DNA of 64,000 nucleotides from an uncultured SAR86 cluster bacterium (GTDB lineage Bacteria > Pseudomonadota > Gammaproteobacteria > Magnimaribacterales > D2472), in contig CABXJR010000002.1 of assembly GCA_902512655.1 (NCBI GenBank), forward strand, positions 66,867-130,866, written 5' to 3'. The notes beneath the pieces were generated by a model. That model ran no database searches. It saw nothing but the letters and a program-made list of their open reading frames with translations, and was not told the DNA's origin. Positions 1-64,000 of this stretch are shown here, in pieces (positions within the stretch are counted from its first letter, which is position 1; every line of letters begins with the position of its first letter). Both the position numbers and the translations under genes were made by a program.

Positions 1-1641
1 CTCTGTAGCAGAAAGATCTATTTCACCAATTACTGCAATCTTTTGTTTACCAATAAATATATCTAAGGCATTTTCATTGAAAGGCATTGAAGAGCTTGTT
101 TTTTGAAACTGAATATTTAGCAAGCCTAGGGTTTGTAACAATTTAGATATTTCTGCTTTTAATGAAAAGAAATCAAATGCTAATTCTTTCTTGCTCCAAG
201 ATGTTTGAGGCTCATGATGATAAATTATTCCTGACAAATGCAACGACTGGATGAAGCTATTTTTTTCTTTTTTAAATACGTTGCCTGCTTCAAAAACTTT
301 AATAGATGTGTGGCCTTTTTTTACATTACTATTTACAGCGGTAAATAGAGATCTAAAAAGGCTGCCCCTAAGCAATGGTTCGTTTTCATTTATTGGATTT
401 TGCAGTTCAGCTGCGGTCCAGTTATTAGAATTTAGTTTTTGGAAGGACGCTCTAGAAACAAATGGCATATGCATAAGCTCTGTGTAACCAGCATGAACGA
501 AGCCGAGTATTAGGCTGTCTAATGCGCTATCTTCTCTATTTTTTATTATGGGCCCCGCCTTAGGTTTTGATATAGGTATATTGTCATACCCATATGATCG
601 TAATAACTCCTCATACAAATCTTCCTCTAGTGAAATATCAAACCTGTGGGTGGGAATATTGAATGTCATAACATTTTCACTCTTATCGAGCACCTTAAAA
701 CCTAAATTTTTCAATATAAGAATTGCTTTGCTTGCCTTTATGGTGAGACCGGAAAATGTATTAAATTTTTTTATATTCAATTTCACATTTTTCTTTTTAG
801 TTTTGTGGGAAAATGAACAATAGAGTTCAACTAAATCAAATTCCGCTATTTGATTTAATAAAAATAGATATCTTGTTAATGCTTGATGCTGTATTTCTGG
901 ATCTACTCCTCTCTCAAAGCGATGAGAGGCATCTGTAGCAAGTCCATACTTTCTAGCTTGATTTACAATAACCTCGGGTCTAAAAAATGCAGCTTCAACA
1001 GCTACGTTATTAGTTGATGATGACACTGAAGATGCTTCGCTACCAATAATACCGGCAATCGCTTGGATCCCAGATTGATCCTGAATTGTTAGCGATGAAG
1101 GTTGAACATCTTTAACATCTCCCCCAATAACTGTTACTGATGTATTTTTTGCTGTGGGAAATTGAACATTAATTGGTAGAGCTAGTTTCTCTAAATCAAA
1201 TACATGCATGGGCGCACCAATTTCCAACATCACGTAGTTACCTAAATCAACCAAAGGATTAATTAACGGAATTCCAGCAGACTCTATGAAGCTTCGTTTT
1301 TTAGCATCTAGATTCTTTATTTTCTGCAAACCCTGAACCAGCATTAAATGATAATTACCACAACCAGAACCATCAATCTGGTTGATGACTTTCTTGTCTT
1401 GGATAAGGTTTATTGATGAAGTTTCTAATTTTCGGCTAGGTTTTGTTGATTGATATGCATAGAATTCTCTCTCCAGGCCACGAAGTGATAGCGCATCTCC
1501 TCGATTTGGAGTGATATCAAATTCTATTAGATCTCCTGCTATCTCGCACTCAAAACCAACTTTTGTAAATACATCACTAAGTTTTTCTTGGCTAAGCTTT
1601 GTATTAAGAAAATTTTTTAAGTATGAATATTGAATTTTCAT
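1..1641 (-). CDS. pheT: Phenylalanine--tRNA ligase beta subunit (N-terminal 547 codons; 3' end lies beyond window start)
   Basis: The minus-strand frame is open from ATG 1641-1639 (ATGA overlap with the pheS stop) to position 1. Hand translation gives MKIQYSYLKNFLNTKLSQEKLSDVFTKVGFECEIAGDLIEFDITPNRGDALSLRGLERE..., ...SSTNNVAVEAAFFRPEVIVN... (961-1020) and ...IFIGKQKIAVIGEIDLSATE (1-60). These match the PheT B1, B3/4 and catalytic-like regions. It is absent from the ORF track only because it has no stop inside the window. Confidence 0.9.
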   Translation of the reverse strand, partial: MKIQYSYLKNFLNTKLSQEKLSDVFTKVGFECEIAGDLIEFDITPNRGDALSLRGLEREFYAYQSTKPSRKLETSSINLIQDKKVINQIDGSGCGNYHLMLVQGLQKIKNLDAKKRSFIESAGIPLINPLVDLGNYVMLEIGAPMHVFDLEKLALPINVQFPTAKNTSVTVIGGDVKDVQPSSLTIQDQSGIQAIAGIIGSEASSVSSSTNNVAVEAAFFRPEVIVNQARKYGLATDASHRFERGVDPEIQHQALTRYLFLLNQIAEFDLVELYCSFSHKTKKKNVKLNIKKFNTFSGLTIKASKAILILKNLGFKVLDKSENVMTFNIPTHRFDISLEEDLYEELLRSYGYDNIPISKPKAGPIIKNREDSALDSLILGFVHAGYTELMHMPFVSRASFQKLNSNNWTAAELQNPINENEPLLRGSLFRSLFTAVNSNVKKGHTSIKVFEAGNVFKKEKNSFIQSLHLSGIIYHHEPQTSWSKKELAFDFFSLKAEISKLLQTLGLLNIQFQKTSSSMPFNENALDIFIGKQKIAVIGEIDLSATE

Positions 1642-2621
1642 GAGGGGAATTGACTTAAAAAGTCTAAATTTGAAGAATAAAATTCTCTAATATCTGTAAC
1701 GCCGAAATAAAGCATAGCTAAGCGCTCGACTCCCACACCAAAGGCAAAACCGCGAAATTTTTTAGTATCAATATTACATCCCTTAAGAACATTAGGATGA
1801 ACCATTCCACAACCTAAAATTTCTAACCATCCTTTATTTCCAAATTTTATATCTACTTCAGCTGAAGGTTCTGTAAACGGAAAATAGGAGGGTCTAAACC
1901 TTACATCCATTTTTTCATTAAAGAAGTCTTCTAGGAAGTCAATTAGGATTCCTTTTAAATCTCCAAATGTAACTCCTTCATCTACCACCAAACCTTCAAT
2001 TTGGGTAAACATTGGAAGATGAGTAGTATCTGAATCACATCTAAAGACTCTTCCAGGAGAAAGCATATATAGCGGCAAATCCTCTGATAGCAAGGCATGG
2101 ATTTGAGTGTTTGAGGTATGTGTTCTTAATAAATAGTCTGAATTGCTTTTAGAATTTAGATAAAAAGTATCATGCATTTGTCTTGCAGGATGATTTTCAG
2201 GAAAATTTAGAGCTTCAAAATTATAAAAATCTGTTTCAATCTCATTGCCAGAAAAAATTTGATAATTTAACGGGGCAAAATATTTGATAATTTTTTGTGA
2301 AATTTTTGTTATTGGGTGCTCAGAACCTACGTTAAAAGGATCAGCAGGGAGAGTTACATCTAATTTCACAAGATCACTCTTACCTTCCATATCTGCAAGG
2401 GCAGTTTCAAATAATTTAGTTAAGTCATTTTTAAGTATATTCAATTCCTTTGCAGCAATTACTCTTTCTTCTGATTTAAGATTTCTAAGTTTAGAAAATG
2501 AAGAAACAACAAAAGATTTCTTACCAAGAAATTGAGCTCTTAGTTGAAAAAATTCAGCCTCTGATTGAATGGAATTTAATTTGAGCTCGGCTGTTTCAAT
2601 TAAATCCTGAGGGATTTGCAT
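1638..2621 (-). CDS. pheS: Phenylalanine--tRNA ligase alpha subunit
   Basis: 327 aa. Class II aaRS motifs are present: HPARQMHDTFYL, GRVFRCDSDTTHLPMFTQIEG, GFAFGVGVERLAML. It sits directly upstream of pheT. Confidence 0.97.
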   Translation of the reverse strand: MQIPQDLIETAELKLNSIQSEAEFFQLRAQFLGKKSFVVSSFSKLRNLKSEERVIAAKELNILKNDLTKLFETALADMEGKSDLVKLDVTLPADPFNVGSEHPITKISQKIIKYFAPLNYQIFSGNEIETDFYNFEALNFPENHPARQMHDTFYLNSKSNSDYLLRTHTSNTQIHALLSEDLPLYMLSPGRVFRCDSDTTHLPMFTQIEGLVVDEGVTFGDLKGILIDFLEDFFNEKMDVRFRPSYFPFTEPSAEVDIKFGNKGWLEILGCGMVHPNVLKGCNIDTKKFRGFAFGVGVERLAMLYFGVTDIREFYSSNLDFLSQFPS

Positions 2622-2628
2622 GAGAACA

Positions 2629-2976
2629 TTATACCCTGACTTTTTCTACGATTTTCTTAAAAGTATCAGGATCAGAAAATGCAATGCCAGCTAGAGATTT
2701 TCTATCAAGCTTCACATTAGCATTAGAAAGTTGATTGATGAATCTGCTATAAGAAACTTCTAAAGGTAATAAAGCCGCTGAGATTCTTGAAATCCATAAT
2801 GAACGAAAGGCTCTCTTCTTGTTTCTTCTGTCTCTAAAAGCATACTGAAGAGCTTTTACGTTGGATTGTTTCGCAGTTTTAAATAGTCTGCTTCTAGCAC
2901 CATAGTGACCTTTAGTCGCTTTTAGTACTTTCTTATGCTTTGCTTTTGCTGCTAATGCTTTAGTTACTCTTGGCAT
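2629..2976 (-). CDS. rplT: 50S ribosomal protein L20
   Basis: 115 aa. GARSRLFKTAKQ...YAFRDRRNKKRAFRSLWISRISAA aligns with E. coli L20. It lies in the canonical infC-rpmI-rplT order. Confidence 0.97.
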   Translation of the reverse strand: MPRVTKALAAKAKHKKVLKATKGHYGARSRLFKTAKQSNVKALQYAFRDRRNKKRAFRSLWISRISAALLPLEVSYSRFINQLSNANVKLDRKSLAGIAFSDPDTFKKIVEKVRV

Positions 2977-2981
2977 AATAT

Positions 2982-3179
2982 TTAAATGTTATATAAAAGT
3001 TTTTGCGCAATTTTTTTTGTCTCGTCAGCCATTTTAATCATTCCGCGATTATGACGCTTTCTTTTAGTAGTTTGCTTGGTTAGGATATGAGCACGAGAAG
3101 CACTCCTTCTTTTCAAGCCACTGCCAGTAGCCTTAAAACGTTTTTTTGCGCTTGAATGTGTTTTTAATTTATAACCCAT
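2982..3179 (-). CDS. rpmI: 50S ribosomal protein L35
   Basis: 65 aa, basic. [12 protein letters not shown]...[13 protein letters not shown] is the L35 pattern. Confidence 0.95.
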
Positions 3180-3181
3180 AA

Positions 3182-3703
3182 TTATCTCTTTCTTATTTGT
3201 GAGAGAACCATTAATAATTGTCTTCCCTCAAGAGATGGCTCTTGATCTACTTGAGCTATATCTTGGAGGTCCTCTCTCAAACGATTTAGAAGATCAAGAC
3301 CCAAATCACTATTTAAAATCTCCCTACCTCTAAATCGAACGCTGATTTTAGTCTTATCTCCGTCATTAATAAAGCTTTTTATCTTTCTTAATTTAATATT
3401 ATAATCGCCGATATCAGTAGTAGGACGAAACTTAATCTCTTTTAAAGATTGTTTTTTTGGTTTTTTAGTGCCGCCGGTACTTTTTTTCTTTTCAAATTGA
3501 AATTTACCAAAATCTAAAAGTTTGCAAACTACTGGTTGAGCGTCAGAAGGAGACACCTGGACTAAATCAAGACTTGTTTTCTGAGCCTCCTCTAAAGCTT
3601 CATCAATAGCCAATAATCCTATTTTTTCTCCATCAGAGCCAATTAACATAACCTCTTTTGCATAGATTTTATTATTTATAGGAGTCGTTGATTTTTTTTT
3701 CAA
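3182..3703 (-). CDS. infC: Translation initiation factor IF-3
   Basis: 173 aa. [36 protein letters not shown]...[18 protein letters not shown]...FRGREI aligns with E. coli IF-3. There is no in-frame ATG at the 5' end. Candidate starts are TTG 3703-3701 or ATC 3709-3707. Confidence 0.93.
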
Positions 3704-3835
3704 AGCGATAGCTAAAGACCTTATATGATGGAAAGAGAGGGATTAATCAAAGTATCTTTGATTTGATGTGTAGATTGTTAAGTGATTTAACATTGAGATG
3801 GATTTTATAGCATTATTCATAAAAAGAAAACATCC

Positions 3836-4435
3836 TTATGGCTGAAGTAATTGTTCTGCCCATTCGTTGTTTTGTTGCTCAAAGACTTGTCGTTTATTTA
3901 ATCTATTTTCATGACCTTGCCAAAACTCAAAATAATATGGGGTAAAAGAATAGCCTCCCCAGAAATTTGGTCTAACCGTTTCAGGTGTTATGGTTTTTAA
4001 AGCATCGTGAAAATTCTTTGCTACCTCATCAAATGAATCAATGGCCTTAGATTGATTGGAACTTATAGCTAATGCATTTTTTTCTTTAGTCCTGCCATTA
4101 AAATGCTCATCAGAAAATTCAGGAGATGTTTTAAAGATTTTGGCTTTCATTCTAATTTGAGTATTAATGCTTGCCCAATAGATAAGAACAGAAACTTGAC
4201 TATGAAACTCAAACTGATTTGATTTTGGAGAAAGATAATTTGAAAAAAAGATCCATTCATCATGAGCAATATACTTAAGGTTCACATACCTTGCTTCAAC
4301 TTCTTTCTTTTCCTGGTCATATGATGAAATAGAAATTGCTTCTATCCCTTTTTGGTCACTTTCTAGGGCTTCTTTATATAGAGATTGAAAATGAATATAG
4401 GGTTTTTCAGCGCTTGGATTAAGAAATTTAATCAT
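3836..4435 (-). CDS. pdxH: Pyridoxamine 5'-phosphate oxidase
   Basis: 199 aa. The C-terminal EFWQGHENRLNKRQVF...EWAEQLLQP aligns with E. coli PdxH (FWQGGEHRLHDR...IDRLAP). Confidence 0.88.
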   Translation of the reverse strand: MIKFLNPSAEKPYIHFQSLYKEALESDQKGIEAISISSYDQEKKEVEARYVNLKYIAHDEWIFFSNYLSPKSNQFEFHSQVSVLIYWASINTQIRMKAKIFKTSPEFSDEHFNGRTKEKNALAISSNQSKAIDSFDEVAKNFHDALKTITPETVRPNFWGGYSFTPYYFEFWQGHENRLNKRQVFEQQNNEWAEQLLQP

Positions 4436-4451
4436 GAAAAGTCAGGTGTAA

Positions 4452-4538
4452 TGGTGCCCAGAGCCGGACTTGAACCGGCACGAAGTTGCCTTCGAGGGAT
4501 TTTAAGTCCCTTGTGTCTACCAATTCCACCACCTGGGC
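4452..4538 (-). tRNA. tRNA-Leu (anticodon UAA), long variable arm, encoded CCA
   Basis: The reverse complement reads GCCCAGGTGGTGGAATTGGTAGACACAAGGGACTTAAAATCCCTCGAAGGCAACTTCGTGCCGGTTCAAGTCCGGCTCTGGGCACCA (87 nt). The acceptor stem is GCCCAGG/CCTGGGC-type. The anticodon stem GGGAC.. carries loop CTTAAAA, giving anticodon TAA. The T-arm is GGTTCAAGTCC. Confidence 0.93.
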
Positions 4539-4588
4539 AATTAGTTTCTATGATCAATATTGTTCTTAATTTAAGTATTTTAGAAAAA

Positions 4589-5896
4589 TTAAGCACTAAG
4601 CTTGAGTGAAATCCGTTCTCTTTCGGCATCAATTCCAAAAATGACGCAAGAGAGCTTGTCACCTTTTTTATAATTTTCCATTGCTTCAGCAGGATTTTCA
4701 TCCTCAGTAATATCTGAAAGGTGGATTAAACCATCAATATCACCTTCTAAACCAACAAAAATTCCAAAATCGGTTACAGATTTAATGCTGCCTTCAACAG
4801 AATCACCCAATCCATACTTGTTAGCAAATTCTGTCCAAGGATTAGATTTGGTTTGCTTTAAACCAAGAGAAATTCTTCTCTTGTCATGGTCTATTTCTAG
4901 AACCATCACTTTAATTTTCTCTTCTAAATCTACAACCTTTGAGGGGTGAATGTTTTTATTAGTCCAATCTAATTCTGATAAGTGTATTAAGCCTTCAACG
5001 CCCTGCTCAAGCTCAGCGAAACACCCATAGTCTGTTAAATTTGAAACTGTAGCTTCATATACACCGCCAACTGAATATTTTCCTTCAATTGTTTCCCATG
5101 GATCATTTTGAATCTGCTTTAACCCTAATGAAACTCGAAGTTTTTCTTTATCAAAACTTAATATTTTTACATCAATTTCTTCACCAAGACTTAAAACCTC
5201 AGCTGGATTAGTAACCCTTGACCATGAAATATCGGTTATGTGTAATAAGCCGTCTAAACCTCCCAGATCAACAAAAGCACCATAGTCAGTTAAGTTTTTG
5301 ACTGTGCCTTTAACGATTTGGCCTTCATCAAGATTTTTTAACAACTCGACTTTTTCAGCAGAATTAATTTTCTCTAAAACTGCCCTTCTTGAGAGAACGA
5401 CATTATTCCTTTTATAATCTAACTTGATAACTTTGAATTCTTGAACAGTATTCTCAAGCTCTGGGGCTTCCTTAACAGGTCTTATATCAACAAGTGAACC
5501 GGGTAAAAATGCTTTGACAACATCAACCTCAACAGAAAAACCGCCTTTAACTCTTGTTAGAACCTTTCCTTCAACAAATTCTCCAGTCTCTAATGCTTCT
5601 TCAAGCTTTTTCCAAGTTCCAATTTTTCTAGCCTTTTCGCGCGAAATTCTTGTTTCTCCATAGCCATCCTCAACTGCCTCTAAAGCAACTTGGACTTCAT
5701 CGCCAGATTCAATTTCAACCGATCCATCATTATTTCTAAACTCATCCAGGGAAATGACTCCCTCTGATTTCAATCCAACATGGACTGTCACCCATTCCTT
5801 ATCAACATCTAAAACAACTCCGGTTACAATGGAGCCGGGCTGCATTTCAAGTGTGCTTAGATTTTCATCTAATAGTGCTGCGAAGCTTTCTGACAT
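4589..5896 (-). CDS. rpsA: 30S ribosomal protein S1 (five S1 domains; short form)
   Basis: 435 aa. It is colinear with E. coli S1 from [11 protein letters not shown]... through DAERERISL, which is the end of domain 5. It then stops; the domain-6 region is absent. Confidence 0.93.
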
Positions 5897-5901
5897 ATTT
5901 T

Positions 5902-6564
5902 TTATACTTCCTTGGTATGTTCCTTATAAATTTTTAAAACTATTTCCAATACTTCTTGAGAAGTTAGATCAGAGGAGTTCACTTCGATAGAATCATCCGC
6001 TGGCATCAAAGGAGATATTTCTCTTGCCTTATCTGCCTCATCTCGCAATCTAATATCTTCAATCAGATCGCGCATATTAACGCCTTGACCTGCATTCTGC
6101 AACTCTAAAAACCTCCTCTTTGCTCTTACTTCCGCATTAGCAACTAAAAAAATTTTAGTACCGGCATCTGGAAATACAACAGTGCCCATATCCCTACCAT
6201 CTGCAACCAATCCATTATCGCTAGCTAAGTCTCTTTGAAAACTAATTAAGTTATCTCTAGTTTCTTTTAAACTGCTCAATTTTGAGGCGGTTTTAGCTAT
6301 ATTTTCATGTCTAAGGATTGAAGTTATATCTTTATTATCTTCATAAACATGCATCTCATGGTCAATGCTATCGATTCTTAAATTGGAAAATAGACCTTTT
6401 GCAGTAGAATGATTTTGAACTTGATCAAAACAATATGAATATGCTCGATAAAGCAGGCCACTATCTAATAACATAAAATTTAGTTCTTTAGCTAATGCTT
6501 TAGCAAGCGACCCTTTACCAGATGCAGATGGACCATCAACAGTAATAATATTATTATTTTTCAA
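5902..6564 (-). CDS. cmk: Cytidylate kinase
   Basis: 220 aa. P-loop [13 protein letters not shown] is present. It lies in the conserved aroA-cmk-rpsA order. Confidence 0.93.
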
Positions 6565-7870
6565 GCTTATATCCTATAGAAGAAATTAGCTCTATGAAAT
6601 CAGGAAATGATGTAAAAATATTTTTACAATCCTTTACTGTAATTGGTTTTGAACATCTCAAACCGGCAATTAGAAAACTCATAGCAATTCTATGGTCTTC
6701 ATGCGATTCAATAGAAATTGGTTGCTCTATTAAAAGTGTATTTGGGCTTCCCATAATACTCATACCATCCTCAAAATTTTCATGGGCAACTCCAAGTCTA
6801 CTGAAACCATCTGAAACGGCTTTTAACCTATCCGATTCCTTAACTCTTAATTCTGCAGCATCTCGAATCACGGTTTCCCCTTCTGCAAATGCAGCTGCAA
6901 TAGAAATGATAGGTATTTCGTCAATAATATTTGGAATGATGTCTCCAGAAAGTTCTACTCCCTTTAATATAGATTGTGTAATCTTTAAGTCGGCACAAGG
7001 CTCTCCTGACTCTAGTCTTTGATTTCTAACCTTAATATCTGCACCCATTTTTTGTAAGGCTAGCAAGACCCCTACTCTTGAGGGGTTCATTCCAACATTT
7101 TTAATTTCTAGCCCTTGTGAATTACTTATTAAGGCAGCAACTATTAAAAAAGCAGCCGAAGAAATGTCACCCACCACTGTGTAATTTTTAGCACTCAGAT
7201 TATTGGATGGTGCCAATTGAATAATATTCTTACTACCCTCGGATGCAATTTCTATATTTGCACCAAAGTTTCTTAGCATTCTTTCTGTATGATCTCTTGT
7301 TTGAATGGGTTCAATAATTTCAACACCGGTCCCTGAAGCAAGACCAGCCAATAAGATGCTTGACTTTACTTGAGCGCTTGCTACTGGTAACTCATAGGTA
7401 TATTGCTTTTTAAGTGATGTTGGCAATATTGAAATAGGCAACTTACCATTTGATGATTCAATGCTAGCACCCATTTCAGTTAATGGGTTTATTACTCTGC
7501 TCATCGGTCGAGAAGATAAAGAATCGTCGCCACAAAAAGAAAGATTTAAGCCAATACCAGAAGTCAAACCCAACATGAGACGTAAGCCAGTCCCGGAGTT
7601 ACCAAGATCAAGCGGCTCGTCACAGCTCTGAAAAATATTTTTTCTTTTGCATAAATGAACCAACCCATTTTCATCAACTGAAATGCCTGCTCCAATTTGA
7701 TTGAGAGCATTCATTGTGGAGAGCGGATCTTCCCCATGCAAGAAGCCATCAATTGTCATTTCTTGATTTATCAAAGCTCCGATCATAAGAGCTCTTTGCG
7801 AGATGGATTTATCTCCAGGACATTGAACCGTCCCAAAAATCTGGCTATTGATAGAAGTGGTTAAATTCAA
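6554..7870 (-). CDS. aroA: 3-phosphoshikimate 1-carboxyvinyltransferase (EPSP synthase)
   Basis: 438 aa. Motifs PGDKSISQRALM, LGNSGTGLRLM and RVKESDRL are typical of EPSP synthase. Confidence 0.95.
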   Translation of the reverse strand: MNLTTSINSQIFGTVQCPGDKSISQRALMIGALINQEMTIDGFLHGEDPLSTMNALNQIGAGISVDENGLVHLCKRKNIFQSCDEPLDLGNSGTGLRLMLGLTSGIGLNLSFCGDDSLSSRPMSRVINPLTEMGASIESSNGKLPISILPTSLKKQYTYELPVASAQVKSSILLAGLASGTGVEIIEPIQTRDHTERMLRNFGANIEIASEGSKNIIQLAPSNNLSAKNYTVVGDISSAAFLIVAALISNSQGLEIKNVGMNPSRVGVLLALQKMGADIKVRNQRLESGEPCADLKITQSILKGVELSGDIIPNIIDEIPIISIAAAFAEGETVIRDAAELRVKESDRLKAVSDGFSRLGVAHENFEDGMSIMGSPNTLLIEQPISIESHEDHRIAMSFLIAGLRCSKPITVKDCKNIFTSFPDFIELISSIGYKLEK

Positions 7871-8709
7871 TAGTTTGATTCCTTAAAATCTTTAAGTTCG
7901 CCTAGAAAAGTCTGAAGACTCTGAGGGTCTTTTCTAATCTTCTCCTTTAAAATACCGAGACTTTTCATCAAATCATCTATTGCTATGGCAATATTCTTTT
8001 CATTCATTGAAAAAATATCTGCCCACATTCTGGGAGAGGATGATGCCAGCCTTAAAAATTCTCCGAGACCACCGCCTGAAAAATCTGAAAGATCATCTTG
8101 TTCAAGCCCCTTTAAAGTATTCAATAATGCATAGGCCGCAACATGAGGAAGATGGCTAGAATATGCAAATATCTGGTCATGTAACTCAGCGTCCAACACT
8201 GTGATGTTTGATCCAAGTGTGCTCCATAGATTTGTAACTCGATCTACATGCTGTGATGCTACGGAGTCATGATAAGACAAGATTGTTGATTTTCCATTGA
8301 AAAGATCAGCGACTGAATTTTTTTCACCCGAAAGATGAGAGCCTGCTACAGGATGAGAGAAGATAAAATTTTTAGGAAAATTAAATTCTTGCAAAATTTT
8401 ATTTATAGAGTTTTTGGTGCTTGTTGTGTCCGTGATAGTAACCGAAGAATTGAATAAAAAATCTAAGGATTTTAGAATCTCATCGGTTGCACTCGGAGGA
8501 GTTGCAATAATTACCACTGAATCTTCGTATTCAGCATTTCCAAGATCATCAAGAGAATGAAGTGAGCCTTGAATTGATTGGTTTTCCAATGCATTCTTTA
8601 TGGTGTTTTGATCTGAATCAAAGGCTAAGATCTCGAAATCTTGAGCGCTTGATAAGGTTTTAGCTATTGATCCTCCAATTAATCCTAGGCCAATAATAAT
8701 AATTTTCAT
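7867..8709 (-). CDS. tyrA: Prephenate dehydrogenase
   Basis: 280 aa. It has the N-terminal Rossmann motif IIIIGLGLIGGSIA and the prephenate dehydrogenase region HPVAGS. The stop overlaps the aroA start by 4 nt. Confidence 0.85.
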   Translation of the reverse strand: MKIIIIGLGLIGGSIAKTLSSAQDFEILAFDSDQNTIKNALENQSIQGSLHSLDDLGNAEYEDSVVIIATPPSATDEILKSLDFLFNSSVTITDTTSTKNSINKILQEFNFPKNFIFSHPVAGSHLSGEKNSVADLFNGKSTILSYHDSVASQHVDRVTNLWSTLGSNITVLDAELHDQIFAYSSHLPHVAAYALLNTLKGLEQDDLSDFSGGGLGEFLRLASSSPRMWADIFSMNEKNIAIAIDDLMKSLGILKEKIRKDPQSLQTFLGELKDFKESNY

Positions 8710-9803
8710 AAAAGCTCTTCTAATGCGCTAAGAAATTTTAAGTTTTCAGCCTCTGTTCCAATTGTGACCCTTATAAAATCTTTCATATCATACAAGTCAA
8801 CAGATCTTACGATTACTCCTTTTTTCATAAGGTTGTTAAACATTTCTTTACCAATAAAGTTACCTTTAAAAGCAATGAAGTTCCCAACTGATGGAATGCA
8901 TTCAAGCCCAAGTTTGGATAATTTGTCGAATAAAAATTCATATTGTTGTGAATTTAACTCTATGCTTTGACGAATATGCTCATGATCATTAATTGCTACA
9001 GAAGCCATCACTTGGGCTATGGTATTTACATTGAAAGGCTGCCTGATTCGATTGAGAGCCTCAATTAAAGAGGGATTAGCAATACCATACCCAACACGAA
9101 TGCTGGCCAGGCCATGAATTTTAGAGAATGTTTTTGTAATCAATAAATTATCAAATTCATTTAACAAATCTAAAGGTTTTACGTAATCTTCTTTAGTTAC
9201 ATACTCAAAATATGCACAATCTAATACAACCAATACGGACGAAGGAACTTTTTTCAATAACGAATGAACTTCTTCGTGACTGTTATATGTACCTGTTGGG
9301 TTATTTGGGTTGGCAATAAAAATGACTCTTGTGCTGCTCTCTAAATGATCCTCAAATGATTCTAAATCGTGGCACCAGTTGCTTGCAGGAACTTCTATCA
9401 ACGATGCACCTGCAGACTGAGTAACAATTTTATACACTGCAAATGCGTGCTTTGAAGTAATGGATGATGTATTTGGATTAAGGAAAGCTCTTGCTGCTAA
9501 TTCAAGAATCTCATTAGAGCCATTTCCTATAATAATATTGTCAGAATGAACGTTCTCATGATTTGCAATTTCTTGTTTAAGCTTTGTTCCATTTCCATCA
9601 GGGTATAAATGCAAATCATCTTCAAGCCCTGCTAGGGTTGAAAGCGCTTTCGGAGATGCTCCAAGTGGATTTTCATTACTCGCTAGTTTTACGATTTCAT
9701 GATGACCAAATTCTGCAACAACTTCGTCGATTGAACGACCAGGCTCATATGGATGAAGATCCTCAATCCCAGGGTTAAGATTATTAAGAATGCCTGCACT
9801 CAT
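8706..9803 (-). CDS. hisC: Histidinol-phosphate / aromatic aminotransferase (class II)
   Basis: 365 aa. The PLP-lysine region is TKTFSKIHGLASIRVGYG. It sits between pheA and tyrA, as does Pseudomonas hisC2. Confidence 0.88.
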   Translation of the reverse strand: MSAGILNNLNPGIEDLHPYEPGRSIDEVVAEFGHHEIVKLASNENPLGASPKALSTLAGLEDDLHLYPDGNGTKLKQEIANHENVHSDNIIIGNGSNEILELAARAFLNPNTSSITSKHAFAVYKIVTQSAGASLIEVPASNWCHDLESFEDHLESSTRVIFIANPNNPTGTYNSHEEVHSLLKKVPSSVLVVLDCAYFEYVTKEDYVKPLDLLNEFDNLLITKTFSKIHGLASIRVGYGIANPSLIEALNRIRQPFNVNTIAQVMASVAINDHEHIRQSIELNSQQYEFLFDKLSKLGLECIPSVGNFIAFKGNFIGKEMFNNLMKKGVIVRSVDLYDMKDFIRVTIGTEAENLKFLSALEELL

Positions 9804-10882
9804 GAGTCTGATGGATATGAACCAAGGATTCGAACAGATGCTCCTAATTCCTTCAGATTACCAATAACCTGTTTTAGCTTTGCATCCTTATAGTGGCCGC
9901 TGCTATCTATAAAAAAATTATGTGCATTCAATGATTCTCTCGATGGACGTGTTTCAATTCTTTCTAGATTAATTTTTCTTTTTTTGAATGGGTCAAGTAT
10001 TTTAATTAAAGCTCCAGGCTGATTGTCTGTTTGGATTAAAAAGGAAGTTTTGTCTTTTTTAGTTTGCTCAATTTCAATATTGCCAATCACTAAAAATCTT
10101 GTATTGTTGCCAGAAAAATCTTCAATATCTTTTTGATATTGATGTAACTTATATTTATTAATTGCCAATGAGCTGACTATACATAAAGTTTTTGGATGGG
10201 CTTTTGAAAGCTTGGCAGCTTCTGCTGTGCTTGATGTAGTCTCCCTTTTTGTATTTGGTAAATTAGCATCCAACCACTTGCTGCATTGGCCAAGAGCTTG
10301 GGGGTGCGATGCAACAATTTGAGTATCCTCGAGTTTAAATTTTCTGGCGGAAGCTAGTTGATGATGAATAGGGAGATAGGTTTCACCACAAATATTTATC
10401 TCTTGATCTGCTAAAGAATTTAAGGTTGCATTTACTACTCCTTCGGAAGAATTTTCTACTGGCACAACCCCGAAGGTTGCTGAGCCAGTTCTTACTTGAT
10501 GAAAAACATCTTCTATCGTTGATCTTGGTGATCTTATTGGCGACGAACCAAAATGCTGAATCACTGCCCCTTCAGAATGAGTTCCTTCAGGACCAAGGTA
10601 TGCAATCGTTAATTCTTCCTCCAGTGAAAGACAAGAAGAGATGATCTCTTTAAATATATGATTAATTTTTTTCTCTGAAATTGGGCCCTCATTGAGCTTG
10701 GAGATATTTCTTAAGATCTCTGCTTCTCTATTAGGTTTGTAAAAAGAAGTGTTTGAGCTCATCAAGCTCTTTAATTTGCCTATTTTTTGTGCCAAAGAGC
10801 CTCTTCTCTGAATTAACTTCAGGATTTGATGATCAATAGCATCAATTTTTTGCCTTATAGGTTTAATTTTATTCTTACTCAC
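9800..10882 (-). CDS. pheA: Bifunctional chorismate mutase / prephenate dehydratase (P-protein)
   Basis: 360 aa with a GTG start. It has an N-terminal CM helix (IRQKIDAIDHQILKLIQRR), a PDT domain (TRFLVIG) and an ACT domain (ETRPSRE). Confidence 0.92.
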   Translation of the reverse strand: MSKNKIKPIRQKIDAIDHQILKLIQRRGSLAQKIGKLKSLMSSNTSFYKPNREAEILRNISKLNEGPISEKKINHIFKEIISSCLSLEEELTIAYLGPEGTHSEGAVIQHFGSSPIRSPRSTIEDVFHQVRTGSATFGVVPVENSSEGVVNATLNSLADQEINICGETYLPIHHQLASARKFKLEDTQIVASHPQALGQCSKWLDANLPNTKRETTSSTAEAAKLSKAHPKTLCIVSSLAINKYKLHQYQKDIEDFSGNNTRFLVIGNIEIEQTKKDKTSFLIQTDNQPGALIKILDPFKKRKINLERIETRPSRESLNAHNFFIDSSGHYKDAKLKQVIGNLKELGASVRILGSYPSDS

Positions 10883-10886
10883 AACT

Positions 10887-11960
10887 TTATCCGTGCTTAG
10901 ATTGAAAATCTCCCATGAAATTAATCAATGCATCTACCGCCTCGATTGGCATAGCATTATAAATACTTGCTCTCATACCGCCAACTGACCTGTGCCCTTT
11001 TAAGTTAAGTAAACCCGCATTTTCTGCTTCATGCAAGAATTCAGCGTCTAATTCTGAATTTTTTAACAGAAAAGGTACATTCATAATCGATCTATTTTTC
11101 ACAGTGACGGGATTGGAATAAAAATTAGACTGATCAATAAAATCATATAAATTTTTTGCTTTGAGCTGGTTAACCTTACCCATGGACTCTAAACCTCCAT
11201 TATCTTTAAGCCATGCAAAAACTTTACCTGACAGATACCATGCAAAGGTAGGAGGAGTATTAAACATAGAATCTGCTTCAGCATGTTTTGAATATTGAAG
11301 CATACCTGGTAATTCAGTTGAAGCGGTGTCCAAAAAATCCTTTTTAATAATGCAAATAGTTAATCCGGCTGGACCAATATTCTTTTGAGCACCAGCATAA
11401 ATCATTGAAAACCTTGACACATCAATTGGTTCACTCAAGATAACCGATGACATATCTGATATTAATGGTGCATTGGTGGATGGAGGAACATGCAATGCAT
11501 TTCCTTGAATTGTCTCATTAGCGACATAATGAAGATAAGATGCATTTTCAGAGCAGCTCCAGCTCTCCTCATTAGGCACATTATTAAAATTAGATGCCTC
11601 AGAGCTAGTAACAATATTGATATCAATTATTTTTGAGGCTTCATCGATAGCTTTTTTTGACCAGCTTCCAGATAAAACATAGTCAGCAAATTTCTGAGAG
11701 CCGAAATTCATCGGAACCATAGAGAACTGAAGAGTTGCACCCCCTTGAAGAAAAAGCACCTGATAATCACTTGGAATTTTTAATAAATCGATGAGATCTT
11801 CCCGAGCTTTATTGGCTATATCTATGAAATCAGAAGACCTATGGCTCATTTCCATAACCGACATTCCAGAATCTTGCCATTCCAGCATTTCAACCTGAGC
11901 TTCTTGTAAAACAGCCTCAGGAATAGCAGCAGGACCTGCTGAGAAATTCCATCTTCTCAT
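10887..11960 (-). CDS. serC: Phosphoserine aminotransferase
   Basis: 357 aa. YAGAQKNIGPAGLTICII contains the PLP-lysine motif. The start overlaps the gyrA stop (TAATG). Confidence 0.95.
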   Translation of the reverse strand: MRRWNFSAGPAAIPEAVLQEAQVEMLEWQDSGMSVMEMSHRSSDFIDIANKAREDLIDLLKIPSDYQVLFLQGGATLQFSMVPMNFGSQKFADYVLSGSWSKKAIDEASKIIDINIVTSSEASNFNNVPNEESWSCSENASYLHYVANETIQGNALHVPPSTNAPLISDMSSVILSEPIDVSRFSMIYAGAQKNIGPAGLTICIIKKDFLDTASTELPGMLQYSKHAEADSMFNTPPTFAWYLSGKVFAWLKDNGGLESMGKVNQLKAKNLYDFIDQSNFYSNPVTVKNRSIMNVPFLLKNSELDAEFLHEAENAGLLNLKGHRSVGGMRASIYNAMPIEAVDALINFMGDFQSKHG

Positions 11961-14494
11961 TATTCCTCTTCTTCTGGGGGAATTCTCACACCTTCGATTA
12001 ATTTCTCACCATCTTTAGGGGTAATAACTTTAACGCCTTGGGTATTTCTGCCGAGGGTAGGTATTTGACTAATGGCTGTTCTAATTAAGGTACCTTTATC
12101 ACTAATTAGCATAATTCCGTCATTTTCATCTACAGATAGAGCAGAGACCATATTTCCATTTCTATCACTAGTCTTTAAGGCAATAACACCCTGTCCACCT
12201 CTATTATAAGATGGGAAGTCTTCTAACCTTGTTCTCTTTCCAAAACCATTTTCAGATAAACATAAAATAGTTTTGGATGGATCGCCAATCATTAAGGAGA
12301 TAACCTTCATTCCATCTTTAAGAGTTATTCCTTTGACTCCTCTTGCAGTTCTTCCCATGGGACGAACTTTTGACTCATGGAATCTAATCAATTTTCCAGA
12401 ATAAGATGAAAGCAAAATATCATTATCGCCATCAGTGATAATAGTCCCTACCAATTTATCATCATCATCTAATCGAATAGCTTTAATTCCAGATTTATAT
12501 TTTTTATGAAATAAATTTAGGTTTGTTTTTTTGACAACGCCGTTTCGAGTTGCCATGAAAATATATTTATCTTCAGAAAATTCATCGACAGGCAGAATCT
12601 GGGTTACGGTTTCATCATCATCCAATTTCAACATATTAACGAGAGGCCTTCCTTTAGAGGTTCTGCTTGCAACTGGAATTTCAAAAACCTTCAGCCAAAA
12701 AACTTTACCCTTGGTTGTAAAGCATAGAAGCTGGCTGTGAGAACTTATAACATAAAGGTTTTGTATTAAATCCTCTTCTTTAACTTTTGCGCCGGCTTTA
12801 CCAACCCCTCCTCTTCGTTGCTCCCTGTATTCATCTAGAGGTTGAGTCTTAGCGTAGCCACTCCTAGAAAGAGTTAATACCCTTGTTTCTTCAGGAATTA
12901 AATCTTCATTTGAAATATCATGGCGGGTGTCATTGATATTGGTCTTTCTATCATCTCCAAAACTTTCTCTAACCTCTATTAATTCATCTTTAATTAATTG
13001 AAGGAGGGTTTCTTTGTCGTCAAGGATTTTTTGAAGTTCTAAAATGACCTCTAAAATCTCATTAAATTCTGTAGAGAGGTTGTCTTGCTCTAAACCCGTC
13101 AGTCTTCCAAGCCTTAATTCAAGGATAGACTTTGCTTGGGCTGGAGATAATTTATAATTTTTGCCTTTAATACCATACTCTGATGAAAGGCCTTTGGGGC
13201 GACATGCGTCCTTACCAGCTTTCTTAAGAATTGCTTCAATCGGCCCGGCTTTCCAAGATTTCTTACATAGTTCGGTTGCTGCAATCTTTGTATCTTTAGA
13301 TTTTTTAATGATTTTAATGACTTCATCAATGTTTGCTATTGAAACCATTAACCCCTCAACAATATGACCTCTTTCTTTGGCTTTTTTTAAATCAAACTTG
13401 GTTCTTTTTGTGACAACATCTTTTCTATGTTTTATGAACTCTTGAAGAATTTCTTTAATATTTAATACTCGAGGTTGGCCATCCACAAGAACAGTGAAAT
13501 TAATACCGAAAGATTGTTCCAATTGTGACTGAGCAAATAAATTATTTTCTAGGACTTCAACAGACTCGCCACGCTTTACTTCAATAACCACCCTGAGACC
13601 ATCTTTATCAGATTCATCTCTAATTTCGCTGATTCCATCTATTTTCTTGTCTTTAACCATCTCAGCAATTCTTTCAAGCATCTTAGCTTTATTTACCATG
13701 TAAGGTATTTCATTAATTATCAAGGAACTCTTTCCAGATTTATCCTCCTCTACGGAAGTTTTAGCGCGAACATGAATAATACCTCTGCCAGTCTTGTAGC
13801 CCTCATATATTCCAATTTTTCCATCTATAGTTCCGCCTGTTGGAAAATCGGGGCCGGTAATAATTTGAATGATCTCATCAATGCTGGCTTTAGGATTGTC
13901 CAATAAGAGCAAGCAACCGTTTAATACTTCTGTCAGATTGTGTGGAGGTACATTTGTCGCCATCCCAACTGCAATGCCTGATGAACCATTGACAAGTAAT
14001 GCTGGAATTCTTGTTGGCATAACATCTGGGATTTGCTCGGTTCCATCATAGTTAGGAGAGTAGCTTACTGTCTCTTTCTCAATATCATTGAGAATCATAT
14101 CTGTTATTTTTGCCATCCTAACTTCGGTGTAACGCATGGCAGCCGGAGAGTCTCCGTCTATTGAACCAAAATTGCCTTGACCCTCAACTAAGGTGTACCT
14201 CATAGAAAAGTCTTGCGCCATCCTGACCATGGCTTCGTATACAGCTGAATCACCATGAGGGTGATATTTGCCTATTACATCTCCTACCACTCTTGCTGAT
14301 TTCTTGTATGGTTGGCGGTACGTATTTCTCAATACATGTTGTGCAAATAAAATTCTCCTATGCACTGGTTTTAGACCATCTCTAACGTCTGGAAGCGCTC
14401 TTCCATGAATGACGCTCATTGCATAACTTAAATAGGAAGTTTTTAGCTCATCTTCAATATTGATTGGTAAGATTTCTTTTGCAAAATCAGTCAT
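11960..14494 (-). CDS. gyrA: DNA gyrase subunit A
   Basis: 844 aa. The QRDR is [20 protein letters not shown]. The active-site Tyr lies in [10 protein letters not shown]. The C-terminal beta-pinwheel repeats are present. Confidence 0.98.
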
Positions 14495-14576
14495 TTTTTA
14501 GCCCTAAAAGCGATATTTTTTATATGCAGGAAATTCCCTTATTTAAGGTTAAATTTTACCATACTTCGGGGGAATT

Positions 14577-15968
14577 TTAGTCTTTAAATTCAGCTACAAT
14601 TTGGCCAATTGATTCCTTCGCATCACCAAATAACATTCTAGTATTTTCTCTAAAAAATAATGGATTCTGAACTCCAGCAAAACCAGAAGACATCGATCTT
14701 TTCAGGACAAAAACTGTCTTGGCATTGTGAACTTCAATAATTGGCATTCCATAAATTGGACTGCCTTCTTCTTCAGTTGCTGAAGGGTTTACAACATCAT
14801 TAGCGCCAATCACAATTGCCACATCTATCGTGTCCATAGATGGATTTACATCATCAGGCTCGGCAAGCAAATCATAAGAAACATTTGCTTCAGCAAGAAG
14901 AACATTCATATGCCCTGGCATACGCCCTGCAACAGGATGAATTCCGTATTTCACTTCCGTACCATTTTCTTCTAAAAGCTCTCCCATTTCTCTAACGACA
15001 TGCTGTGCCTGAGCTACTGCCATACCATAACCAGGAACCACCAAAACACTTGATGCGCTTTCTAGGATCAAGTAGGCGTCGTCAGATGTAATTGGTTTCA
15101 CCTCACCTTGCTCTTCAGATGAACTAGATTGATTAGAAGATGCGTATCCCACAAATAAAATATTAGTAATTGTTCGATTCATCGCTTTAGCCATAATAAT
15201 AGTTAAGATTAATCCACTTGCCCCAACAAGAGATCCAGCAACGATTAATACATTGTTAAGCAATAACAAGCCTGCAAAAGCTGCTGCAATTCCTGATAGC
15301 GAATTAAGCAAAGAAATTACTACAGGCATATCACCGCCGCCAATAGGCATTACAAATCCAATACCAGCAATTAATGTTATGCCTAAAAAGATTAAAAAGT
15401 AGGAAGGGACTTGAGGGATAAATTGAGAAATAGAAGGTTCGCCAATTACATAGATTAATGCTGGCATGCTTAAATAAAAGAAAGATATGAAAACGTTTGT
15501 AATCATTGATCCTTTGCCTAGCTTTAGTTTTTCAGATAGTTTTCCATATGCGATTAGGGAGCCTGAGAATGTTATGCCTCCAATGTAAATAGTTAACATA
15601 ATCAGTACATGCTGAAACATAGAGTTACTTGGTTCATTGAATTGCGACCATGCGATTAAGAACGTTGCCAAGCCACCAAAGCCATTAAATAAAGCCACCA
15701 TTTCTGGAATGGCCGTCATCTTTACTTTAAGAGCAATTAAGGAGCCTATAAGGCCGCCCAACAAGACACCCGCTAGGATAATCTTTGTATCTATCTCTAA
15801 GCTTAAACAAGTTATTCCAACAGCAGAAAACATAGCAAGAGCGGATAAATAGTTTCCTTTAACTGCTGTTGCTTCCTTGCCAAGCATCTTAATTCCAAGA
15901 ATAAACATTACAGAAGAAATAATGTAAACAATATTTTGTATGACTTGAATATTAGCTAAATTTTCCAT
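14577..15968 (-). CDS. pntB: NAD(P) transhydrogenase subunit beta
   Basis: 463 aa. It has a polytopic N-terminal membrane domain and a C-terminal NADP(H) domain (PGYGMAVAQAQH, GANDVVNP). Confidence 0.95.
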   Translation of the reverse strand: MENLANIQVIQNIVYIISSVMFILGIKMLGKEATAVKGNYLSALAMFSAVGITCLSLEIDTKIILAGVLLGGLIGSLIALKVKMTAIPEMVALFNGFGGLATFLIAWSQFNEPSNSMFQHVLIMLTIYIGGITFSGSLIAYGKLSEKLKLGKGSMITNVFISFFYLSMPALIYVIGEPSISQFIPQVPSYFLIFLGITLIAGIGFVMPIGGGDMPVVISLLNSLSGIAAAFAGLLLLNNVLIVAGSLVGASGLILTIIMAKAMNRTITNILFVGYASSNQSSSSEEQGEVKPITSDDAYLILESASSVLVVPGYGMAVAQAQHVVREMGELLEENGTEVKYGIHPVAGRMPGHMNVLLAEANVSYDLLAEPDDVNPSMDTIDVAIVIGANDVVNPSATEEEGSPIYGMPIIEVHNAKTVFVLKRSMSSGFAGVQNPLFFRENTRMLFGDAKESIGQIVAEFKD

Positions 15969-15971
15969 GAT

Positions 15972-16244
15972 TTATTTCTTCTTAAACATGCTCAGCATTC
16001 TGTTGGTTACGAGATAGCCGCCAAATACATTGATAGAAGCAAATAAAATAGCACCAAAAGCCAATATATCTTGCATCTGACCAGCACTCGAAAGCATCAA
16101 TGCACCCACAAGAGCAATTCCAGAGATAGCGTTTGCTCCTGACATCAAAGGGGTATGAAGTGTGCTTGGAACTTTTGCAATAAGCTCTAAACCTAAAAAG
16201 ATAGACAGCAATAAAACAAACCCCAGCAATATATACATTTCCAT
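15972..16244 (-). CDS. pntAB: NAD(P) transhydrogenase subunit alpha part 2 (membrane part)
   Basis: 90 aa with three predicted TM helices. It lies between the alpha-1 and beta subunit genes, the split-alpha arrangement. Confidence 0.9.
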   Translation of the reverse strand: MEMYILLGFVLLLSIFLGLELIAKVPSTLHTPLMSGANAISGIALVGALMLSSAGQMQDILAFGAILFASINVFGGYLVTNRMLSMFKKK

Positions 16245-17365
16245 TATGCAAACCTCTCATTCATTATTTTTCCTTCATAAGCAAGGACGCTGCTTTGAAT
16301 AACCTCATCTTCAAAATCAAAATTAATGCCATTAGATTCATCATCATAAAAATCAGTAATCCAATTAATAATGTTATTAGATAGGGCAAAAGAGGCATGA
16401 CTCGAAACTTTTGAGGCTAAGTATGAAATACCTACAACTTTAACCCCACTAACATCCACCACCTCGTCAACTATAGAACCTTCAACGTTTCCGCCAGTTT
16501 CTACAGCCATGTCAAGAATGACGCTACCAGCTTTCATTTTTTTAATGGTAGCTTCATCTATAATTTTGGGGGCAGGTCTTCCAAAAATTTGAGCAGTAGT
16601 AATTACGATATCTGATCGCGCGCAAACAAGACTTTGGAGCTCTTTTTGTTTCGTTATTTGCTCAGGGGTAAGTTCTTTGGCATACCCTTGATCGGTTTGA
16701 CCAGTATCACCTAAATCAATTTTTACAAACTTTGCACCAAGAGATTTTACTTGCTCCTCCACAACATCGCGAGTATCGAATGCCTCAACTCTAGCACCCA
16801 ACCTTTTTGCAGTTGCAATTGCTTGCAAACCTGCAACTCCAACTCCAATAACAAATACTTTTGCTGGTTTAAGCGTTCCAGCTGCAGTCATCATCATTGG
16901 AAGAGCTGAAGATAAATGTTGGGCAGCCTCTAAAACTGCTGCATACCCTGCAAGGTTGGCTTGTGAGCTCAGCACATCCATTTTTTGAGCTCTAGTTATC
17001 CTGGGTATGAATTCCATACTAACTGCATTAATTTTTGATTGGTTTAATCCCTTAAGTTCTTCTCCAGAATAAAACGGATTTAGCATTCCTATGACTGTTG
17101 AGCCTGACTGGACTTCACCTGATTCGGCTAAAGTCAGTGAGGTGGGAGTAATTATGAGATTGCCTTTTGTTAGACATTCATCCCTTGAAATCGCTTTTAG
17201 ACCAAGATCAATAAAAGTTTGATCAGAGATATTAATGCCATCTCCAATACCTGATTCAAATGAAAAAGTTACTCCTTTTAGATCTAAAATCTTGTTAACT
17301 GTGTCTGGGTGGATTACAGATCTTTGATCTCTTGAGTCCGGAGATTTTAAGGCAACAATATGCAT
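16244..17365 (-). CDS. pntAA: NAD(P) transhydrogenase subunit alpha part 1 (NAD(H)-binding dI)
   Basis: 373 aa. It has the alanine-dehydrogenase/PNT fold with VFVIGVGVAGLQAIATAKRLGA. The stop overlaps the next start by 1 nt. Confidence 0.95.
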   Translation of the reverse strand: MHIVALKSPDSRDQRSVIHPDTVNKILDLKGVTFSFESGIGDGINISDQTFIDLGLKAISRDECLTKGNLIITPTSLTLAESGEVQSGSTVIGMLNPFYSGEELKGLNQSKINAVSMEFIPRITRAQKMDVLSSQANLAGYAAVLEAAQHLSSALPMMMTAAGTLKPAKVFVIGVGVAGLQAIATAKRLGARVEAFDTRDVVEEQVKSLGAKFVKIDLGDTGQTDQGYAKELTPEQITKQKELQSLVCARSDIVITTAQIFGRPAPKIIDEATIKKMKAGSVILDMAVETGGNVEGSIVDEVVDVSGVKVVGISYLASKVSSHASFALSNNIINWITDFYDDESNGINFDFEDEVIQSSVLAYEGKIMNERFA

Positions 17366-17500
17366 TTAATTAAATTTGAAAAACTTGTAGTACATTGCAA
17401 TTTATTTAGTGGACATTGTCAATATTTAAAAAAATCCCTTTAAAGCATGTTCTATCAATTAAAAATATTGTAGTTTCACTACAGTAAATAAGAAAAATTT

Positions 17501-18265
17501 CTATAAGTTCAAGCTTGCGCCACCGTCAACAGTTACCAATTGCCCAGTCATTAGCTCGCTTTTTTCAATTAAATTTACTATTACCTCAGCAATAGATTCA
17601 GGAGTGCATGTTTTTTTCAGTGGAGTGGTAGTTTGAACACGTAATTTAACTGCTTCATACATCTCGGAACCCATTCCATTTTTTAACCATTCTCCTTCAA
17701 TGAACCCAGGGCATACAGCATTTACTCTTATTGGCCCTAAATTTCTTGCCATAGATAAAGTCATAGTATTTAAGGCTCCTTTTGAGGAAGCATAAGCAAG
17801 CGAACTACCAATACCCTTAACACCTCCGATCGATGATACATTCACAACACAAGGATTTTCACTTTTTAAAAGGTGCTCTTTTGCTGCTTTCACCATCTGG
17901 AATGGCCCAATAACATTCACACTGTAAATATATTGAAAATCGTCAGCATCAAGACCGTTCAGGTCGGAGTGGTCCCAAACAAATTTAGTTGTTCCAGCAT
18001 TATTAATAAGAGCATCAACCCTTTCCCATTTTTCGATAGCTTTATTGATAGTGGCTATGCAGTCTGTATCATCTGAAACATCAGCTTGAATAGCAATCAC
18101 CTCTGCTGTTTCATTTGAACATTTGCTAGCTACATTTTCTGCCTCTTCAATAGATGAGGAGCATGTAATTATTACATTCCAACCATTTTCAGAAAGCATT
18201 TTTGCCGTTGCAGCACCTACCCCTCGGCTTCCCCCGGTAACAATAGCGACTGGATTATCTGACAT
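17501..18265 (-). CDS. Short-chain dehydrogenase/reductase (SDR), substrate unknown
   Basis: 254 aa. It carries TGGSRGVGAA, NNAG and the catalytic S...YASSK motif. Confidence 0.85.
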   Translation of the reverse strand: MSDNPVAIVTGGSRGVGAATAKMLSENGWNVIITCSSSIEEAENVASKCSNETAEVIAIQADVSDDTDCIATINKAIEKWERVDALINNAGTTKFVWDHSDLNGLDADDFQYIYSVNVIGPFQMVKAAKEHLLKSENPCVVNVSSIGGVKGIGSSLAYASSKGALNTMTLSMARNLGPIRVNAVCPGFIEGEWLKNGMGSEMYEAVKLRVQTTTPLKKTCTPESIAEVIVNLIEKSELMTGQLVTVDGGASLNL

Positions 18266-18352
18266 AGTGTTAGCTTCCTTTTATAAAAAATAATAAACTT
18301 ACCTATTCTTGCATGCAATAAAGTAATCTGCCAACTTAAAGAAGTAGTGTTT

Positions 18353-19054
18353 ATGACTCAAAATATTGATCAAAATGAAGTAAAAAAATTTGCTGAAATA
18401 GCAGATAATTGGTGGGATCCAACCGGTGACTTCAAACCCTTACATGTAATCAATCCACTGCGCGCAAACTATATTGATCAAAAATTATCTATAGAGGGTT
18501 TAAAAGTATTAGATGTTGGGTGCGGCGGAGGTCTATTGGCAGAGGCCCTAGATGCAAAAGGAGCTAAAGTAACTGCAATTGATGTAACGGAAGCTAATAT
18601 TGGGGTTGCTCAGCTGCATGCTAAAAAGATGCAAGTAAATATTGATTACAGATTAATTACTGCTGAAGAATTAGCAAAAAAAGAAAGAGAATCTTTTGAT
18701 GTGGTTGCATGCCTAGAAGTAATTGAGCATGTGCCTGATCCGGGCCAACTTATTCGAGCATGTTCTAATCTTCTAAAACCAAATGGCCAAATGTTTCTTT
18801 CTACTTTAAATAGAAATCCTAGGTCCTTTGTTACAGCAATTGTTGGTGCAGAATATATTTTCAATGTATTGCCAAAAGGAACTCATGAATGGAATAAATT
18901 TATTAAGCCATCAGAGTTAGAGAGGTATATGCGAAATGCAGGTATAAAATTAATTGAGAGCAAGGGGATGTTTTATAATCCTATTTTCCATACTGCAAAT
19001 TTAAATAATGATCTCGGAGTAAACTATATGATGCATGGATCTAAAAATGCCTAA
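18353..19054 (+). CDS. ubiG: Bifunctional ubiquinone biosynthesis O-methyltransferase
   Basis: FAEIADNWWDPTGDFKPLHVINPLRANYI and VLDVGCGGGLLAE align with E. coli UbiG. The track starts at GTG 18347; ATG 18353 fits the family N-terminus better. Confidence 0.92.
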   Translation: MTQNIDQNEVKKFAEIADNWWDPTGDFKPLHVINPLRANYIDQKLSIEGLKVLDVGCGGGLLAEALDAKGAKVTAIDVTEANIGVAQLHAKKMQVNIDYRLITAEELAKKERESFDVVACLEVIEHVPDPGQLIRACSNLLKPNGQMFLSTLNRNPRSFVTAIVGAEYIFNVLPKGTHEWNKFIKPSELERYMRNAGIKLIESKGMFYNPIFHTANLNNDLGVNYMMHGSKNA

Positions 19055-19697
19055 AGGCGTATTATTTGATCTTGATGGCACTCTTTTAGATTCAGCGCCT
19101 GACTTTATCGTTAGCTTAGATAATCTACTGACAAAACATAACAAACCAAAACTTGATCCAAAGATAATTAGAAGCCATGTATCTGATGGAAGCTGGAAAC
19201 TTACAAGCCTAGGTTTTAATATTGATATATCTGATGATCAGTGTGCAGTTTTGAGAGATGAGTTGTTAGAAGAATATGAATCAAATCTTCTGCAATATGG
19301 GGGAGCTTTTGATGGAATTAAACAGATGCTAGCTTCCTTGGAGAGAGATAATATCCCTTATGGAATTGTAACTAATAAGCCCTTACGTTTTGCCAAACCG
19401 ATATTAATGAATGAGATTGCATTCAAAGATTGCAAAACTCTCATATGTCCAGATCATTTAGGTGCTATCAAGCCAGATCCAGAAGGAATTTTAAGAGGCT
19501 GCAAAGATTTAGGCCTTCACCCTGCTGAATGCATTTATGTTGGTGATCATGAAAAAGATCTTGAAGCTGGCATAAACGCGGGGACACAAGTTATTGCTTG
19601 TTATTTTGGCTATTCACTTAAAGCTAGTGATCATAAGGATCATGTTCACGGAGTGCATCATCCAGATGAATTATATGAACTAATTTCTCGACTATAA
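19047..19697 (+). CDS. HAD-IA phosphatase (phosphoglycolate phosphatase / MupP-like)
   Basis: The HAD motif I is MPKGVLFDLDGTLLDS, with a later GDHEKD. The ubiG-HAD-SDR order matches Pseudomonas. An alternative start is ATG 19035. Confidence 0.82.
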   Translation: MPKGVLFDLDGTLLDSAPDFIVSLDNLLTKHNKPKLDPKIIRSHVSDGSWKLTSLGFNIDISDDQCAVLRDELLEEYESNLLQYGGAFDGIKQMLASLERDNIPYGIVTNKPLRFAKPILMNEIAFKDCKTLICPDHLGAIKPDPEGILRGCKDLGLHPAECIYVGDHEKDLEAGINAGTQVIACYFGYSLKASDHKDHVHGVHHPDELYELISRL

Positions 19698-19698
19698 A

Positions 19699-20445
19699 AT
19701 GGATCTTTTGAACAAGACAATACTTATAACCGGTGCATCTGATGGGATTGGTGAAGTTTTAGCAGTGGAATTTTCAAAACTGGGTTCTAATATTATTCTT
19801 CTGGCAAGGGATCCTTCAAAGTTAGATAAAGTTTATGATCGGCTTGATAACTCTTTTAGTTCTCAAAAACATTTAATCTTGCAGGCAGACCTTAATTTAT
19901 TGAGCAATGAATCAGCTCATGAAATTTTAAGAGCAATCACTGAAGAATTTACTTGCTTGGATGGTATTATTCATAATGCTGCAATCTTAGGCACCATGAC
20001 AACTTTAGAAGATTATGAATTATCAAAGTGGGACGAAGTGTTGAATATTAATCTAAGGGCTCCTTTTCTGTTAACCAAAACACTGAAATCAATCCTTGAA
20101 GACTCAACCCTGCCCAGAATTATTTTTACTTCTTCTGGCGTTGCAAATATTGGTAGAGCTTTTTGGGGTGCCTACTCAGTTTCAAAATTTGGGTTAAAAG
20201 GGTTAGCAGAAATTTTTGCTAATGAGCTTGAAACAACCTCTTCGATCAAAGTATTTAATTTTGATCCTGGAGCGACCCAGACAAAGATGAGGGCATCTGC
20301 AAGACCGGCTGAAGATCCTAACTCCATCAAAACCCCTGATGCTCTAATGGATTGTTACTTATGGTTTTTTAGTGAAGAGAGCTCTAATTCAACAGAAAGG
20401 TATTTTGAATATGCTGATCTGTCTAAGAAAGTGACTTCCACATAA
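19699..20445 (+). CDS. YciK-like SDR oxidoreductase
   Basis: 248 aa. It carries TGASDGIGEV, HNAA and YSVSK motifs. Confidence 0.82.
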   Translation: MDLLNKTILITGASDGIGEVLAVEFSKLGSNIILLARDPSKLDKVYDRLDNSFSSQKHLILQADLNLLSNESAHEILRAITEEFTCLDGIIHNAAILGTMTTLEDYELSKWDEVLNINLRAPFLLTKTLKSILEDSTLPRIIFTSSGVANIGRAFWGAYSVSKFGLKGLAEIFANELETTSSIKVFNFDPGATQTKMRASARPAEDPNSIKTPDALMDCYLWFFSEESSNSTERYFEYADLSKKVTST

Positions 20446-21007
20446 GAAGACTAAAATAAGTCCTCCAAGGTCTAAAGGGCTCATAAAATTTTTCACTTAT
20501 TTCATGCTCGCTAAAAAAATATTCATGGGCATGCTTTATTCCAAGGTCATTGATAGGCATAACATCTGTATCTCCTAAATAAAACATTCTAGCCATCTGG
20601 ACTGACCAGGGTCCAATTCCTTTATTTGCAATGAGTAAGTTTTCAAATTCAATATTTGACAATTCTTTTAAATAACTTCGCTGCAATGAAGATAGGTTCA
20701 AATTGTTGATCAAGCCAATTACATAATTTGCTTTTGATTTTGATAGTCCTGCTGCGTGTAATTTGGTTTCTAGATTTTGATAATTCGTATGGGCAGTAAT
20801 AATTGGATGAACTCTTGACCAAATAGTTTTGGCTGCCTTGGTGGAAACTTGTTGACTCACAACAACCGATGCAAGATATTCAGCCAAGGGCAATGATGAT
20901 AAATTAATTTCAACTGGCTCAGACTCTTGAAGGTATTTTTCTAATAAATCAAATTTTTTTTCTTTAGAAATTCTTAATAAATTTTTGTGAGCATTATCAC
21001 TTTCCAT
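20423..21007 (-). CDS. HhH-GPD DNA glycosylase (AlkA-type catalytic domain only)
   Basis: 194 aa. The HhH region GIGPWSVQMARMFYLGDTDVMPINDLGIKHA carries the conserved Asp position. The AlkA N-terminal domain is absent. Confidence 0.72.
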   Translation of the reverse strand: MESDNAHKNLLRISKEKKFDLLEKYLQESEPVEINLSSLPLAEYLASVVVSQQVSTKAAKTIWSRVHPIITAHTNYQNLETKLHAAGLSKSKANYVIGLINNLNLSSLQRSYLKELSNIEFENLLIANKGIGPWSVQMARMFYLGDTDVMPINDLGIKHAHEYFFSEHEISEKFYEPFRPWRTYFSLLMWKSLS

Positions 21008-21719
21008 AATTCTGGAGTTCTTTTATTTGAGATTCGGTCAAATTAATGCATGAACCTTCCCTGAGAGTTGAGGGTAAAAAAATTGGTCCAATTCTAACTC
21101 TTTTAAGCCTACTTACCTCTAACTCCTGAGATTCAAAAAGTTTCCTGACCTCTCGATTTTTTCCAGTAAGCATGCAAACCGAAAACCACTGATTTGAACT
21201 TTGCTTTCCCCCTGAAACAATGTCTGAAAATTGGTAAATCTCGTTCTCAATTTTAACCCCAGACAACATATTTTTTTTCTTTTGCTCATTAAAATGGCCT
21301 CTAGCTCTAACAAGATACTCTCTATCAATTTCAAATGAGGGATGCATGAGTTGATGAGCAAGAGTTCCATCATTGGTAAATAGCATTAATCCAGAGGTAT
21401 TAATATCCAATCTTCCAACTGCAATCCAGTCAGGTTCATTTTGAACTTTTGGAAGAAAATCAAACACAAGCTTAATCTTTTTATCATCTTTCTTTGAAGA
21501 TAAAACTCCACGTGGCTTATTCAGCATAATTACTTTTAAGTCTGCTTTTTTTAAAAGCACCCTTTCACCTTCGAAAGTTACCTCGTCAGTCTCAGAGACT
21601 TTGGCTCCCAAAGTAGCTACCTTGCCGTTGACATAAACTTTATTATCTTTAATTAGTTGCTCGCATGAGCGTCTTGAACCTAAGCCGGCTTGGGCCAAGA
21701 ATTTCTGCAATCGCAGCAT
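20997..21719 (-). CDS. rluB: 23S rRNA pseudouridine synthase (RluB/RsuA family)
   Basis: 240 aa. It has an S4 domain (LQKFLAQAGLGSRRSCEQLI) and a catalytic GRLDINTSGLMLFTNDG. It follows scpB, as in many gammaproteobacteria. Confidence 0.85.
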   Translation of the reverse strand: MLRLQKFLAQAGLGSRRSCEQLIKDNKVYVNGKVATLGAKVSETDEVTFEGERVLLKKADLKVIMLNKPRGVLSSKKDDKKIKLVFDFLPKVQNEPDWIAVGRLDINTSGLMLFTNDGTLAHQLMHPSFEIDREYLVRARGHFNEQKKKNMLSGVKIENEIYQFSDIVSGGKQSSNQWFSVCMLTGKNREVRKLFESQELEVSRLKRVRIGPIFLPSTLREGSCINLTESQIKELQNYGK

Positions 21720-21723
21720 AGAG

Positions 21724-22287
21724 TTATCCAGCTTCTAGCTGATCCAGTGCATCTTCGGCGGGTAAAGCCTCAGGCAATGGAGGTAAATCATTAATTGATT
21801 TAAGGTTTAAATCATTTAAAAAAGTTTTGGTTGTTTCATATAAAGCAGGTCTGCCTGGAACATCACGATAGCCAGATACTTTAATCCACTCTCTATCAAG
21901 CAATGTTCTGATTATCTGGGTGCTAACAGTGACCCCTCTTATATCCTCGATATCACCTCTGGTAACTGGTTGTTTGTATGCAATTATAGATACGGTTTCC
22001 ATAAATGCTTTTGAGAGTCTACTTGATGTGTCATTCCATAAAGGATAAAGGCAATCACCATAGCTCTCTCTTACTTGCATTCTAAAGCCTGAAGCAACTT
22101 CTTTAATCTCAATAGAGCTTTCTGCATATCTTTCCTCTAACGAATTTAAAGCTATTTTAATACTAGGCAAGTCTATCTCTATATTCTGAGATCCCATGAG
22201 CGTTTTAATCTCTGATAAACGCATAGGTCTTCCCGCGCCGAAAAGAATAGATTCAACAAGATTTGGTAAGTTTTCAATATTACCCAT
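21724..22287 (-). CDS. scpB: Segregation and condensation protein B
   Basis: 187 aa. It has the tandem winged-helix ScpB pattern (LVESILFGAGRPM..., IAYKQPVTRGDIEDIRGV). Confidence 0.9.
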   Translation of the reverse strand: MGNIENLPNLVESILFGAGRPMRLSEIKTLMGSQNIEIDLPSIKIALNSLEERYAESSIEIKEVASGFRMQVRESYGDCLYPLWNDTSSRLSKAFMETVSIIAYKQPVTRGDIEDIRGVTVSTQIIRTLLDREWIKVSGYRDVPGRPALYETTKTFLNDLNLKSINDLPPLPEALPAEDALDQLEAG

Positions 22288-23082
22288 CTAGTGAACTCCT
22301 CGATTGGTTGATTTAAGATAAAGTTGATTAGAATCTTTGTTTTGGATCAGTTCAACATGTCCATCCTTGGCTAAATCTAAAGAAGCCAATAACGCAACGA
22401 CGACCCCCTGTTTGCCTTCTTCTTTCTGATATGTTTGAAAGAATTGGATTACATTTCTTTTATTGAGAATGGACAAGATTAAAGCAATCCTTTCCTGTGT
22501 TGATAGCTCTTCAAAATGAATTTCATGATGTGCAGAAAATTTAGGTCGCGAGGTAACTTCATGAAAAATTGCTGCAAGCTCTTTGGGAGATATCTCTAAG
22601 GATGCTTCGCGCTCTTTAAATTTTGGTAAGCCGGTTGTTGCAAGAAAGAAATCTCTATCCAATCTTGGCAGGCTAGAAATAGATTCTGATACACTTTTAT
22701 ACCTTTGATATTCTTGCAATCGCCTAATCAACTCAGATCGAGGGTCTTGTTCCTCTTCCTCTTCTTCGGACAGCGGAATCAGCATTCTAGATTTAATCTG
22801 AGCAAGTGTTGCAGCCATTACCAAATAATCAGCAGCAAGTTCAATCTTTAGAGCATCCATTAATTCAATATATTGAACGTACTGATCTGTAATTTCAGAA
22901 ATATCTAAATCTAAAATATCAATATCTTTCTTCTGAATTAGATAAAGCAATACATCCATTGGGCCAGAAAAATCCTCTAAGTAGATCTCTAATGCTTCTG
23001 GTGGGATAAATAAATCGTCAGGAAGTTGCGTTAAAGCCTCACCTTTGAATTGTGGAAATTCTAGTTGTGATTGAAAATTCAT
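22288..23082 (-). CDS. scpA: Segregation and condensation protein A (kleisin)
   Basis: 264 aa. It begins FSGPMDVLLYLIQKKDIDILDLDISEIT. It directly abuts scpB. Confidence 0.9.
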   Translation of the reverse strand: MNFQSQLEFPQFKGEALTQLPDDLFIPPEALEIYLEDFSGPMDVLLYLIQKKDIDILDLDISEITDQYVQYIELMDALKIELAADYLVMAATLAQIKSRMLIPLSEEEEEEQDPRSELIRRLQEYQRYKSVSESISSLPRLDRDFFLATTGLPKFKEREASLEISPKELAAIFHEVTSRPKFSAHHEIHFEELSTQERIALILSILNKRNVIQFFQTYQKEEGKQGVVVALLASLDLAKDGHVELIQNKDSNQLYLKSTNRGVH

Positions 23083-23248
23083 AAGTTCAATTTATACAAG
23101 ATGCTGTAATTATAAGCCCTTTTTAACACAACATCTTGTGATTTTGCATAAAAATGTTGATTTAAAAGGTTTTCAATGAGTTTGAAAAATAAATAATAAG
23201 ATAGATTAAAGCCTATTTTTTTAATTTAATTGCATTAATATTTAATGC

Positions 23249-24301
23249 ATGGAATCTATTTACCACACAGACAATACAAGAATTGTCGAAAAGTTCGATC
23301 TCATTACGCCTAATGACGTAATTTCTAAATATCCACTTACTGATGATATTTCAAAATTAGTTTATGGAACAAGGAATGAGGCCAGTCAAATCCTTCATGG
23401 GAAAGACGATAGAGTAATTGTTGTGTGTGGCCCTTGCTCAATTCATGATCCAAAATCTGCTCTTGAATACGCCCGCCTATTAAAAGAGGTCAAAGATTCA
23501 TTACATACTAATTTACTTATTATAATGAGGGTGTACTTTGAAAAACCAAGAACAACTGTAGGCTGGAAAGGTTTAATTAATGATCCAGATATTAATGAAA
23601 GCTATGATGCAAACAAAGGCTTGATGCTGGCAAGAAAAATTCTCAGAGACATCACTTCAATGGGGCTGCCAGTCGGAACGGAATTTTTAGATCCAATTTC
23701 ACCCCAATATGTTGCAGATCTTATTTCTTGGGGGGCCATAGGAGCTAGAACTGCAGAGAGCCAATCGCATAGAGAGCTAGCCTCTGGACTTTCTTGTCCA
23801 ATTGGCATTAAGAATGGAACAACTGGCGCTTTAAAACCTGCAATTGATGGCATTCAAGCTGCAAATCATCCGCATGTATTTTTTTCAAATACAAAAGATG
23901 GACGAGTTTCAATATATAAGACCTCTGGAAATTCAGACTCACACATTATTCTTAGAGGTGGAAAAGAGCCTAATTTTAGTTCAGGAGCAATCCAACAAAC
24001 ATTAACAGCATTAGTTGAGGCTGATGTAAATGACTCCATTATGGTTGATGCAAGTCATGGAAATAGTCAAAAACAATTTAAAAAGCAAATTGATGTTGTG
24101 AATGATCTAGCTATACAAATTTCAGCAGGCAATCAAAGTTTAAGAGGTCTGATGCTCGAAAGTCATTTGGTTGAGGGTAATCAAAGTATCACAGAAAGCC
24201 TCACTTACGGTCAAAGCATTACTGATGCATGCATGAACTGGGATGACACTCTTAACTGCCTTAACACAATCAGCGAAGCTGTTGAAAAGAGGCGAGGATA
24301 A
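23249..24301 (+). CDS. aroG: Class I (AroF/G/H-type) DAHP synthase
   Basis: 350 aa. VVCGPCSIHD and KPRTTVGWKGLINDP are class-I DAHP synthase motifs. The isozyme (feedback specificity) cannot be assigned. Confidence 0.92.
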   Translation: MESIYHTDNTRIVEKFDLITPNDVISKYPLTDDISKLVYGTRNEASQILHGKDDRVIVVCGPCSIHDPKSALEYARLLKEVKDSLHTNLLIIMRVYFEKPRTTVGWKGLINDPDINESYDANKGLMLARKILRDITSMGLPVGTEFLDPISPQYVADLISWGAIGARTAESQSHRELASGLSCPIGIKNGTTGALKPAIDGIQAANHPHVFFSNTKDGRVSIYKTSGNSDSHIILRGGKEPNFSSGAIQQTLTALVEADVNDSIMVDASHGNSQKQFKKQIDVVNDLAIQISAGNQSLRGLMLESHLVEGNQSITESLTYGQSITDACMNWDDTLNCLNTISEAVEKRRG

Positions 24302-25120
24302 TTGAAAGAAGACTTATTTACTTTCTCCATTCAAGAAGCAGAAACATTGGGCATAGAATGTGCTGTTGTTCTGGCTGCCGCTAAAACAATTAAAACTAAA
24401 ATATTTACGCCAAGCGAAATAGCAACAAGCCTTAAAGAGAAGATTCCTTTTTTAGAGAGCGAGGAAATCCTTAAGCATATAAAGAGATTAATTGATCTAA
24501 AATTAATCCCTTCGGAGCCAGTCTCCAAAAAAAATGAAGATTCTCGAAATAAAAATCTTTATTCTTTAAAGCTACCTTCCAATAACCTCAATGCCGGAAA
24601 AAGAAAGCTTGATTACTCTTGGGCCCCTTCTATTCAAGCATTTGAAGTCTTGGGTATGGGCAAGATTAATAAAGAATTTATTGAGAGCAAAGTGAATGAG
24701 TTCAAAATGTATTGGTTAGAAAAAAATCAAGTTAGGGATAACTGGAATGTATTATTTGTAGATTTTATTCGTAGAGAGTGGGTCAAAGAAAACTCTGAAA
24801 ATAAGGGTTTGCCTGTCTGTATCGATGAAAGCTGGACGCCTTCTTCTGATGCTTTTGATATTTTAGAATTAGCCAATGTTTCAAAAAATGATGCATTAAA
24901 ACACTTGAAGGAGTTTATACTCTACTGGAAAGAAAATGGAACCGCTCTGAGGTCTTGGAACTCAAAATTTGTAGATTTTGTTAAACGCAAAGAGTTGATC
25001 GGTTCTTATGAAGAAAAAAATGACAAAAAAACTTACAGACATAATGAACCAGGAGAGTTTTCTCAAAAGTTCACAGACAGAACGAAAGATGACTCCTGGG
25101 CAGAAAATCTCGAACTCTGA
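24302..25120 (+). CDS. Protein with two tandem DnaT-like (primosomal ssDNA-binding) domains
   Basis: 272 aa, with a TTG start immediately after the aroG stop. It has two internal repeats: YSWAPSIQAFEVLGMGKINKEFIESKVNEFKMYWLEKNQVRDNWNVLFVDFIRREW and ESWTPSSDAFDILELANVSKNDALKHLKEFILYWKENGTALRSWNSKFVDFVKRKE. Both resemble the E. coli DnaT C-terminal domain (DWQPDADFIRLAALWGV...[25 protein letters not shown]). Confidence 0.55.
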   Translation: MKEDLFTFSIQEAETLGIECAVVLAAAKTIKTKIFTPSEIATSLKEKIPFLESEEILKHIKRLIDLKLIPSEPVSKKNEDSRNKNLYSLKLPSNNLNAGKRKLDYSWAPSIQAFEVLGMGKINKEFIESKVNEFKMYWLEKNQVRDNWNVLFVDFIRREWVKENSENKGLPVCIDESWTPSSDAFDILELANVSKNDALKHLKEFILYWKENGTALRSWNSKFVDFVKRKELIGSYEEKNDKKTYRHNEPGEFSQKFTDRTKDDSWAENLEL

Positions 25121-25664
25121 ACGAAGAAGCTTTATTGAAGCAATTGATAATCTTTTTTTAAAGCTGGAGCTTTCCTATCATTATCAATTTTATAAAGTCT
25201 TTGGGACTGATCACAGGCTCAAAGAAGCAAAAAAGCTTTGGGCAGGAAGCTTAAAGCAATATCCAGCTGAATGCATCAATGCTGCAGTTGAAACGGTGAT
25301 TCAATCAAATGATTATCTCCCAACTCTTACGGAAGTCCTTAAAGCATGCTCAGGATCAATGGGTTCAATAAATATTCCAACTCCGCAAGAAGCATTTGTT
25401 GAAGCTCAGAAATCTTCATCACCAAGGCAAAGCTTTCCTTGGACTCACCCCATTATTTATTGGGCAGGAAGAGAGCTTGGCTGGGATTTAATTAATTCTC
25501 AAAATAATAATACTTTTCAAGCTTTTTCAAAAACCTATATGCGCCTGGTCAAAGAAATGAAATCTGGAAAAGAATTTAAAGTTGTACCTAAAGAACAATT
25601 AGATGCCTTGGAGCCTTTAGATATAGATTTATTGGAAAAGCTTAGAAAAAAACACAACATCTAA
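25008..25664 (+). CDS. Phage-lambda replication protein P-like protein (chromosomal)
   Basis: It is colinear by eye with lambda P. IDNLFLKL...AKKLWAGSLKQYPAECINAAVETVIQSNDYLPTLTEVLKAC...FPWTHPIIYWAGRELG corresponds to INGVFSQLL...IRRQWVLAFRENGITTMEQVNAGMRVARRQNRPFLPSPGQFVAWC...YPWKSNAHYWLVTNL. The start is ambiguous (ATG 25008, 25020, 25044 or 25089). It overlaps the upstream ORF. Confidence 0.6.
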   Translation: MKKKMTKKLTDIMNQESFLKSSQTERKMTPGQKISNSERRSFIEAIDNLFLKLELSYHYQFYKVFGTDHRLKEAKKLWAGSLKQYPAECINAAVETVIQSNDYLPTLTEVLKACSGSMGSINIPTPQEAFVEAQKSSSPRQSFPWTHPIIYWAGRELGWDLINSQNNNTFQAFSKTYMRLVKEMKSGKEFKVVPKEQLDALEPLDIDLLEKLRKKHNI

Positions 25665-25666
25665 AA

Positions 25667-25684
25667 TGTAAAGTGTACTTTACA
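25667..25684. promoter_or_regulatory. Perfect TyrR/PhhR-box consensus (TGTAAA-N6-TTTACA); also a 7-bp-stem hairpin
   Basis: The sequence is TGTAAAgtgtacTTTACA, located 70 nt upstream of the RND adaptor gene start. Function is untested. Confidence 0.35.
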
Positions 25685-25753
25685 AAAAAGATGAACTATA
25701 ATTCACCCCGCTTGTCGAAATAAAAATAGCGTAAAAATTATACAAAATAAGAA

Positions 25754-26635
25754 ATGTCAAAAAACGTCAGGATTTCTCTATATATTTTAATTCCAGTAAT
25801 AGCTTGGATGATTTCTGGTCAATTTGTGGAAGACGTAAAATTAGCAGAAAAGGCAAATAATAAATTATCCTCGGTTGTTATTGCTGAAAGTCAATCTGCA
25901 TTCTTTTCGCCTTCAATTAAATTAAATTCTTCAGCCACTTCTGAGAAAAGAGTAAATATTTTAGCTAAAACCTCAGGAGAAGTTATGCCAAATAATGTCT
26001 TACAGGGCGACTGGGTAGAAAAAGACCAAGTGCTCTGCAGGCTAGGCGTAGTTGAGCTCAATAGAACAGAAGTAAAGGCACCATTCAAAGGCTATATTGA
26101 AAGAATTGTTAAGCCAGGTAATTACCTAAGCAAAGGTCAAACATGCGCTGTAATAATTGAATTGGATCCTATCACCTTTGTTGCTGAAGTTCCTGAGACA
26201 GAAATTAAAAAGGTAATCAATGAGCAAAAAGTTTCAATTGAACTTGTTACAGGAGAAGTGATTAGGAGCAAATTAAGTTTTGTATCAAAAAGCGCATCGG
26301 CTTCTACTCGTACCTTTAGAGTCGAAGCAAAAGTCTCTAATGCTAGTGGCAAGATAAGAGATGGAATTACTGGAACAATGACCATTCAAACCAATAAGGT
26401 GCTCGCAAATAAAATATCGCCATCTATTTTGCTGTTATCAGATGAAGGTGACCTTGGAGTCAGAGTTGTCAATGACAACGATGAAGTTAAATTTTTGCCA
26501 ATCAATATTATTGAAGATACTAATGATGGAATATGGGTTACAGGAATTCCAAACCTTTCAAAGCTTATTGTGCTTGGTCAGGGATTTGTAAAAAATGGCG
26601 AGAAGGTACAAACAACTTTCCTGTCTGATGCATGA
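25754..26635 (+). CDS. RND efflux periplasmic adaptor (membrane fusion protein)
   Basis: 293 aa. It has an N-terminal membrane anchor and HlyD/MFP-like barrel-sandwich segments (VKAPFKGYIERIV, GITGTMTI). The stop overlaps the RND permease start (ATGA). Confidence 0.8.
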   Translation: MSKNVRISLYILIPVIAWMISGQFVEDVKLAEKANNKLSSVVIAESQSAFFSPSIKLNSSATSEKRVNILAKTSGEVMPNNVLQGDWVEKDQVLCRLGVVELNRTEVKAPFKGYIERIVKPGNYLSKGQTCAVIIELDPITFVAEVPETEIKKVINEQKVSIELVTGEVIRSKLSFVSKSASASTRTFRVEAKVSNASGKIRDGITGTMTIQTNKVLANKISPSILLLSDEGDLGVRVVNDNDEVKFLPINIIEDTNDGIWVTGIPNLSKLIVLGQGFVKNGEKVQTTFLSDA

Positions 26636-29600
26636 CTAAAATTGTAGATTTTGCTTTATCAAAAGCAAGAACTACCCTTGCCCTAGCTTTACTTGTTATT
26701 GTTGCTGGATCGATCGCACGATCTTCTCTTGGCGTGGCATCTGATCCAAACATCCAATTACCTCTAGTTAGCGTATCAGTATTTTTAGACGGCGCTTCTC
26801 CAGAAGATGCCTCAAGACTAATTGCGAGACCTTTAGAAACTAGATTGAGAAGCGTTCCTGGTGTAAAAGAGCTCTCCTCATCGGCTAGATTAAGTTACGC
26901 GCGAATAGTTGCAGAGTTCGAGGTCGGCTACAGCATAGATACGGCTCTAAGAGATATTAAGCAAGCAGTGGAGGAAGTTAAATTTGAGCTTCCAAGAGAA
27001 GCAGAAGACCCTCAAATCAGAGAATATTCCTTTGCTATGTTTCCAGTGATGAATTTAAGTCTTATTGGGTCAGCGTCATTAAGACAAAAAGTGTTCATAG
27101 CAAGAGAGCTTCAAGATAAATTGGAATCTATCGGCGAAGTGCTTGCCGCAGATCTTGAGGGAGTTCCGCAAGAGGTTCTTGTCGGAATTATAGATAAATC
27201 CAAAATGGAAACCTATGGAATTACCTTAAACCAACTCTATAACGCTATTTCAAGCAATAATTTGATTATCCCAGGTGGAGCTCAAGATACGGGCTCAGGC
27301 AAGTTTAATATCGAAGTGCCGGGAATCTTCGAAACTGCAGAAGATGTTTACAACATTCCAATTAAAGTTAGTCGCGATGCAGTTGTAACCTTAAGCGATA
27401 TTGGGGAAATTAAAAGAACGTTTAAAGATTACTCTTCTTTTGCAAAAGTTAATGGTGAGGATGCAATAACACTTGAAATTAGAATTAGAGTAGGTGCAAA
27501 TGCAATTGATGCTAAAACCGAAATTTTAAAAGTAGTGTCTAACTTTCAAGAAACCTTGCCCCCCAATCTTTCGATAGTAAAAACGAATGATGAAACTGTC
27601 TGGGCAGAAATGATGATTTCGGAACTGGAAGGAAATATTATTACAGCCATTTTCTTAGTTATGGTATTAGTTATTGCAAGCATGGGAGTAAGGGTTGGAA
27701 TGTTGGTTGGTCTCTCGATCCCTTTTTGTTTTCTCTTAACTTTTATTATTTTAAAAGTTGTAGGAATTGAGTTTAACTTTCTAGTTATGATGGGACTTCT
27801 TCTTGGGTTGGGAATGTTGATCGATGGTTCAATAGTAGTAACTGAGTATGCCGATAGAAAAATTTCTGAGGGTTTAAATAGACTTGAGGCATATCGACTG
27901 GCCTCTAAAAGAATGTTTTATCCGATTCTTTCATCTACAGCCACCACCATTGCGGCTTTTATACCTTTAATTTTTTGGCCAGGATTTACTGGTCAATTTA
28001 TGCGCTATCTTCCTGTAACAGTTTTTATTGTTTTAACTGCATCTCTTGTTTACGCAATGATAGTAACTCCTGTCATAGGTTCAATATTTGGACAAAGAAG
28101 ATCTACTTTAGTATCTGGTGAAAACGAACAAACCGGGGAAATTGTATTCGATAAGATTTCTACTTTTTATGGAAAATGGGTAAAAACATTTGTTAAAAAT
28201 CCTGGCGAAACACTAATTGCCGTGCTCATGCTTCTTTGGTTCTTTGGATATGCTATGTATGGAAACTTTGGCAAAGGCACCATTTATTTTGCTGACGTGG
28301 ATCCTTTTGCAGCGCAAATAAATATTCGAGCTCGAGGGAACTTCTCAGCACTTGAGTCGAAAGAGATTATGGAAAAAGTTGAGTCTTCCATCTCTCAAGT
28401 GCGTGGCGTTGAAAATCTATATCTTACAACTGGCTCACAATGGTTTAACTCAGGAGGAGACACCATGTCTAGGGGCTTTCTTGAAGTAGGAATGACAAAT
28501 GATGGAGAGTTAACCGGAGATGAGATTATTAAAAATGTTGAAGCAGCTGTTTCTAACCTACCAGGAATCATTGTTGAAATTACTCCAGAAGAAGGAGGTC
28601 CTGGCTTTAGCTCACCTATAGAACTCGGTATTTTTGGAAACAATGAAGATCAGGTTGCGCAAACAACCCAAAGAATTGAAAAATATTTGCAAGAGGATGT
28701 CGTCGGGCTTACCAATATAAATACAACACTGCCTCACCCATTAATTGAGTGGAAGGTTGAAGTAGACAAACAAAAAGCTGCTCAACTTGGTGTGAGCATG
28801 ATGGATATAGGTGCATTAGTTCAAATGCTAACCAATGGTTTCAAGGTTGGAGAGTACAGGCCAGATGATTCAAAAGATGAAATTGAAATCAGAGCAAGAT
28901 TTGATACTGAACTTAGATCATTGAGTGGCATAAAAGATCTTAAGGTGAATTCAATTAATGGGCTTATTCCAATCAGTACCTTTATAAAGCTAGTGCCTGC
29001 ACCAAACCGTCAATCTGTTGTAAGAAGGAATGGTAAATTTTTCCATGAGATAGGAATTGCGACTGATACTGGATATCTTGTATCTGATAAAGTAACTGAA
29101 ATCGGAGCTTGGCTAGAAACTCAAGACTTTGGCTCTGATATTTCAACTCAATTTAGGGGCCAACAAGAAGAAACCGAGGAAGTCACAGCATTTTTAAGCG
29201 GCGCAGCCATTACTGCTCTGGCTCTCATGCTAATCTTACTAGTAACTCAATTTAATAGCTTTTATCAATCAATACTCGTATTAAGTGCGGTATTTATGTC
29301 GGTGGTAGGTGTTTTAATAGGCTTGATGATCATGGGTAAGCCATTTAGCACCACGATGAATGGAATTGCAATTGTTGCGTTGTCAGGAATAGTTGTAAAT
29401 AATAATATTGTTCTTATTGATACTTTTAATAGATTAATTGGAGAGTTCCCAAATCTTTCAAAAGAAGACGTGATTATGAAAGCTTGCAAGCAGCGTCTTA
29501 GACCGATTCTATTAACAACCACAACAACCATCTTTGGTCTTCTTCCGCTTGCTGTTGGTGTAAGCATTGACGTATTGTCTAGAGAAATATTAATAGGCAG

Positions 29601-29763
29601 TCGTGTTGTAGAGTGGTGGACATTATTAGCCTCATCAATCGTTTTTGGACTCTCATTTAGCACAGTGTTAACCTTAATTTTTACCCCAGCCGCACTAATA
29701 CTTCCATCAAGAATCAAAGCATGGCTTCAAAATAGATTTGGTCTATTTAAAACAGCAAGTTAA
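26632..29763 (+). CDS. RND efflux transporter permease (AcrB/HAE family)
   Basis: 1043 aa. It shows the typical pseudo-duplicated layout: TM1, large periplasmic loop, TM2-6, then repeat. Segments GLLLGLGMLIDGSIVVTE and ALSGIVVNNNIVLID fit the family. No outer-membrane factor gene is adjacent. Confidence 0.92.
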   Translation: MTKIVDFALSKARTTLALALLVIVAGSIARSSLGVASDPNIQLPLVSVSVFLDGASPEDASRLIARPLETRLRSVPGVKELSSSARLSYARIVAEFEVGYSIDTALRDIKQAVEEVKFELPREAEDPQIREYSFAMFPVMNLSLIGSASLRQKVFIARELQDKLESIGEVLAADLEGVPQEVLVGIIDKSKMETYGITLNQLYNAISSNNLIIPGGAQDTGSGKFNIEVPGIFETAEDVYNIPIKVSRDAVVTLSDIGEIKRTFKDYSSFAKVNGEDAITLEIRIRVGANAIDAKTEILKVVSNFQETLPPNLSIVKTNDETVWAEMMISELEGNIITAIFLVMVLVIASMGVRVGMLVGLSIPFCFLLTFIILKVVGIEFNFLVMMGLLLGLGMLIDGSIVVTEYADRKISEGLNRLEAYRLASKRMFYPILSSTATTIAAFIPLIFWPGFTGQFMRYLPVTVFIVLTASLVYAMIVTPVIGSIFGQRRSTLVSGENEQTGEIVFDKISTFYGKWVKTFVKNPGETLIAVLMLLWFFGYAMYGNFGKGTIYFADVDPFAAQINIRARGNFSALESKEIMEKVESSISQVRGVENLYLTTGSQWFNSGGDTMSRGFLEVGMTNDGELTGDEIIKNVEAAVSNLPGIIVEITPEEGGPGFSSPIELGIFGNNEDQVAQTTQRIEKYLQEDVVGLTNINTTLPHPLIEWKVEVDKQKAAQLGVSMMDIGALVQMLTNGFKVGEYRPDDSKDEIEIRARFDTELRSLSGIKDLKVNSINGLIPISTFIKLVPAPNRQSVVRRNGKFFHEIGIATDTGYLVSDKVTEIGAWLETQDFGSDISTQFRGQQEETEEVTAFLSGAAITALALMLILLVTQFNSFYQSILVLSAVFMSVVGVLIGLMIMGKPFSTTMNGIAIVALSGIVVNNNIVLIDTFNRLIGEFPNLSKEDVIMKACKQRLRPILLTTTTTIFGLLPLAVGVSIDVLSREILIGSRVVEWWTLLASSIVFGLSFSTVLTLIFTPAALILPSRIKAWLQNRFGLFKTAS

Positions 29764-29797
29764 GTGCTCAAAAAAATAGCATCGGTTACAATAAAGC

Positions 29798-30016
29798 ATG
29801 ACAAAAAAAGATACAGTAAATTTTGAATCATCTCTAAAAAAACTTGAGCAAATTGTTGCCAAGCTTGAAGACGGAGACATCAGCTTAGAAGATAGTGTTA
29901 AGTCTTTTGAAGAAGGAATTGGTTTGGTTAAGGAATGTCAGAAACAGCTTTCTGTAGCTGAGTTAAAAGTAAAAAAACTTTTAGATAGTGGCGATTCAGT
30001 AGATCTGGATAGCTAA
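29798..30016 (+). CDS. xseB: Exodeoxyribonuclease VII small subunit
   Basis: 72 aa. FESSLKKLEQIVAKLEDGDISLEDSVKSFEEG fits XseB. It lies in the canonical xseB-ispA-dxs order. Confidence 0.92.
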   Translation: MTKKDTVNFESSLKKLEQIVAKLEDGDISLEDSVKSFEEGIGLVKECQKQLSVAELKVKKLLDSGDSVDLDS

Positions 30017-30026
30017 GATTAGATCT

Positions 30027-30896
30027 ATGTCTTTAAGCTTTCTATCTGAATGCAAAGAGAAGGTATCCAATCGAATAGATGCCCTGGTTCCAGATACAAA
30101 CAAGATAGCTTCCTCCATGCGATATTCAGCTTTGGTCGATAGTAAATGTATACGAGCTGGATTAATTTTTGCTTCCGGTAATCTAAATAAAGAAATTTCT
30201 AATTCAGCATTAATTGATATGGCTGCTAGCATTGAGCTCATGCACACCTACTCTTTAATTCATGATGACCTGCCTTCAATGGATAATGATGAGATGAGAA
30301 GAGGGCAAGCTTCAAACCATATTAAATTTAATGAGGCTACAGCTATTTTAACTGGAGATGCGCTACAAGCTTTGGCTTATGAGAATATTGTTTCATCGCC
30401 TAACATAACTCAATCGCAAAAAATTTCATCAATCAAAGCCCTTTCAAGCGCATGCGGACACGAAGGCATGATTTTAGGCCAACAATATGATTTGGACGCT
30501 GAGAAAAATGAATACCATGATATTAAAAAAATTCATGAGCTGAAAACAGGAAGGTTGATCAGAGTTGCAATAACTATGCCTCATCTGGGAAATGAAAAAC
30601 AAAAAAACCAACTAATAGTTTTAGATGAGGTTGGTAAAGATCTTGGTCTTGCTTTTCAGATTATCGATGATGTGTTGGAGGCATCTTCAGATTCAAACAC
30701 ACTTGGGAAAAGCAATCAGTCAGACTTGGTGAATGAAAAACTAACCTATGTAAATACTTTTGGTAAACAACCATCCCTTGATCAAGCTCATGCTTTATCA
30801 GATGCATGTATTTCTAAATTAGAGAGTTCATTTCACAAAGATGAGGTTGTTGAGTTACTTGAATTGGCTAAATTTATGGTTGAAAGAAAAAGTTAA
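30027..30896 (+). CDS. ispA: (2E,6E)-farnesyl diphosphate synthase
   Basis: 289 aa. The first Asp-rich motif is LIHDDLPSMDNDEMRRG and the second is FQIIDDVLE. Confidence 0.93.
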   Translation: MSLSFLSECKEKVSNRIDALVPDTNKIASSMRYSALVDSKCIRAGLIFASGNLNKEISNSALIDMAASIELMHTYSLIHDDLPSMDNDEMRRGQASNHIKFNEATAILTGDALQALAYENIVSSPNITQSQKISSIKALSSACGHEGMILGQQYDLDAEKNEYHDIKKIHELKTGRLIRVAITMPHLGNEKQKNQLIVLDEVGKDLGLAFQIIDDVLEASSDSNTLGKSNQSDLVNEKLTYVNTFGKQPSLDQAHALSDACISKLESSFHKDEVVELLELAKFMVERKS

Positions 30897-30897
30897 G

Positions 30898-32766
30898 ATG
30901 AAAATATTCTCTGAAATTCCATCAAAGCCTCCTAAAACACCTATTTTAGATAAGATAAATTTACCTGAGGATATAAAAAATTTAACTGCCGTAGAACTCA
31001 AAACATTGGCTGATGATGTTCGAGCTCATATGCTATACAGTGTTGGTCAGAGCGGCGGTCATCTTGGTGGAGGCCTAGGAGTAGTAGAGCTAACAATTGT
31101 CTTGCAGTACCTATACGATACACCTGATGACAAAATAATTTGGGATGTAGGTCACCAAGCCTATCCTCATAAAATCCTAACTGGAAGAAAAGATGCTCTT
31201 ACTTCAATTCGTCATAAAGATGGATTAGCTCCATTTCCAAATCGAGAAGAGAGCCCATATGATGCTTTTGGAGTTGGTCACTCCAGCACATCAATTAGTG
31301 CTGCACTTGGCATGGCGATCGCAAGTCATGATACAAATAAAAAAGTTGTTGCCGTTATTGGTGATGGAGCTATGACAGCCGGAATGGCATTCGAAGGTTT
31401 GGCTCATACGGGCCATATTAAACCAAATATGTTAATCATTCTGAATGATAATGACATGTCTATCTCAGAAAATGTTGGTGGACTAAATAATTATTTTTCA
31501 AGAATTTGGGCATCAAAGGTCTACAAAGGAATAAGAAAAAGTGGAAAAAGTTTTTTAGAAAATCTTCCTCAAGCTCATCACATAGCAAGAAAAGTTGAAA
31601 CTCAAATGAAAGCCATGGTTGCTCCGGGAAGCATCTTCGAAGAATTGGGTCTAAATTATATCGGCCCAATCGATGGTCATGACATTAATGAATTGATGAC
31701 GGTTATAGGTAATTTAAAGGACTTCGATGGCCCACAGTTTTTACATGTAATTACAAAAAAAGGCGCTGGATTGGATCCCGCAGAAGCAGACAGAATAGGC
31801 TTTCATGCCATAGGAAAAATAAAGCCATTGGATGCATCCAAGAAAAAGAATGGACCGAAATATCAAGATGTTTTTGGACAATGGATTGTTGACATGGCCA
31901 ATGAAGATAAAGACTTAATGGCAATTACTCCTGCCATGCGTGAAGGCTCGGGGCTGGTAAATTTCAGCAGAGATTTTCCTGAAAGATTCTTTGATGTTGC
32001 TATTGCTGAACAGCATGCTGTGACTCTCGCTGCGGGAATGGCATGTGAAGAAAAAAAACCTGTTGTCGCAATCTATTCAACCTTTCTTCAGCGAGCTTAT
32101 GATCAATTAATCCATGATGTAGCATTGCAAAATCTTAATGTGTTGTTTGCAATTGACCGAGCTGGATTGGTTGGTGAGGATGGTCCCACTCACTCTGGTA
32201 ATTATGACCTTACATATCTTAGGTGCATTCCAAATATGATTGTTGCAGTACCAGCAGATGAAAATGAGGCAAGAAAATTACTAACCACTGGTTTTATGCA
32301 TAATGGTCCTGCTGCCGTAAGGTATCCAAGAGGTGGCGGAATTAACTCTTCCATAGAGCTTGAGCTAAGTCCTGTCGAAATTGGTAAAGGTAGAGTCATG
32401 AGCATCAAAAAATCAGACATGCTCATACTGAATTTTGGAGCATTGATAAAAACCGCAGAGGGGGCGGCTCAAGAACTAAATGCTACTTTATTAGATATGA
32501 GATTTGTTAAACCGTTAGATAAAGAATTAATTGCTAAACATTCTCATGATAAAAAAGTGATAGTCACTATCGAGGATGGAGCCATGTCTGGGGGTGCAGG
32601 CTCAGCAGTCAGTGAATGGGCTCAGGAGAATAAAATGAAACAGCAAATCATCATATGCGGTATCCCAGATCAATTTATTGAGCATGCAAGTCGAGCAGAG
32701 ATGCTTGAGATGGCTGGTCTGGATAAAAAAGGAATTCTGACTAAAGTAAAAGACTGCTTATCTTAA
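30898..32766 (+). CDS. dxs: 1-deoxy-D-xylulose-5-phosphate synthase
   Basis: It carries [13 protein letters not shown] and the TPP motif [13 protein letters not shown] chose ATG 30898, 1 nt after the ispA stop, over the track's 30841 because [27 protein letters not shown] matches the Dxs N-terminus. Confidence 0.95.
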
Positions 32767-33342
32767 GTGTCCCATCTTATCTCTTTTGGTATCGAGATAG
32801 TTTTGATTCTTTTCATTGGCGCCTTCATGAAGAGAGGTCCTTTTCACAACCTTGATACCAACCTCTTCTAGGGCATCTACTTTTTTTGGATTATTTGTTA
32901 AGAGGTTTACTGAAGTAATATTAAAATGCTGCATTATATCCAAGCAAATATTATATTCTCTTAAATCAGCTGGAAAACCCAACAACTCATTAGCCTCAAC
33001 AGTATCGTGACCTTGATCTTGTAGAGCATATGCTCGGATTTTATTAACCAAGCCTATGCCTCTGCCCTCTTGTCTTAAATATAAGAGAATCCCAGATTTA
33101 TTTTCAGCTAACATTTTTAGTGCTGATTGTAATTGAGGGCCACAATCACACCTTAGGCTATGCAAAGCGTCTCCAGTTAAACATTCAGAATGAACCCTAC
33201 ACATAACCGCATCTTGATTATGAATATTACCAATGGTTAACGCTATATGATCTTTACCATTGGGTTCTTCAAAGGCTGAAATAGTAAAATCACCAAACTT
33301 TGTCGGCAATGCGGATTCAGATACAAACTTGCAACTATTCAA
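32758..33342 (-). CDS. ribA: GTP cyclohydrolase II
   Basis: 194 aa. The zinc/catalytic motifs [10 protein letters not shown] and LRCDCGPQ are intact. Confidence 0.93.
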
Positions 33343-33347
33343 TGGAT

Positions 33348-33809
33348 TTAAATTAGGATTAAAATTGTATAAATTATACCACCAGCAAATAATCCTGCTA
33401 TTAAATCATCAAGAAGAATACCAAGACCTCCTTGTATATTTTTGTCTGCCCAAGAAATTGGCCAAGGCTTCCAAATATCAAATAATCTAAAAAGTAAAAA
33501 AGCGCATAGATAGGTCACGATTCCATGAGAAACAAAAGATACAGTTACAAACATTCCTGCTACTTCATCAATCACAATTGCTGAGTGATCCTTGGAATCA
33601 CTGTCTTTTGCTGCTTGAGAACAAACCAGCCAAGAAAATAAGATAAAGATTGGTAAAATGATATGAGTTGTTGAGTGTAAAAACTCTGCGAAGTACCAAA
33701 TGAGTATAGCGGCTAAACTCCCCCAAGTCCCAGGCGCTGGTCGCAATAAACCTACCCCAAACCATGTAGCAAAAAGATGGGAAGGTTTTTTTAAATTGGG
33801 AAAATCCAT
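33348..33809 (-). CDS. pgpA: Phosphatidylglycerophosphatase A
   Basis: 153 aa, a membrane protein. TWGSLAAI...IDEVAGM...DIWKPWPI...[13 protein letters not shown] is the PgpA pattern. It follows thiL, as in the usual arrangement. Confidence 0.9.
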
Positions 33810-33810
33810 C

Positions 33811-34770
33811 CTACTGAAAATGATCCCAATTTTTTATTGAACCCTTATTATTAGTTAGTATTAATTTTTTACCGCCCATAACGCCAATAGTATGACATTT
33901 TTTTTTGCTGGAATTGAGTTTAGCTTGAAGAGATAATAATTTTTTTGGAGGTACTGTAAATAACAGTTGATAGTCATCTCCAAATTCTAAGCATTGCTTG
34001 GTATATTGTTTATCAGCTACAGGCACTTGATCTAAATCAAGATTACATCCAACTCCTGAACTTAAAGTTAAATGAGAAAGATCTTGAACAATTCCATCAG
34101 AGATATCGATAGCAGAAGACGCAATGTTCGCAATCATTCGTCCATAGGTTATCTGCGCAGAAGGAAATAAATAAGGTTTTGTTTTACTATTTAGTTCGCC
34201 ACTTCTTTTGTATTCTTTCAACCCAATATATCCAAATCCTAGAGCGCCAGATAAACATAATAGATCGCCAGATTGAGCGTTAGATCTCAACAAGGTTTTT
34301 TTCTCCGGTTTGCCCAATACTGTTACGCTGATCTGCAAAGGACCTTTTGCTAGATCTCCACCAATCAATGGAAACTTAAATTCCTTAGAAATTTTTTGCA
34401 GCCCTTTTTTGAAAGCTTTCATCCAGTCTGAATTAAAGTTTGGCATTACCAAAGAAAGACTAAAGGCTACTGGGTTACCACCCATTGCTGCTATATCACT
34501 TAATGCGGTTGCAACAGATCTATACGCAATTGATTCCGCAGGCATAGATTTTAAAAAATGCACGCCAGCTACAGAAGTATCGGTGCTGATGAGTAATTTT
34601 GAATTGGCTGCAATTACAGCACAGTCATCGCCACCTGCAAGATTAATTCCATTGGTTGTAAAATAAGAAGCACCTATGCCTGATAGGTACTTCTTAATGA
34701 TTGAGAATTCTGAACTTATATTAACTTGGGTATCTTTCAAATAAGCCAGTTGCGCCCATTCCACCACCAA
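33811..34770 (-). CDS. thiL: Thiamine-monophosphate kinase
   Basis: It carries SEFSIIKKYL...GGDDCAVI...STDTSVAGVHF, the AIR-synthase-like ThiL pattern. ATG 34770 overlaps the thiolase 3' end by 50 nt. An internal TTG at 34740 is an alternative start. Confidence 0.88.
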   Translation of the reverse strand: MVVEWAQLAYLKDTQVNISSEFSIIKKYLSGIGASYFTTNGINLAGGDDCAVIAANSKLLISTDTSVAGVHFLKSMPAESIAYRSVATALSDIAAMGGNPVAFSLSLVMPNFNSDWMKAFKKGLQKISKEFKFPLIGGDLAKGPLQISVTVLGKPEKKTLLRSNAQSGDLLCLSGALGFGYIGLKEYKRSGELNSKTKPYLFPSAQITYGRMIANIASSAIDISDGIVQDLSHLTLSSGVGCNLDLDQVPVADKQYTKQCLEFGDDYQLLFTVPPKKLLSLQAKLNSSKKKCHTIGVMGGKKLILTNNKGSIKNWDHFQ

Positions 34771-35914
34771 CGCACATGGTTACAATACCAAATTGCTTAT
34801 CTTGGTTGTTTAGCTCGCGAACAATATGGCCAACTTGTCTGGATCCTGTCATGCCAAAGGGATGTCCAATTGAAATTGAACCACCATTTACATTAAGTTT
34901 ATCCATTGAGATGCCTAGTTGATCACGACAATATGCAACTTGAACTGCAAAAGCTTCATTCAGCTCCCAAAGATCAATATCATCAACGCTCATGTTATGA
35001 GATTTTAAAAGTTTAGGTACAGAAAATACTGGTCCGATTCCCATTTCATCTGGTTCACAGCCCATTGTTGTAAACCCTCTAAAGTAAGCCATTGGTTTTA
35101 AGCCCAGCTCAAGAGCTTTTTCTTCGCTCATGACGAGCGTTACTGAAGCGCCATCTGAAAGCTGAGAAGAGTTACCAGCAGTAACTGAACCATTCTCAGG
35201 ATCAAAGACTGGCTTCAATGCTGCCAAACCTTCTAAAGTTGTTCCAGGTCTATTGCACTCATCTTTGTCTACTGTGCAATCAACTTCTTTAGATTCACCA
35301 GTTTCTTTGTTCATCAGCATCATCTTTGTATCCATTGGAATGATCTCATCAACAAACTTACCGGCTTCCTGTGCGGCTGCTGTTCTTCTTTGGCTTTCAA
35401 AAGCGATTTCATCTTGAGCCTCTCTTGAAACGTTGTATCTGTTAGCAACACATTCAGCAGTAATTCCCATTGGGTGGTAAATACCAGGATGACTCTCAGC
35501 TAACTTTTCATTAACAAAACCATCCATATTTTGCTTGCCTGAAAGCATGGTGATCTGCTCTACACCCCCAGCAATAACTGTGTCATAACACCCTGCCATC
35601 ACCTGACTTGCAGCCATGGAAATTGATTGTAATCCAGAAGAGCAATAACGATTAACAGTTGTACCACCTACTGTGAGTGGAAGGTTAGATAAGACCGCAG
35701 CATTTCGACCAATATTATGCCCCATTGCGCCTTCAGGATTTCCACAACCCATAATGACATCTTCAACCACTTCAGGTGACAAATTGGGATTTCTATCCAA
35801 CATAGCATTAATAATGTGAGCCAACATGTCGTCTGGACGAGTCATGTTGAAGCCTCCGCGATGTGATTTAGCAAGACCAGTTCTTACGCTATCGACGATA
35901 ACCGCTGTTTTCAT
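34721..35914 (-). CDS. Acetyl-CoA C-acyltransferase (3-ketoacyl-CoA thiolase)
   Basis: 397 aa. It has the active-site Cys (NRYCSSGLQSI), then NGGSISIGHPFGMTG and CVGGGMG. Confidence 0.92.
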   Translation of the reverse strand: MKTAVIVDSVRTGLAKSHRGGFNMTRPDDMLAHIINAMLDRNPNLSPEVVEDVIMGCGNPEGAMGHNIGRNAAVLSNLPLTVGGTTVNRYCSSGLQSISMAASQVMAGCYDTVIAGGVEQITMLSGKQNMDGFVNEKLAESHPGIYHPMGITAECVANRYNVSREAQDEIAFESQRRTAAAQEAGKFVDEIIPMDTKMMLMNKETGESKEVDCTVDKDECNRPGTTLEGLAALKPVFDPENGSVTAGNSSQLSDGASVTLVMSEEKALELGLKPMAYFRGFTTMGCEPDEMGIGPVFSVPKLLKSHNMSVDDIDLWELNEAFAVQVAYCRDQLGISMDKLNVNGGSISIGHPFGMTGSRQVGHIVRELNNQDKQFGIVTMCVGGGMGATGLFERYPS

Positions 35915-35940
35915 GTTTATACTCCAAAATTAGTAACGAG

Positions 35941-36258
35941 TTATTCTAAACGATCGTCGTCATTACTTAAAGACTTATACCAATTTGGAATTAAATCAAT
36001 ATTTAACTCTTTAGCTTTGGTAAAAATGTATGGAAGAGTAATTGGACTAAAAGGAAGGATTAGCAAAATACCTAAACCTAAATTCTTTAAGATTTGACGT
36101 AGCTGAGAATTAGCTATATCTAATTCATGCTCAGTTACTGACCCCTCAACAAAGCGAATGTAGGTATCAAGCATTTTTTTGTTTTCACGATTTTCTTCCA
36201 GAAAGCTCTCTTGGAGTTTTGCGAGGATCCTGTTAAAACGTTTTGTAAATATTTTCAT
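35941..36258 (-). CDS. Small hypothetical membrane protein (about 105 aa)
   Basis: It has an ATG at 36258 (the track uses TTG 36261). One hydrophobic segment, LGLGILLILPFSPITLPYIF, faintly resembles the LETM1 TM/LPF region. No SD is visible, and the start lies 2 nt after the terminator U-tract. Confidence 0.4.
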   Translation of the reverse strand: MKIFTKRFNRILAKLQESFLEENRENKKMLDTYIRFVEGSVTEHELDIANSQLRQILKNLGLGILLILPFSPITLPYIFTKAKELNIDLIPNWYKSLSNDDDRLE

Positions 36259-36259
36259 C

Positions 36260-36289
36260 AAAAAAAAGCCCGGAAATAATCCGGGCTTT
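36260..36289 (-). terminator. Rho-independent terminator downstream of the TonB-dependent receptor gene
   Basis: The minus strand reads AAAGCCCGGA-ttatt-TCCGGGCTTT followed by a T-run (8 T in total, counting the stem). It forms a GC-rich stem (7 bp up to the start of the T-run, 10 bp if the first three T pair) with a 5-nt loop, 21 nt after the TBDR stop. Confidence 0.85.
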
Positions 36290-36309
36290 ATTATATCTAA
36301 AATGAAAGA

Positions 36310-39183
36310 TTAAAAATTCATTCCAAAGTTAATTCCAAAGATCTTAGGATCTAGAGCAACACCATTTTGGAAACCACCAACAGTCACATCTGTTGAGTAG
36401 TATGCATAAACATGATCTTCATCACCCAGGTTTCTAACGTAAGCTCCAAAGAACCACTTTTCAGAAACAGGAGTATATTTAAGAGATAAATCAATGAGAC
36501 TTACATCCTCAATATGACCACGAGATCTATTAAATGCAGTACTGTAATAATCATCCCTGTATGAATAATCCACTCTAAATGCCCATGAACCCGCAGCTGT
36601 ATCTACAAACTTAGTTACACCAAGTCTATAGTTCAACTCTGCAGCCATAGGAAGAGAATTACCAGATAAATCTGCCTCAACTCCATCTGTAATCGGGCAT
36701 GGCAATGTTGTTGAATCTAAGCCAAAGAATGGTGCTGTACATAAAGGTCCAAAAGATTTAAACACATATCCGGCATCAGTCGGTGTATATAAAACCAGAG
36801 CTCCAAGTAAAGCGTTAGAAGCTGCTAATCCTAATGCACAGTTAGCACTTGAAGGCGCTGGAAGTAGAGCCGGATTACATGTTGCTGCCAGAGGTTTAAA
36901 GTCTGATAAGAAACCTGTTGCTCCAGCTGGTAACGGAAGCTTTTTAGTCGCCTGATTAATATTCAGAGGATCGACAGATTTGAAGTCCTCAATTTCTGTG
37001 CTTGTATTAGATATAAAACCGTCAATCATCAAGGTTTCAGATAACAATAATGTAAATTCTGCTTCTATGCCCTCAATTTTCACATCGGCATTTTGGTTAA
37101 TGGAAGCACGATTAACAATTTGTGAAAGCTGAAGACCTTCATAATCATTGGTGTATGCAGATACATTTAATTGCAGAGCTCCATCCATAAGAGAGCTCTT
37201 TAACCCTACCTCGAACACATTTGCAACCTCTGAATCAAAATTTTCCAGGCCTGCAATATCAGTAGTGTTAAATCCACCTGGTTTAAACCCAGTTGAATAG
37301 GTTGCATAAAGAAGTTGATTATCATTGAGACTATGGTCTATACCAATCTTATAAGTTGACTCCTCAGCCGCATAACTTCTTGGTATTGGAGCCGGTTTGA
37401 CTGAACCATAATACCCAGCACCTTGGTTTTGCAGGTCAAGCAAAGAGTTGAATGCCTTATCATTAATTTCATACTCTGTGTAACGAGCACCAATTGTCAG
37501 ACTTGTAACATCACTAAGATCATAATAAATCTCACCATAAACAGCCTCACTGCTTCTGTTGATGTTACTGTCAACATGGAAATATTGCTGCCATTCAGCC
37601 AAATGCATTGGGCCAATACTTGCATCGGCATTTCCTTTACCGCCATTCTTAGCAGTATTTAAGACATAACCTTGAGCCTGAGCTGGAGGTAATAATCCTG
37701 CCATAACCATTTGCGTTGCTTGCGCAGATGCTACTGGTAAAGTCTGGAACCAACCCAACCAGAATGGAGTTCCACCATATGGAGCAGCATCTGGGAAGAT
37801 TGCACCAATCGGTCCAGTGGAAACATCACTCCAGTAACTCATGTATGGAGTTCCGATGTTGTAATTGGTTTCGCTATCACTAGCAGAAGCAAAAAGACCG
37901 AAAGTGAAATTAAATGCACCATCATAGTCAGATGAGAATCTTAGTTCATACTGTTCCCACTCAGCTTCATTAAAAGCCCTATCCATGGCTTGGTCACTTG
38001 TATAAGTTTTCATGCCAAGACCTGCACCAGCCATATTGCCTTTAGTTGTATCATAGAAAATATTAGATGTAATTGGACCCATGGAATATGGAACCACTGA
38101 TACAGCATGATCGTAATCAGCAAAATCTTCGTACTCTCTAGTGTGATATGAATAAGTAAAGACCATGTTAATGGTGTCTGATAGAGCGCTATTAATTTCA
38201 AATACAGTGTTTTGAAGCGTAGCCTCATGAGTTGGCTCAAAATCAAGATTAACGCTTCTTAAATCAGAAGAAGGGTTGTTTTCATAGATTGTGTAATCCA
38301 AAGCTGTGTTCTGATATTGTATGTAAGGGACCCAGTGACCATAACTACCAGGTGACCATACAGCATCATTTCCATTTTCATATGGGCTACAGCCAAAAAA
38401 TGTATCTTGCTTACAGAACTGTCTTGCGGCTCTTAGCCTATTATCATCTGCTTGAGTTGTCTCATATATCAAAGACATGGTTGTGTCATCTGAGTAATCA
38501 AACTCAAAAGACATCCTTGCAGCTTGAGTATTCCTGTCATCAAGCTTATTGCCTGTATGAGAATTGGTTACAAAACCCTCTCTTTGCAATGAAGCAAATG
38601 CAAACCTTGATCTTAATCTATCTGAAAGAGGTAAATTAACAGCTCCTTCCATTCGCAATGAATCATAATCAGCAATATCAGCCTTAAAATATCCACCAAC
38701 TTCAGCGTCAGGTCTTTTTGTAATCATTTGGATCAAACCACCAGTGGTTCCTGCTCCGAACAATGATCCTTGTGGTCCACGCAGAACCTCTACACGCTCA
38801 ACATCAAAAAGTTCTGCCTCATAAAGTCCACTAGCAGATGCGCTTTGACCATTCCAGAAGTAACCAATACTCGCACTTGTAGAGTTACCCACAGCGAAAT
38901 TACCGATACCCCTAAGAGTAATACCTGCGCCTGAATAAGCTCCCTTTGCAAAACCTAATGTTGGAACTGCAAACTGAAGATCTTCAAAGTTTTCAATTTG
39001 TTTTACCTCAAGATCAGCGCCTGTTATCGCAGTAATGGTAATCGCAGTATCTTGTAGATTTGTTTCTTTTCTTAAAGCTGTAATGACAACTTCTTCAATC
39101 TCTCGAGCTGAATTCTCTTGAGCTATTGAAGGTACTGCACTAAAAGTAAATGCTAATAAAAAAGCATAGAAATATCTGTTCAT
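36310..39183 (-). CDS. TonB-dependent outer-membrane receptor
   Basis: 957 aa. It has a signal peptide (MNRYFYAFLLAFTFSAVPSIAQE) and a plug region (EEVVITA...VERVEVLRGPQGSLFGAGTTGGLI). The beta-barrel ends in the terminal aromatic ...FGINFGMNF. A strong SD (AAGGGGGA) is present. Confidence 0.93.
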   Translation of the reverse strand: MNRYFYAFLLAFTFSAVPSIAQENSAREIEEVVITALRKETNLQDTAITITAITGADLEVKQIENFEDLQFAVPTLGFAKGAYSGAGITLRGIGNFAVGNSTSASIGYFWNGQSASASGLYEAELFDVERVEVLRGPQGSLFGAGTTGGLIQMITKRPDAEVGGYFKADIADYDSLRMEGAVNLPLSDRLRSRFAFASLQREGFVTNSHTGNKLDDRNTQAARMSFEFDYSDDTTMSLIYETTQADDNRLRAARQFCKQDTFFGCSPYENGNDAVWSPGSYGHWVPYIQYQNTALDYTIYENNPSSDLRSVNLDFEPTHEATLQNTVFEINSALSDTINMVFTYSYHTREYEDFADYDHAVSVVPYSMGPITSNIFYDTTKGNMAGAGLGMKTYTSDQAMDRAFNEAEWEQYELRFSSDYDGAFNFTFGLFASASDSETNYNIGTPYMSYWSDVSTGPIGAIFPDAAPYGGTPFWLGWFQTLPVASAQATQMVMAGLLPPAQAQGYVLNTAKNGGKGNADASIGPMHLAEWQQYFHVDSNINRSSEAVYGEIYYDLSDVTSLTIGARYTEYEINDKAFNSLLDLQNQGAGYYGSVKPAPIPRSYAAEESTYKIGIDHSLNDNQLLYATYSTGFKPGGFNTTDIAGLENFDSEVANVFEVGLKSSLMDGALQLNVSAYTNDYEGLQLSQIVNRASINQNADVKIEGIEAEFTLLLSETLMIDGFISNTSTEIEDFKSVDPLNINQATKKLPLPAGATGFLSDFKPLAATCNPALLPAPSSANCALGLAASNALLGALVLYTPTDAGYVFKSFGPLCTAPFFGLDSTTLPCPITDGVEADLSGNSLPMAAELNYRLGVTKFVDTAAGSWAFRVDYSYRDDYYSTAFNRSRGHIEDVSLIDLSLKYTPVSEKWFFGAYVRNLGDEDHVYAYYSTDVTVGGFQNGVALDPKIFGINFGMNF

Positions 39184-39311
39184 AATCTTCCCCCTTAAAG
39201 TTGATTGATTGAACTAGTAAATGCATGATATACCTAATGGTAAAGGCATTGCAATGGTTATGTGGTTGCTATTTTATTATATCTTTTACTTATAAGGTAA
39301 ATAAATATTAC

Positions 39312-40511
39312 TTATTTTAGTTGAGAGGAGCTTTTACCCAAAACTTGCCTTGCTACAATCAATTGCTGGATTTGTTGGGTGCCCTCAAAAATATCAAGAA
39401 TTTTTGAATCACGTGAGAACTTTTCAAGCAAATGATCCTCTGAAAAACCCTGCATAGAGCAAATTTCAACGCACTTTAAAGAAATTCTATTGCCAATTCT
39501 GCCCGCTTTGGCCTTGCCCATGGATGCTTCTTTAGAATTAGGCATTTTGTTGTCCATCATCCAAGCTGATTTATAAACCAGCAATCTTGCTGCTTCTAAT
39601 TCGGCTTCAAGCATCTCTAATTCATTTTGAATGGCTGTTTGTTGGTGCATAGATCGACCAAAATTATCTTCATAACCCTCTTCGGTTAGCAAAGCTCTGG
39701 TCATATCCAATGCGGCCTGACCTAGACCGATTGCCATTCCAGCAACCATGGGTCGCGTGTTGTCAAAAGTTTGCATGGCACCACCAAATGATTTTTTGGC
39801 AGCATTAATATCTGTTTCAATTTCTTCCTTACCACCAAGCAAATTTTCACGAGGTATTCTGCAATTATCAAAAATTAAAGTTGCAGTATCAGATGCTCTG
39901 ATACCCAATTTCTTTTCAAGCCTTGCAACGGTAAATCCTGGGGTACCTTTTTCAACAATGAATGATCTAATTGCTGTTTTACCCATATCCTTGTTTAAGG
40001 TTGCCCAAACGACAACACAATCACATCGATCTCCATCAGTAACATAGATCTTTTCTCCATTTAAAACCCACTCATCTCCTTCCAAGACAGCGGTTGTTGA
40101 GATATTTTTTGAGTCTGAGCCGGCAGCAGGTTCTGTTATTGCCATAGCAGCCCATCTTTTTCCCCACAAAGCTTTTTGCTCTTGGTTGCCAACCGCCATG
40201 ATGGCAGCATTTCCCAATCCAGTGCCTGGCCTAGCAAGAAATAGACCGACATCACCCCAGCACATTTGCTCTAAAGAGATTACAGCCCATAGACTTCTTC
40301 CACCCAAATCCATTGACTTTACAGAATCATCACCCACACCACTTTCTTTTTTTTGCGCTGCAGCAGCTTGATTAAGTTGCTCCATTTCAAGGGGCGGTTC
40401 GTGCTCTGCCTTATCATACTTCCTGGAAATAGGACGTAATATAAATTCCGCAGCCATTCTCATGGTCTCTTGAGTTTTTTGTAATTGATTGGGTAAAAGT
40501 GGATGTATCAT
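39312..40511 (-). CDS. Acyl-CoA dehydrogenase, canonical-motif subunit
   Basis: It retains ITEPAAGSD, LNGEKIYVTDG and the catalytic-base region IFEGTQQIQ. ATG 40511 lies 1 nt after the upstream stop. The track's TTG 40535 would overlap by 23 nt. Confidence 0.88.
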   Translation of the reverse strand: MIHPLLPNQLQKTQETMRMAAEFILRPISRKYDKAEHEPPLEMEQLNQAAAAQKKESGVGDDSVKSMDLGGRSLWAVISLEQMCWGDVGLFLARPGTGLGNAAIMAVGNQEQKALWGKRWAAMAITEPAAGSDSKNISTTAVLEGDEWVLNGEKIYVTDGDRCDCVVVWATLNKDMGKTAIRSFIVEKGTPGFTVARLEKKLGIRASDTATLIFDNCRIPRENLLGGKEEIETDINAAKKSFGGAMQTFDNTRPMVAGMAIGLGQAALDMTRALLTEEGYEDNFGRSMHQQTAIQNELEMLEAELEAARLLVYKSAWMMDNKMPNSKEASMGKAKAGRIGNRISLKCVEICSMQGFSEDHLLEKFSRDSKILDIFEGTQQIQQLIVARQVLGKSSSQLK

Positions 40512-40512
40512 T

Positions 40513-41634
40513 TTAAACTCCTGCGCCTCCTTCAAATATACCGATGGCTCTTAAATTTCTGTACCAAAGTTCAACAGGATGCTCATGAGTAAAACCATGA
40601 CCTCCAAGCAATTGGACGCCATCAGTTCCAATTTTCATTCCGTGATGGGTGGCAAATCGATATGTAAGCGATGCCTGCTTATGAAAGTCTTCACCAAGGT
40701 CCTTCAAGGCAGCAGCTTTATATATCATTAACCTTAAGGCTTCAGTTTCAATTGCCATATCAGCAATCATGAAGGCTACCGACTGTCGATTTGAAATGGG
40801 CTCATCAAAAGCAACTCGCTCATTGGTGTATGGAACAACATAATCTAAAACAGCTTGACAGACCCCCAGCGCTAGAGCTGACATGCCAATTCGAGAAGAA
40901 TCTACAAGCGATTCATAGTTAATAGAGTAATTGTGTCCGCCGAGTTTCTGTGAAGCATTAATTTTGCAATTAGATAAATTAATTTGTGATAAAGGCGCGC
41001 CCTTTAAGCCCATAAACTCCTTGTCTTCAATTTCGACTCCCTCTTGATCTTTATTAACAAAATATAAATTGCATTCGCCTGATTCATTGGATGCAGAAAT
41101 CAAAAAAGTGTTGGCTTCATTTGCAAAGGCAACACCGGTTTTCGATCCATTGAGAATAATTTCTTCGCCACTCTCATCTGCAGTAACGCTTGATTGATAT
41201 GGATCAGTAGCAAGCATAGTGTTATTAATACCAAGGCCCACATGAAAAATTGATCCATTGACAAACATAGGCAAAAGTTCTGCTTTCTGCTCTTCACTAC
41301 CATGCTCTGAAATAATTTGAGCAGTCAACAAAGGAATAGACACGGACATTGCTAGTGATAGGTCTCCATATGCAAGTGCTTCAAGGGCCAAAGCATTTGA
41401 AACAGAGTCCTGCTCCAATCCCATCCCGCCATATGCCTCAGGGATGATGAGAGGAATAAGATCCAAAGATTTAATTTTCTCAAGCAATTCATCGCTAGGC
41501 CTGCCATCGCTCTCAGCCTGTCTCGCATGAGGTCGAAGCTCAGTTTCACCAAATTTTCTGAGCATATCCCATGTCATTTGTTGATCCTCAGAAAGAGTGA
41601 TGTCAAATGGATGTTCTGTGTTGTAGTCTTGCAT
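40513..41634 (-). CDS. Acyl-CoA dehydrogenase family protein with degenerate FAD/substrate motifs
   Basis: 373 aa. The ACAD fold is recognisable (PEAYGGMG..., LNGSKTG..., GGHGFTHEHPVELWYRNLR). However, GINNTMLATDPYQSS replaces TEPxAGSD. The protein ends 8 aa after the FEG position. Confidence 0.8.
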   Translation of the reverse strand: MQDYNTEHPFDITLSEDQQMTWDMLRKFGETELRPHARQAESDGRPSDELLEKIKSLDLIPLIIPEAYGGMGLEQDSVSNALALEALAYGDLSLAMSVSIPLLTAQIISEHGSEEQKAELLPMFVNGSIFHVGLGINNTMLATDPYQSSVTADESGEEIILNGSKTGVAFANEANTFLISASNESGECNLYFVNKDQEGVEIEDKEFMGLKGAPLSQINLSNCKINASQKLGGHNYSINYESLVDSSRIGMSALALGVCQAVLDYVVPYTNERVAFDEPISNRQSVAFMIADMAIETEALRLMIYKAAALKDLGEDFHKQASLTYRFATHHGMKIGTDGVQLLGGHGFTHEHPVELWYRNLRAIGIFEGGAGV

Positions 41635-41797
41635 CAGATTTTTGTGTTGAATTTAACTCTTGATTGCTTGTAAAAGTAAAGCATTGTGTAAAGATGTTAA
41701 AGGTATTGATTGGTCAAATCAATGACTATCAATATGACGAATATTTAAAAATTTGAATTATAAAAAAACACTAATATTTCTAATTAAAGTTTAAAAG

Positions 41798-42451
41798 ATG
41801 ACAAAGGCAGAACGAGCTTCAATTGTACAAAAAATTTTAGAGGAATATTATCCTGCAACTCCTGTACCGCTTGATCATGAAGATAATTTCACGCTTCTAG
41901 TTGCAGTTCTGCTATCTGCCCAATGCACAGATGAAAGAGTGAACAAGGTAACTCCTAAACTTTTCCAGCTGGCAGATAACCCAAGAGATATGAGCACCAA
42001 AAGCCCAGAGGAAATATATGACATTATTAAACCCTGCGGTTTAGGGCCTCAAAAATCTAAAGCTATACATAAACTTTCCAATATCTTATGCGATACCTAC
42101 AAAGGAGAAGTTCCTGAGGATATTAAAGCGCTAGAGAAACTCCCAGGAGTTGGTCATAAAACCGCATCAGTTGTAATTAGTCAGGGGTTTGGACAACCAG
42201 CATTTCCTGTAGATACCCATGTCCATAGACTGGCTCAAAGATGGGGTCTAACCAAGGGAAAAAATGTCCAACAAACCGAAAAGGATCTAAAAAAAATATT
42301 TCCAAAAGATTCTTGGAACAAGCTTCATCTTCAAATCATCTTTTGGGGAAGAGAATTTTGCCAGGCACAACAATGCCATGGAATTACTTGTAAAATTTGT
42401 AAGGCAACTTTTCCCAAAAGATCGCATCCTTTTTCCCACAAGAAGCCGTAG
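41798..42451 (+). CDS. nth: Endonuclease III
   Basis: 217 aa. It has the HhH region LPGVGHKTASVV, the catalytic region VDTHVHR and a C-terminal Cys cluster (CQAQQCHGITCKIC). Confidence 0.92.
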   Translation: MTKAERASIVQKILEEYYPATPVPLDHEDNFTLLVAVLLSAQCTDERVNKVTPKLFQLADNPRDMSTKSPEEIYDIIKPCGLGPQKSKAIHKLSNILCDTYKGEVPEDIKALEKLPGVGHKTASVVISQGFGQPAFPVDTHVHRLAQRWGLTKGKNVQQTEKDLKKIFPKDSWNKLHLQIIFWGREFCQAQQCHGITCKICKATFPKRSHPFSHKKP

Positions 42452-42513
42452 ATAATCTAGAATAAGGTTCTCAAACTTTTTAATTAAAATTATAAGTATT
42501 TTTGGAGTAATCA

Positions 42514-43788
42514 ATGGAATCTCAAGCTGATTCAATCTTTGCTAATTCACAGAACATAGAAAAATATGATGCCGAGCTTTGGCAGGCTCTTAATCAAGAA
42601 TCTACTCGCCAAGAAGAGCACATTGAACTCATAGCATCTGAAAATTATGCCAGCCAGAGAGTAATGGAGGCACAAGGAGGAGTACTTACAAATAAATACG
42701 CTGAGGGCTATCCTCATAAAAGATACTATGGTGGTTGCGAAAATGTAGATATAGCAGAAGAATTAGCCATTAATAGAGCTAAAAAACTCTTTAAGGCGGA
42801 TTATGCAAATGTTCAACCTCATTCTGGATCCTCAGCAAACGCGGCTGCGTTTTTAGCTATGCTTGAACCAAATGATACGATTCTTGGAATGAGCCTTGAT
42901 CACGGAGGCCACTTAACTCATGGAGCAAAGGTAAATTTTTCAGGTAAAAACTACACGGCATTTCAATACGGCCTTCATCCAGAAACACATGACATCGATT
43001 ACGATCATGTTAGGGATTTAGCCAAAAAACATAACCCGAAAATGATCATTGCTGGTTTTTCAGCCTTTTCAGGAACTATAGATTGGAAGATTTTTAGAGA
43101 TATTGCTGATGAAACAGGTTCTTATTTTCTTGTTGACATGGCGCATGTATCAGGTCTGGTTGCGGCCGGTCTGTACCCCTCACCTGTTCCTTATGCTGAC
43201 GTGGTGACTTCTACTACTCATAAAACACTGAGAGGTCCAAGATCGGGAATTATCATTGCAAAATCAAATGAGGCTTTAGAAAAAAAACTAAACTCAGCTG
43301 TATTTCCTGGATCTCAAGGTGGGCCACTTATGCATGTCATAGCAGCAAAAGCAGTATGCTTTAAAGAAGCCCTTGAGCCAGATTTCAAGCAATACATGCA
43401 ACGTGTGATTGATAATGCGAAACTAATGTGCAAAGTTATTCAGGACCGTGGCATTAATGTTGTCACTGGTAAAACTGATAATCATATCGTCTTAATGGAT
43501 TTGATAAGCAAAGGGTTGACTGGCAAAGATTGTGAGCTAGCTTTAGGAAAAGCAAATATAACTGTTAATAAAAATGCAGTTCCGGATGATCCGCAGTCAC
43601 CATTTGTAACTTCAGGAATAAGATTGGGTACACCTGCTGTTACCACTAGGGGTTTTGGAAATGATGAAGTGGAGCTATTAACTAATTGGATCTGCGATAT
43701 TGTTCTTGACCTTGGCAATGCTGATAAAATTAATCTCATCAAAGATCAAGTAGTTCAACTATGTAGAAACTTTCCGGTATATAAATAA
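42514..43788 (+). CDS. glyA: Serine hydroxymethyltransferase
   Basis: 424 aa. The PLP-lysine motif is [14 protein letters not shown]. Confidence 0.97.
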
Positions 43789-43790
43789 AA

Positions 43791-44270
43791 ATGTTTTGTC
43801 CTTTCTGCCAAGCCCAAGATACCAAAGTTATTGATTCAAGGCTTGTTGGTGATGGCTCGCAAATTAGAAGAAGGAGAGAATGTGAAGTCTGTCATGCAAG
43901 GTTTACAACCTTTGAGACTGCTGATCTTGCCCTGCCTAGGATCGTTAAAAGTGATGGGGAAAGACAGCCATTCAATGGAGTTAAGTTGAAAGGCGGGATG
44001 CTTAGAGCCCTTGAAAAAAGGCCTTTATCTGCTGAAGAAGTGGATGGAGTGTTTGGAAGTATTTTGACTGAAATTCGTCAGCTCGGCGAAAGGGAAATAG
44101 CCTCGCGCCAGCTTGGTGAAATCGTTATGCGAAATTTAAAAAGAGTTGATCAGGTTGCTTACGTAAGGTTTGCGTCTGTGTATCGTGACTTCCAAGATAT
44201 TAAAGAGTTTGCAGACGAAATATCTTCTTTATCTAAAGAAAAGCCGAAAAGAACAAAAAAGAAAAAATGA
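43791..44270 (+). CDS. nrdR: Transcriptional repressor NrdR
   Basis: 159 aa. It has the zinc ribbon [17 protein letters not shown]...CEVC and an ATP-cone domain. Confidence 0.95.
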
Positions 44271-45379
44271 AAGACCTAGACTTTATGGCTAGAGCTATTG
44301 AGCTTGCAAAAAAGGGTCAACTCAACGTTCAGCCAAACCCTATGGTTGGTTGTGTAATTGTAAAAAACAATAAAATAATTGGTGAGGGATGGCATAAGGA
44401 ATATGGCAAAGATCATGCTGAAATAAATGCCATAAAAAACTGTAAGAAAAAATTTGGCGCTAAAAAAGCTCTTAAACTTATTGCTGGATCAAATGTCTAT
44501 GTAAACCTTGAGCCATGCTCAATTGAAAAAAATACCCCTCCATGCTCGAATGCTTTGATTGAATATCAGATTAAAAAGTTTTTCTGCGGAACCCTTGACC
44601 CAAATCCAAAAATTAATGGGCGAGGAATTAAATTACTTAAAAAAGCTGGTATTAAAACAAACATTGGCCTGCTTAAAGATGAGTGCAAAGAATTGAACCG
44701 GGTTTTTTTTACCAATCAAAGAAAGCGTCGTCCCTACATCATCCTTAAAAGCGCCCAATCACTTGATGGGAAAATTGCCCTTAAAAGTGGACAAAGTAAA
44801 TGGATCACAAATCCTGAGTCACGCAAAAATAGTCATCACATTCGATCAAGAGTTAAAGGGATTCTAGTGGGAAGAAATACGGCTGAACAAGATAACCCTT
44901 CGCTTACAGTTCGATTGACTAAGAATGAGTTAGGTTTGGGCAAGGGTGAAGCGATTGAGCAGCCAGTAAAAATTATCCTTGGTAGTCTCAAGAGATCAAA
45001 AAAAGTTAGCAAAATTTTTGCTGGTAATTCAAAAATTATTATTGGGTCTAAGCAATCAGCCAAAAAATCTAAAAATGTAGAGTATTTAGAATACAAGAAG
45101 CAAAATTTCCTAGAGGAATTCCTGCAAGATCTTTTGGATAGAGGTGTATCTAGTATTTTGGTTGAGGGTGGTCAAAAGACTTTAAATGCATTTATTGTTA
45201 ATAATTTATTTGATGAATTGGTGCTATATACTGCACCCATGTTTCTGGGTAAAGAAAGCAAGGATGCTTTGAATCTTAATCCTCCTGATACCATCAGAAC
45301 TTCAATGAAATTAAAGATGGTTAGACTGGAGAGATTTAAAGAGGATATCAAGACAACTTACTACAATAAGAATCTTTGA
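44267..45379 (+). CDS. ribD: Bifunctional riboflavin deaminase/reductase
   Basis: 370 aa. The deaminase motifs are HAEINAI and LEPC...PPC. A C-terminal RibD_C reductase domain is present. Confidence 0.93.
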
Positions 45380-45413
45380 TTGTTTTTGAGCATTTAATGC
45401 ATATATAAGACAA

Positions 45414-46490
45414 ATGGAATTTAATACAACAGAAGAGATCATTCAGGATATTGCAGCTGGCAAGATAGTTATTTTGCTAGATGATGAAGATAGAGAAAAT
45501 GAAGGTGATTTGGTTTGCGCTGCCGAGCTTGTTGATGATAAAAAAATTAATTTTATGATTAGCAAAGCAAAAGGTTTAGTATGCTTACCACTATCTCCTC
45601 AAAAATGCGATCAACTTAATCTCCCTATGATGACCAATAATAATCGAGCCAAACATGGCACAGGGTTTACTGTTTCCATCGAAGCTGCTGAAGGAATCTC
45701 TACAGGCATTTCTGCTGAAGATAGAGCTAAAACCATAATCGCAGCAGCAAAAAAAAATGCTAAAGCAGGAGATATAGTTCAGCCAGGCCATATTTTTCCA
45801 TTAAGGGCTTTCGAAGGAGGAGTCCTGAGCCGTGCAGGTCATACCGAAGCTGCATGTGATTTAGCAAGACTGGCAGGTCTTGAGGAAGCTGGTGTGATAT
45901 GCGAAATCATGAATGATGATGGAAGCATGGCTCGAAGAGATGATTTAATGAAATTTGCTTCAACTCATGAAATGAAGATTGGGACAATAGCTGATTTAAT
46001 TCATTATCGTACTCTCAAGGAAAAATCTGTTCATCTGGAATACTCAAAATCTGTTGAAATTAATGGTCTTCAGTTTGAGCTTTCTGCATGGCGAGACAGC
46101 ATTTTTGATAATCTCCATTTAGCTTTTGTCAAAGGTGATCTGACTACTTCTGATTCCCCGCTTGTTCGAGTTCATGTTCCCAATACATTGCATGACTTAA
46201 TAGGTATTGAAGAATTTGGTAAAAGACTCAACCTAGAAAAAGCCCTAAAAAGAATCGGGAAAGAGGAATGCGGTGTTTTACTTTTAATTGGCAATTATCA
46301 AAATGCTGACGAGGTTATGAATGATCTTATGGGAACAAAATCATCTGTTAAGCCTGAAACAAAGACCGTGGGCATAGGATCACAAATTCTTAAAGAACTT
46401 GGATTGCAACAAATTAAATTGCTAGGAACGCCAGTAAAATATCCCTCCTTGTCTGGATTTGATCTTGAGGTCACGGGGTTTGAACAATGA
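45414..46490 (+). CDS. ribB: 3,4-dihydroxy-2-butanone-4-phosphate synthase fused to a degenerate GTP-cyclohydrolase-II-like domain (RibBX type)
   Basis: 358 aa. The N-terminal DHBPS motifs are intact (DDEDRENEGDLV, GHTEA). The C-terminal half lacks the SECLTGD/CDCG zinc motifs seen in the standalone RibA at 32758-33342. Confidence 0.88.
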   Translation: MEFNTTEEIIQDIAAGKIVILLDDEDRENEGDLVCAAELVDDKKINFMISKAKGLVCLPLSPQKCDQLNLPMMTNNNRAKHGTGFTVSIEAAEGISTGISAEDRAKTIIAAAKKNAKAGDIVQPGHIFPLRAFEGGVLSRAGHTEAACDLARLAGLEEAGVICEIMNDDGSMARRDDLMKFASTHEMKIGTIADLIHYRTLKEKSVHLEYSKSVEINGLQFELSAWRDSIFDNLHLAFVKGDLTTSDSPLVRVHVPNTLHDLIGIEEFGKRLNLEKALKRIGKEECGVLLLIGNYQNADEVMNDLMGTKSSVKPETKTVGIGSQILKELGLQQIKLLGTPVKYPSLSGFDLEVTGFEQ

Positions 46491-46933
46491 GCAAAGATGG
46501 ATTCTCATACTCATCAAAACAAGTTGATGTAAATAAAAAAATTACCATAGTGGCGTCAAAATGGAATGCTGAGCTAGTTGATGAATTATTAGACTCAGGA
46601 AAAGCACATTTAGAAGAGCTTGGTTTCACTAACATAAAAACTGTACATGTTCCTGGTGCATGGGAGCTTGTCCATGCAGCTCAAAAAGAATTAACTGATG
46701 CAGATGGAGTCATTGCATATGGAGTGGTAATTAGAGGTGAAACAACGCATTACGAACTCATATCAGAATCAACTGCTCATGGATTAATGCAAGTCAGTGT
46801 GAATGCAAATAAGCCCATTGGCTTTGGTTTAATTGCTACTGAAAATTTATCTCAAGCTCAAGAACGCACCGATGCATCAAAATTAAACAAAGGTAAAGAA
46901 ATTGCTCAGTCACTTGTTGAAATGCTCAGCTAA
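46487..46933 (+). CDS. ribH: 6,7-dimethyl-8-ribityllumazine synthase
   Basis: 148 aa. VPGAWELV and GVVIRGETTHYELI are the lumazine synthase pattern. Confidence 0.93.
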   Translation: MSKDGFSYSSKQVDVNKKITIVASKWNAELVDELLDSGKAHLEELGFTNIKTVHVPGAWELVHAAQKELTDADGVIAYGVVIRGETTHYELISESTAHGLMQVSVNANKPIGFGLIATENLSQAQERTDASKLNKGKEIAQSLVEMLS

Positions 46934-46935
46934 AG

Positions 46936-47361
46936 ATGTCTAAAAACTTAGGGAAGTACAAACAAGAGCTTCAAACTCGTGAGTGCTTGGTTCAAGCAAT
47001 CTATCAATACATATTTCATGAATCAAATTTAAACTTTCTGATAGATCAATTCCTAAAAGAAAATACACCCAAAAAAATAAGCTTTAATTACTTCAAGCAA
47101 AGATTAGAAAATATTTTTGAACAATCAGATGACTTAAAAGAAATCACAAGAGATCTCAAGAATAATGAAGGTGAGAATCTAGAGATTATAGATGAAGCCA
47201 TTTTATGGCTTGGAATAGTTGAGATACGCGCTAATGAGTTGCCTCATCCTGTCGTGATTGATGAATGCATTCGCCTAGCAAAGAAATTTTCTAATCCAAG
47301 CTCTTATAAATTTGTAAATGCCAAGCTAGATGATTGGTTAAAGACAAACAAAGCAGACTAA
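46936..47361 (+). CDS. nusB: Transcription antitermination factor NusB
   Basis: 141 aa. It shows the NusB helical pattern (RECLVQAIYQ...) and follows ribH as in the canonical order. Confidence 0.88.
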   Translation: MSKNLGKYKQELQTRECLVQAIYQYIFHESNLNFLIDQFLKENTPKKISFNYFKQRLENIFEQSDDLKEITRDLKNNEGENLEIIDEAILWLGIVEIRANELPHPVVIDECIRLAKKFSNPSSYKFVNAKLDDWLKTNKAD

Positions 47362-47362
47362 C

Positions 47363-49594
47363 TTAGGAAGGGTAGTTAACGTAAATTGGGCTTGACCAAG
47401 CTCTATTTTCTGCAGGAGCAAGACAGTCTCCTCTATTCTCATGAACCCCTACTCTACATATTTCAGTTTTGATACATTTACCATTTTCATCAAATTCACA
47501 ACCCAATGGATCAGCAGAAAGTTTTAGCGAGGGCTCTTCGATGGCTCTAACATAATAAACAGCATCTCTTCGACCAATTGAGAATTGCTCGTCTTTAAAT
47601 GACACCTCGCAAGTTGTACTATTGCAAGGCAAAGTCTTCCATACATCTTCTACAAGGCCTTCAACTGGTTCATTTTCATATTGTTGTGGCAAAATTCTAA
47701 TAACTTCAATTCGTGTAATAACTCTTCTTTCATTACTAGGGTTGTAACATTCTGAATTACAAATCTTCTCTAAACGCTCTTTTGTTAATCCATTATTGCT
47801 GTATTCAGGACAACCAGGTTTTTGCTTAAGAGAGCCCGCTGCTTTTACAGTGAATACTGGTGATTCATTACTTTCAACTTCTGAGCCCATTGATAAAGAT
47901 TCAGATTGAGTTTCTGCATCAAACCACAAAAGAATTCTTGGTCCAGAAGTTGCATAAACTTCTTTTCTTTCTAGAGCATCCCAAATTGATTCTCTTTTTC
48001 TAGATGTTGAGTGAGCAGCAACTAGGCCTCCAGACATAAAGTATGCACTTTGTCTTTCAGCGTCCGTAGCTATATTTAAATCCATAATACTGCTCAAGTT
48101 AGTATTGCCCAAATCAACATAAGAGGGTTCTAATTCACCTTTTGGGCGCCTTAAATCGCTCATTTTTTCATAAAATGGGTCATTGAAACCATTAGCCTCA
48201 GTATTAAAAAGTCGATCAATTTCTTTATATCCTGTACCTGGTCGAGCACCATGATTATCGCTTGAACCAATAAACCCAAACTTAAAACGTTGTGGATTTT
48301 CTTTATCGGTAAAATCACTTAATGCTAAAACATACTGAGCAGAGCCTAGAGGCCTATAGTTAAATGATGGCAGAAAACAATCATTGCATTGCCCAGCATT
48401 TAAATAATCATCAGGATTTGTTTCATTCACTGCAGCATATCCTGTTGAGCCCATTTGAGCTGCAAATAATTTCGTTTGATCTACTAAATACTTACAAGTT
48501 TGATCATCCATCCCAGAGGTTTGGCATCTTTCAGCCATAATATTGCCAGCCTGTTGGCAGGTTGGTAAGAAATCTTTAGTTTCATCGGGACAAAAAAGCT
48601 CAACGTTTAGATCTATATCTGAATCATTCCAAGTTCTGTATTCTTCTGAGTTACCATGACCAGAATAAATTTCAAATAAAAATTGAGACTCATCGTCCTT
48701 AAAATCTTTTAATTGTTTTTTCCAATCAGATGTTGGTGGAGTATAAAATCCCCAAGTAGTGCCATGAGGAATTACCATGTAAGGTGTATCCCAATCTTTC
48801 AATTTCTGAAACAAAATATTTGGATTAGTTGCCTCCTCGTAACAATTCACAGGAAGATCTCTGGTATTAACTCCTTCAGGGCATATAGGCGTTGCTTGGA
48901 TTTCGTCAAAAAATTTGTCGAACGCGAAGAATCTATCTCTATTTTTGAAATCTAGAGTTGAAGGCAAAGCAGACATTGTCCATGGCAAACCAAGTCTCAT
49001 TACCAATGGAGCAACTCCTCCCGAGCCAATTGCTCTTGGTGGAACCAAAGCATCATCGGTTTCTAAAAAAATAACATTTTTATGTCCATAATGATTTTCT
49101 GGATTCGGATCAACCTGAGTCCACTCCCATCCTAAAAAGCTAACTAAATCATCTGTCCCTTCTGATAAATTATTACATTGTTGAATGCTTTGTTTTGTAT
49201 CCAGCCATTTTCTTGGAGTGCTAGCTTCAGCATGATCGTTGATAGACCAAAAATCTAAAGCTGAACAAAATCTTGCGTAATCACATGCGTCTGCTAATGG
49301 GGAGGCTCCTTTACCATTCATAAAAGGCAAAGACCACATGAATGCGTCTGTTGAGTAGGTTGTATGAACATGTAGATCACCAAAGAGAATTTGTTTTTCA
49401 TCCAAAACCTCTAATTCTGATTTCACCAGATTAATCCTCGTGGCTCTATCTTGAAGTGCTTTTTCTGGAAGAACTCTTCCCTCAATAACTCCAGGCCCAT
49501 CCAATGTTCCAAAAACTTTTAAAACTGCGCCTCCAAAAAAAATAGCTACAGTAAAAATAAAAAGTAGAACGAGTGAAGTTAGAAGGTTTCTCAT
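47363..49594 (-). CDS. Exported Cys-rich PHP-like metallohydrolase-fold protein (DUF3604-like), function unknown
   Basis: 743 aa. It has an N-terminal signal/anchor (MRNLLTSLVLLFIFTVAIFFGG) and an early GDLHVHTTYSTDAF motif, as in PHP/DUF3604 proteins. About 28 Cys residues are spread along the chain. Confidence 0.6.
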   Translation of the reverse strand: MRNLLTSLVLLFIFTVAIFFGGAVLKVFGTLDGPGVIEGRVLPEKALQDRATRINLVKSELEVLDEKQILFGDLHVHTTYSTDAFMWSLPFMNGKGASPLADACDYARFCSALDFWSINDHAEASTPRKWLDTKQSIQQCNNLSEGTDDLVSFLGWEWTQVDPNPENHYGHKNVIFLETDDALVPPRAIGSGGVAPLVMRLGLPWTMSALPSTLDFKNRDRFFAFDKFFDEIQATPICPEGVNTRDLPVNCYEEATNPNILFQKLKDWDTPYMVIPHGTTWGFYTPPTSDWKKQLKDFKDDESQFLFEIYSGHGNSEEYRTWNDSDIDLNVELFCPDETKDFLPTCQQAGNIMAERCQTSGMDDQTCKYLVDQTKLFAAQMGSTGYAAVNETNPDDYLNAGQCNDCFLPSFNYRPLGSAQYVLALSDFTDKENPQRFKFGFIGSSDNHGARPGTGYKEIDRLFNTEANGFNDPFYEKMSDLRRPKGELEPSYVDLGNTNLSSIMDLNIATDAERQSAYFMSGGLVAAHSTSRKRESIWDALERKEVYATSGPRILLWFDAETQSESLSMGSEVESNESPVFTVKAAGSLKQKPGCPEYSNNGLTKERLEKICNSECYNPSNERRVITRIEVIRILPQQYENEPVEGLVEDVWKTLPCNSTTCEVSFKDEQFSIGRRDAVYYVRAIEEPSLKLSADPLGCEFDENGKCIKTEICRVGVHENRGDCLAPAENRAWSSPIYVNYPS

Positions 49595-49615
49595 ATGTCT
49601 CCAGAATTGATAAAG

Positions 49616-50839
49616 CTAAGCTCTATAAATTGTTTGATCTCTTGATGGTCCTACCGAAACTATACCAACAGGACAATCCAAAGTCTCTTCAATAAATATT
49701 ATATAGTCCTGAGCAGCTATAGGTAAATCATCAAAAGATCTAGCATTAGATGTATCCTGCTTCCAACCAGAGAATGTTTTATAAATCGGTTGCTGATTTT
49801 GGTCATAATCAATACACACTTGAATTTCTTCAAAGTCATCTAGAACATCTAATTTTGTGATGCAGAGATTAGTAACAGAGTTAATAAAAACAATGGTTTC
49901 TAATGCCTTCAAATCTAGCCATCCACATCTTCTTGGACGGCCAGTTGTTGCGCCAAATTCATGTCCAACCTTTGCCAATTGCTCTGCATTGGAATCAAAT
50001 AACTCGGTAGCAAAAGGGCCTTCGCCAACACGAGTAGTATATGCCTTGGTAATTCCCAAAATAGAATCAATATGTCGTGGGCCCACACCCAACCCTGAAG
50101 ATAAACCGCCTGCAGTAGTGCTGGAAGAGGTGACATATGGATAGGTTCCATGATCAATGTCTAACATAGAGCCCTGTGCACCTTCAAAAAGGATGTTCTT
50201 ACCCTGTTTTACCCAAAGCTTTAAGAGATCCTGAGTTTTACAATGATATTTATTGTAAAGATCTATATTGCTTGTCAACTCTTCTAAAACATCCTCAAAG
50301 GCTATAGGTTGAGCATTGTATAAATTCTGTAAAATTTGATTATGATAATTAACCAATGTTAATAACTTTATTTTGAGCTCTTCAATATTTTTTAAGTCTC
50401 CAAAACGCACTGCGCGTCTAGCAATCTTGTCTTCATAGGCTGGGCCAATTCCTCTTCCAGTTGTCCCAATGCCCTCTTGTTTATCTCGCACCTTATCAAT
50501 AGCTATATGAGTGGGCAGAATTAATGAGCAATCTTCACTGACATAAAAACGGTCTTTAAAACTAATATCACTGTCTTGTAATTCCTGAATTTCTTTGGCC
50601 AAAGCTGGAAGAGATAAAACCAAGCCATTACCCAAGACACAATGAACTGAAGGATGAAGAATGCCTGAAGGAACTAGATGGAGGACTTTTTGCTCACCAT
50701 CAACTTTGAGTGTATGTCCTGCGTTATGGCCACCTTGAAAACGACATACTGCTTCAGAAGTTTCAGCCAAAGCGTCTACGATTTTTCCTTTGCCCTCATC
50801 ACCCCATTGCAAGCCCAAGATAAGGGTGTTGTTGCTCAT
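49616..50839 (-). CDS. purA: Adenylosuccinate synthase
   Basis: 407 aa. It carries the GLQWGDEGKGKIVD P-loop and the GTTGRGIGPAYEDK motif. Confidence 0.96.
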   Translation of the reverse strand: MSNNTLILGLQWGDEGKGKIVDALAETSEAVCRFQGGHNAGHTLKVDGEQKVLHLVPSGILHPSVHCVLGNGLVLSLPALAKEIQELQDSDISFKDRFYVSEDCSLILPTHIAIDKVRDKQEGIGTTGRGIGPAYEDKIARRAVRFGDLKNIEELKIKLLTLVNYHNQILQNLYNAQPIAFEDVLEELTSNIDLYNKYHCKTQDLLKLWVKQGKNILFEGAQGSMLDIDHGTYPYVTSSSTTAGGLSSGLGVGPRHIDSILGITKAYTTRVGEGPFATELFDSNAEQLAKVGHEFGATTGRPRRCGWLDLKALETIVFINSVTNLCITKLDVLDDFEEIQVCIDYDQNQQPIYKTFSGWKQDTSNARSFDDLPIAAQDYIIFIEETLDCPVGIVSVGPSRDQTIYRA

Positions 50840-50845
50840 AGAGTA

Positions 50846-51715
50846 TTAATTATTGCCTTTGGACTTATTCAAGTATTTAAAGAAATCAGACTTAGGATCA
50901 ATAAGTAAAACATCTGATTTATTATTAAAAGTCGCGTCATAAGCTCTCATACTTCGAGTAAACTCATAAAATTCAGGATCCTTAGAGAAGGATTTAGCAT
51001 AAATTGCTGCTGCTGTAGCATCGCCATCTCCTCGAATTTGTTCAGAAGTTTTGTAGGCTTCTGCAAGAATAATAACTCTTTCTTTGTCTGCAGTGGATCG
51101 AATTTCATTTGAAAGCTCATTTCCTTCAGCGCGCAATTCCTCAGCTAATCTATTTCTCTCTGAACGCATTCTTTCATACACAGAGTTACTTAGCTCAGGC
51201 GGTAAATCAATTCTTTTAACTCTAAAATCAATGATCTCTATACCTAGGTCAGATACAGAATTTCCTAAATTTTTTCGCATGTCGCTCATCAACTGGTCCC
51301 TTTCACCTGAAACTAATTCGGTTACTGTTCTTCTACCAAATTGATTTTTGAGTTCAAATGCAGTTCTTTGTCCAAGCAAATTATTTAAATTAATAAAACT
51401 TCCACTAGTAGCATCGTAAAAAATTCTAACGTCAGTAATTCGATATTTTACGAACGAATCAACAATAAGGTATTTGCTCTCTACTGTTAATATTCTATTG
51501 GGCTCTTCATCAAGAGTTTGAAGTCTTGAGTCGTATTTTTTTACATTCTGGATAATTGGTAATTTAAAATTTAAGCCAGTTGGAAGATCTGATTTGATGG
51601 CTTCACCAAATTGAAAAACTATTCCGTCTTCTTTTTCATCAATAATAAATAAGCTATTCAGTATTAATGCAAGAATAAGTCCTGCAAGAACCAAGAGATT
51701 CATTCCTTTAGTCAT
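50846..51715 (-). CDS. hflC: Protease modulator HflC
   Basis: 289 aa. It has an N-terminal anchor and an SPFH/band-7 domain, and follows hflK. Confidence 0.9.
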   Translation of the reverse strand: MTKGMNLLVLAGLILALILNSLFIIDEKEDGIVFQFGEAIKSDLPTGLNFKLPIIQNVKKYDSRLQTLDEEPNRILTVESKYLIVDSFVKYRITDVRIFYDATSGSFINLNNLLGQRTAFELKNQFGRRTVTELVSGERDQLMSDMRKNLGNSVSDLGIEIIDFRVKRIDLPPELSNSVYERMRSERNRLAEELRAEGNELSNEIRSTADKERVIILAEAYKTSEQIRGDGDATAAAIYAKSFSKDPEFYEFTRSMRAYDATFNNKSDVLLIDPKSDFFKYLNKSKGNN

Positions 51716-52752
51716 TAGTCTTCCTCCTGTGGTCTGTTTTGCTCAAGAATTTTGTCTAATGGGAGGTACATAAGATTATTGCCTCCTTCGACATCCATCA
51801 AAACTTTTGTTGAGTTGCTATATAGACCTTGTAAAGCATCTAGATAAAGTCTGTCTCGAGTAACTTTTGGCGCTTTTTGATACTCCGCTAATAATTTATC
51901 GAAACGTACAGCCTCTCCTTCTGCATTAGCCACGACCTCCTCTCTATATGCTTCGGCGGCCTGAATTCTAGCAAATGCTTGTCCTCTGGCTTCCGGAACA
52001 ATCGAAAGTCCATATCTATCAGCTTCATTTTGTAATTTTTCTTTATCCTCTCTTGCTGCAACAACATCATCAAAAGAAGCTTTTACAGCAGAAGGTGGAT
52101 CAGTTTTTTCTATATTAACCTGCTGCACTACAAGCCCAGTTGCATATAAATCTAAATAGCTTTGAAGTCTTGAATTAACATCTTGCGCAATCATTTCACG
52201 ACCAGTTGTAAGAGTTTCCTCAAGGGTATTATCCCCAACAACATGTCGCAATGAGCTTTCCGTGGCTTCTCTAAGGCTGCTTTCTGGATCGCGGACATTT
52301 AAAACGAAATCTTTTAGATTTTTGATTCTGTATTGAACAGAGATAGTTACATCAACTAAGTTTTCATCCTTAGTAAGCATGTTTGCTGTCTGTGAATAAC
52401 GTCTGGTTAAGGCTACATTTTCGACATATCTTTCATCGATTCCAGCTAACATAAAGTTTAAACCTTCGCCGGTTTCTGAATGATATTCACCTAACCTCAA
52501 AACGACTGCTCTTTCAGGAGAGTCTAATTGATAAATAGACATACTCGCATAAATAACTAGCAGTCCAAAAAATCCATACAAAAAAGCTTTTTTTGTAGGA
52601 AAGTTAAATCCGTTCCCACCAGAGGAACCATTGGAGCCTGAGCCTTGTTTTCCAAACATGACAGAAAACTTTTTTATCAAATCATCAAACGAAACTTCGT
52701 CTTGATCTTTTCTGCCCCACGGGTCTTGATTGTTTTGATTATCCCAATTCAC
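51715..52752 (-). CDS. hflK: Protease modulator HflK
   Basis: 345 aa with a GTG start. It has a Gly/Ser-rich N-terminus, a TM helix and an SPFH domain. It overlaps the hflC start by 1 nt. Confidence 0.9.
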   Translation of the reverse strand: MNWDNQNNQDPWGRKDQDEVSFDDLIKKFSVMFGKQGSGSNGSSGGNGFNFPTKKAFLYGFFGLLVIYASMSIYQLDSPERAVVLRLGEYHSETGEGLNFMLAGIDERYVENVALTRRYSQTANMLTKDENLVDVTISVQYRIKNLKDFVLNVRDPESSLREATESSLRHVVGDNTLEETLTTGREMIAQDVNSRLQSYLDLYATGLVVQQVNIEKTDPPSAVKASFDDVVAAREDKEKLQNEADRYGLSIVPEARGQAFARIQAAEAYREEVVANAEGEAVRFDKLLAEYQKAPKVTRDRLYLDALQGLYSNSTKVLMDVEGGNNLMYLPLDKILEQNRPQEED

Positions 52753-52812
52753 TTAGATACCTATAGTTATAAAGTTTAATTATAAATTTAATTTGGGGGT
52801 AAATCCTTAGAA

Positions 52813-53766
52813 TTAAACTATTTCAAGCAAATTAAGTTGCTTTTTTAGTTGCTCAGCAGCTTGTTCTGCCTGATGAAGATCAAAATAGATCAAATTTTTC
52901 CATCCTCTCATCCAAGTACATTGTCTTTTAGCAAATTGGCGTGTGGCAAAAAGAGATTTTTCAAATAATTTAGATTTTTCCAACTTACCCTCAACTACTT
53001 GCAATCCTTGTCTATAATTTATTGCTTTCATTGCGGGATGTTCAGCAGAAAGATCAAAAATATTTTGAATATTAGTTATTTCTTCAAGCAATTTCTCTCC
53101 AACCAATGTCTCCTGTCTAGACTCTATTCTTTCATGAAGCTTTGCCCTGTCCTCGGGAAAAATTCCAAACTCTATTAATGTATATTTTTCTTTTAATTCA
53201 CCAGTCTGTTCAGATAAAAGATTTTCATTCAAGCTCCTGCCTGTTGAGGTGATGATCTCAATTGCTCTTACAATTCTTTGAGAGTCATGAGAATCAATAT
53301 TTTTTGCCGCTTCAGGATCAAGCCTCTTCAGATCTTCATGCAGGGCATCCACTCCATTTATAAGAATTTTTTTCTCCAAATCCTCACGAAGAATTCTATC
53401 AGCTGGGGGGAGAGTGCTCATTCCTGTTTTTAAAATATTAAAATACATCATGCTGCCGCCAACCATTAATGGAATCTTATCTCTAGCATGAATATCATTA
53501 ATTATTTTCATGGCTGAGTCATAAAAATCTGCAACAGAAAATATAGAATCCAAAGAAACATGATTTACCAAATGGTGAGGATGTTTTTTCAAGATTGCAT
53601 TTGAAGGCTTGGCAGATCCAACATTGCATTCCTTATAAACCATGACAGAGTCTACGCTTATAATTTCTAAGACTTCAAATTGATTTTGCCAGTTAATGGC
53701 CCAGTCTGTCTTCCCAGACGCGGTTGGGCCTAAGAGGAATATTATGGGCTTTTTTATAAGTTTCAA
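52813..53766 (-). CDS. miaA: tRNA dimethylallyltransferase
   Basis: 317 aa. It has the P-loop LLGPTASGKT and the IPPT family pattern. Confidence 0.93.
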   Translation of the reverse strand: MKLIKKPIIFLLGPTASGKTDWAINWQNQFEVLEIISVDSVMVYKECNVGSAKPSNAILKKHPHHLVNHVSLDSIFSVADFYDSAMKIINDIHARDKIPLMVGGSMMYFNILKTGMSTLPPADRILREDLEKKILINGVDALHEDLKRLDPEAAKNIDSHDSQRIVRAIEIITSTGRSLNENLLSEQTGELKEKYTLIEFGIFPEDRAKLHERIESRQETLVGEKLLEEITNIQNIFDLSAEHPAMKAINYRQGLQVVEGKLEKSKLFEKSLFATRQFAKRQCTWMRGWKNLIYFDLHQAEQAAEQLKKQLNLLEIV

Positions 53767-53772
53767 ATACTC

Positions 53773-55343
<1,571 letters not shown>

Positions 55344-55404
55344 ATCAAAGGTATATTTAAATTAATGTAATAATACATTCTTTAATTTTTATGTACTCAT
55401 AATA

Positions 55405-56259
55405 TTGATCAGGTTAATGATGACATTATGGCAAGGTCTTTGCCATCTACCAACTTCATGGCATCCAGCAATAGGAAAATACTGTGGCAAGCTCCTATTT
55501 ATTATTGCTAAGAAGAGAAAAGAAATTGCGCAAGCAAATATTGAAGCATGCTTCCTAAATCTATCAAAGGCGGAGCAACAAAAACTCTTGCAGGATAACT
55601 TTATGTTCTTGGGAAGATCATTTATAGAAACAGGCATAGCTTGGTTTTGGTCAGATAAAAAAATACAAACCAAAGTTGATTATGAGGTAATTGGTTTAGA
55701 TCTTTTATCTAATAATAATTCTAATGATGGAAACTTAATCATTTTCAAGCACTCCCAACATCTAGAATTAGATGCTCGTCTTTTTGCCATGAATACTGAA
55801 TTGTATGGAGTCAGCAGACCGCATAATTCTATTTCAATGAATGCAATTCAAGATAGAGGACGGCTTTCAAGCATGAAAGGCACCGCAGATAAAAGTAATC
55901 CACGAAAATTTATGAAATGGCTAAAGACTGGAAAGAGCGTTATGTATGCGATAGATCAAGATTATGGGTGGAATCATTCTGTTCAATTAAAGTTTTTTAA
56001 TCAAGCGGCTGCTACCATCATCACCACTAGAAAGATCATTGATGCAACCAATGCTAATTTATTATTTTTAAATTCATATTATAAAAATAATAGATTGATT
56101 CTTAAGTTAGAATTAATTGATCATATGGAGCTGAATTCTGAAGAGTTAGCGCAAGAAATTAATGACCTGATGCAAGACAAAATTCTTCTACATCCAGCTG
56201 AGTATCTATGGGCACACAGACGATTTAAATCTACGTTAGGAAAAGACTTTTACAAATAA
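55405..56259 (+). CDS. lpxL: Lipid A biosynthesis (Kdo)2-lipid IVA acyltransferase (LpxL/HtrB family)
   Basis: It is colinear with E. coli LpxL: NIEACF...ETGIAWFW...YAIDQDYG...PAEYLWAHRRFKS. The true start is probably ATG 55417 or 55420. Confidence 0.88.
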   Translation: MIRLMMTLWQGLCHLPTSWHPAIGKYCGKLLFIIAKKRKEIAQANIEACFLNLSKAEQQKLLQDNFMFLGRSFIETGIAWFWSDKKIQTKVDYEVIGLDLLSNNNSNDGNLIIFKHSQHLELDARLFAMNTELYGVSRPHNSISMNAIQDRGRLSSMKGTADKSNPRKFMKWLKTGKSVMYAIDQDYGWNHSVQLKFFNQAAATIITTRKIIDATNANLLFLNSYYKNNRLILKLELIDHMELNSEELAQEINDLMQDKILLHPAEYLWAHRRFKSTLGKDFYK

Positions 56260-56260
56260 T

Positions 56261-56866
56261 ATGGACTTTGAACAATTAAATAATCTTAAAGGGTTCATGC
56301 CAAGCCATGAGGGATTAGCATTAACAAAATGGGCAAAAGAATTTTCAAATTACGGCCCAGCACTAGAGATTGGTACCTTTGGAGCTAAATCCACACTTTA
56401 CATAGCAGCTGGGAGTTCAACCCATAGCCAGCTCGTTTATACAATAGATCATCATTCTGGTTCAGAGGAACATCAACTAGGTGAAGAGTATTTTGATTCA
56501 GAGATTTATGATAAAAAATTAGGTCGAGTGAATACGGTGCCTTTAATGCAAGCAAACCTTCAGCAATTTGATGAGAGCAAATGGATAGTGCCAATTCTTG
56601 CAAATGCAAACTCTATTGCGCCTTCATGGGGAATAGAATTAGGGTTCTTATTCATTGATGGCAGTCATACTAAAGTATCGGCAATGAATGATTATGATAA
56701 TTGGAGCTCTAAACTCCACCCTCAAGGAGCATTGGTAATTCATGATATCTATGAAAAACCTGAAGAGGGTGGGCAGGCGCCATTTCTAATTTATCAAAAA
56801 GCTTTAGAGGAAGGGTTCCAACTATACGAACGAGTTGATACGATAGTTTGCCTTACAAAGACTTAA
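56261..56866 (+). CDS. Class I SAM-dependent methyltransferase (cation-dependent O-MT-like)
   Basis: 201 aa. EIGTFGAKST resembles a SAM-binding loop. FIDGSH and VIHDI are acidic/His positions like those in Methyltransf_24-type O-methyltransferases. Confidence 0.7.
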   Translation: MDFEQLNNLKGFMPSHEGLALTKWAKEFSNYGPALEIGTFGAKSTLYIAAGSSTHSQLVYTIDHHSGSEEHQLGEEYFDSEIYDKKLGRVNTVPLMQANLQQFDESKWIVPILANANSIAPSWGIELGFLFIDGSHTKVSAMNDYDNWSSKLHPQGALVIHDIYEKPEEGGQAPFLIYQKALEEGFQLYERVDTIVCLTKT

Positions 56867-57899
56867 ATTGTTCCTTTAGAAATAAATCAGCTCCAGAGGT
56901 AAGCTTATTATTTGCATCTGCAGCAAGAATGCATGCTGCTGAAGTCCATGAAGGCGTTTCATCTGGCCAGTAAATATTTTCATTAAACTGCCAACCCATA
57001 TAAGGTATGCCCTTGCTATCAACTATTGAGATAGCATTTTGAAGCAATTCTAAAGCAATTTTATCTTTACCAATTTTTTTATAAGCAATAGAACACTCGC
57101 AAGTCTCAGCAACTGTTACCCAGGGTTCATCTGATACACATTTTATTCCTAGACCTTTGATCCAGAATGAATTTTTGATAATTTTTGTTAAAGATGCGAT
57201 TCTTTGTTTAGAATTTATTCCGCCCAAAATGGGATAATACCAGTCCATTGAAAACCTACTGCGATCTTTTTTTAAGTCAAAAATATTACTGGGGTTTTCA
57301 AGCGCCCTGATTAATTTTGAATGTGCAGCTTTCCATTCTGATTCATAACGTTGGTGCTCCAAAACTTGGGAAATAGCTATTGCACACTCAAGACTTTTAG
57401 CAATAGAACTGCAGCCAGTTAAAAGATAGTCCTCATCAATTTTTGCATACTCATCTATATTCCATGCAATTGCCCCATTTTTATGCTGAAGAGAAAGAGA
57501 GAATAAAATACCCTTCTTAACTGACTCCCAAAAATTTTTTAGAAAATTAATATCATTATTAAGGAGATAGAAATGCCATACCGCAACAGCAATATATGAA
57601 GAATAATTGCTCTGCTTATTAAGTTCTAATGGTTCATCATTTTGATATAAGTTATACCAACTACCATCTTCATTTTGATTGGCGATCATCCAATGCAAAC
57701 CTTTTAGAGCCTGAGTGTTATAGCTCAAAGTAGTCAGCCCCATGACAGCCTCAAGATGGTCCCATGGATCATGGGAACCATCTTTATTAGAGGGGATAGC
57801 TCCTGAAAGAAGTTGGACATCTTTTAAAAACTTACCTAAATGATTTAGACCCCCAAGAGAACTAGGATCAATATGAGATATATTTGGAAAGTTTTTCAT
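56853..57899 (-). CDS. alpha/alpha-toroid (six-hairpin) protein: glycoside-hydrolase-like or prenyltransferase-like, function unknown
   Basis: 348 aa. It has repeated helix-turn signatures rich in W/G/D: NEDGSWYNLY, QHKNGAIAWNI, SMDWYYPILGG, KGIPYMGWQF, PSWTSAACILA. Confidence 0.45.
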   Translation of the reverse strand: MKNFPNISHIDPSSLGGLNHLGKFLKDVQLLSGAIPSNKDGSHDPWDHLEAVMGLTTLSYNTQALKGLHWMIANQNEDGSWYNLYQNDEPLELNKQSNYSSYIAVAVWHFYLLNNDINFLKNFWESVKKGILFSLSLQHKNGAIAWNIDEYAKIDEDYLLTGCSSIAKSLECAIAISQVLEHQRYESEWKAAHSKLIRALENPSNIFDLKKDRSRFSMDWYYPILGGINSKQRIASLTKIIKNSFWIKGLGIKCVSDEPWVTVAETCECSIAYKKIGKDKIALELLQNAISIVDSKGIPYMGWQFNENIYWPDETPSWTSAACILAADANNKLTSGADLFLKEQFKSL

Positions 57900-58600
57900 T
57901 TCTTTTCGAAATAAAATGCAATGCTTTTTCCAAAAATAGGATTAATAATCTTTTCAAAATTATTCAGCCATGCAGGGCTATGTAAAATTTGATATTCAAG
58001 AAATTTTTTATATATTTTTACGAAGTAATTGGAATCTTGGTTATTCCAAAAAAGACATCGCAGCCACCAATAAGCACTATGCAGACCATGAAATCTTTCA
58101 GCATGATCATAATAAAATCCGCGATCAATAATCTCATTAATAATTTGGCGTTTTTTAAATATTCTTACATGCCCGCCAGGCATATTTTGATAGCCTGACG
58201 AGAGAGTCCAGCAAATTTTTTCAGGCCAAAATGAAGGAACGCTCGGCAAAAACTTTCCTCCAGGTTTTAGGACCCTGTAAATCTCATCAATTGATGCATG
58301 ATAATCATCCAGATGTTCTAAAACCTCTGAGCAAATCACTAGATCAAAGCTATTTTCTTCAAAGGGGAGATTGTATACAGAGCCTTGCATGAAAACAGTA
58401 GAGCCAGTGTTCAATTCTTTAAAAAAATCTAATCCTTCATTACATTTATTTAATGAATAAATATCCTGATCTAATCCAACACAATGCACATCTATATATT
58501 CTTGCAAAGAGCCAAAAATATGGCGCCCCCCTCCACAACCCACATCTAGAACTCTTGCATTAACTGGAAGATGAATATGTTTTAAGTTAAAAGTTAGCAT
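57896..58600 (-). CDS. Class I SAM-dependent methyltransferase (Methyltransf_11-like)
   Basis: 234 aa. It carries VLDVGCGGGRH, DLVICSEVLEHL and LKPGG. Its 4-nt and 7-nt overlaps with the flanking genes indicate one operon. Confidence 0.85.
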   Translation of the reverse strand: MLTFNLKHIHLPVNARVLDVGCGGGRHIFGSLQEYIDVHCVGLDQDIYSLNKCNEGLDFFKELNTGSTVFMQGSVYNLPFEENSFDLVICSEVLEHLDDYHASIDEIYRVLKPGGKFLPSVPSFWPEKICWTLSSGYQNMPGGHVRIFKKRQIINEIIDRGFYYDHAERFHGLHSAYWWLRCLFWNNQDSNYFVKIYKKFLEYQILHSPAWLNNFEKIINPIFGKSIAFYFEKK

Positions 58601-59895
58601 TTAAAATCTTGTATTATTTTATACATTAAATCCTCATAAGACTTTGAAATTTTTTGCCAATCAAAGTTTTCTATTATATGTTTTCTTCCGCTCTCAGCTC
58701 TATTTTGATACTTGGATGGATTTGACAAAATATTTCGTATAGATACTTCGATACTCTCTGAATCATTCGCAGGAATAAGCTCAGCAAAATTACTTGTGAT
58801 TTCAGGAATAGATGCAACATTTGTGGCAATCAGGGGAATGCTACATGCCATTGCCTCTCCAACGGGAAAACCAAAACCTTCATAAAGTGAGCTAACAATT
58901 GCAATATTACTGCTTGCATACTCAATTGCAATTTCTTCTTTTGTTAAATTAGTTTTGTAAACAATATTAGCTTCAATTTTTAGTTTTTGTATTAGGCGTT
59001 CGGTGTGGCCACCGTTCCTTGGAGCGCCAATAATAACAAGCCGCAGGGAAGGAAACTCTTCTTTTAATGCAGAGATAGCTTTTAAAGTAAAATCTAAGCC
59101 CTTTAAGGGAACATCAGCACTTGCTGTGGTAATAATTTGGCCCTTAGTTCTAGAAATATTATCTTTAGGAGAAAAAACCTTAAAATCAATTCCATTCGGT
59201 ATGACCGAAATCTTTTTGCTGGAGACGCTAAAATCTTTAGCAATATCTTTCTTTGAATTAATCGATGGGGTTGAGATAGCTTTTAATTTTGGGGCGACTT
59301 TTTTCTGCATTCTTAGAAAAGAAAACCATCGCCATCTTGAAATTTTTTGAATTATTCCTCTTGAAAATTCAAGATCATATTTATAGTCTTTGGTAATAGG
59401 GTGATGGATGATTTCAAGAACAGGGAGGCTTTTCTCAATTTCAAGAATACCGAAACTGATAGATTGGTTATCAATTAAAATATCATATGATGAGTTACAA
59501 ACTAACTTTTTTAACCTATTTCCAAATGTTTTCATTTCAGGGAACCCGCCGAATAAGGCAGAAAAAAATTCATACCAATCATCTAGAGTTCTATTTTTCT
59601 TATTTATGAACATAGAAAGTCTTTCTTTGAATACGAAAGTGCTGAATAAATCTAATCCGGGAGATTTAATTAAGTTAATTTCTGGCTCTAGATTTGGATA
59701 TGGTGGGCCAGATATTATGTCAACATTATGCCCGCGGGCCTGCAAGGCTTTAGATAACTCATATATAAATATACCCTGACCACCTCCAAATGGAGCGCTT
59801 CGATAGCTTGATATAGCAATATTTAATTTTGGATTCAATTTATATTTAAGATTGAATTTCGGTAAGCCAATCTGAATAGTTAGTATCCATGCCAC
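58594..59895 (-). CDS. Glycosyltransferase family 4 (GT-B, retaining)
   Basis: The C-terminal EX7E region is SSLYEGFGFPVGEAMACSIPLIATN. The N-terminal region is GGGQGIFIYELSKALQARGHNV. ATG 59895 overlaps ilvE by 50 nt. TTG 59838, 7 nt after the ilvE stop, is an alternative start. Confidence 0.85.
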   Translation of the reverse strand: MAWILTIQIGLPKFNLKYKLNPKLNIAISSYRSAPFGGGQGIFIYELSKALQARGHNVDIISGPPYPNLEPEINLIKSPGLDLFSTFVFKERLSMFINKKNRTLDDWYEFFSALFGGFPEMKTFGNRLKKLVCNSSYDILIDNQSISFGILEIEKSLPVLEIIHHPITKDYKYDLEFSRGIIQKISRWRWFSFLRMQKKVAPKLKAISTPSINSKKDIAKDFSVSSKKISVIPNGIDFKVFSPKDNISRTKGQIITTASADVPLKGLDFTLKAISALKEEFPSLRLVIIGAPRNGGHTERLIQKLKIEANIVYKTNLTKEEIAIEYASSNIAIVSSLYEGFGFPVGEAMACSIPLIATNVASIPEITSNFAELIPANDSESIEVSIRNILSNPSKYQNRAESGRKHIIENFDWQKISKSYEDLMYKIIQDFKC

Positions 59896-60772
59896 AAACT
59901 ATCTCAGAATATTTATTCTGAATAATCTCAGTAATTGGGCCAATAGAACCAGAACCAATTGTTGAACCATCAACAGTAGTAATTGGAGTAATTTCAACAG
60001 CCGTTCCAGAATAAAAAGCCTCATCAGCATCTAATAGATCCTGAAAAGAGAGATTTTTTTCTTCAACAGAATAATCAAGGTTTTTGGCAATAGAGATTAC
60101 GCTTTGCCTTGTAATTCCATTCAAACAATAATCTGTTGTGGGAGTAATTAATGCAGAATTTTTGACAATAAAAAGATTTTCTCCGCTCCCCTCAGATATA
60201 TAGCCGTTTTTATCCATAAGTATTGCTTCTTCAGCGCCCTTAGAAATGGCATCATTAACCGCCATAATTGAATTGACATATGTACCAATAATTTTATTGT
60301 TTGAATATAAGGGGTTGTCATATTGCTGAAAAGGTGACTTTATAACTGATATGCCATGTTTTTTAGCGTCTGGATCCATGTATGATGGCCATTCCCAGCA
60401 TGCAATAGCAACATTTACTGAGAGTGAGTCTTGAGATCTAAGACCCATAGACTCACTGCCAAGGTATACGATTGGCCTAATGTAGCCTTCTCTAAGTTTA
60501 TTTTTAGACATAGTATCTATTTGAGCTTGGCACAATTCATCAGCGGAATATGGGATAGTAATATTAATTTTTGATGCTGCAGAAAATAGTCTTTCAGTAT
60601 GCTCGGTTAATCTAAATATAGCTCCTCCATTTTTTGTTTCATATGCTCGAACTCCCTCAAAAACACCCATTCCATAGTGCAAAGTATTAGATAAAAGATG
60701 AATATTTGTATCATTAAATGGTTGAAAATCTCCATTCAGCCAAATAAATTTTGAGTCTGTATTAAGAAACAT
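59846..60772 (-). CDS. ilvE: Branched-chain amino acid aminotransferase
   Basis: 308 aa, fold-type IV PLP enzyme pattern (FEGVRAY..., EGSGENLF, GITR). Confidence 0.92.
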   Translation of the reverse strand: MFLNTDSKFIWLNGDFQPFNDTNIHLLSNTLHYGMGVFEGVRAYETKNGGAIFRLTEHTERLFSAASKINITIPYSADELCQAQIDTMSKNKLREGYIRPIVYLGSESMGLRSQDSLSVNVAIACWEWPSYMDPDAKKHGISVIKSPFQQYDNPLYSNNKIIGTYVNSIMAVNDAISKGAEEAILMDKNGYISEGSGENLFIVKNSALITPTTDYCLNGITRQSVISIAKNLDYSVEEKNLSFQDLLDADEAFYSGTAVEITPITTVDGSTIGSGSIGPITEIIQNKYSEIVCGMDTNYSDWLTEIQS

Positions 60773-60838
60773 GTTGTTTATGGTTTTAAGTCTCAGCTAT
60801 TATGACAAAACAACTCCTATAATGAAATTAAAATTACC

Positions 60839-62212
60839 ATGATCGATAAATCCATTTTTAGGGAATATGATATTCGGGGGATAGTTCCTGAACAAATAAA
60901 TGAATACTCAATAAAAGCTATAGCATCAGCCATATCAGCTAAGTGTCATGATGAAGAAGTTGATGAATTAGCTTTAGGTAGAGACGGGCGTCTTTCTGGG
61001 AGCGAGATATTAAACTCACTTTCACAAGAGTTGCGATTACTAGGAATAAAAATTGTTAATGTAGGGGTAGTAACAAGCCCTCTTTTGTATTTTGCTGCAA
61101 AAAAATTAAACTCTAAATCTGGTGTCATGATAACAGGCAGCCACAATCCAAAAAACTACAATGGCTTTAAAATAGTAATCAATGACTCACCAGTCTCGGG
61201 GACTGAGATGCTTGATTTAATTTCAAGTGAAATAATTCATTCCAAAGATACTGGATCTGAAATTGTTAAAGAAGACTTAATGGATGAATATATTGCTGAA
61301 GTTATTGCTCAAGCATCCAATAGTTCGAAAGAAATTAAAGTTGTTGTTGATTGCGGAAATGGGTCTGCTGGAGAAATTGCACCAAGATTAATGCGCGCAT
61401 TAGGATATGAAGTAGTGGAATTATTTTGTGAGGTGGATGGAAATTTTCCCAATCACCATCCTGATCCAGGTAAGGTAGAAAATCTACAAGACCTTATAAG
61501 CGCTGTAAAAGAGGAGGACGCAGACATTGGAGTTGCATTTGATGGAGATGGCGACAGGCTTGGAGTAGTAAGCAATCTAGGAGAAATTATTTACCCAGAT
61601 CAGCTTATGATGATATTTAGCAAAGCGGTATTGAAAAATAGTAAAAATAAAAAAATTGTATTTGATGTTAAGTGCACAAATTTACTTGATAAAATTATTA
61701 CTAAAGCTGGTGGCATGCCAGTAATGTCTCCCACAGGACATTTTCATATTAAAAATACCCTCAAAGAAACTAATGCTCCACTTGCTGGAGAAATGAGCGG
61801 GCATATCTTCTTTAATGATCAATGGTATGGCTTTGATGACGGACATTATTCAGCTTTTAGACTAATAGAAATAATGAAAAATTCTAAATCTTCTCTTGGA
61901 TCTATTTTTGATGAACTTCCGAAAGCGTACTCGACACCTGAAATTAATATAGATGTTGACGAAGATAAAAAATTTAAAATAGTCGAGGACTTTGTAGCAA
62001 AATCTGACTTTGAAAATGGTGAAAAAAACACAATTGATGGCTTGAGGGTTAATTTTGAAGATGGTTGGGGTCTACTGAGAGCCTCAAATACAACCCCAAA
62101 ACTGGTTTTGAGGTTTGAGGCAAATTCTCTTGAAAGATTGAAAGAAATACAAAGTATATTTATTCTTCAGCTAAAAAGAATTGATGAATCAATCAACATT
62201 GAGCTAAGCTAA
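60839..62212 (+). CDS. algC: Phosphomannomutase / phosphoglucomutase
   Basis: 457 aa. It has the active-site loop MITGSHNPKNYNGFK, the metal loop GVAFDGDGDR and the sugar loop GEMSGH. Confidence 0.9.
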   Translation: MIDKSIFREYDIRGIVPEQINEYSIKAIASAISAKCHDEEVDELALGRDGRLSGSEILNSLSQELRLLGIKIVNVGVVTSPLLYFAAKKLNSKSGVMITGSHNPKNYNGFKIVINDSPVSGTEMLDLISSEIIHSKDTGSEIVKEDLMDEYIAEVIAQASNSSKEIKVVVDCGNGSAGEIAPRLMRALGYEVVELFCEVDGNFPNHHPDPGKVENLQDLISAVKEEDADIGVAFDGDGDRLGVVSNLGEIIYPDQLMMIFSKAVLKNSKNKKIVFDVKCTNLLDKIITKAGGMPVMSPTGHFHIKNTLKETNAPLAGEMSGHIFFNDQWYGFDDGHYSAFRLIEIMKNSKSSLGSIFDELPKAYSTPEINIDVDEDKKFKIVEDFVAKSDFENGEKNTIDGLRVNFEDGWGLLRASNTTPKLVLRFEANSLERLKEIQSIFILQLKRIDESINIELS

Positions 62213-62216
62213 AGCA

Positions 62217-62789
62217 ATGCCAAAAGATAGAAAGCAAATTATTCTACAGAGTTTAGCGAAGCTTCTAGAAGAAAGAGATGCGACCAAAGTAACCACTGCG
62301 GTTTTAGCCTCAGAAAGCGGTATTACTGAAGCAGCGTTATATAGACATTTTCCTAGCAAGCGATCAATTTTTTTAGAATTATTTTCATTTTGCGATCAAA
62401 CTATTTTTCACAAAGTTGGAGAAATCAAAAAAGAGTCTGAAATAGACTCAGAAGAAAAAGTAAGATTAATATTCTTTTTTTATGCAATTTTTTTAGAGAA
62501 AAATAAAGGTTTTGCAAGGATATTATCCCGAGAGGCATTGGGTCCTAGTGAGCAAAATGTGATAGATTCTGTGAATCAATTTTATGAGAGATTGGAACTG
62601 TCATTAAAACAACTGCTTTCATCAAAAAAAGATTCTTTAAAGCTGACGGCAGGTCAAAGTGCTCATCTCATTACCTCAATAATGGAAGGAATGATTTCAC
62701 GTTTTATTAGAAGTAAGTTCAAGGAAGTTCCTAGTAGTTATATTGAAAATTATTGGACTTTGATTGTAAGCAGTATCTTTAAAAGCTAA
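62217..62789 (+). CDS. slmA: Nucleoid occlusion factor SlmA (TetR family)
   Basis: 190 aa. RKQIILQSLAKLLEE...VTTAVLASESGITEAALYRHFPSKRSIF aligns closely with the E. coli SlmA N-terminus. Confidence 0.85.
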   Translation: MPKDRKQIILQSLAKLLEERDATKVTTAVLASESGITEAALYRHFPSKRSIFLELFSFCDQTIFHKVGEIKKESEIDSEEKVRLIFFFYAIFLEKNKGFARILSREALGPSEQNVIDSVNQFYERLELSLKQLLSSKKDSLKLTAGQSAHLITSIMEGMISRFIRSKFKEVPSSYIENYWTLIVSSIFKS

Positions 62790-64000
62790 ATATCTTCATC
62801 TAAAGAAAGTTCAAAATAAGAATTCTGACTACTTTCATCTACTGGTTTACCTGTTTCACGATCTACGCGAACATAGGAAAGGCCTTCTGGGATTTTCCAG
62901 TCTTCTTCAGGAAGGTTCACAAGGGCCATTTTCATAAAATCAACCCAAGCAGGCAATGCTATAGTGGAGCCATACTCATTATCTCCTAGAGAAGAAAAAT
63001 CGTCAGTTCCAACCCAAACAGTTGTTGCTAAATTATTATGAAAGCCTGAAAACCAAGTGCTGATTGCATTATTTGTTGTCCCAGTTTTTCCAGCAATATC
63101 ATTACGATTTAAAACTTGGACTTTCCTTCTATTGCTGCCTCTCATGAGACCCTCTCGCAATATATCTTTGGTTATGAAAGTTATTCTGGGGTCAATAACT
63201 TCGGTGGATTCCTTGTTCATAGGGGGCAGCAAATAAAAAGGTTTAATTTCCTCGGTTAGTTGAGTTTGAAACCATGGAAAGGCATCAATATTCTTTTTAT
63301 TATTTTCTGTCTGAGGATTTTGAAAAATAGTTTTCCCGTTTCTATCTAATACTCGCTCTATAAAAAATAGATCTTTCAGATCCTTAGAATTAGCCATGAT
63401 ACTGTATGCTCTAACCATCTCCGCAGGAGAAAAACTTGACGAACCAAGCGCAAGTGATAAATCTGGAGCGAGTCTAGATTTGGAGAAACCGAACTTTGAT
63501 AAATAATTTTGCGTTAGCGGGATTCCCATTTCTCTTAACAACTTTATCGAAACCAAATTTATTGACTGCACTAAAGCTTCTCTCAGCCTAATAGGACCAT
63601 AAAATTTACCTGTATAATTTTCAGGCCTCCAACTACTTTCTAAATTAGAGTCCTCAAAGATAATAGGAGCATCATTTATTTTATCCGATGCCTTATAGCC
63701 ATTAGCAAAAGCAGCGGCATAGATAAAAGGTTTAAAGCTCGAACCTGCTTGAGGATATGATTGTCTAACTCTATCAAAATTACTTTTTGAGAAATTTAAC
63801 CCTCCAATATAAGTTTTGATTGCCCCATTGGATGGGTCTGTGGAAATGAATGCAACTTCAGCTTCAGGCACTTGATCAAGATAAAGAGCTCCATTTAAAT
63901 CCGATAAATATATCAAATCTCCCAAACGAAGAATGTCATAAAAATTCTGAGGACGGGGGCCCAATTTATTAATATTTATTCTTCGTCTTGCCCACTTATA
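62786..64000 (-). CDS. mrcA: Penicillin-binding protein 1A (C-terminal transpeptidase part; 5' end beyond window end)
   Basis: The transpeptidase motifs SSFKP (SxxK), SIN (SxN) and KTGTT are present. The frame stays open upstream of the track's TTG 63964 through 64000 (YKWARRRININKLGPRP...), so the gene continues outside the window. Confidence 0.9.
   Translation of the reverse strand, partial: YKWARRRININKLGPRPQNFYDILRLGDLIYLSDLNGALYLDQVPEAEVAFISTDPSNGAIKTYIGGLNFSKSNFDRVRQSYPQAGSSFKPFIYAAAFANGYKASDKINDAPIIFEDSNLESSWRPENYTGKFYGPIRLREALVQSINLVSIKLLREMGIPLTQNYLSKFGFSKSRLAPDLSLALGSSSFSPAEMVRAYSIMANSKDLKDLFFIERVLDRNGKTIFQNPQTENNKKNIDAFPWFQTQLTEEIKPFYLLPPMNKESTEVIDPRITFITKDILREGLMRGSNRRKVQVLNRNDIAGKTGTTNNAISTWFSGFHNNLATTVWVGTDDFSSLGDNEYGSTIALPAWVDFMKMALVNLPEEDWKIPEGLSYVRVDRETGKPVDESSQNSYFELSLDEDI

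Follow-up and report, generated by a model that had tools for sequence, protein, structure and literature searches.

For bacteria that have neither DnaC/DnaI nor DciA, DopC/DopE has been put forward as a third type of replicative-helicase loader: a phage-derived pair proposed to load the helicase where the usual loaders are missing (Brezellec et al. 2017, Genome Biol Evol 9:1561, PMC5509034). The present subject is two overlapping genes in a 64,000-nucleotide stretch of DNA from an uncultured SAR86 cluster bacterium (hereafter the window; contig CABXJR010000002.1 of assembly GCA_902512655.1). A first-pass annotation of the window interpreted these genes as a host-maintained, domesticated helicase-loading or replication-restart pair and pointed to a proposal that domesticated lambda O/P gene pairs had replaced DciA in some gammaproteobacterial orders. 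That proposal exists (it is the 2017 paper), and the window's pair belongs to the family it describes. We assign a probability of roughly 0.8 to the reading that the two genes are orthologous to dopC and dopE, were acquired from a lambdoid phage in an ancestor that SAR86 has in common with Cellvibrionales and some Oceanospirillales, and form a helicase-loading pair. The features discussed are collected in Table 1.

Table 1. Features of the dopC–dopE locus, in coordinates of the window
Feature	Position	Strand	Basis
aroG (DAHP synthase)	23249..24301	+	ORF list; neighbor 5' of dopC, outside the module
dopC, 272 aa, TTG start	24302..25120	+	Pfam DnaT x2; orthologue alignment
DopC N-terminal domain, about residues 1-70	24302..24520	+	AF2 model, conserved motif
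DnaT-type domain, repeat 1 (predicted ssDNA-binding)	24608..24802	+	PF17948, G000:C2:91474-91668, E 2.0e-15
DnaT-type domain, repeat 2 (predicted ssDNA-binding)	24821..24991	+	PF17948, G000:C2:91687-91857, E 2.6e-16
dopE, lambda-P-type putative helicase loader, 214 aa	25020..25664	+	PF06992, PHROG 109, AF2/Foldseek
Candidate dual-coding overlap, 101 nt	25020..25120	+	Synonymous divergence vs ten loci
DopC C-terminal D-x-S-W-A motif (DDSWA)	25088..25102	+	Alignment of 18 DopC
DopE C-terminal helix, predicted (PLDIDLLEKLRKKHNI)	25614..25661	+	AF2 model; analogy with lambda P

The start position of dopC is common to its orthologues, and its product is colinear in alignment with the DopC proteins of SAR86, Porticoccus, Cellvibrionaceae, and Spongiibacteraceae. 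The protein begins with a helical (winged-helix-like) domain, which is followed by a linker, two DnaT-type domains, and, at the C-terminus, a conserved tail. The two internal repeats first noticed in the ORF are genuine (37% identity over 57 aa, BLASTP E 1e-14), and their suggested resemblance to the C-terminal ssDNA-binding domain of DnaT holds for both, each being matched by PF17948. On the whole protein, this profile scores 110 bits against a cutoff of 25 (E 4.4e-32, two stretches), and the whole DopC model matches the DnaT C-terminal domain in Foldseek searches (6aeq, 4ou6; prob 0.9), with the repeat not specified. What did not stand was the description of the duplicated DnaT-domain partner as unusual, given that multiple domains are the norm in the DopC family: among Cellvibrionales and Oceanospirillales, most DopC proteins have three, one has four, and two have a single one. 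The two domains of the window's DopC are fewer than in most relatives, and a degenerate third is retained in DopC of the SAR86 family f3. In the tail, D263, W266, and A267 do not vary among the 18 DopC proteins aligned, which span SAR86 to Cellvibrionales.

The N-terminal domain is modeled by AF2 as four helices (pLDDT 67–85) and carries the motif FS.E.AE.LG.E.A...L ... F....I......L..L.LI. For the DopC N-terminus, the 2017 paper gave an HHpred match to HTH_36, a lambda O-related HTH (PMC5509034). Lambda O ancestry of this head was not reproduced here: Pfam returned no match at E ≤ 1, hhalign against four phage O-like proteins was not significant (prob 0.5%), and the Foldseek matches consisted of weak winged-helix hits alone (Fur/PerR, forkhead; prob 0.2–0.4). 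The N-terminal motif is nevertheless common to SAR86 DopC and the named DopC proteins. A role for dopC as a replication origin was considered and rejected; the locus contains neither iterons nor DnaA boxes (zero of each), and in closed relatives the two genes are far apart, with dnaA near base 500 and dopC at 190–1084 kb.

The second gene occupies an open frame (25008–25664, plus strand) that overlaps dopC. Judged by codon conservation, translation most likely begins at the ATG at 25020 (codon 5 of this frame), the sole start codon kept in all loci of the genus; of the two alternatives, 25008 and 25089, the latter is favored by many gene callers and is an ATT in two relatives. A start at 25020 would place a 101-nt stretch in two reading frames, encoding the DopC tail in one and the N-terminal segment of DopE (MTKKLTDIMNQESF...) in the other. 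In comparisons with ten loci from the genus, this stretch shows a synonymous divergence of only 0–0.27 in the dopE frame and, for nine of the ten, 0.12–0.65 in the dopC frame (1.18 in locus L060). The single-coding parts beside it diverge by 0.2–2.6, with values above 1.1 in most comparisons. Overlaps of 68–107 nt are found in Cellvibrionales and Oceanospirillales loci. The probable start at 25020 and the resulting two-frame stretch are new here.

The relationship of the second frame to lambda P, first proposed by eye, is upheld by profile and structure searches. PF06992 (Phage_lambda_P) matches DopE with 32.8 bits against a cutoff of 26, covering profile positions 2–159 of 162, and PHROG 109 ("P-like helicase loader") matches at 1.1e-17; the DnaT and lambda P families are thus both matched significantly at this locus. 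The AF2 model of DopE (pLDDT 82) is flexible and multidomain, and its best PDB match in Foldseek is 9oa1_Z, lambda P in the DnaB6–P5 complex (prob 1.00, E 5.5e-3, 210 columns). With a TM-score of 0.43 on a model of this kind and a profile score of 32.8 bits, the match to lambda P is modest. Further structural matches are to 9oa2_V (prob 0.97) and, for the N-terminal domain, to G39P (1no1, TM 0.78). A sequence search of the PDB with DopE and DopC profiles did not match lambda P itself, giving weak matches alone (G39P, E 0.03; DnaT, E 0.5), and an NCBIfam search gave none. Residues 179–188 (191-aa form) are modeled as a helix following a disordered linker. By analogy, this helix is the predicted counterpart of the C-terminal lasso/grappling-hook helix of lambda P, which binds the DH–LH interface of DnaB (PMC12661323). 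The segment is retained in every reduced SAR86 form of the system.

The genomic setting is that of a resident gene pair. By the ORF list and locus comparison, dopC–dopE is flanked by rluB-scpB-scpA and aroG on the 5' side and by MFP-RND-xseB on the 3' side, and the window contains no phage genes around it, as expected from the earlier description of purely housekeeping flanks. The gene order rluB-scpB-scpA/aroG-dopC-dopE-MFP-RND-xseB recurs throughout the genus and in family f3, where the neighbors of the pair are 32–61% identical; every locus examined has core genes beside the pair, and aroG adjoins dopC in all four SAR86 families. As first noted, the TTG start of dopC directly follows the aroG stop (TAA, 24299–24301), and this zero gap makes a single transcription unit of aroG and dopC probable. 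No promoter or terminator signals above chance were found between the genes. Among genomes at least 85% complete, dopE is present in 47 of 48 from family f1 and 23 of 25 from f3; DopC is found in 99 of 104 SAR86 genomes and in 57 of the 57 of high quality. Each genome has one copy of the pair, and dN/dS is 0.06–0.15 for dopC and 0.09–0.18 for dopE. The pair is therefore resident and under purifying selection. The initial judgment that it is not an obvious prophage remnant is sustained by synteny, by dN/dS values of 0.06–0.18, and by the lack of phage neighbors; in f1 and f3, the pair is syntenic rather than sporadic, and phage genes are absent.

Outside SAR86, the closest relatives of DopE (29–38% identity) come from Porticoccus litoralis, Oceanobacter kriegii, Saccharophagus, Cellvibrionaceae, Halieaceae, and Spongiibacteraceae. 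In each of them, DopC is encoded 5' of dopE and displays DnaT domains, the same N-terminal motif, and the D-x-S-W-A tail. Phylogenetic analysis separates cellular DopE from phage and viral P proteins with moderate support (91/76; seven phage/viral sequences), and the DopE proteins of f1 and f3 do not form one resolved clade. Searching 50,697 phage records with DopE and DopC (tblastn) retrieved no match at E 1e-3; phage relatives were reached solely with Porticoccus DopE as the query, and a scan of IMG/VR yielded one distant viral relative (27% identity). The searchable literature yielded no experiments on any DopC or DopE. Relatives, shared motifs, and the tree identify the SAR86 pair as a new member of the known DopC/DopE family, with helicase loading as its putative function.

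DnaA, DnaB, PriA, and SSB are all present in the window's genome; this genome is 72% complete, and the absences reported for it rely on 17 relatives with completeness above 90%. DciA (PF05258) was detected in none of 41 SAR86 genomes and in all seven control genomes, although DciA is small and divergent and a form could escape detection. DnaC was likewise not found in the 41 genomes with PF01695. The match to this profile in the window's genome (437-aa frame) was confirmed to be DnaA, the best matches in relatives are equivalent to it and also DnaA, and the remaining weak matches fall in frames of about 320, 420, and 810 aa, which are too long for DnaC and, from their length, probably encode other AAA+ proteins. 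PriC is absent by profile search, weak "PriB" matches are actually SSB with an EEDIPF tail, and the absence of DnaT domains outside DopC leaves no separate DnaT. With DnaA, DnaB, PriA, and SSB present and DciA, DnaC/DnaI, PriB, PriC, and DnaT missing, DopC–DopE is the only recognizable helicase-loading system in the genome. Together with the profile matches and synteny, the lack of dciA and dnaC supports the initial proposal of a domesticated, host-maintained pair.

How such a pair might act can be outlined by analogy with lambda P. The C-terminal helix of DopE would wedge into the DH–LH interface between DnaB subunits, the middle domain would sit on the C-terminal tier of DnaB, and the N-terminal half would hold several DopE copies together; the DnaB ring would then open and be placed on single-stranded DNA. 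DopC, with its winged-helix-like head, two DnaT-type domains, and invariant acidic/aromatic tail, would be the partner that directs DopE–DnaB to ssDNA, either at a DnaA-opened origin or at stalled forks bound by PriA. We infer DnaB binding, ssDNA binding, and this division of labor between DopC and DopE.

Variation within SAR86 bears on which parts of the pair are needed. In the window, the pair has its full two-gene form; in genus g10 and genome G077, DopE lacks only the middle domain, which is predicted to contact DnaB; and families f2 and f4 have a fusion: no DopE core is detected in them, even with a broad profile at E ≤ 1, and DopC ends in a segment that aligns to the C-terminal helix of DopE. 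The C-terminal motif of DopE, which was defined after the sequences had been seen, occurs in one of the 1,711 six-frame ORFs of the window's genome, and that ORF is DopE. A DopE-tail HMM matches the fused DopC tails at E 0.012–0.17 in 4 of 11 fused proteins, the homology resting on about 12–20 residues; position and motif count make a stronger argument for it than the HMM. The apparent reduction of the pair to DopC-plus-helix in f2/f4, deduced from sequence comparison, is new here. The lack of the DopE core in f2 and f4 leaves two options: DopE is not an absolute requirement, or a single helix can do its work. We tentatively suggest, at somewhat less than even odds, that a loader of phage origin has been reduced naturally, step by step, with DopC-plus-helix as the sole loader in f2/f4 and DopC as the indispensable core. 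Should the fused protein be the sole loader there, a DnaT-type ssDNA binder and one DnaB-wedging helix would suffice, and the indispensable core would be DopC, not DopE.

The same variation leaves room for a reading in which DopC is the core and the body of DopE an accessory, with only the C-terminal DnaB-binding helix indispensable and full-length DopE aiding efficiency or regulation. The occurrence of DopC in every high-quality SAR86 genome, the missing DopE core and the DopE-like terminal helix on DopC in f2/f4, the loss of only the middle domain in g10 and G077, and the uniqueness of the motif among six-frame ORFs all fit it. Against this, purifying selection acts on DopE over its full length in f1 and f3 (dN/dS 0.09–0.18), f2/f4 may have an unrecognized replacement loader, and the tail homology is short, with marginal HMM scores and a post hoc motif. 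We regard this reading as plausible but less likely than not.

A restart-only role is unlikely. Here, DopC–DopE and PriA would reload DnaB at stalled forks, replacing PriB–DnaT–DnaC, and loading at oriC would fall to an unrecognized loader or proceed without a dedicated one. This possibility was raised by Brezellec et al. (PMC5509034) and agrees with the DnaT-type domains of DopC, DnaT being a restart primosome protein, and with the presence of PriA where PriB, PriC, and DnaT are absent. However, genera g3 and g8 (G026, G032; 96–97% complete) keep dopC–dopE without a full-length PriA, which makes the pair independent of PriA, and no other initiation loader was recognized in the 41 genomes. Finally, the two genes could be what is left of a prophage in decay, or could serve as a decoy against phages by titrating their replication proteins, in neither case taking part in host replication. 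The phage type of both domains and the speculation of Brezellec et al. on phage protection as a side benefit (PMC5509034) point this way, but the reading is highly improbable, and a remnant is rejected, given order-level synteny, one copy per genome, strong purifying selection, no phage neighbors, and the rarity of remnants in streamlined genomes of about 1.2 Mb.

Taken by itself, the window gives a confirmatory result. The fixation of DopCE in SAR86, among the most abundant surface-ocean bacteria, extends the proposed loader type beyond a few cultivated genera, and the SAR86 series of small proteins from streamlined genomes supplies constructs with which the necessary elements of a lambda-P-type loader could be determined.

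Several known systems invite comparison. Lambda P (6BBM, 9OA1, 9OA2) and the P-like loaders of the Pseudomonas phages Ab31, PAJU2, and PAE2 belong to the same Pfam family as DopE, and the predicted domain order of DopE is colinear with that of lambda P, down to the terminal helix that follows a flexible linker; the difference is that the DopE gene is chromosomal and vertically inherited. The partners also differ. Lambda O combines a Phage_rep_O domain with iterons in its gene, and DopC has neither: it is not a Phage_rep_O initiator (Pfam finds this domain in the Ab31 O-like control and not in DopC), and dopC contains no phage origin. With E. coli DnaT, DopC shares the C-terminal ssDNA-binding fold, predicted in DopC, and in both dnaT-dnaC and dopC-dopE the DnaT-domain gene lies immediately 5' of the loader gene. 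In DopC, however, the domain is repeated, and the winged-helix-like head did not match the N-terminal region of DnaT (Pfam, Foldseek); the E. coli partner is the AAA+ protein DnaC, whereas the SAR86 partner is P-type DopE, with PriB absent. The VdhL1/VdhL2 proteins of Vibrionaceae, with their lambda-O-like neighbor, are also virus-derived loaders replacing dciA (PNAS 2024, PMC11087808). VdhL is a different protein family, in which PF06992 was not detected; VdhL1 has been tested in vitro (PMC11087808), whereas DopE is a predicted loader, and the VdhL replacements are recent and repeated (PMC11087808), whereas SAR86 DopE represents one old fixation.

The closest comparison is with the DopC/DopE pairs of Cellvibrionales and dciA-less Oceanospirillales (PMC5509034), in which the gene order is the same and overlap is usual. 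The published and SAR86 DopE proteins are both PF06992 lambda-P-like with a conserved C-terminal helix, and the DopC proteins share the N-terminal motif, DnaT-type domains, and D-x-S-W-A tail. Both sets of pairs are resident in prophage-free contexts in genomes without dciA and dnaC/dnaI, and iterons and DnaA boxes are absent from dopC in both. SAR86 is not mentioned as a host lineage in the main text of that paper, and its pair occupies a new context, abutting aroG and upstream of an MFP-RND pump. The SAR86 proteins have diverged further (about 30% identity) and are shorter, with two DnaT domains in DopC rather than the published three (the third being degenerate in f3), and, unlike the published pairs, the SAR86 system appears to have been further reduced to a DopC-plus-helix fusion.

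The overlapping gene pair behind aroG belongs to the DopC/DopE family, a resident pair of Cellvibrionales and dciA-less Oceanospirillales that Brezellec et al. (2017) put forward as a third type of loader for the replicative helicase (PMC5509034); this is the proposal to which the first-pass annotation pointed. As described there, dopC joins a lambda-O-like head to the DnaT C-terminal domain and dopE is lambda-P-like (PMC5509034). A literature search found neither experiments on DopC or DopE nor any paper connecting SAR86 with helicase loaders. In Pfam, ORF1 (dopC) carries the DnaT DNA-binding domain PF17948 twice (E 4.4e-32); the two copies align over 57 residues at 37% identity (E 1e-14). 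ORF2 (dopE) matches Phage_lambda_P nearly end to end (32.8 bits versus the Pfam cut-off of 26) as well as PHROG 109, "P-like helicase loader" (1.1e-17). Given these significant matches, the two DnaT-type repeats and the lambda-P likeness read earlier from the sequence alone were correctly observed. Among PDB structures, the AlphaFold model of DopE (pLDDT 82) is matched best by the lambda P chain of the DnaB6-P5 cryo-EM complex (9oa1_Z, probability 1.00, E 5.5e-3), and the model's N-terminal domain matches SPP1 G39P; the DopC model matches the ssDNA-binding domain of DnaT (6aeq, 4ou6; probability 0.9). The head of the DopC model yielded weak winged-helix matches; for a lambda-O relationship of this head, Pfam returned nothing and hhalign against phage O-like proteins was not significant.

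Features of the dopC-dopE locus and of reduced or fused forms in SAR86 relatives (G, genome; f and g, coded family and genus; coordinates after an L handle lie within that locus)
Feature	Coordinates	Strand	Remark
dopC (ORF1), 272 aa	24302-25120	+	TTG start directly after aroG stop
DnaT domain copy 1 of ORF1	24608-24802	+	PF17948
DnaT domain copy 2 of ORF1	24821-24991	+	PF17948
dopE (ORF2), open frame overlapping ORF1	25008-25664	+	ORF listing
dopC/dopE dual-coding overlap, 101 nt	25020-25120	+	25020 start; synonymous divergence strongly depressed in both frames
Short DopE, G063 (g10)	L136 1848-2288	-	
Short DopE, G077	L137 1898-2326	-	
DopC with fused tail, G028 (f2)	L117 757-1848		
DopC with fused tail, G033 (f4)	L123 1222-2031		

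The most likely start codon of dopE is the ATG at 25020, which all loci of the genus conserve; at 25089, where many gene callers place the start, two relatives have ATT in place of ATG. Other genera of the window's family (f1) start dopE at the equivalent position, and an N-terminal extension is also carried by Cellvibrionales DopE proteins. Read in two frames, the overlap thus encodes both the D-x-S-W-A tail of DopC and the N-terminal segment of DopE. Across ten comparisons within the genus, its synonymous divergence is 0-0.27 in the dopE frame and 0.12-0.65 in the dopC frame for nine of the ten (1.18 in locus L060), versus >1.1 in most comparisons of the flanking single-coding parts.

A reading of the locus as phage or prophage DNA is opposed by kept synteny, low dN/dS and the lack of phage genes, and the pair is resident, in agreement with the earlier judgment that it is not an obvious prophage remnant. 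Gene order (rluB-scpB-scpA / aroG-dopC-dopE-MFP-RND-xseB) is conserved across the genus and extends to another SAR86 family, at identities of only 32-61% for the neighbors and about 31-36% for DopC and DopE. Only SAR86 has the aroG context: of the 43 loci searched, none of those from outside SAR86 shares it. DopE occurs in 47 of 48 f1 and 23 of 25 f3 genomes (at least 85% complete), and DopC in 99 of the 104 genomes of the order and all 57 of high quality, as a single gene per genome in the DnaT domain search. Comparison with ten congeneric loci gave dN/dS values of 0.06-0.15 for dopC, 0.09-0.18 for dopE and 0.04-0.08 for aroG. Iterons, DnaA boxes and phage genes are all lacking at the locus, and tblastn of a collection of 50,697 phage records with DopE and DopC gave zero matches at E 1e-3.

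A near-perfect palindrome, TGTAAAGTGTACTTTACA, at 25658-25693 (core 25667-25684) begins 3 nt past the dopE stop, upstream of the MFP-RND genes, and may be where the aroG-dopCE unit ends. SAR86-type dopE contigs also appear in MAGs named Mesoflavibacter profundi and Methanobacteriota archaeon (L042, CAXQNQ010000204.1, 85% identity; L058, PCAW01000055.1, 67%); both are probably mis-binned SAR86.

Alternative loaders are absent. dciA and dnaC, the candidates named in the first-pass annotation, were found in neither the window's genome nor its relatives: DciA (PF05258) scored 0 there and in 40 relatives, with control genomes detected, and the PF01695 match in the window's genome is DnaA, confirmed by sequence. 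Other weak PF01695 matches lie in frames of about 320, 420 and 810 aa, too long for DnaC, and on frame length are read as other AAA+ proteins. DnaA, DnaB and PriA are present, PriC is absent from the SAR86 genomes searched, the DnaT domain is confined to DopC, and sub-threshold PriB matches are SSB, ending EEDIPF. With the window's genome just 72% complete, the evidence for these absences comes mainly from 17 relatives >90% complete.

In the proposed mechanism, for which we infer every protein contact, DopE would use its middle domain and C-terminal helix to bind DnaB and would open the ring, like lambda P. The two DnaT domains of DopC would bind single-stranded DNA while the conserved DopC tail holds DopE or DnaB, and the helicase would thereby be delivered to DnaA-opened DNA or to PriA-marked forks. 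A role restricted to restart is less likely, because the f3 genera g3 and g8 retain the pair without full-length PriA: none was found in G026 and G032 (96-97% complete), where the best-scoring matches are cross-hits on other helicases. PriA is found in the sister genera g6 and g9, and dopC-dopE is kept in all four genera.

Reduced and fused forms were seen in relatives, outside the window. A short DopE of 143-147 aa, in genus g10 and genome G077, lacks the W-[ST]-H-P middle domain, so that the C-terminal helix follows immediately on the N-terminal half; this form is seen in several independent single-cell and metagenome genomes (also at L104, L106, L108, L112 and L113), among them five further single-cell genomes of the species-genome scan. 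Families f2 and f4 retain aroG-dopC-MFP and have no dopE: 12 genomes (91-97% complete) gave no match to the Pfam P model, to the SAR86 profile or, at E <= 1, to a broad profile (positive control 1.6e-61), and DciA and DnaC are likewise absent. Their DopC (further at L118, L119, L121, L122 and L129-L133) does not stop after its own S-S-W motif: a linker of ~20 residues leads into a tail, e.g., KPRSSKKKIHSRLQELKEKHRL, alignable to the C-terminus of DopE (KPLSSEKQKARLEGIKKKYL in f3, LLEKLRKKHNI in the window), as in ...LQELKEKHRL versus ...LEKLRKKHNI. The terminal motif, defined after the sequences were seen, occurs in 11 of 11 f2/f4 DopC proteins and in one of 1,711 six-frame ORFs of the window's genome, namely DopE. 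The lasso helix at the C-terminus of lambda P (residues 211-227) binds DnaB at its DH-LH interface, and it was argued that this helix probably makes the first stable contact with DnaB (PMC12661323). The simplest reading of these sequences is that an in-frame deletion fused the predicted DnaB-binding (lasso) helix of DopE onto DopC; the fused protein may be the sole loader in f2 and f4.

The "unusual duplicated" DnaT partner of the first-pass annotation is not unusual, tandem DnaT domains being the rule in the DopC family. One of three such domains has been lost from f1 DopC, and f3 DopC retains a degenerate first repeat. Between head and two DnaT domains, f3 DopC (L105 4025-4984; L095 4028-4984) has an extra segment that aligns to the first DnaT repeat of Cellvibrionales DopC and in which the W-x-P and Y-W signatures are gone; this degenerate third repeat shows a 3-to-2 reduction in SAR86.

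A DopE profile scan over 185,579 species genomes assigned the window to a SAR86 cluster bacterium and placed the nearest non-SAR86 relatives (29-38% identity) in exactly the clade of the 2017 proposal: Porticoccus litoralis, Oceanobacter kriegii, Saccharophagus, Cellvibrionaceae, Halieaceae, Spongiibacteraceae and Thalassocella. Maximum-likelihood analysis split cellular DopE from phage/viral P with 91/76 support, the phage/viral sequences being few (n = 7), and did not recover f1 and f3 DopE as one clade. Upstream of dopE in each non-SAR86 locus lies a DopC with three DnaT domains, except for four in Thalassocella and one in two high-GC MAGs. Common to all these DopC proteins and the SAR86 protein are an invariant D-x-S-W-A at the C-terminus and, at the N-terminus, the motif S/F-S-x-x-[IL]-A-x-x-[IL]-G-[LI]-E-x-A.

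Follow-up and report, generated by a model that had tools for sequence, protein, structure and literature searches.

A putative methylmannose polysaccharide gene module in a SAR86 cluster bacterium and other Gram-negative lineages

The stretch of DNA analysed here (the window, 64,000 nt from an uncultured SAR86 cluster bacterium) carries four genes that, taking all analyses together, quite likely form an orthologous methylmannose polysaccharide (MMP) module, one that would make and recycle a methylmannose polymer, belongs to the core chromosome, and has been inherited largely vertically. MMP-type polymers are probably not confined to actinobacteria, since the cassette occurs in SAR86 and in many other Proteobacteria. 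MMP, its alpha-(1->4)-mannosyltransferase and its endomannosidase have been treated as rare mycobacterial or actinobacterial traits (PMC9883506), and a literature search on MMP found no paper on other phyla; the supplementary alignments of the source MMP paper (PMC9883506) include proteobacterial homologues, uncommented.

The four ORFs lie where the original prediction placed them (Table 1). By their coordinates the GT4 and Methyltransf_11 genes overlap by 7 nt, the Methyltransf_11 and barrel genes by 4 nt, and the convergent barrel and MeT1-like genes by 14 nt. The domain classes first proposed are borne out by profile matches (Glycos_transf_1, E 1e-28, and Glyco_transf_4, E 6e-17; Methyltransf_11, E 1e-21; Methyltransf_24, E 3e-14), and waaA, lpxL and the PGM/PMM gene are nearby as described, the cassette being embedded between ilvE and lpxL/waaA in a low-GC (35%) host. 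The GT4 ORF is present at the length first given, but its GTG start is doubtful, lying 50 nt within ilvE. The in-frame TTG, 7 nt past the ilvE stop, is the likely start, given this overlap, the 414-aa calls for the GT4 in four metagenome contigs that share the synteny, and the ManT alignment, which opens at this TTG.

Table 1. Genes of the cassette and its surroundings (positions in the window; assignments of the four cassette genes are predictions)
Feature	Position	Strand	Remarks
ManT orthologue (GT4)	58594..59838	-	probable TTG start at 59838, 414 aa; longest ORF to GTG at 59895
pMeT3 orthologue (Methyltransf_11 protein, class I SAM methyltransferase)	57896..58600	-	234 aa
MmpH orthologue (barrel protein)	56853..57899	-	348 aa
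MeT1 orthologue (Methyltransf_24-type methyltransferase)	56261..56866	+	201 aa
PGM/PMM (phosphomannomutase/phosphoglucomutase)	60839..62212	+	four of four PGM_PMM domains
waaA	54108-55343		
lpxL	55405-56259		
ilvE	59846-60772		
slmA	62217-62789		

The resemblance to the MMP cluster, first suggested from gene content, amounts to specific homology beyond the level of shared folds, as judged from the matches to MmpH, ManT and 6G7D, the gene in the pMeT3 position, the gene order, and the conserved residues. For three of the four proteins, an M. hassiacum enzyme is the sole strong match among solved structures. The window order, ManT-pMeT3-MmpH-MeT1, is the locus-tag order MHAS_04402-04405 of M. 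hassiacum; the window and the actinobacterial loci surveyed all have MeT1 convergent to MmpH, M. hassiacum being compared by gene order.

In a phmmer search of the PDB, the GT4 matches 7QSG (M. hassiacum ManT) with E 3.1e-72 over residues 23-419 (35.4% identity); the runner-up GT4 reaches E 2e-17, and WaaG/RfaG E 3e-5. ManT residues G15, H142, K240, E313, G314, F315, and E321 are all kept in the window protein. Five of these (G15, H142, K240, E313, and E321) are kept in 65 of 65 homologues, and the mannosyl-loop residues E313/G314/F315 are likewise invariant in all 65; alanine variants of K240, E313, and E321 lose all or most activity (PMC9883506). ManT D293, the proposed guanine contact for GDP-Man, corresponds to K300 in the window GT4; the position is variable in Proteobacteria (T, N, K, R, with an acidic residue after it) and not conserved outside Actinomycetota, so that the nucleotide-sugar donor of the window GT4 is only putative. 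No GDP-mannose pyrophosphorylase-type motif was found in the 64-kb window, which says nothing on the whole genome. The GT4 is predicted to be a ManT orthologue, a retaining glycosyltransferase acting as a chain-elongating alpha-(1->4)-mannosyltransferase.

The barrel protein has 7QSJ (MmpH) as its sole significant match among solved structures (E 4.9e-59, residues 24-340 of 348, 36.7% identity), and a profile built on its family matches MmpH over the full length with E 1e-140. PMC9883506 lists nine catalytic and sugar-subsite residues of MmpH, of which eight are kept: D47/W49/D50/T163/M215/Y219/E262/E265 correspond to window D44/W46/D47/T161/M218/Y222/E265/E268, while F102 is Y99 in the window and M, H or Q in others. 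MmpH D47, D50, and E262 have likewise been examined by mutation, D47/D50 being the acid candidates and E262 the base (PMC9883506). No Pfam family scores above threshold for the protein, and neither does any Pfam or NCBIfam model of the MmpH family; its AF2 model has a pLDDT of 49.6, and the (alpha/alpha)6 fold is deduced from sequence. According to PMC9883506, MmpH has as structural neighbours GH15 glucoamylase/glucodextranase and GH125 alpha-mannosidase (clan GH-L), which share with it an (alpha/alpha)6 barrel and an inverting acid/base pair. The weak matches found here (TIGR01577, E 4e-13; glucodextranase 1UG9, E 0.03) are at the level of fold and motif only, whereas the MmpH match covers the whole protein. 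It is predicted to be an MmpH orthologue, an endo-alpha-(1->4)-mannosidase cutting mature chains into primers. Its close relatives come from marine metagenome collections, with several of the 90%-identity clusters having 150-426 members each.

The 201-aa methyltransferase matches 6G7D/6G80/6H40 with E 2.9e-43 (41.3% identity), its sole PDB match up to E 1. We take 6G7D to be M. hassiacum MeT1, consistent with its 57-60% identity to the syntenic actinobacterial genes. The blocks DHHxGSEEHQ, FIDGxH, and HD, common to the window protein and 6G7D, fall among positions at least 95% conserved in 57 sequences. The protein is predicted to be a MeT1 orthologue, a 1-O-methyltransferase capping the reducing end.

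The Methyltransf_11 protein was assigned through the syntenic gene in the pMeT3 position of an actinobacterial cluster (L074), in place of M. hassiacum WP_005631136.1. It is 36% identical end to end to that gene's product (P0271, E 2e-58); the cluster's ManT, MmpH, and MeT1 have 60-66% identity to the M. hassiacum structures. The window protein is 33-38% identical to its syntenic counterparts from Mycobacteriales, Streptomyces, and Dietzia. The best PDB fold matches of its AF2 model (pLDDT 76.6) are the sugar O-methyltransferases AtmM and RebM (TM about 0.6), and its C-terminal half is family-specific. It is a predicted pMeT3 orthologue and 3-O-methyltransferase of the chain; pMeT3 is "putative" even in mycobacteria.

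Among 80 species-level genomes, 50 carry all four genes (35 Gammaproteobacteria, five Alphaproteobacteria, five Desulfobacterota, three Actinomycetota, and two unclassified). A survey of neighbourhoods found order and orientation identical in every one of these 50 independent loci, which argues that the arrangement is not due to chance. Loci from Mycobacteriales, Streptomyces, and Nocardioidaceae-like genomes have the same order, with proteins 52-65% identical to the M. hassiacum structures, and the window locus is syntenic in long marine contigs at 70-88% protein identity. The module's chemistry has been elaborated in some lineages, as shown by Syntrophales cassettes, which also carry a hexapeptide acyltransferase and a B12-radical-SAM enzyme. 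Cultured Gram-negative carriers include Seongchinamella sediminis U0301 and Pseudomaricurvus hydrocarbonicus JCM 30134. Many carriers fall in groups known for lipid or hydrocarbon degradation.

A concatenated tree of the four proteins is congruent with taxonomy, and no plasmid-borne copies of the cassette were found. The check for a horizontal origin found that the cassette matches its flanks in GC and codon usage: GC and GC3 are within about 1.4 sd of the 39 other window genes, and in codon divergence the short pMeT3 gene alone, at 0.241, is just above the other genes' maximum of 0.237. The module is no recent acquisition; its inheritance within the major lineages of Proteobacteria has been largely vertical.

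By homology to the mycobacterial system at every step, the four proteins would act in the cytoplasm as soluble enzymes; none has a predicted signal peptide or membrane segment, whereas waaA, run as a control, gives its anchor. Using a nucleotide-mannose donor, which in mycobacteria is GDP-Man, the ManT-like GT4 would lengthen manno-oligosaccharide acceptors with alpha-(1->4) linkages; the pMeT3-like enzyme would 3-O-methylate the added residues, and the MeT1-like enzyme place a methyl group on the 1-OH of the reducing end. Mature chains would be cut internally by the MmpH-like (alpha/alpha)6-barrel hydrolase, yielding oligomers that prime new ones, as in the "self-recycling, partially conservative replication" of MMP (Maranha et al., 2023). 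A polymethylated polysaccharide, short and amphipathic, would result. For mycobacterial polymethylated polymers, binding of long acyl chains has been proposed, sequestering new acyl-CoA chains and modulating fatty-acid metabolism, and loss of MmpH slows mycobacterial growth at 15 C.

The closest known system is the mycobacterial MMP cluster (M. hassiacum; also characterised in M. smegmatis), on whose M. hassiacum version Ripoll-Rozada and colleagues reportedly worked in 2019. It has the same four families (its solved structures are matched at E 3e-43 to 3e-72), gene order, conserved catalytic residues, and soluble cytoplasmic proteins; its product has 11-14 alpha-(1->4)-linked 3-O-methyl-mannose units and a 1-O-methyl aglycon. 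The window host, in contrast, is Gram-negative, marine, SAR86-like, low in GC, and without mycolic acids, and its proteins are 35-41% identical to the characterised enzymes, with K in place of ManT D293. The other known polymethylated polysaccharide, mycobacterial 6-O-methylglucose lipopolysaccharide (MGLP), is also cytoplasmic, with an alpha-1,4 backbone and proposed acyl-chain binding. It is made by another set of enzymes, from a glucosylglycerate primer, and its pathway is not known to have an MmpH or MeT1 homologue; the matches of the window proteins are to enzymes of the MMP pathway, not to those of MGLP. An acetylated MMP (AMMP), reportedly produced by Streptomyces griseus (PMC9883506), shows the module at work outside Mycobacterium, though still in an actinobacterium. 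All four genes of the window cassette recur in locus L080 of Streptomyces bicolor. AMMP carries acetyl groups; the window cassette, unlike that of Syntrophales, includes no acyltransferase.

One possibility is that the same enzyme module makes a chemically different methylated oligosaccharide, in which the hexose, donor, methylation position, chain length or acylation differ. The limited identity to the characterised enzymes, the lack of conservation of the proposed ManT guanine-contact Asp outside Actinomycetota, the variability at MmpH F102, the Syntrophales additions, and the acetylated Streptomyces griseus polymer all point this way. Against it are the retention of eight of nine MmpH residues, the invariant mannosyl loop, and the family-specific MeT1 loops common to the window protein and 6G7D, and we regard such a difference as unlikely.

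As a second possibility, the GT4 and methyltransferases might decorate lipopolysaccharide (LPS), putting methylated mannose on the core or building a methyl-mannose O-chain, the competing explanation offered with the original prediction. The waaA and lpxL genes adjoin the cassette, with a single base between the lpxL stop and the MeT1-like ATG; many gammaproteobacterial cassettes lie 0-5 kb from waaA, hldE, tolC or rfbBAC; and the alphaproteobacterium Oligotropha carboxidovorans has an O-antigen that is a 3-O-methylmannose homopolymer (PMC9883506). WaaG/RfaG and O-antigen methyl-capping systems also combine, as does the window, a GT4 fold and SAM-dependent sugar methylation near LPS genes. WbdD is an example of the latter. 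The adjacency to waaA/lpxL is, however, restricted to gammaproteobacterial loci, and the idea is weakened by the identical cassette occurring away from LPS genes in Alphaproteobacteria, Desulfobacterota (Syntrophales) and Actinomycetota, the last of which are free of LPS. In Gammaproteobacteria the neighbours (glnE, ilvE, hldE, waaA, tolC, and cpdA) are housekeeping genes, and the gene maps of E. coli and Pseudomonas point to an ancestral linkage among them; a cassette passed on vertically within such a block would keep them as neighbours without a functional link. The match of the GT4 to WaaG is far weaker than that to ManT, and no Wzm/Wzt, Wzx/Wzy or ligase genes for O-antigen export or polymerisation accompany the cassette. 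LPS assembly offers no role for a cytoplasmic endo-hydrolase, and LPS systems include no dedicated one. LPS decoration therefore seems very unlikely.

A prenyltransferase or terpene cyclase role for the barrel protein, in a cassette acting on an isoprenoid or lipid, is scarcely credible: NCBI names the close relative P0115 (82% identical) "prenyltransferase", and the family profile matches squalene-hopene cyclase with E 3e-16, but this match spans about 35 residues of a QxxDGSW-type repeat, no DxDD or DDxxD was seen on reading the sequence, the catalytic D/D/E/E residues of MmpH are all present, and the full-length match to MmpH corrects the public label to that of a hydrolase.

The PGM/PMM gene may possibly supply hexose-1-phosphate to the MMP-type module, from outside its conserved set; the link is weak. 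The protein scores 468 bits with NCBIfam PgmG, under the 600-bit cut-off. Its position beside slmA is kept across SAR86-type loci, the only ones in which it adjoins the cassette, so that nearness alone is no evidence of a functional link.

With the cassette complete and its catalytic residues intact in Proteobacteria and Desulfobacterota, the host range of MMP chemistry would be widened by several phyla. MMP function has been framed by mycobacterial fatty-acid and cell-envelope lipid metabolism (PMC9883506); the cultured Gram-negative carriers would let it be tested away from the mycobacterial envelope. There is perhaps an even chance that MMP-type polysaccharides are an old cytoplasmic polymer, largely vertically inherited, in many lineages of Gram-negative bacteria (SAR86, Halieaceae, Cellvibrionaceae, Spongiibacteraceae, Caulobacteraceae, OCS116, and Syntrophales). 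If so, a polymer native to such lineages would have a function independent of mycolic-acid metabolism, possibly general acyl-chain buffering or cold adaptation. With relatives so numerous in marine metagenomes, any product could also matter for marine carbon chemistry: speculatively, a polymer of abundant marine bacteria could feed methylated sugars into seawater organic matter.

The cassette is homologous to the methylmannose polysaccharide (MMP) gene set characterised in M. hassiacum (ManT, pMeT3, MmpH, and MeT1), as the original prediction proposed: there are specific matches to solved structures (7QSJ, 7QSG, and 6G7D), key residues are kept, and the gene order is the same, with a putative MMP-like product. 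All four reading frames are present at exactly the predicted coordinates, with overlaps of 7 nt between the GT4 and Methyltransf_11 genes, 4 nt between the Methyltransf_11 and barrel genes, and 14 nt between the barrel gene and the convergent gene for the 201-aa methyltransferase. Pfam agrees on the domain types (Methyltransf_24, Methyltransf_11, and Glyco_transf_4 with Glycos_transf_1), and the neighbouring genes are waaA, lpxL, ilvE, PGM/PMM, and slmA. The GT4 reading frame stands but its start probably does not, since the GTG at 59895 falls within ilvE. An in-frame TTG at 59838 is the likely start. It lies 7 nt past the ilvE stop and would yield 414 aa, the called length in four syntenic metagenome contigs, and the alignment with ManT also begins here. 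At the other end, the MeT1-like gene begins one base past the lpxL stop. A promoter and terminator scan found promoter-like sites at chance level (35, with 36.5 expected) and is therefore uninformative on operon structure; an Rfam scan of the window found a single tRNA only, and no rRNA.

Coordinates of the cassette genes, two other reading frames of the window, and variant loci in other genomes
Feature	Sequence	Coordinates	Strand
GT4 gene (ManT-like), reading frame as predicted	window	58594-59895	-
Methyltransf_11 gene (pMeT3-like)	window	57896-58600	-
Barrel protein gene (MmpH-like)	window	56853-57899	-
201-aa methyltransferase gene (MeT1-like)	window	56261-56866	+
lpxL reading frame	window	55405-56259	
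743-aa reading frame	window	47363-49594	
Extended cassette, Syntrophales	L038	4046-10574	
MmpH homologue locus, Desulfobacteraceae	L013	3616-5419	
MmpH homologue locus, Desulfobacteraceae	L019	5956-7746	

The lpxL reading frame has a TTG start and matches its Pfam profile from position 18. Its product lacks a hydrophobic anchor at the N-terminus (maximum hydropathy 0.74), and in relatives the called length is 280 aa. The wrong start may have been called here, or this LpxL may be anchor-less. Elsewhere in the window, the 743-aa reading frame corresponds by position to the DUF3604 protein that adjoins purA at the equivalent place in the syntenic contigs.

All four cassette proteins were compared with the full set of solved structures. 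For the barrel protein the sole significant match, nearly full length, is M. hassiacum MmpH (7QSJ, E 4.9e-59), described together with ManT (7QSG) in the paper from which the residue roles for both enzymes are taken (Maranha et al., 2023; PMC9883506). The MmpH acid/base and subsite residues D47, W49, D50, T163, M215, Y219, E262, and E265 are kept in the window protein, and F102 is replaced by Y. No Pfam family lies above threshold for the barrel protein (a rhamnosidase six-hairpin match is sub-threshold only), nor does any MmpH-family model in Pfam or NCBIfam reach threshold on it; there is a weak GH15-like “oligosaccharide amylase” match. An AF2 model built on a shallow alignment (at least 81% identity) was unusable (pLDDT 49.6); the MmpH fold is predicted by homology to 7QSJ.

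The GT4 protein matches ManT (7QSG) with an E-value of 3.1e-72, against 2e-17 for the next GT4 and 3e-5 for WaaG/RfaG; a Pfam “GT4-conflict” match (48 bits) was taken as generic GT4 similarity. ManT residues G15, H142, K240, E313, G314, F315, and E321 are kept in the window protein and in all 65 homologues examined. The single discordant position is D293, a proposed contact to the guanine base of GDP-Man (PMC9883506): the window has K here, and the residue varies among Proteobacteria, usually with an acidic residue next to it on the C-terminal side. Because D293 is not kept, GDP-Man is treated as an unproven donor. A search for sugar-nucleotidyltransferase motifs, limited to the 64-kb window rather than the whole genome, found none.

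The 201-aa methyltransferase matches only 6G7D, 6G80, and 6H40 among solved structures (E 2.9e-43), which we take to be structures of M. hassiacum MeT1; syntenic actinobacterial genes are 57-60% identical to the 6G7D chain, consistent with a MeT1 identity. The Methyltransf_11 protein has generic matches only in the PDB, none of them described as a pMeT3 structure. In the actinobacterial locus L074, the methyltransferase whose gene separates ManT from MmpH is 36% identical to it from end to end (E 2e-58), and the alignment takes in the family-specific C-terminal half. A database search with this L074 protein returned only Nocardioidaceae-type relatives, used for pairwise comparison and an AF2 alignment only. 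The closest folds to an AF2 model of the window protein (pLDDT 76.6) are the sugar O-methyltransferases AtmM and RebM, with a modest TM of ~0.6. None of the four cassette proteins has a hydrophobic segment or signal-peptide-like N-terminus, by a test in which waaA shows its membrane anchor, and all four are predicted to be cytoplasmic.

When the barrel protein was searched against 5.8 billion proteins, the best matches were close relatives at 81-98% identity, found in marine metagenomes (Tara among them). Four long contigs have this locus amid the same housekeeping genes. Scanning one genome per species with a profile gave more than 596 homologues. Among the best 80 loci, which were examined, 50 have all four genes, every one in the order ManT, pMeT3, MmpH, then convergent MeT1. 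These are from Gammaproteobacteria (35: SAR86, Halieaceae, Cellvibrionaceae, Spongiibacteraceae, and other Pseudomonadales), Alphaproteobacteria (5: Caulobacteraceae, Phenylobacterium, and OCS116), Desulfobacterota (5: Smithella and other Syntrophales), and Actinomycetota (3), with two unclassified. Carriers in culture include Seongchinamella sediminis U0301 (L021) and Pseudomaricurvus hydrocarbonicus JCM 30134 (L036). Proteins of the actinobacterial loci share 52-65% identity with the M. hassiacum structures; judged by this similarity, these loci are the known MMP cluster.

A minor rival explanation is that the cassette serves LPS rather than an intracellular polymer. Gammaproteobacterial cassettes are repeatedly near waaA, lpxL, hldE, tolC, cpdA, rfbBAC, glnE, or ilvE. 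From E. coli and Pseudomonas gene maps, we take these to be a linked housekeeping block, in which a vertically inherited insertion would keep them as its neighbours. The same cassette has unrelated neighbours in Alphaproteobacteria, Syntrophales, and Actinomycetota, and a predicted cytoplasmic endo-hydrolase, with O-antigen export genes absent, is a better fit to an intracellular polymer. In three Halieaceae loci (L012, L022, and L042) the cassette is directly downstream of rfbB/rfbC/rfbA (dTDP-rhamnose genes, recognised by eye from sequence) and upstream of hldE or tolC.

A recent acquisition from Actinobacteria by horizontal transfer was rejected as unlikely on composition, synteny, and tree congruence. 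A tree of the concatenated cassette proteins (neighbour-joining) follows taxonomy, and the window falls among SAR86-type sequences. In GC and GC3 the cassette differs little from 39 other genes of the window, whose range of codon divergence is exceeded by the short pMeT3 gene only, and marginally. A plasmid search found no plasmid copies of the cassette, its sole match being a mislabelled Nonomuraea chromosome without annotation. Together, the tree, the composition, and the plasmid result make such a transfer unlikely.

The NCBI name of a close barrel relative (P0115, 82% identical), “prenyltransferase,” was rejected as an identity, since the MmpH-family profile matches squalene-hopene cyclase over a ~35-residue QxxDGSW-type repeat only (E 3e-16) and MmpH over its full length (E 1e-140); the public name appears to be a misannotation arising from this shared short repeat.

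Variant cassettes occur elsewhere. In Syntrophales, including Smithella (L038; also L045, L071, L048, and L081), the order is ManT, pMeT3, MmpH, a hexapeptide-repeat acyl/acetyltransferase, a B12-binding radical SAM enzyme, and convergent MeT1; the acyltransferase family was not recovered by ORF calling in L048 and L081. The acyltransferase brings to mind the acetylated MMP of Streptomyces griseus; the radical SAM enzyme points to a further modification, which may be C-methylation. In Desulfobacteraceae (L013 and L019; also L059, L068, and others), MmpH homologues with 36-38% identity to the window protein adjoin the same hexapeptide transferase, but homologues of ManT, pMeT3, and MeT1 are absent; ~3 kb away, L019 has a GT4 of another kind. 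The substrate may differ in these loci, or the pathway may be split.

The 2023 paper surveyed Actinobacteria only, reporting conservation “among several genera of Actinobacteria”; its supplementary ConSurf alignments include homologues labelled Gammaproteobacteria, Halieaceae, Deltaproteobacteria, and Desulfo*, on which the text is silent (PMC9883506). Among the papers that a literature search on these polysaccharides retrieved, there was no work on other phyla and no follow-up work on MmpH. What is unexpected is thus the breadth of hosts; the type of system is already known. By homology, the window locus would build and recycle an MMP-like polymer; its product, sugar donor, and physiological role are putative. 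Following the published model of elongation, methylation, capping, and cutting (PMC9883506), ManT would elongate alpha-1,4 manno-oligomers, pMeT3 would methylate them at O-3, MeT1 would cap the reducing end, and MmpH would cut mature chains into primers.
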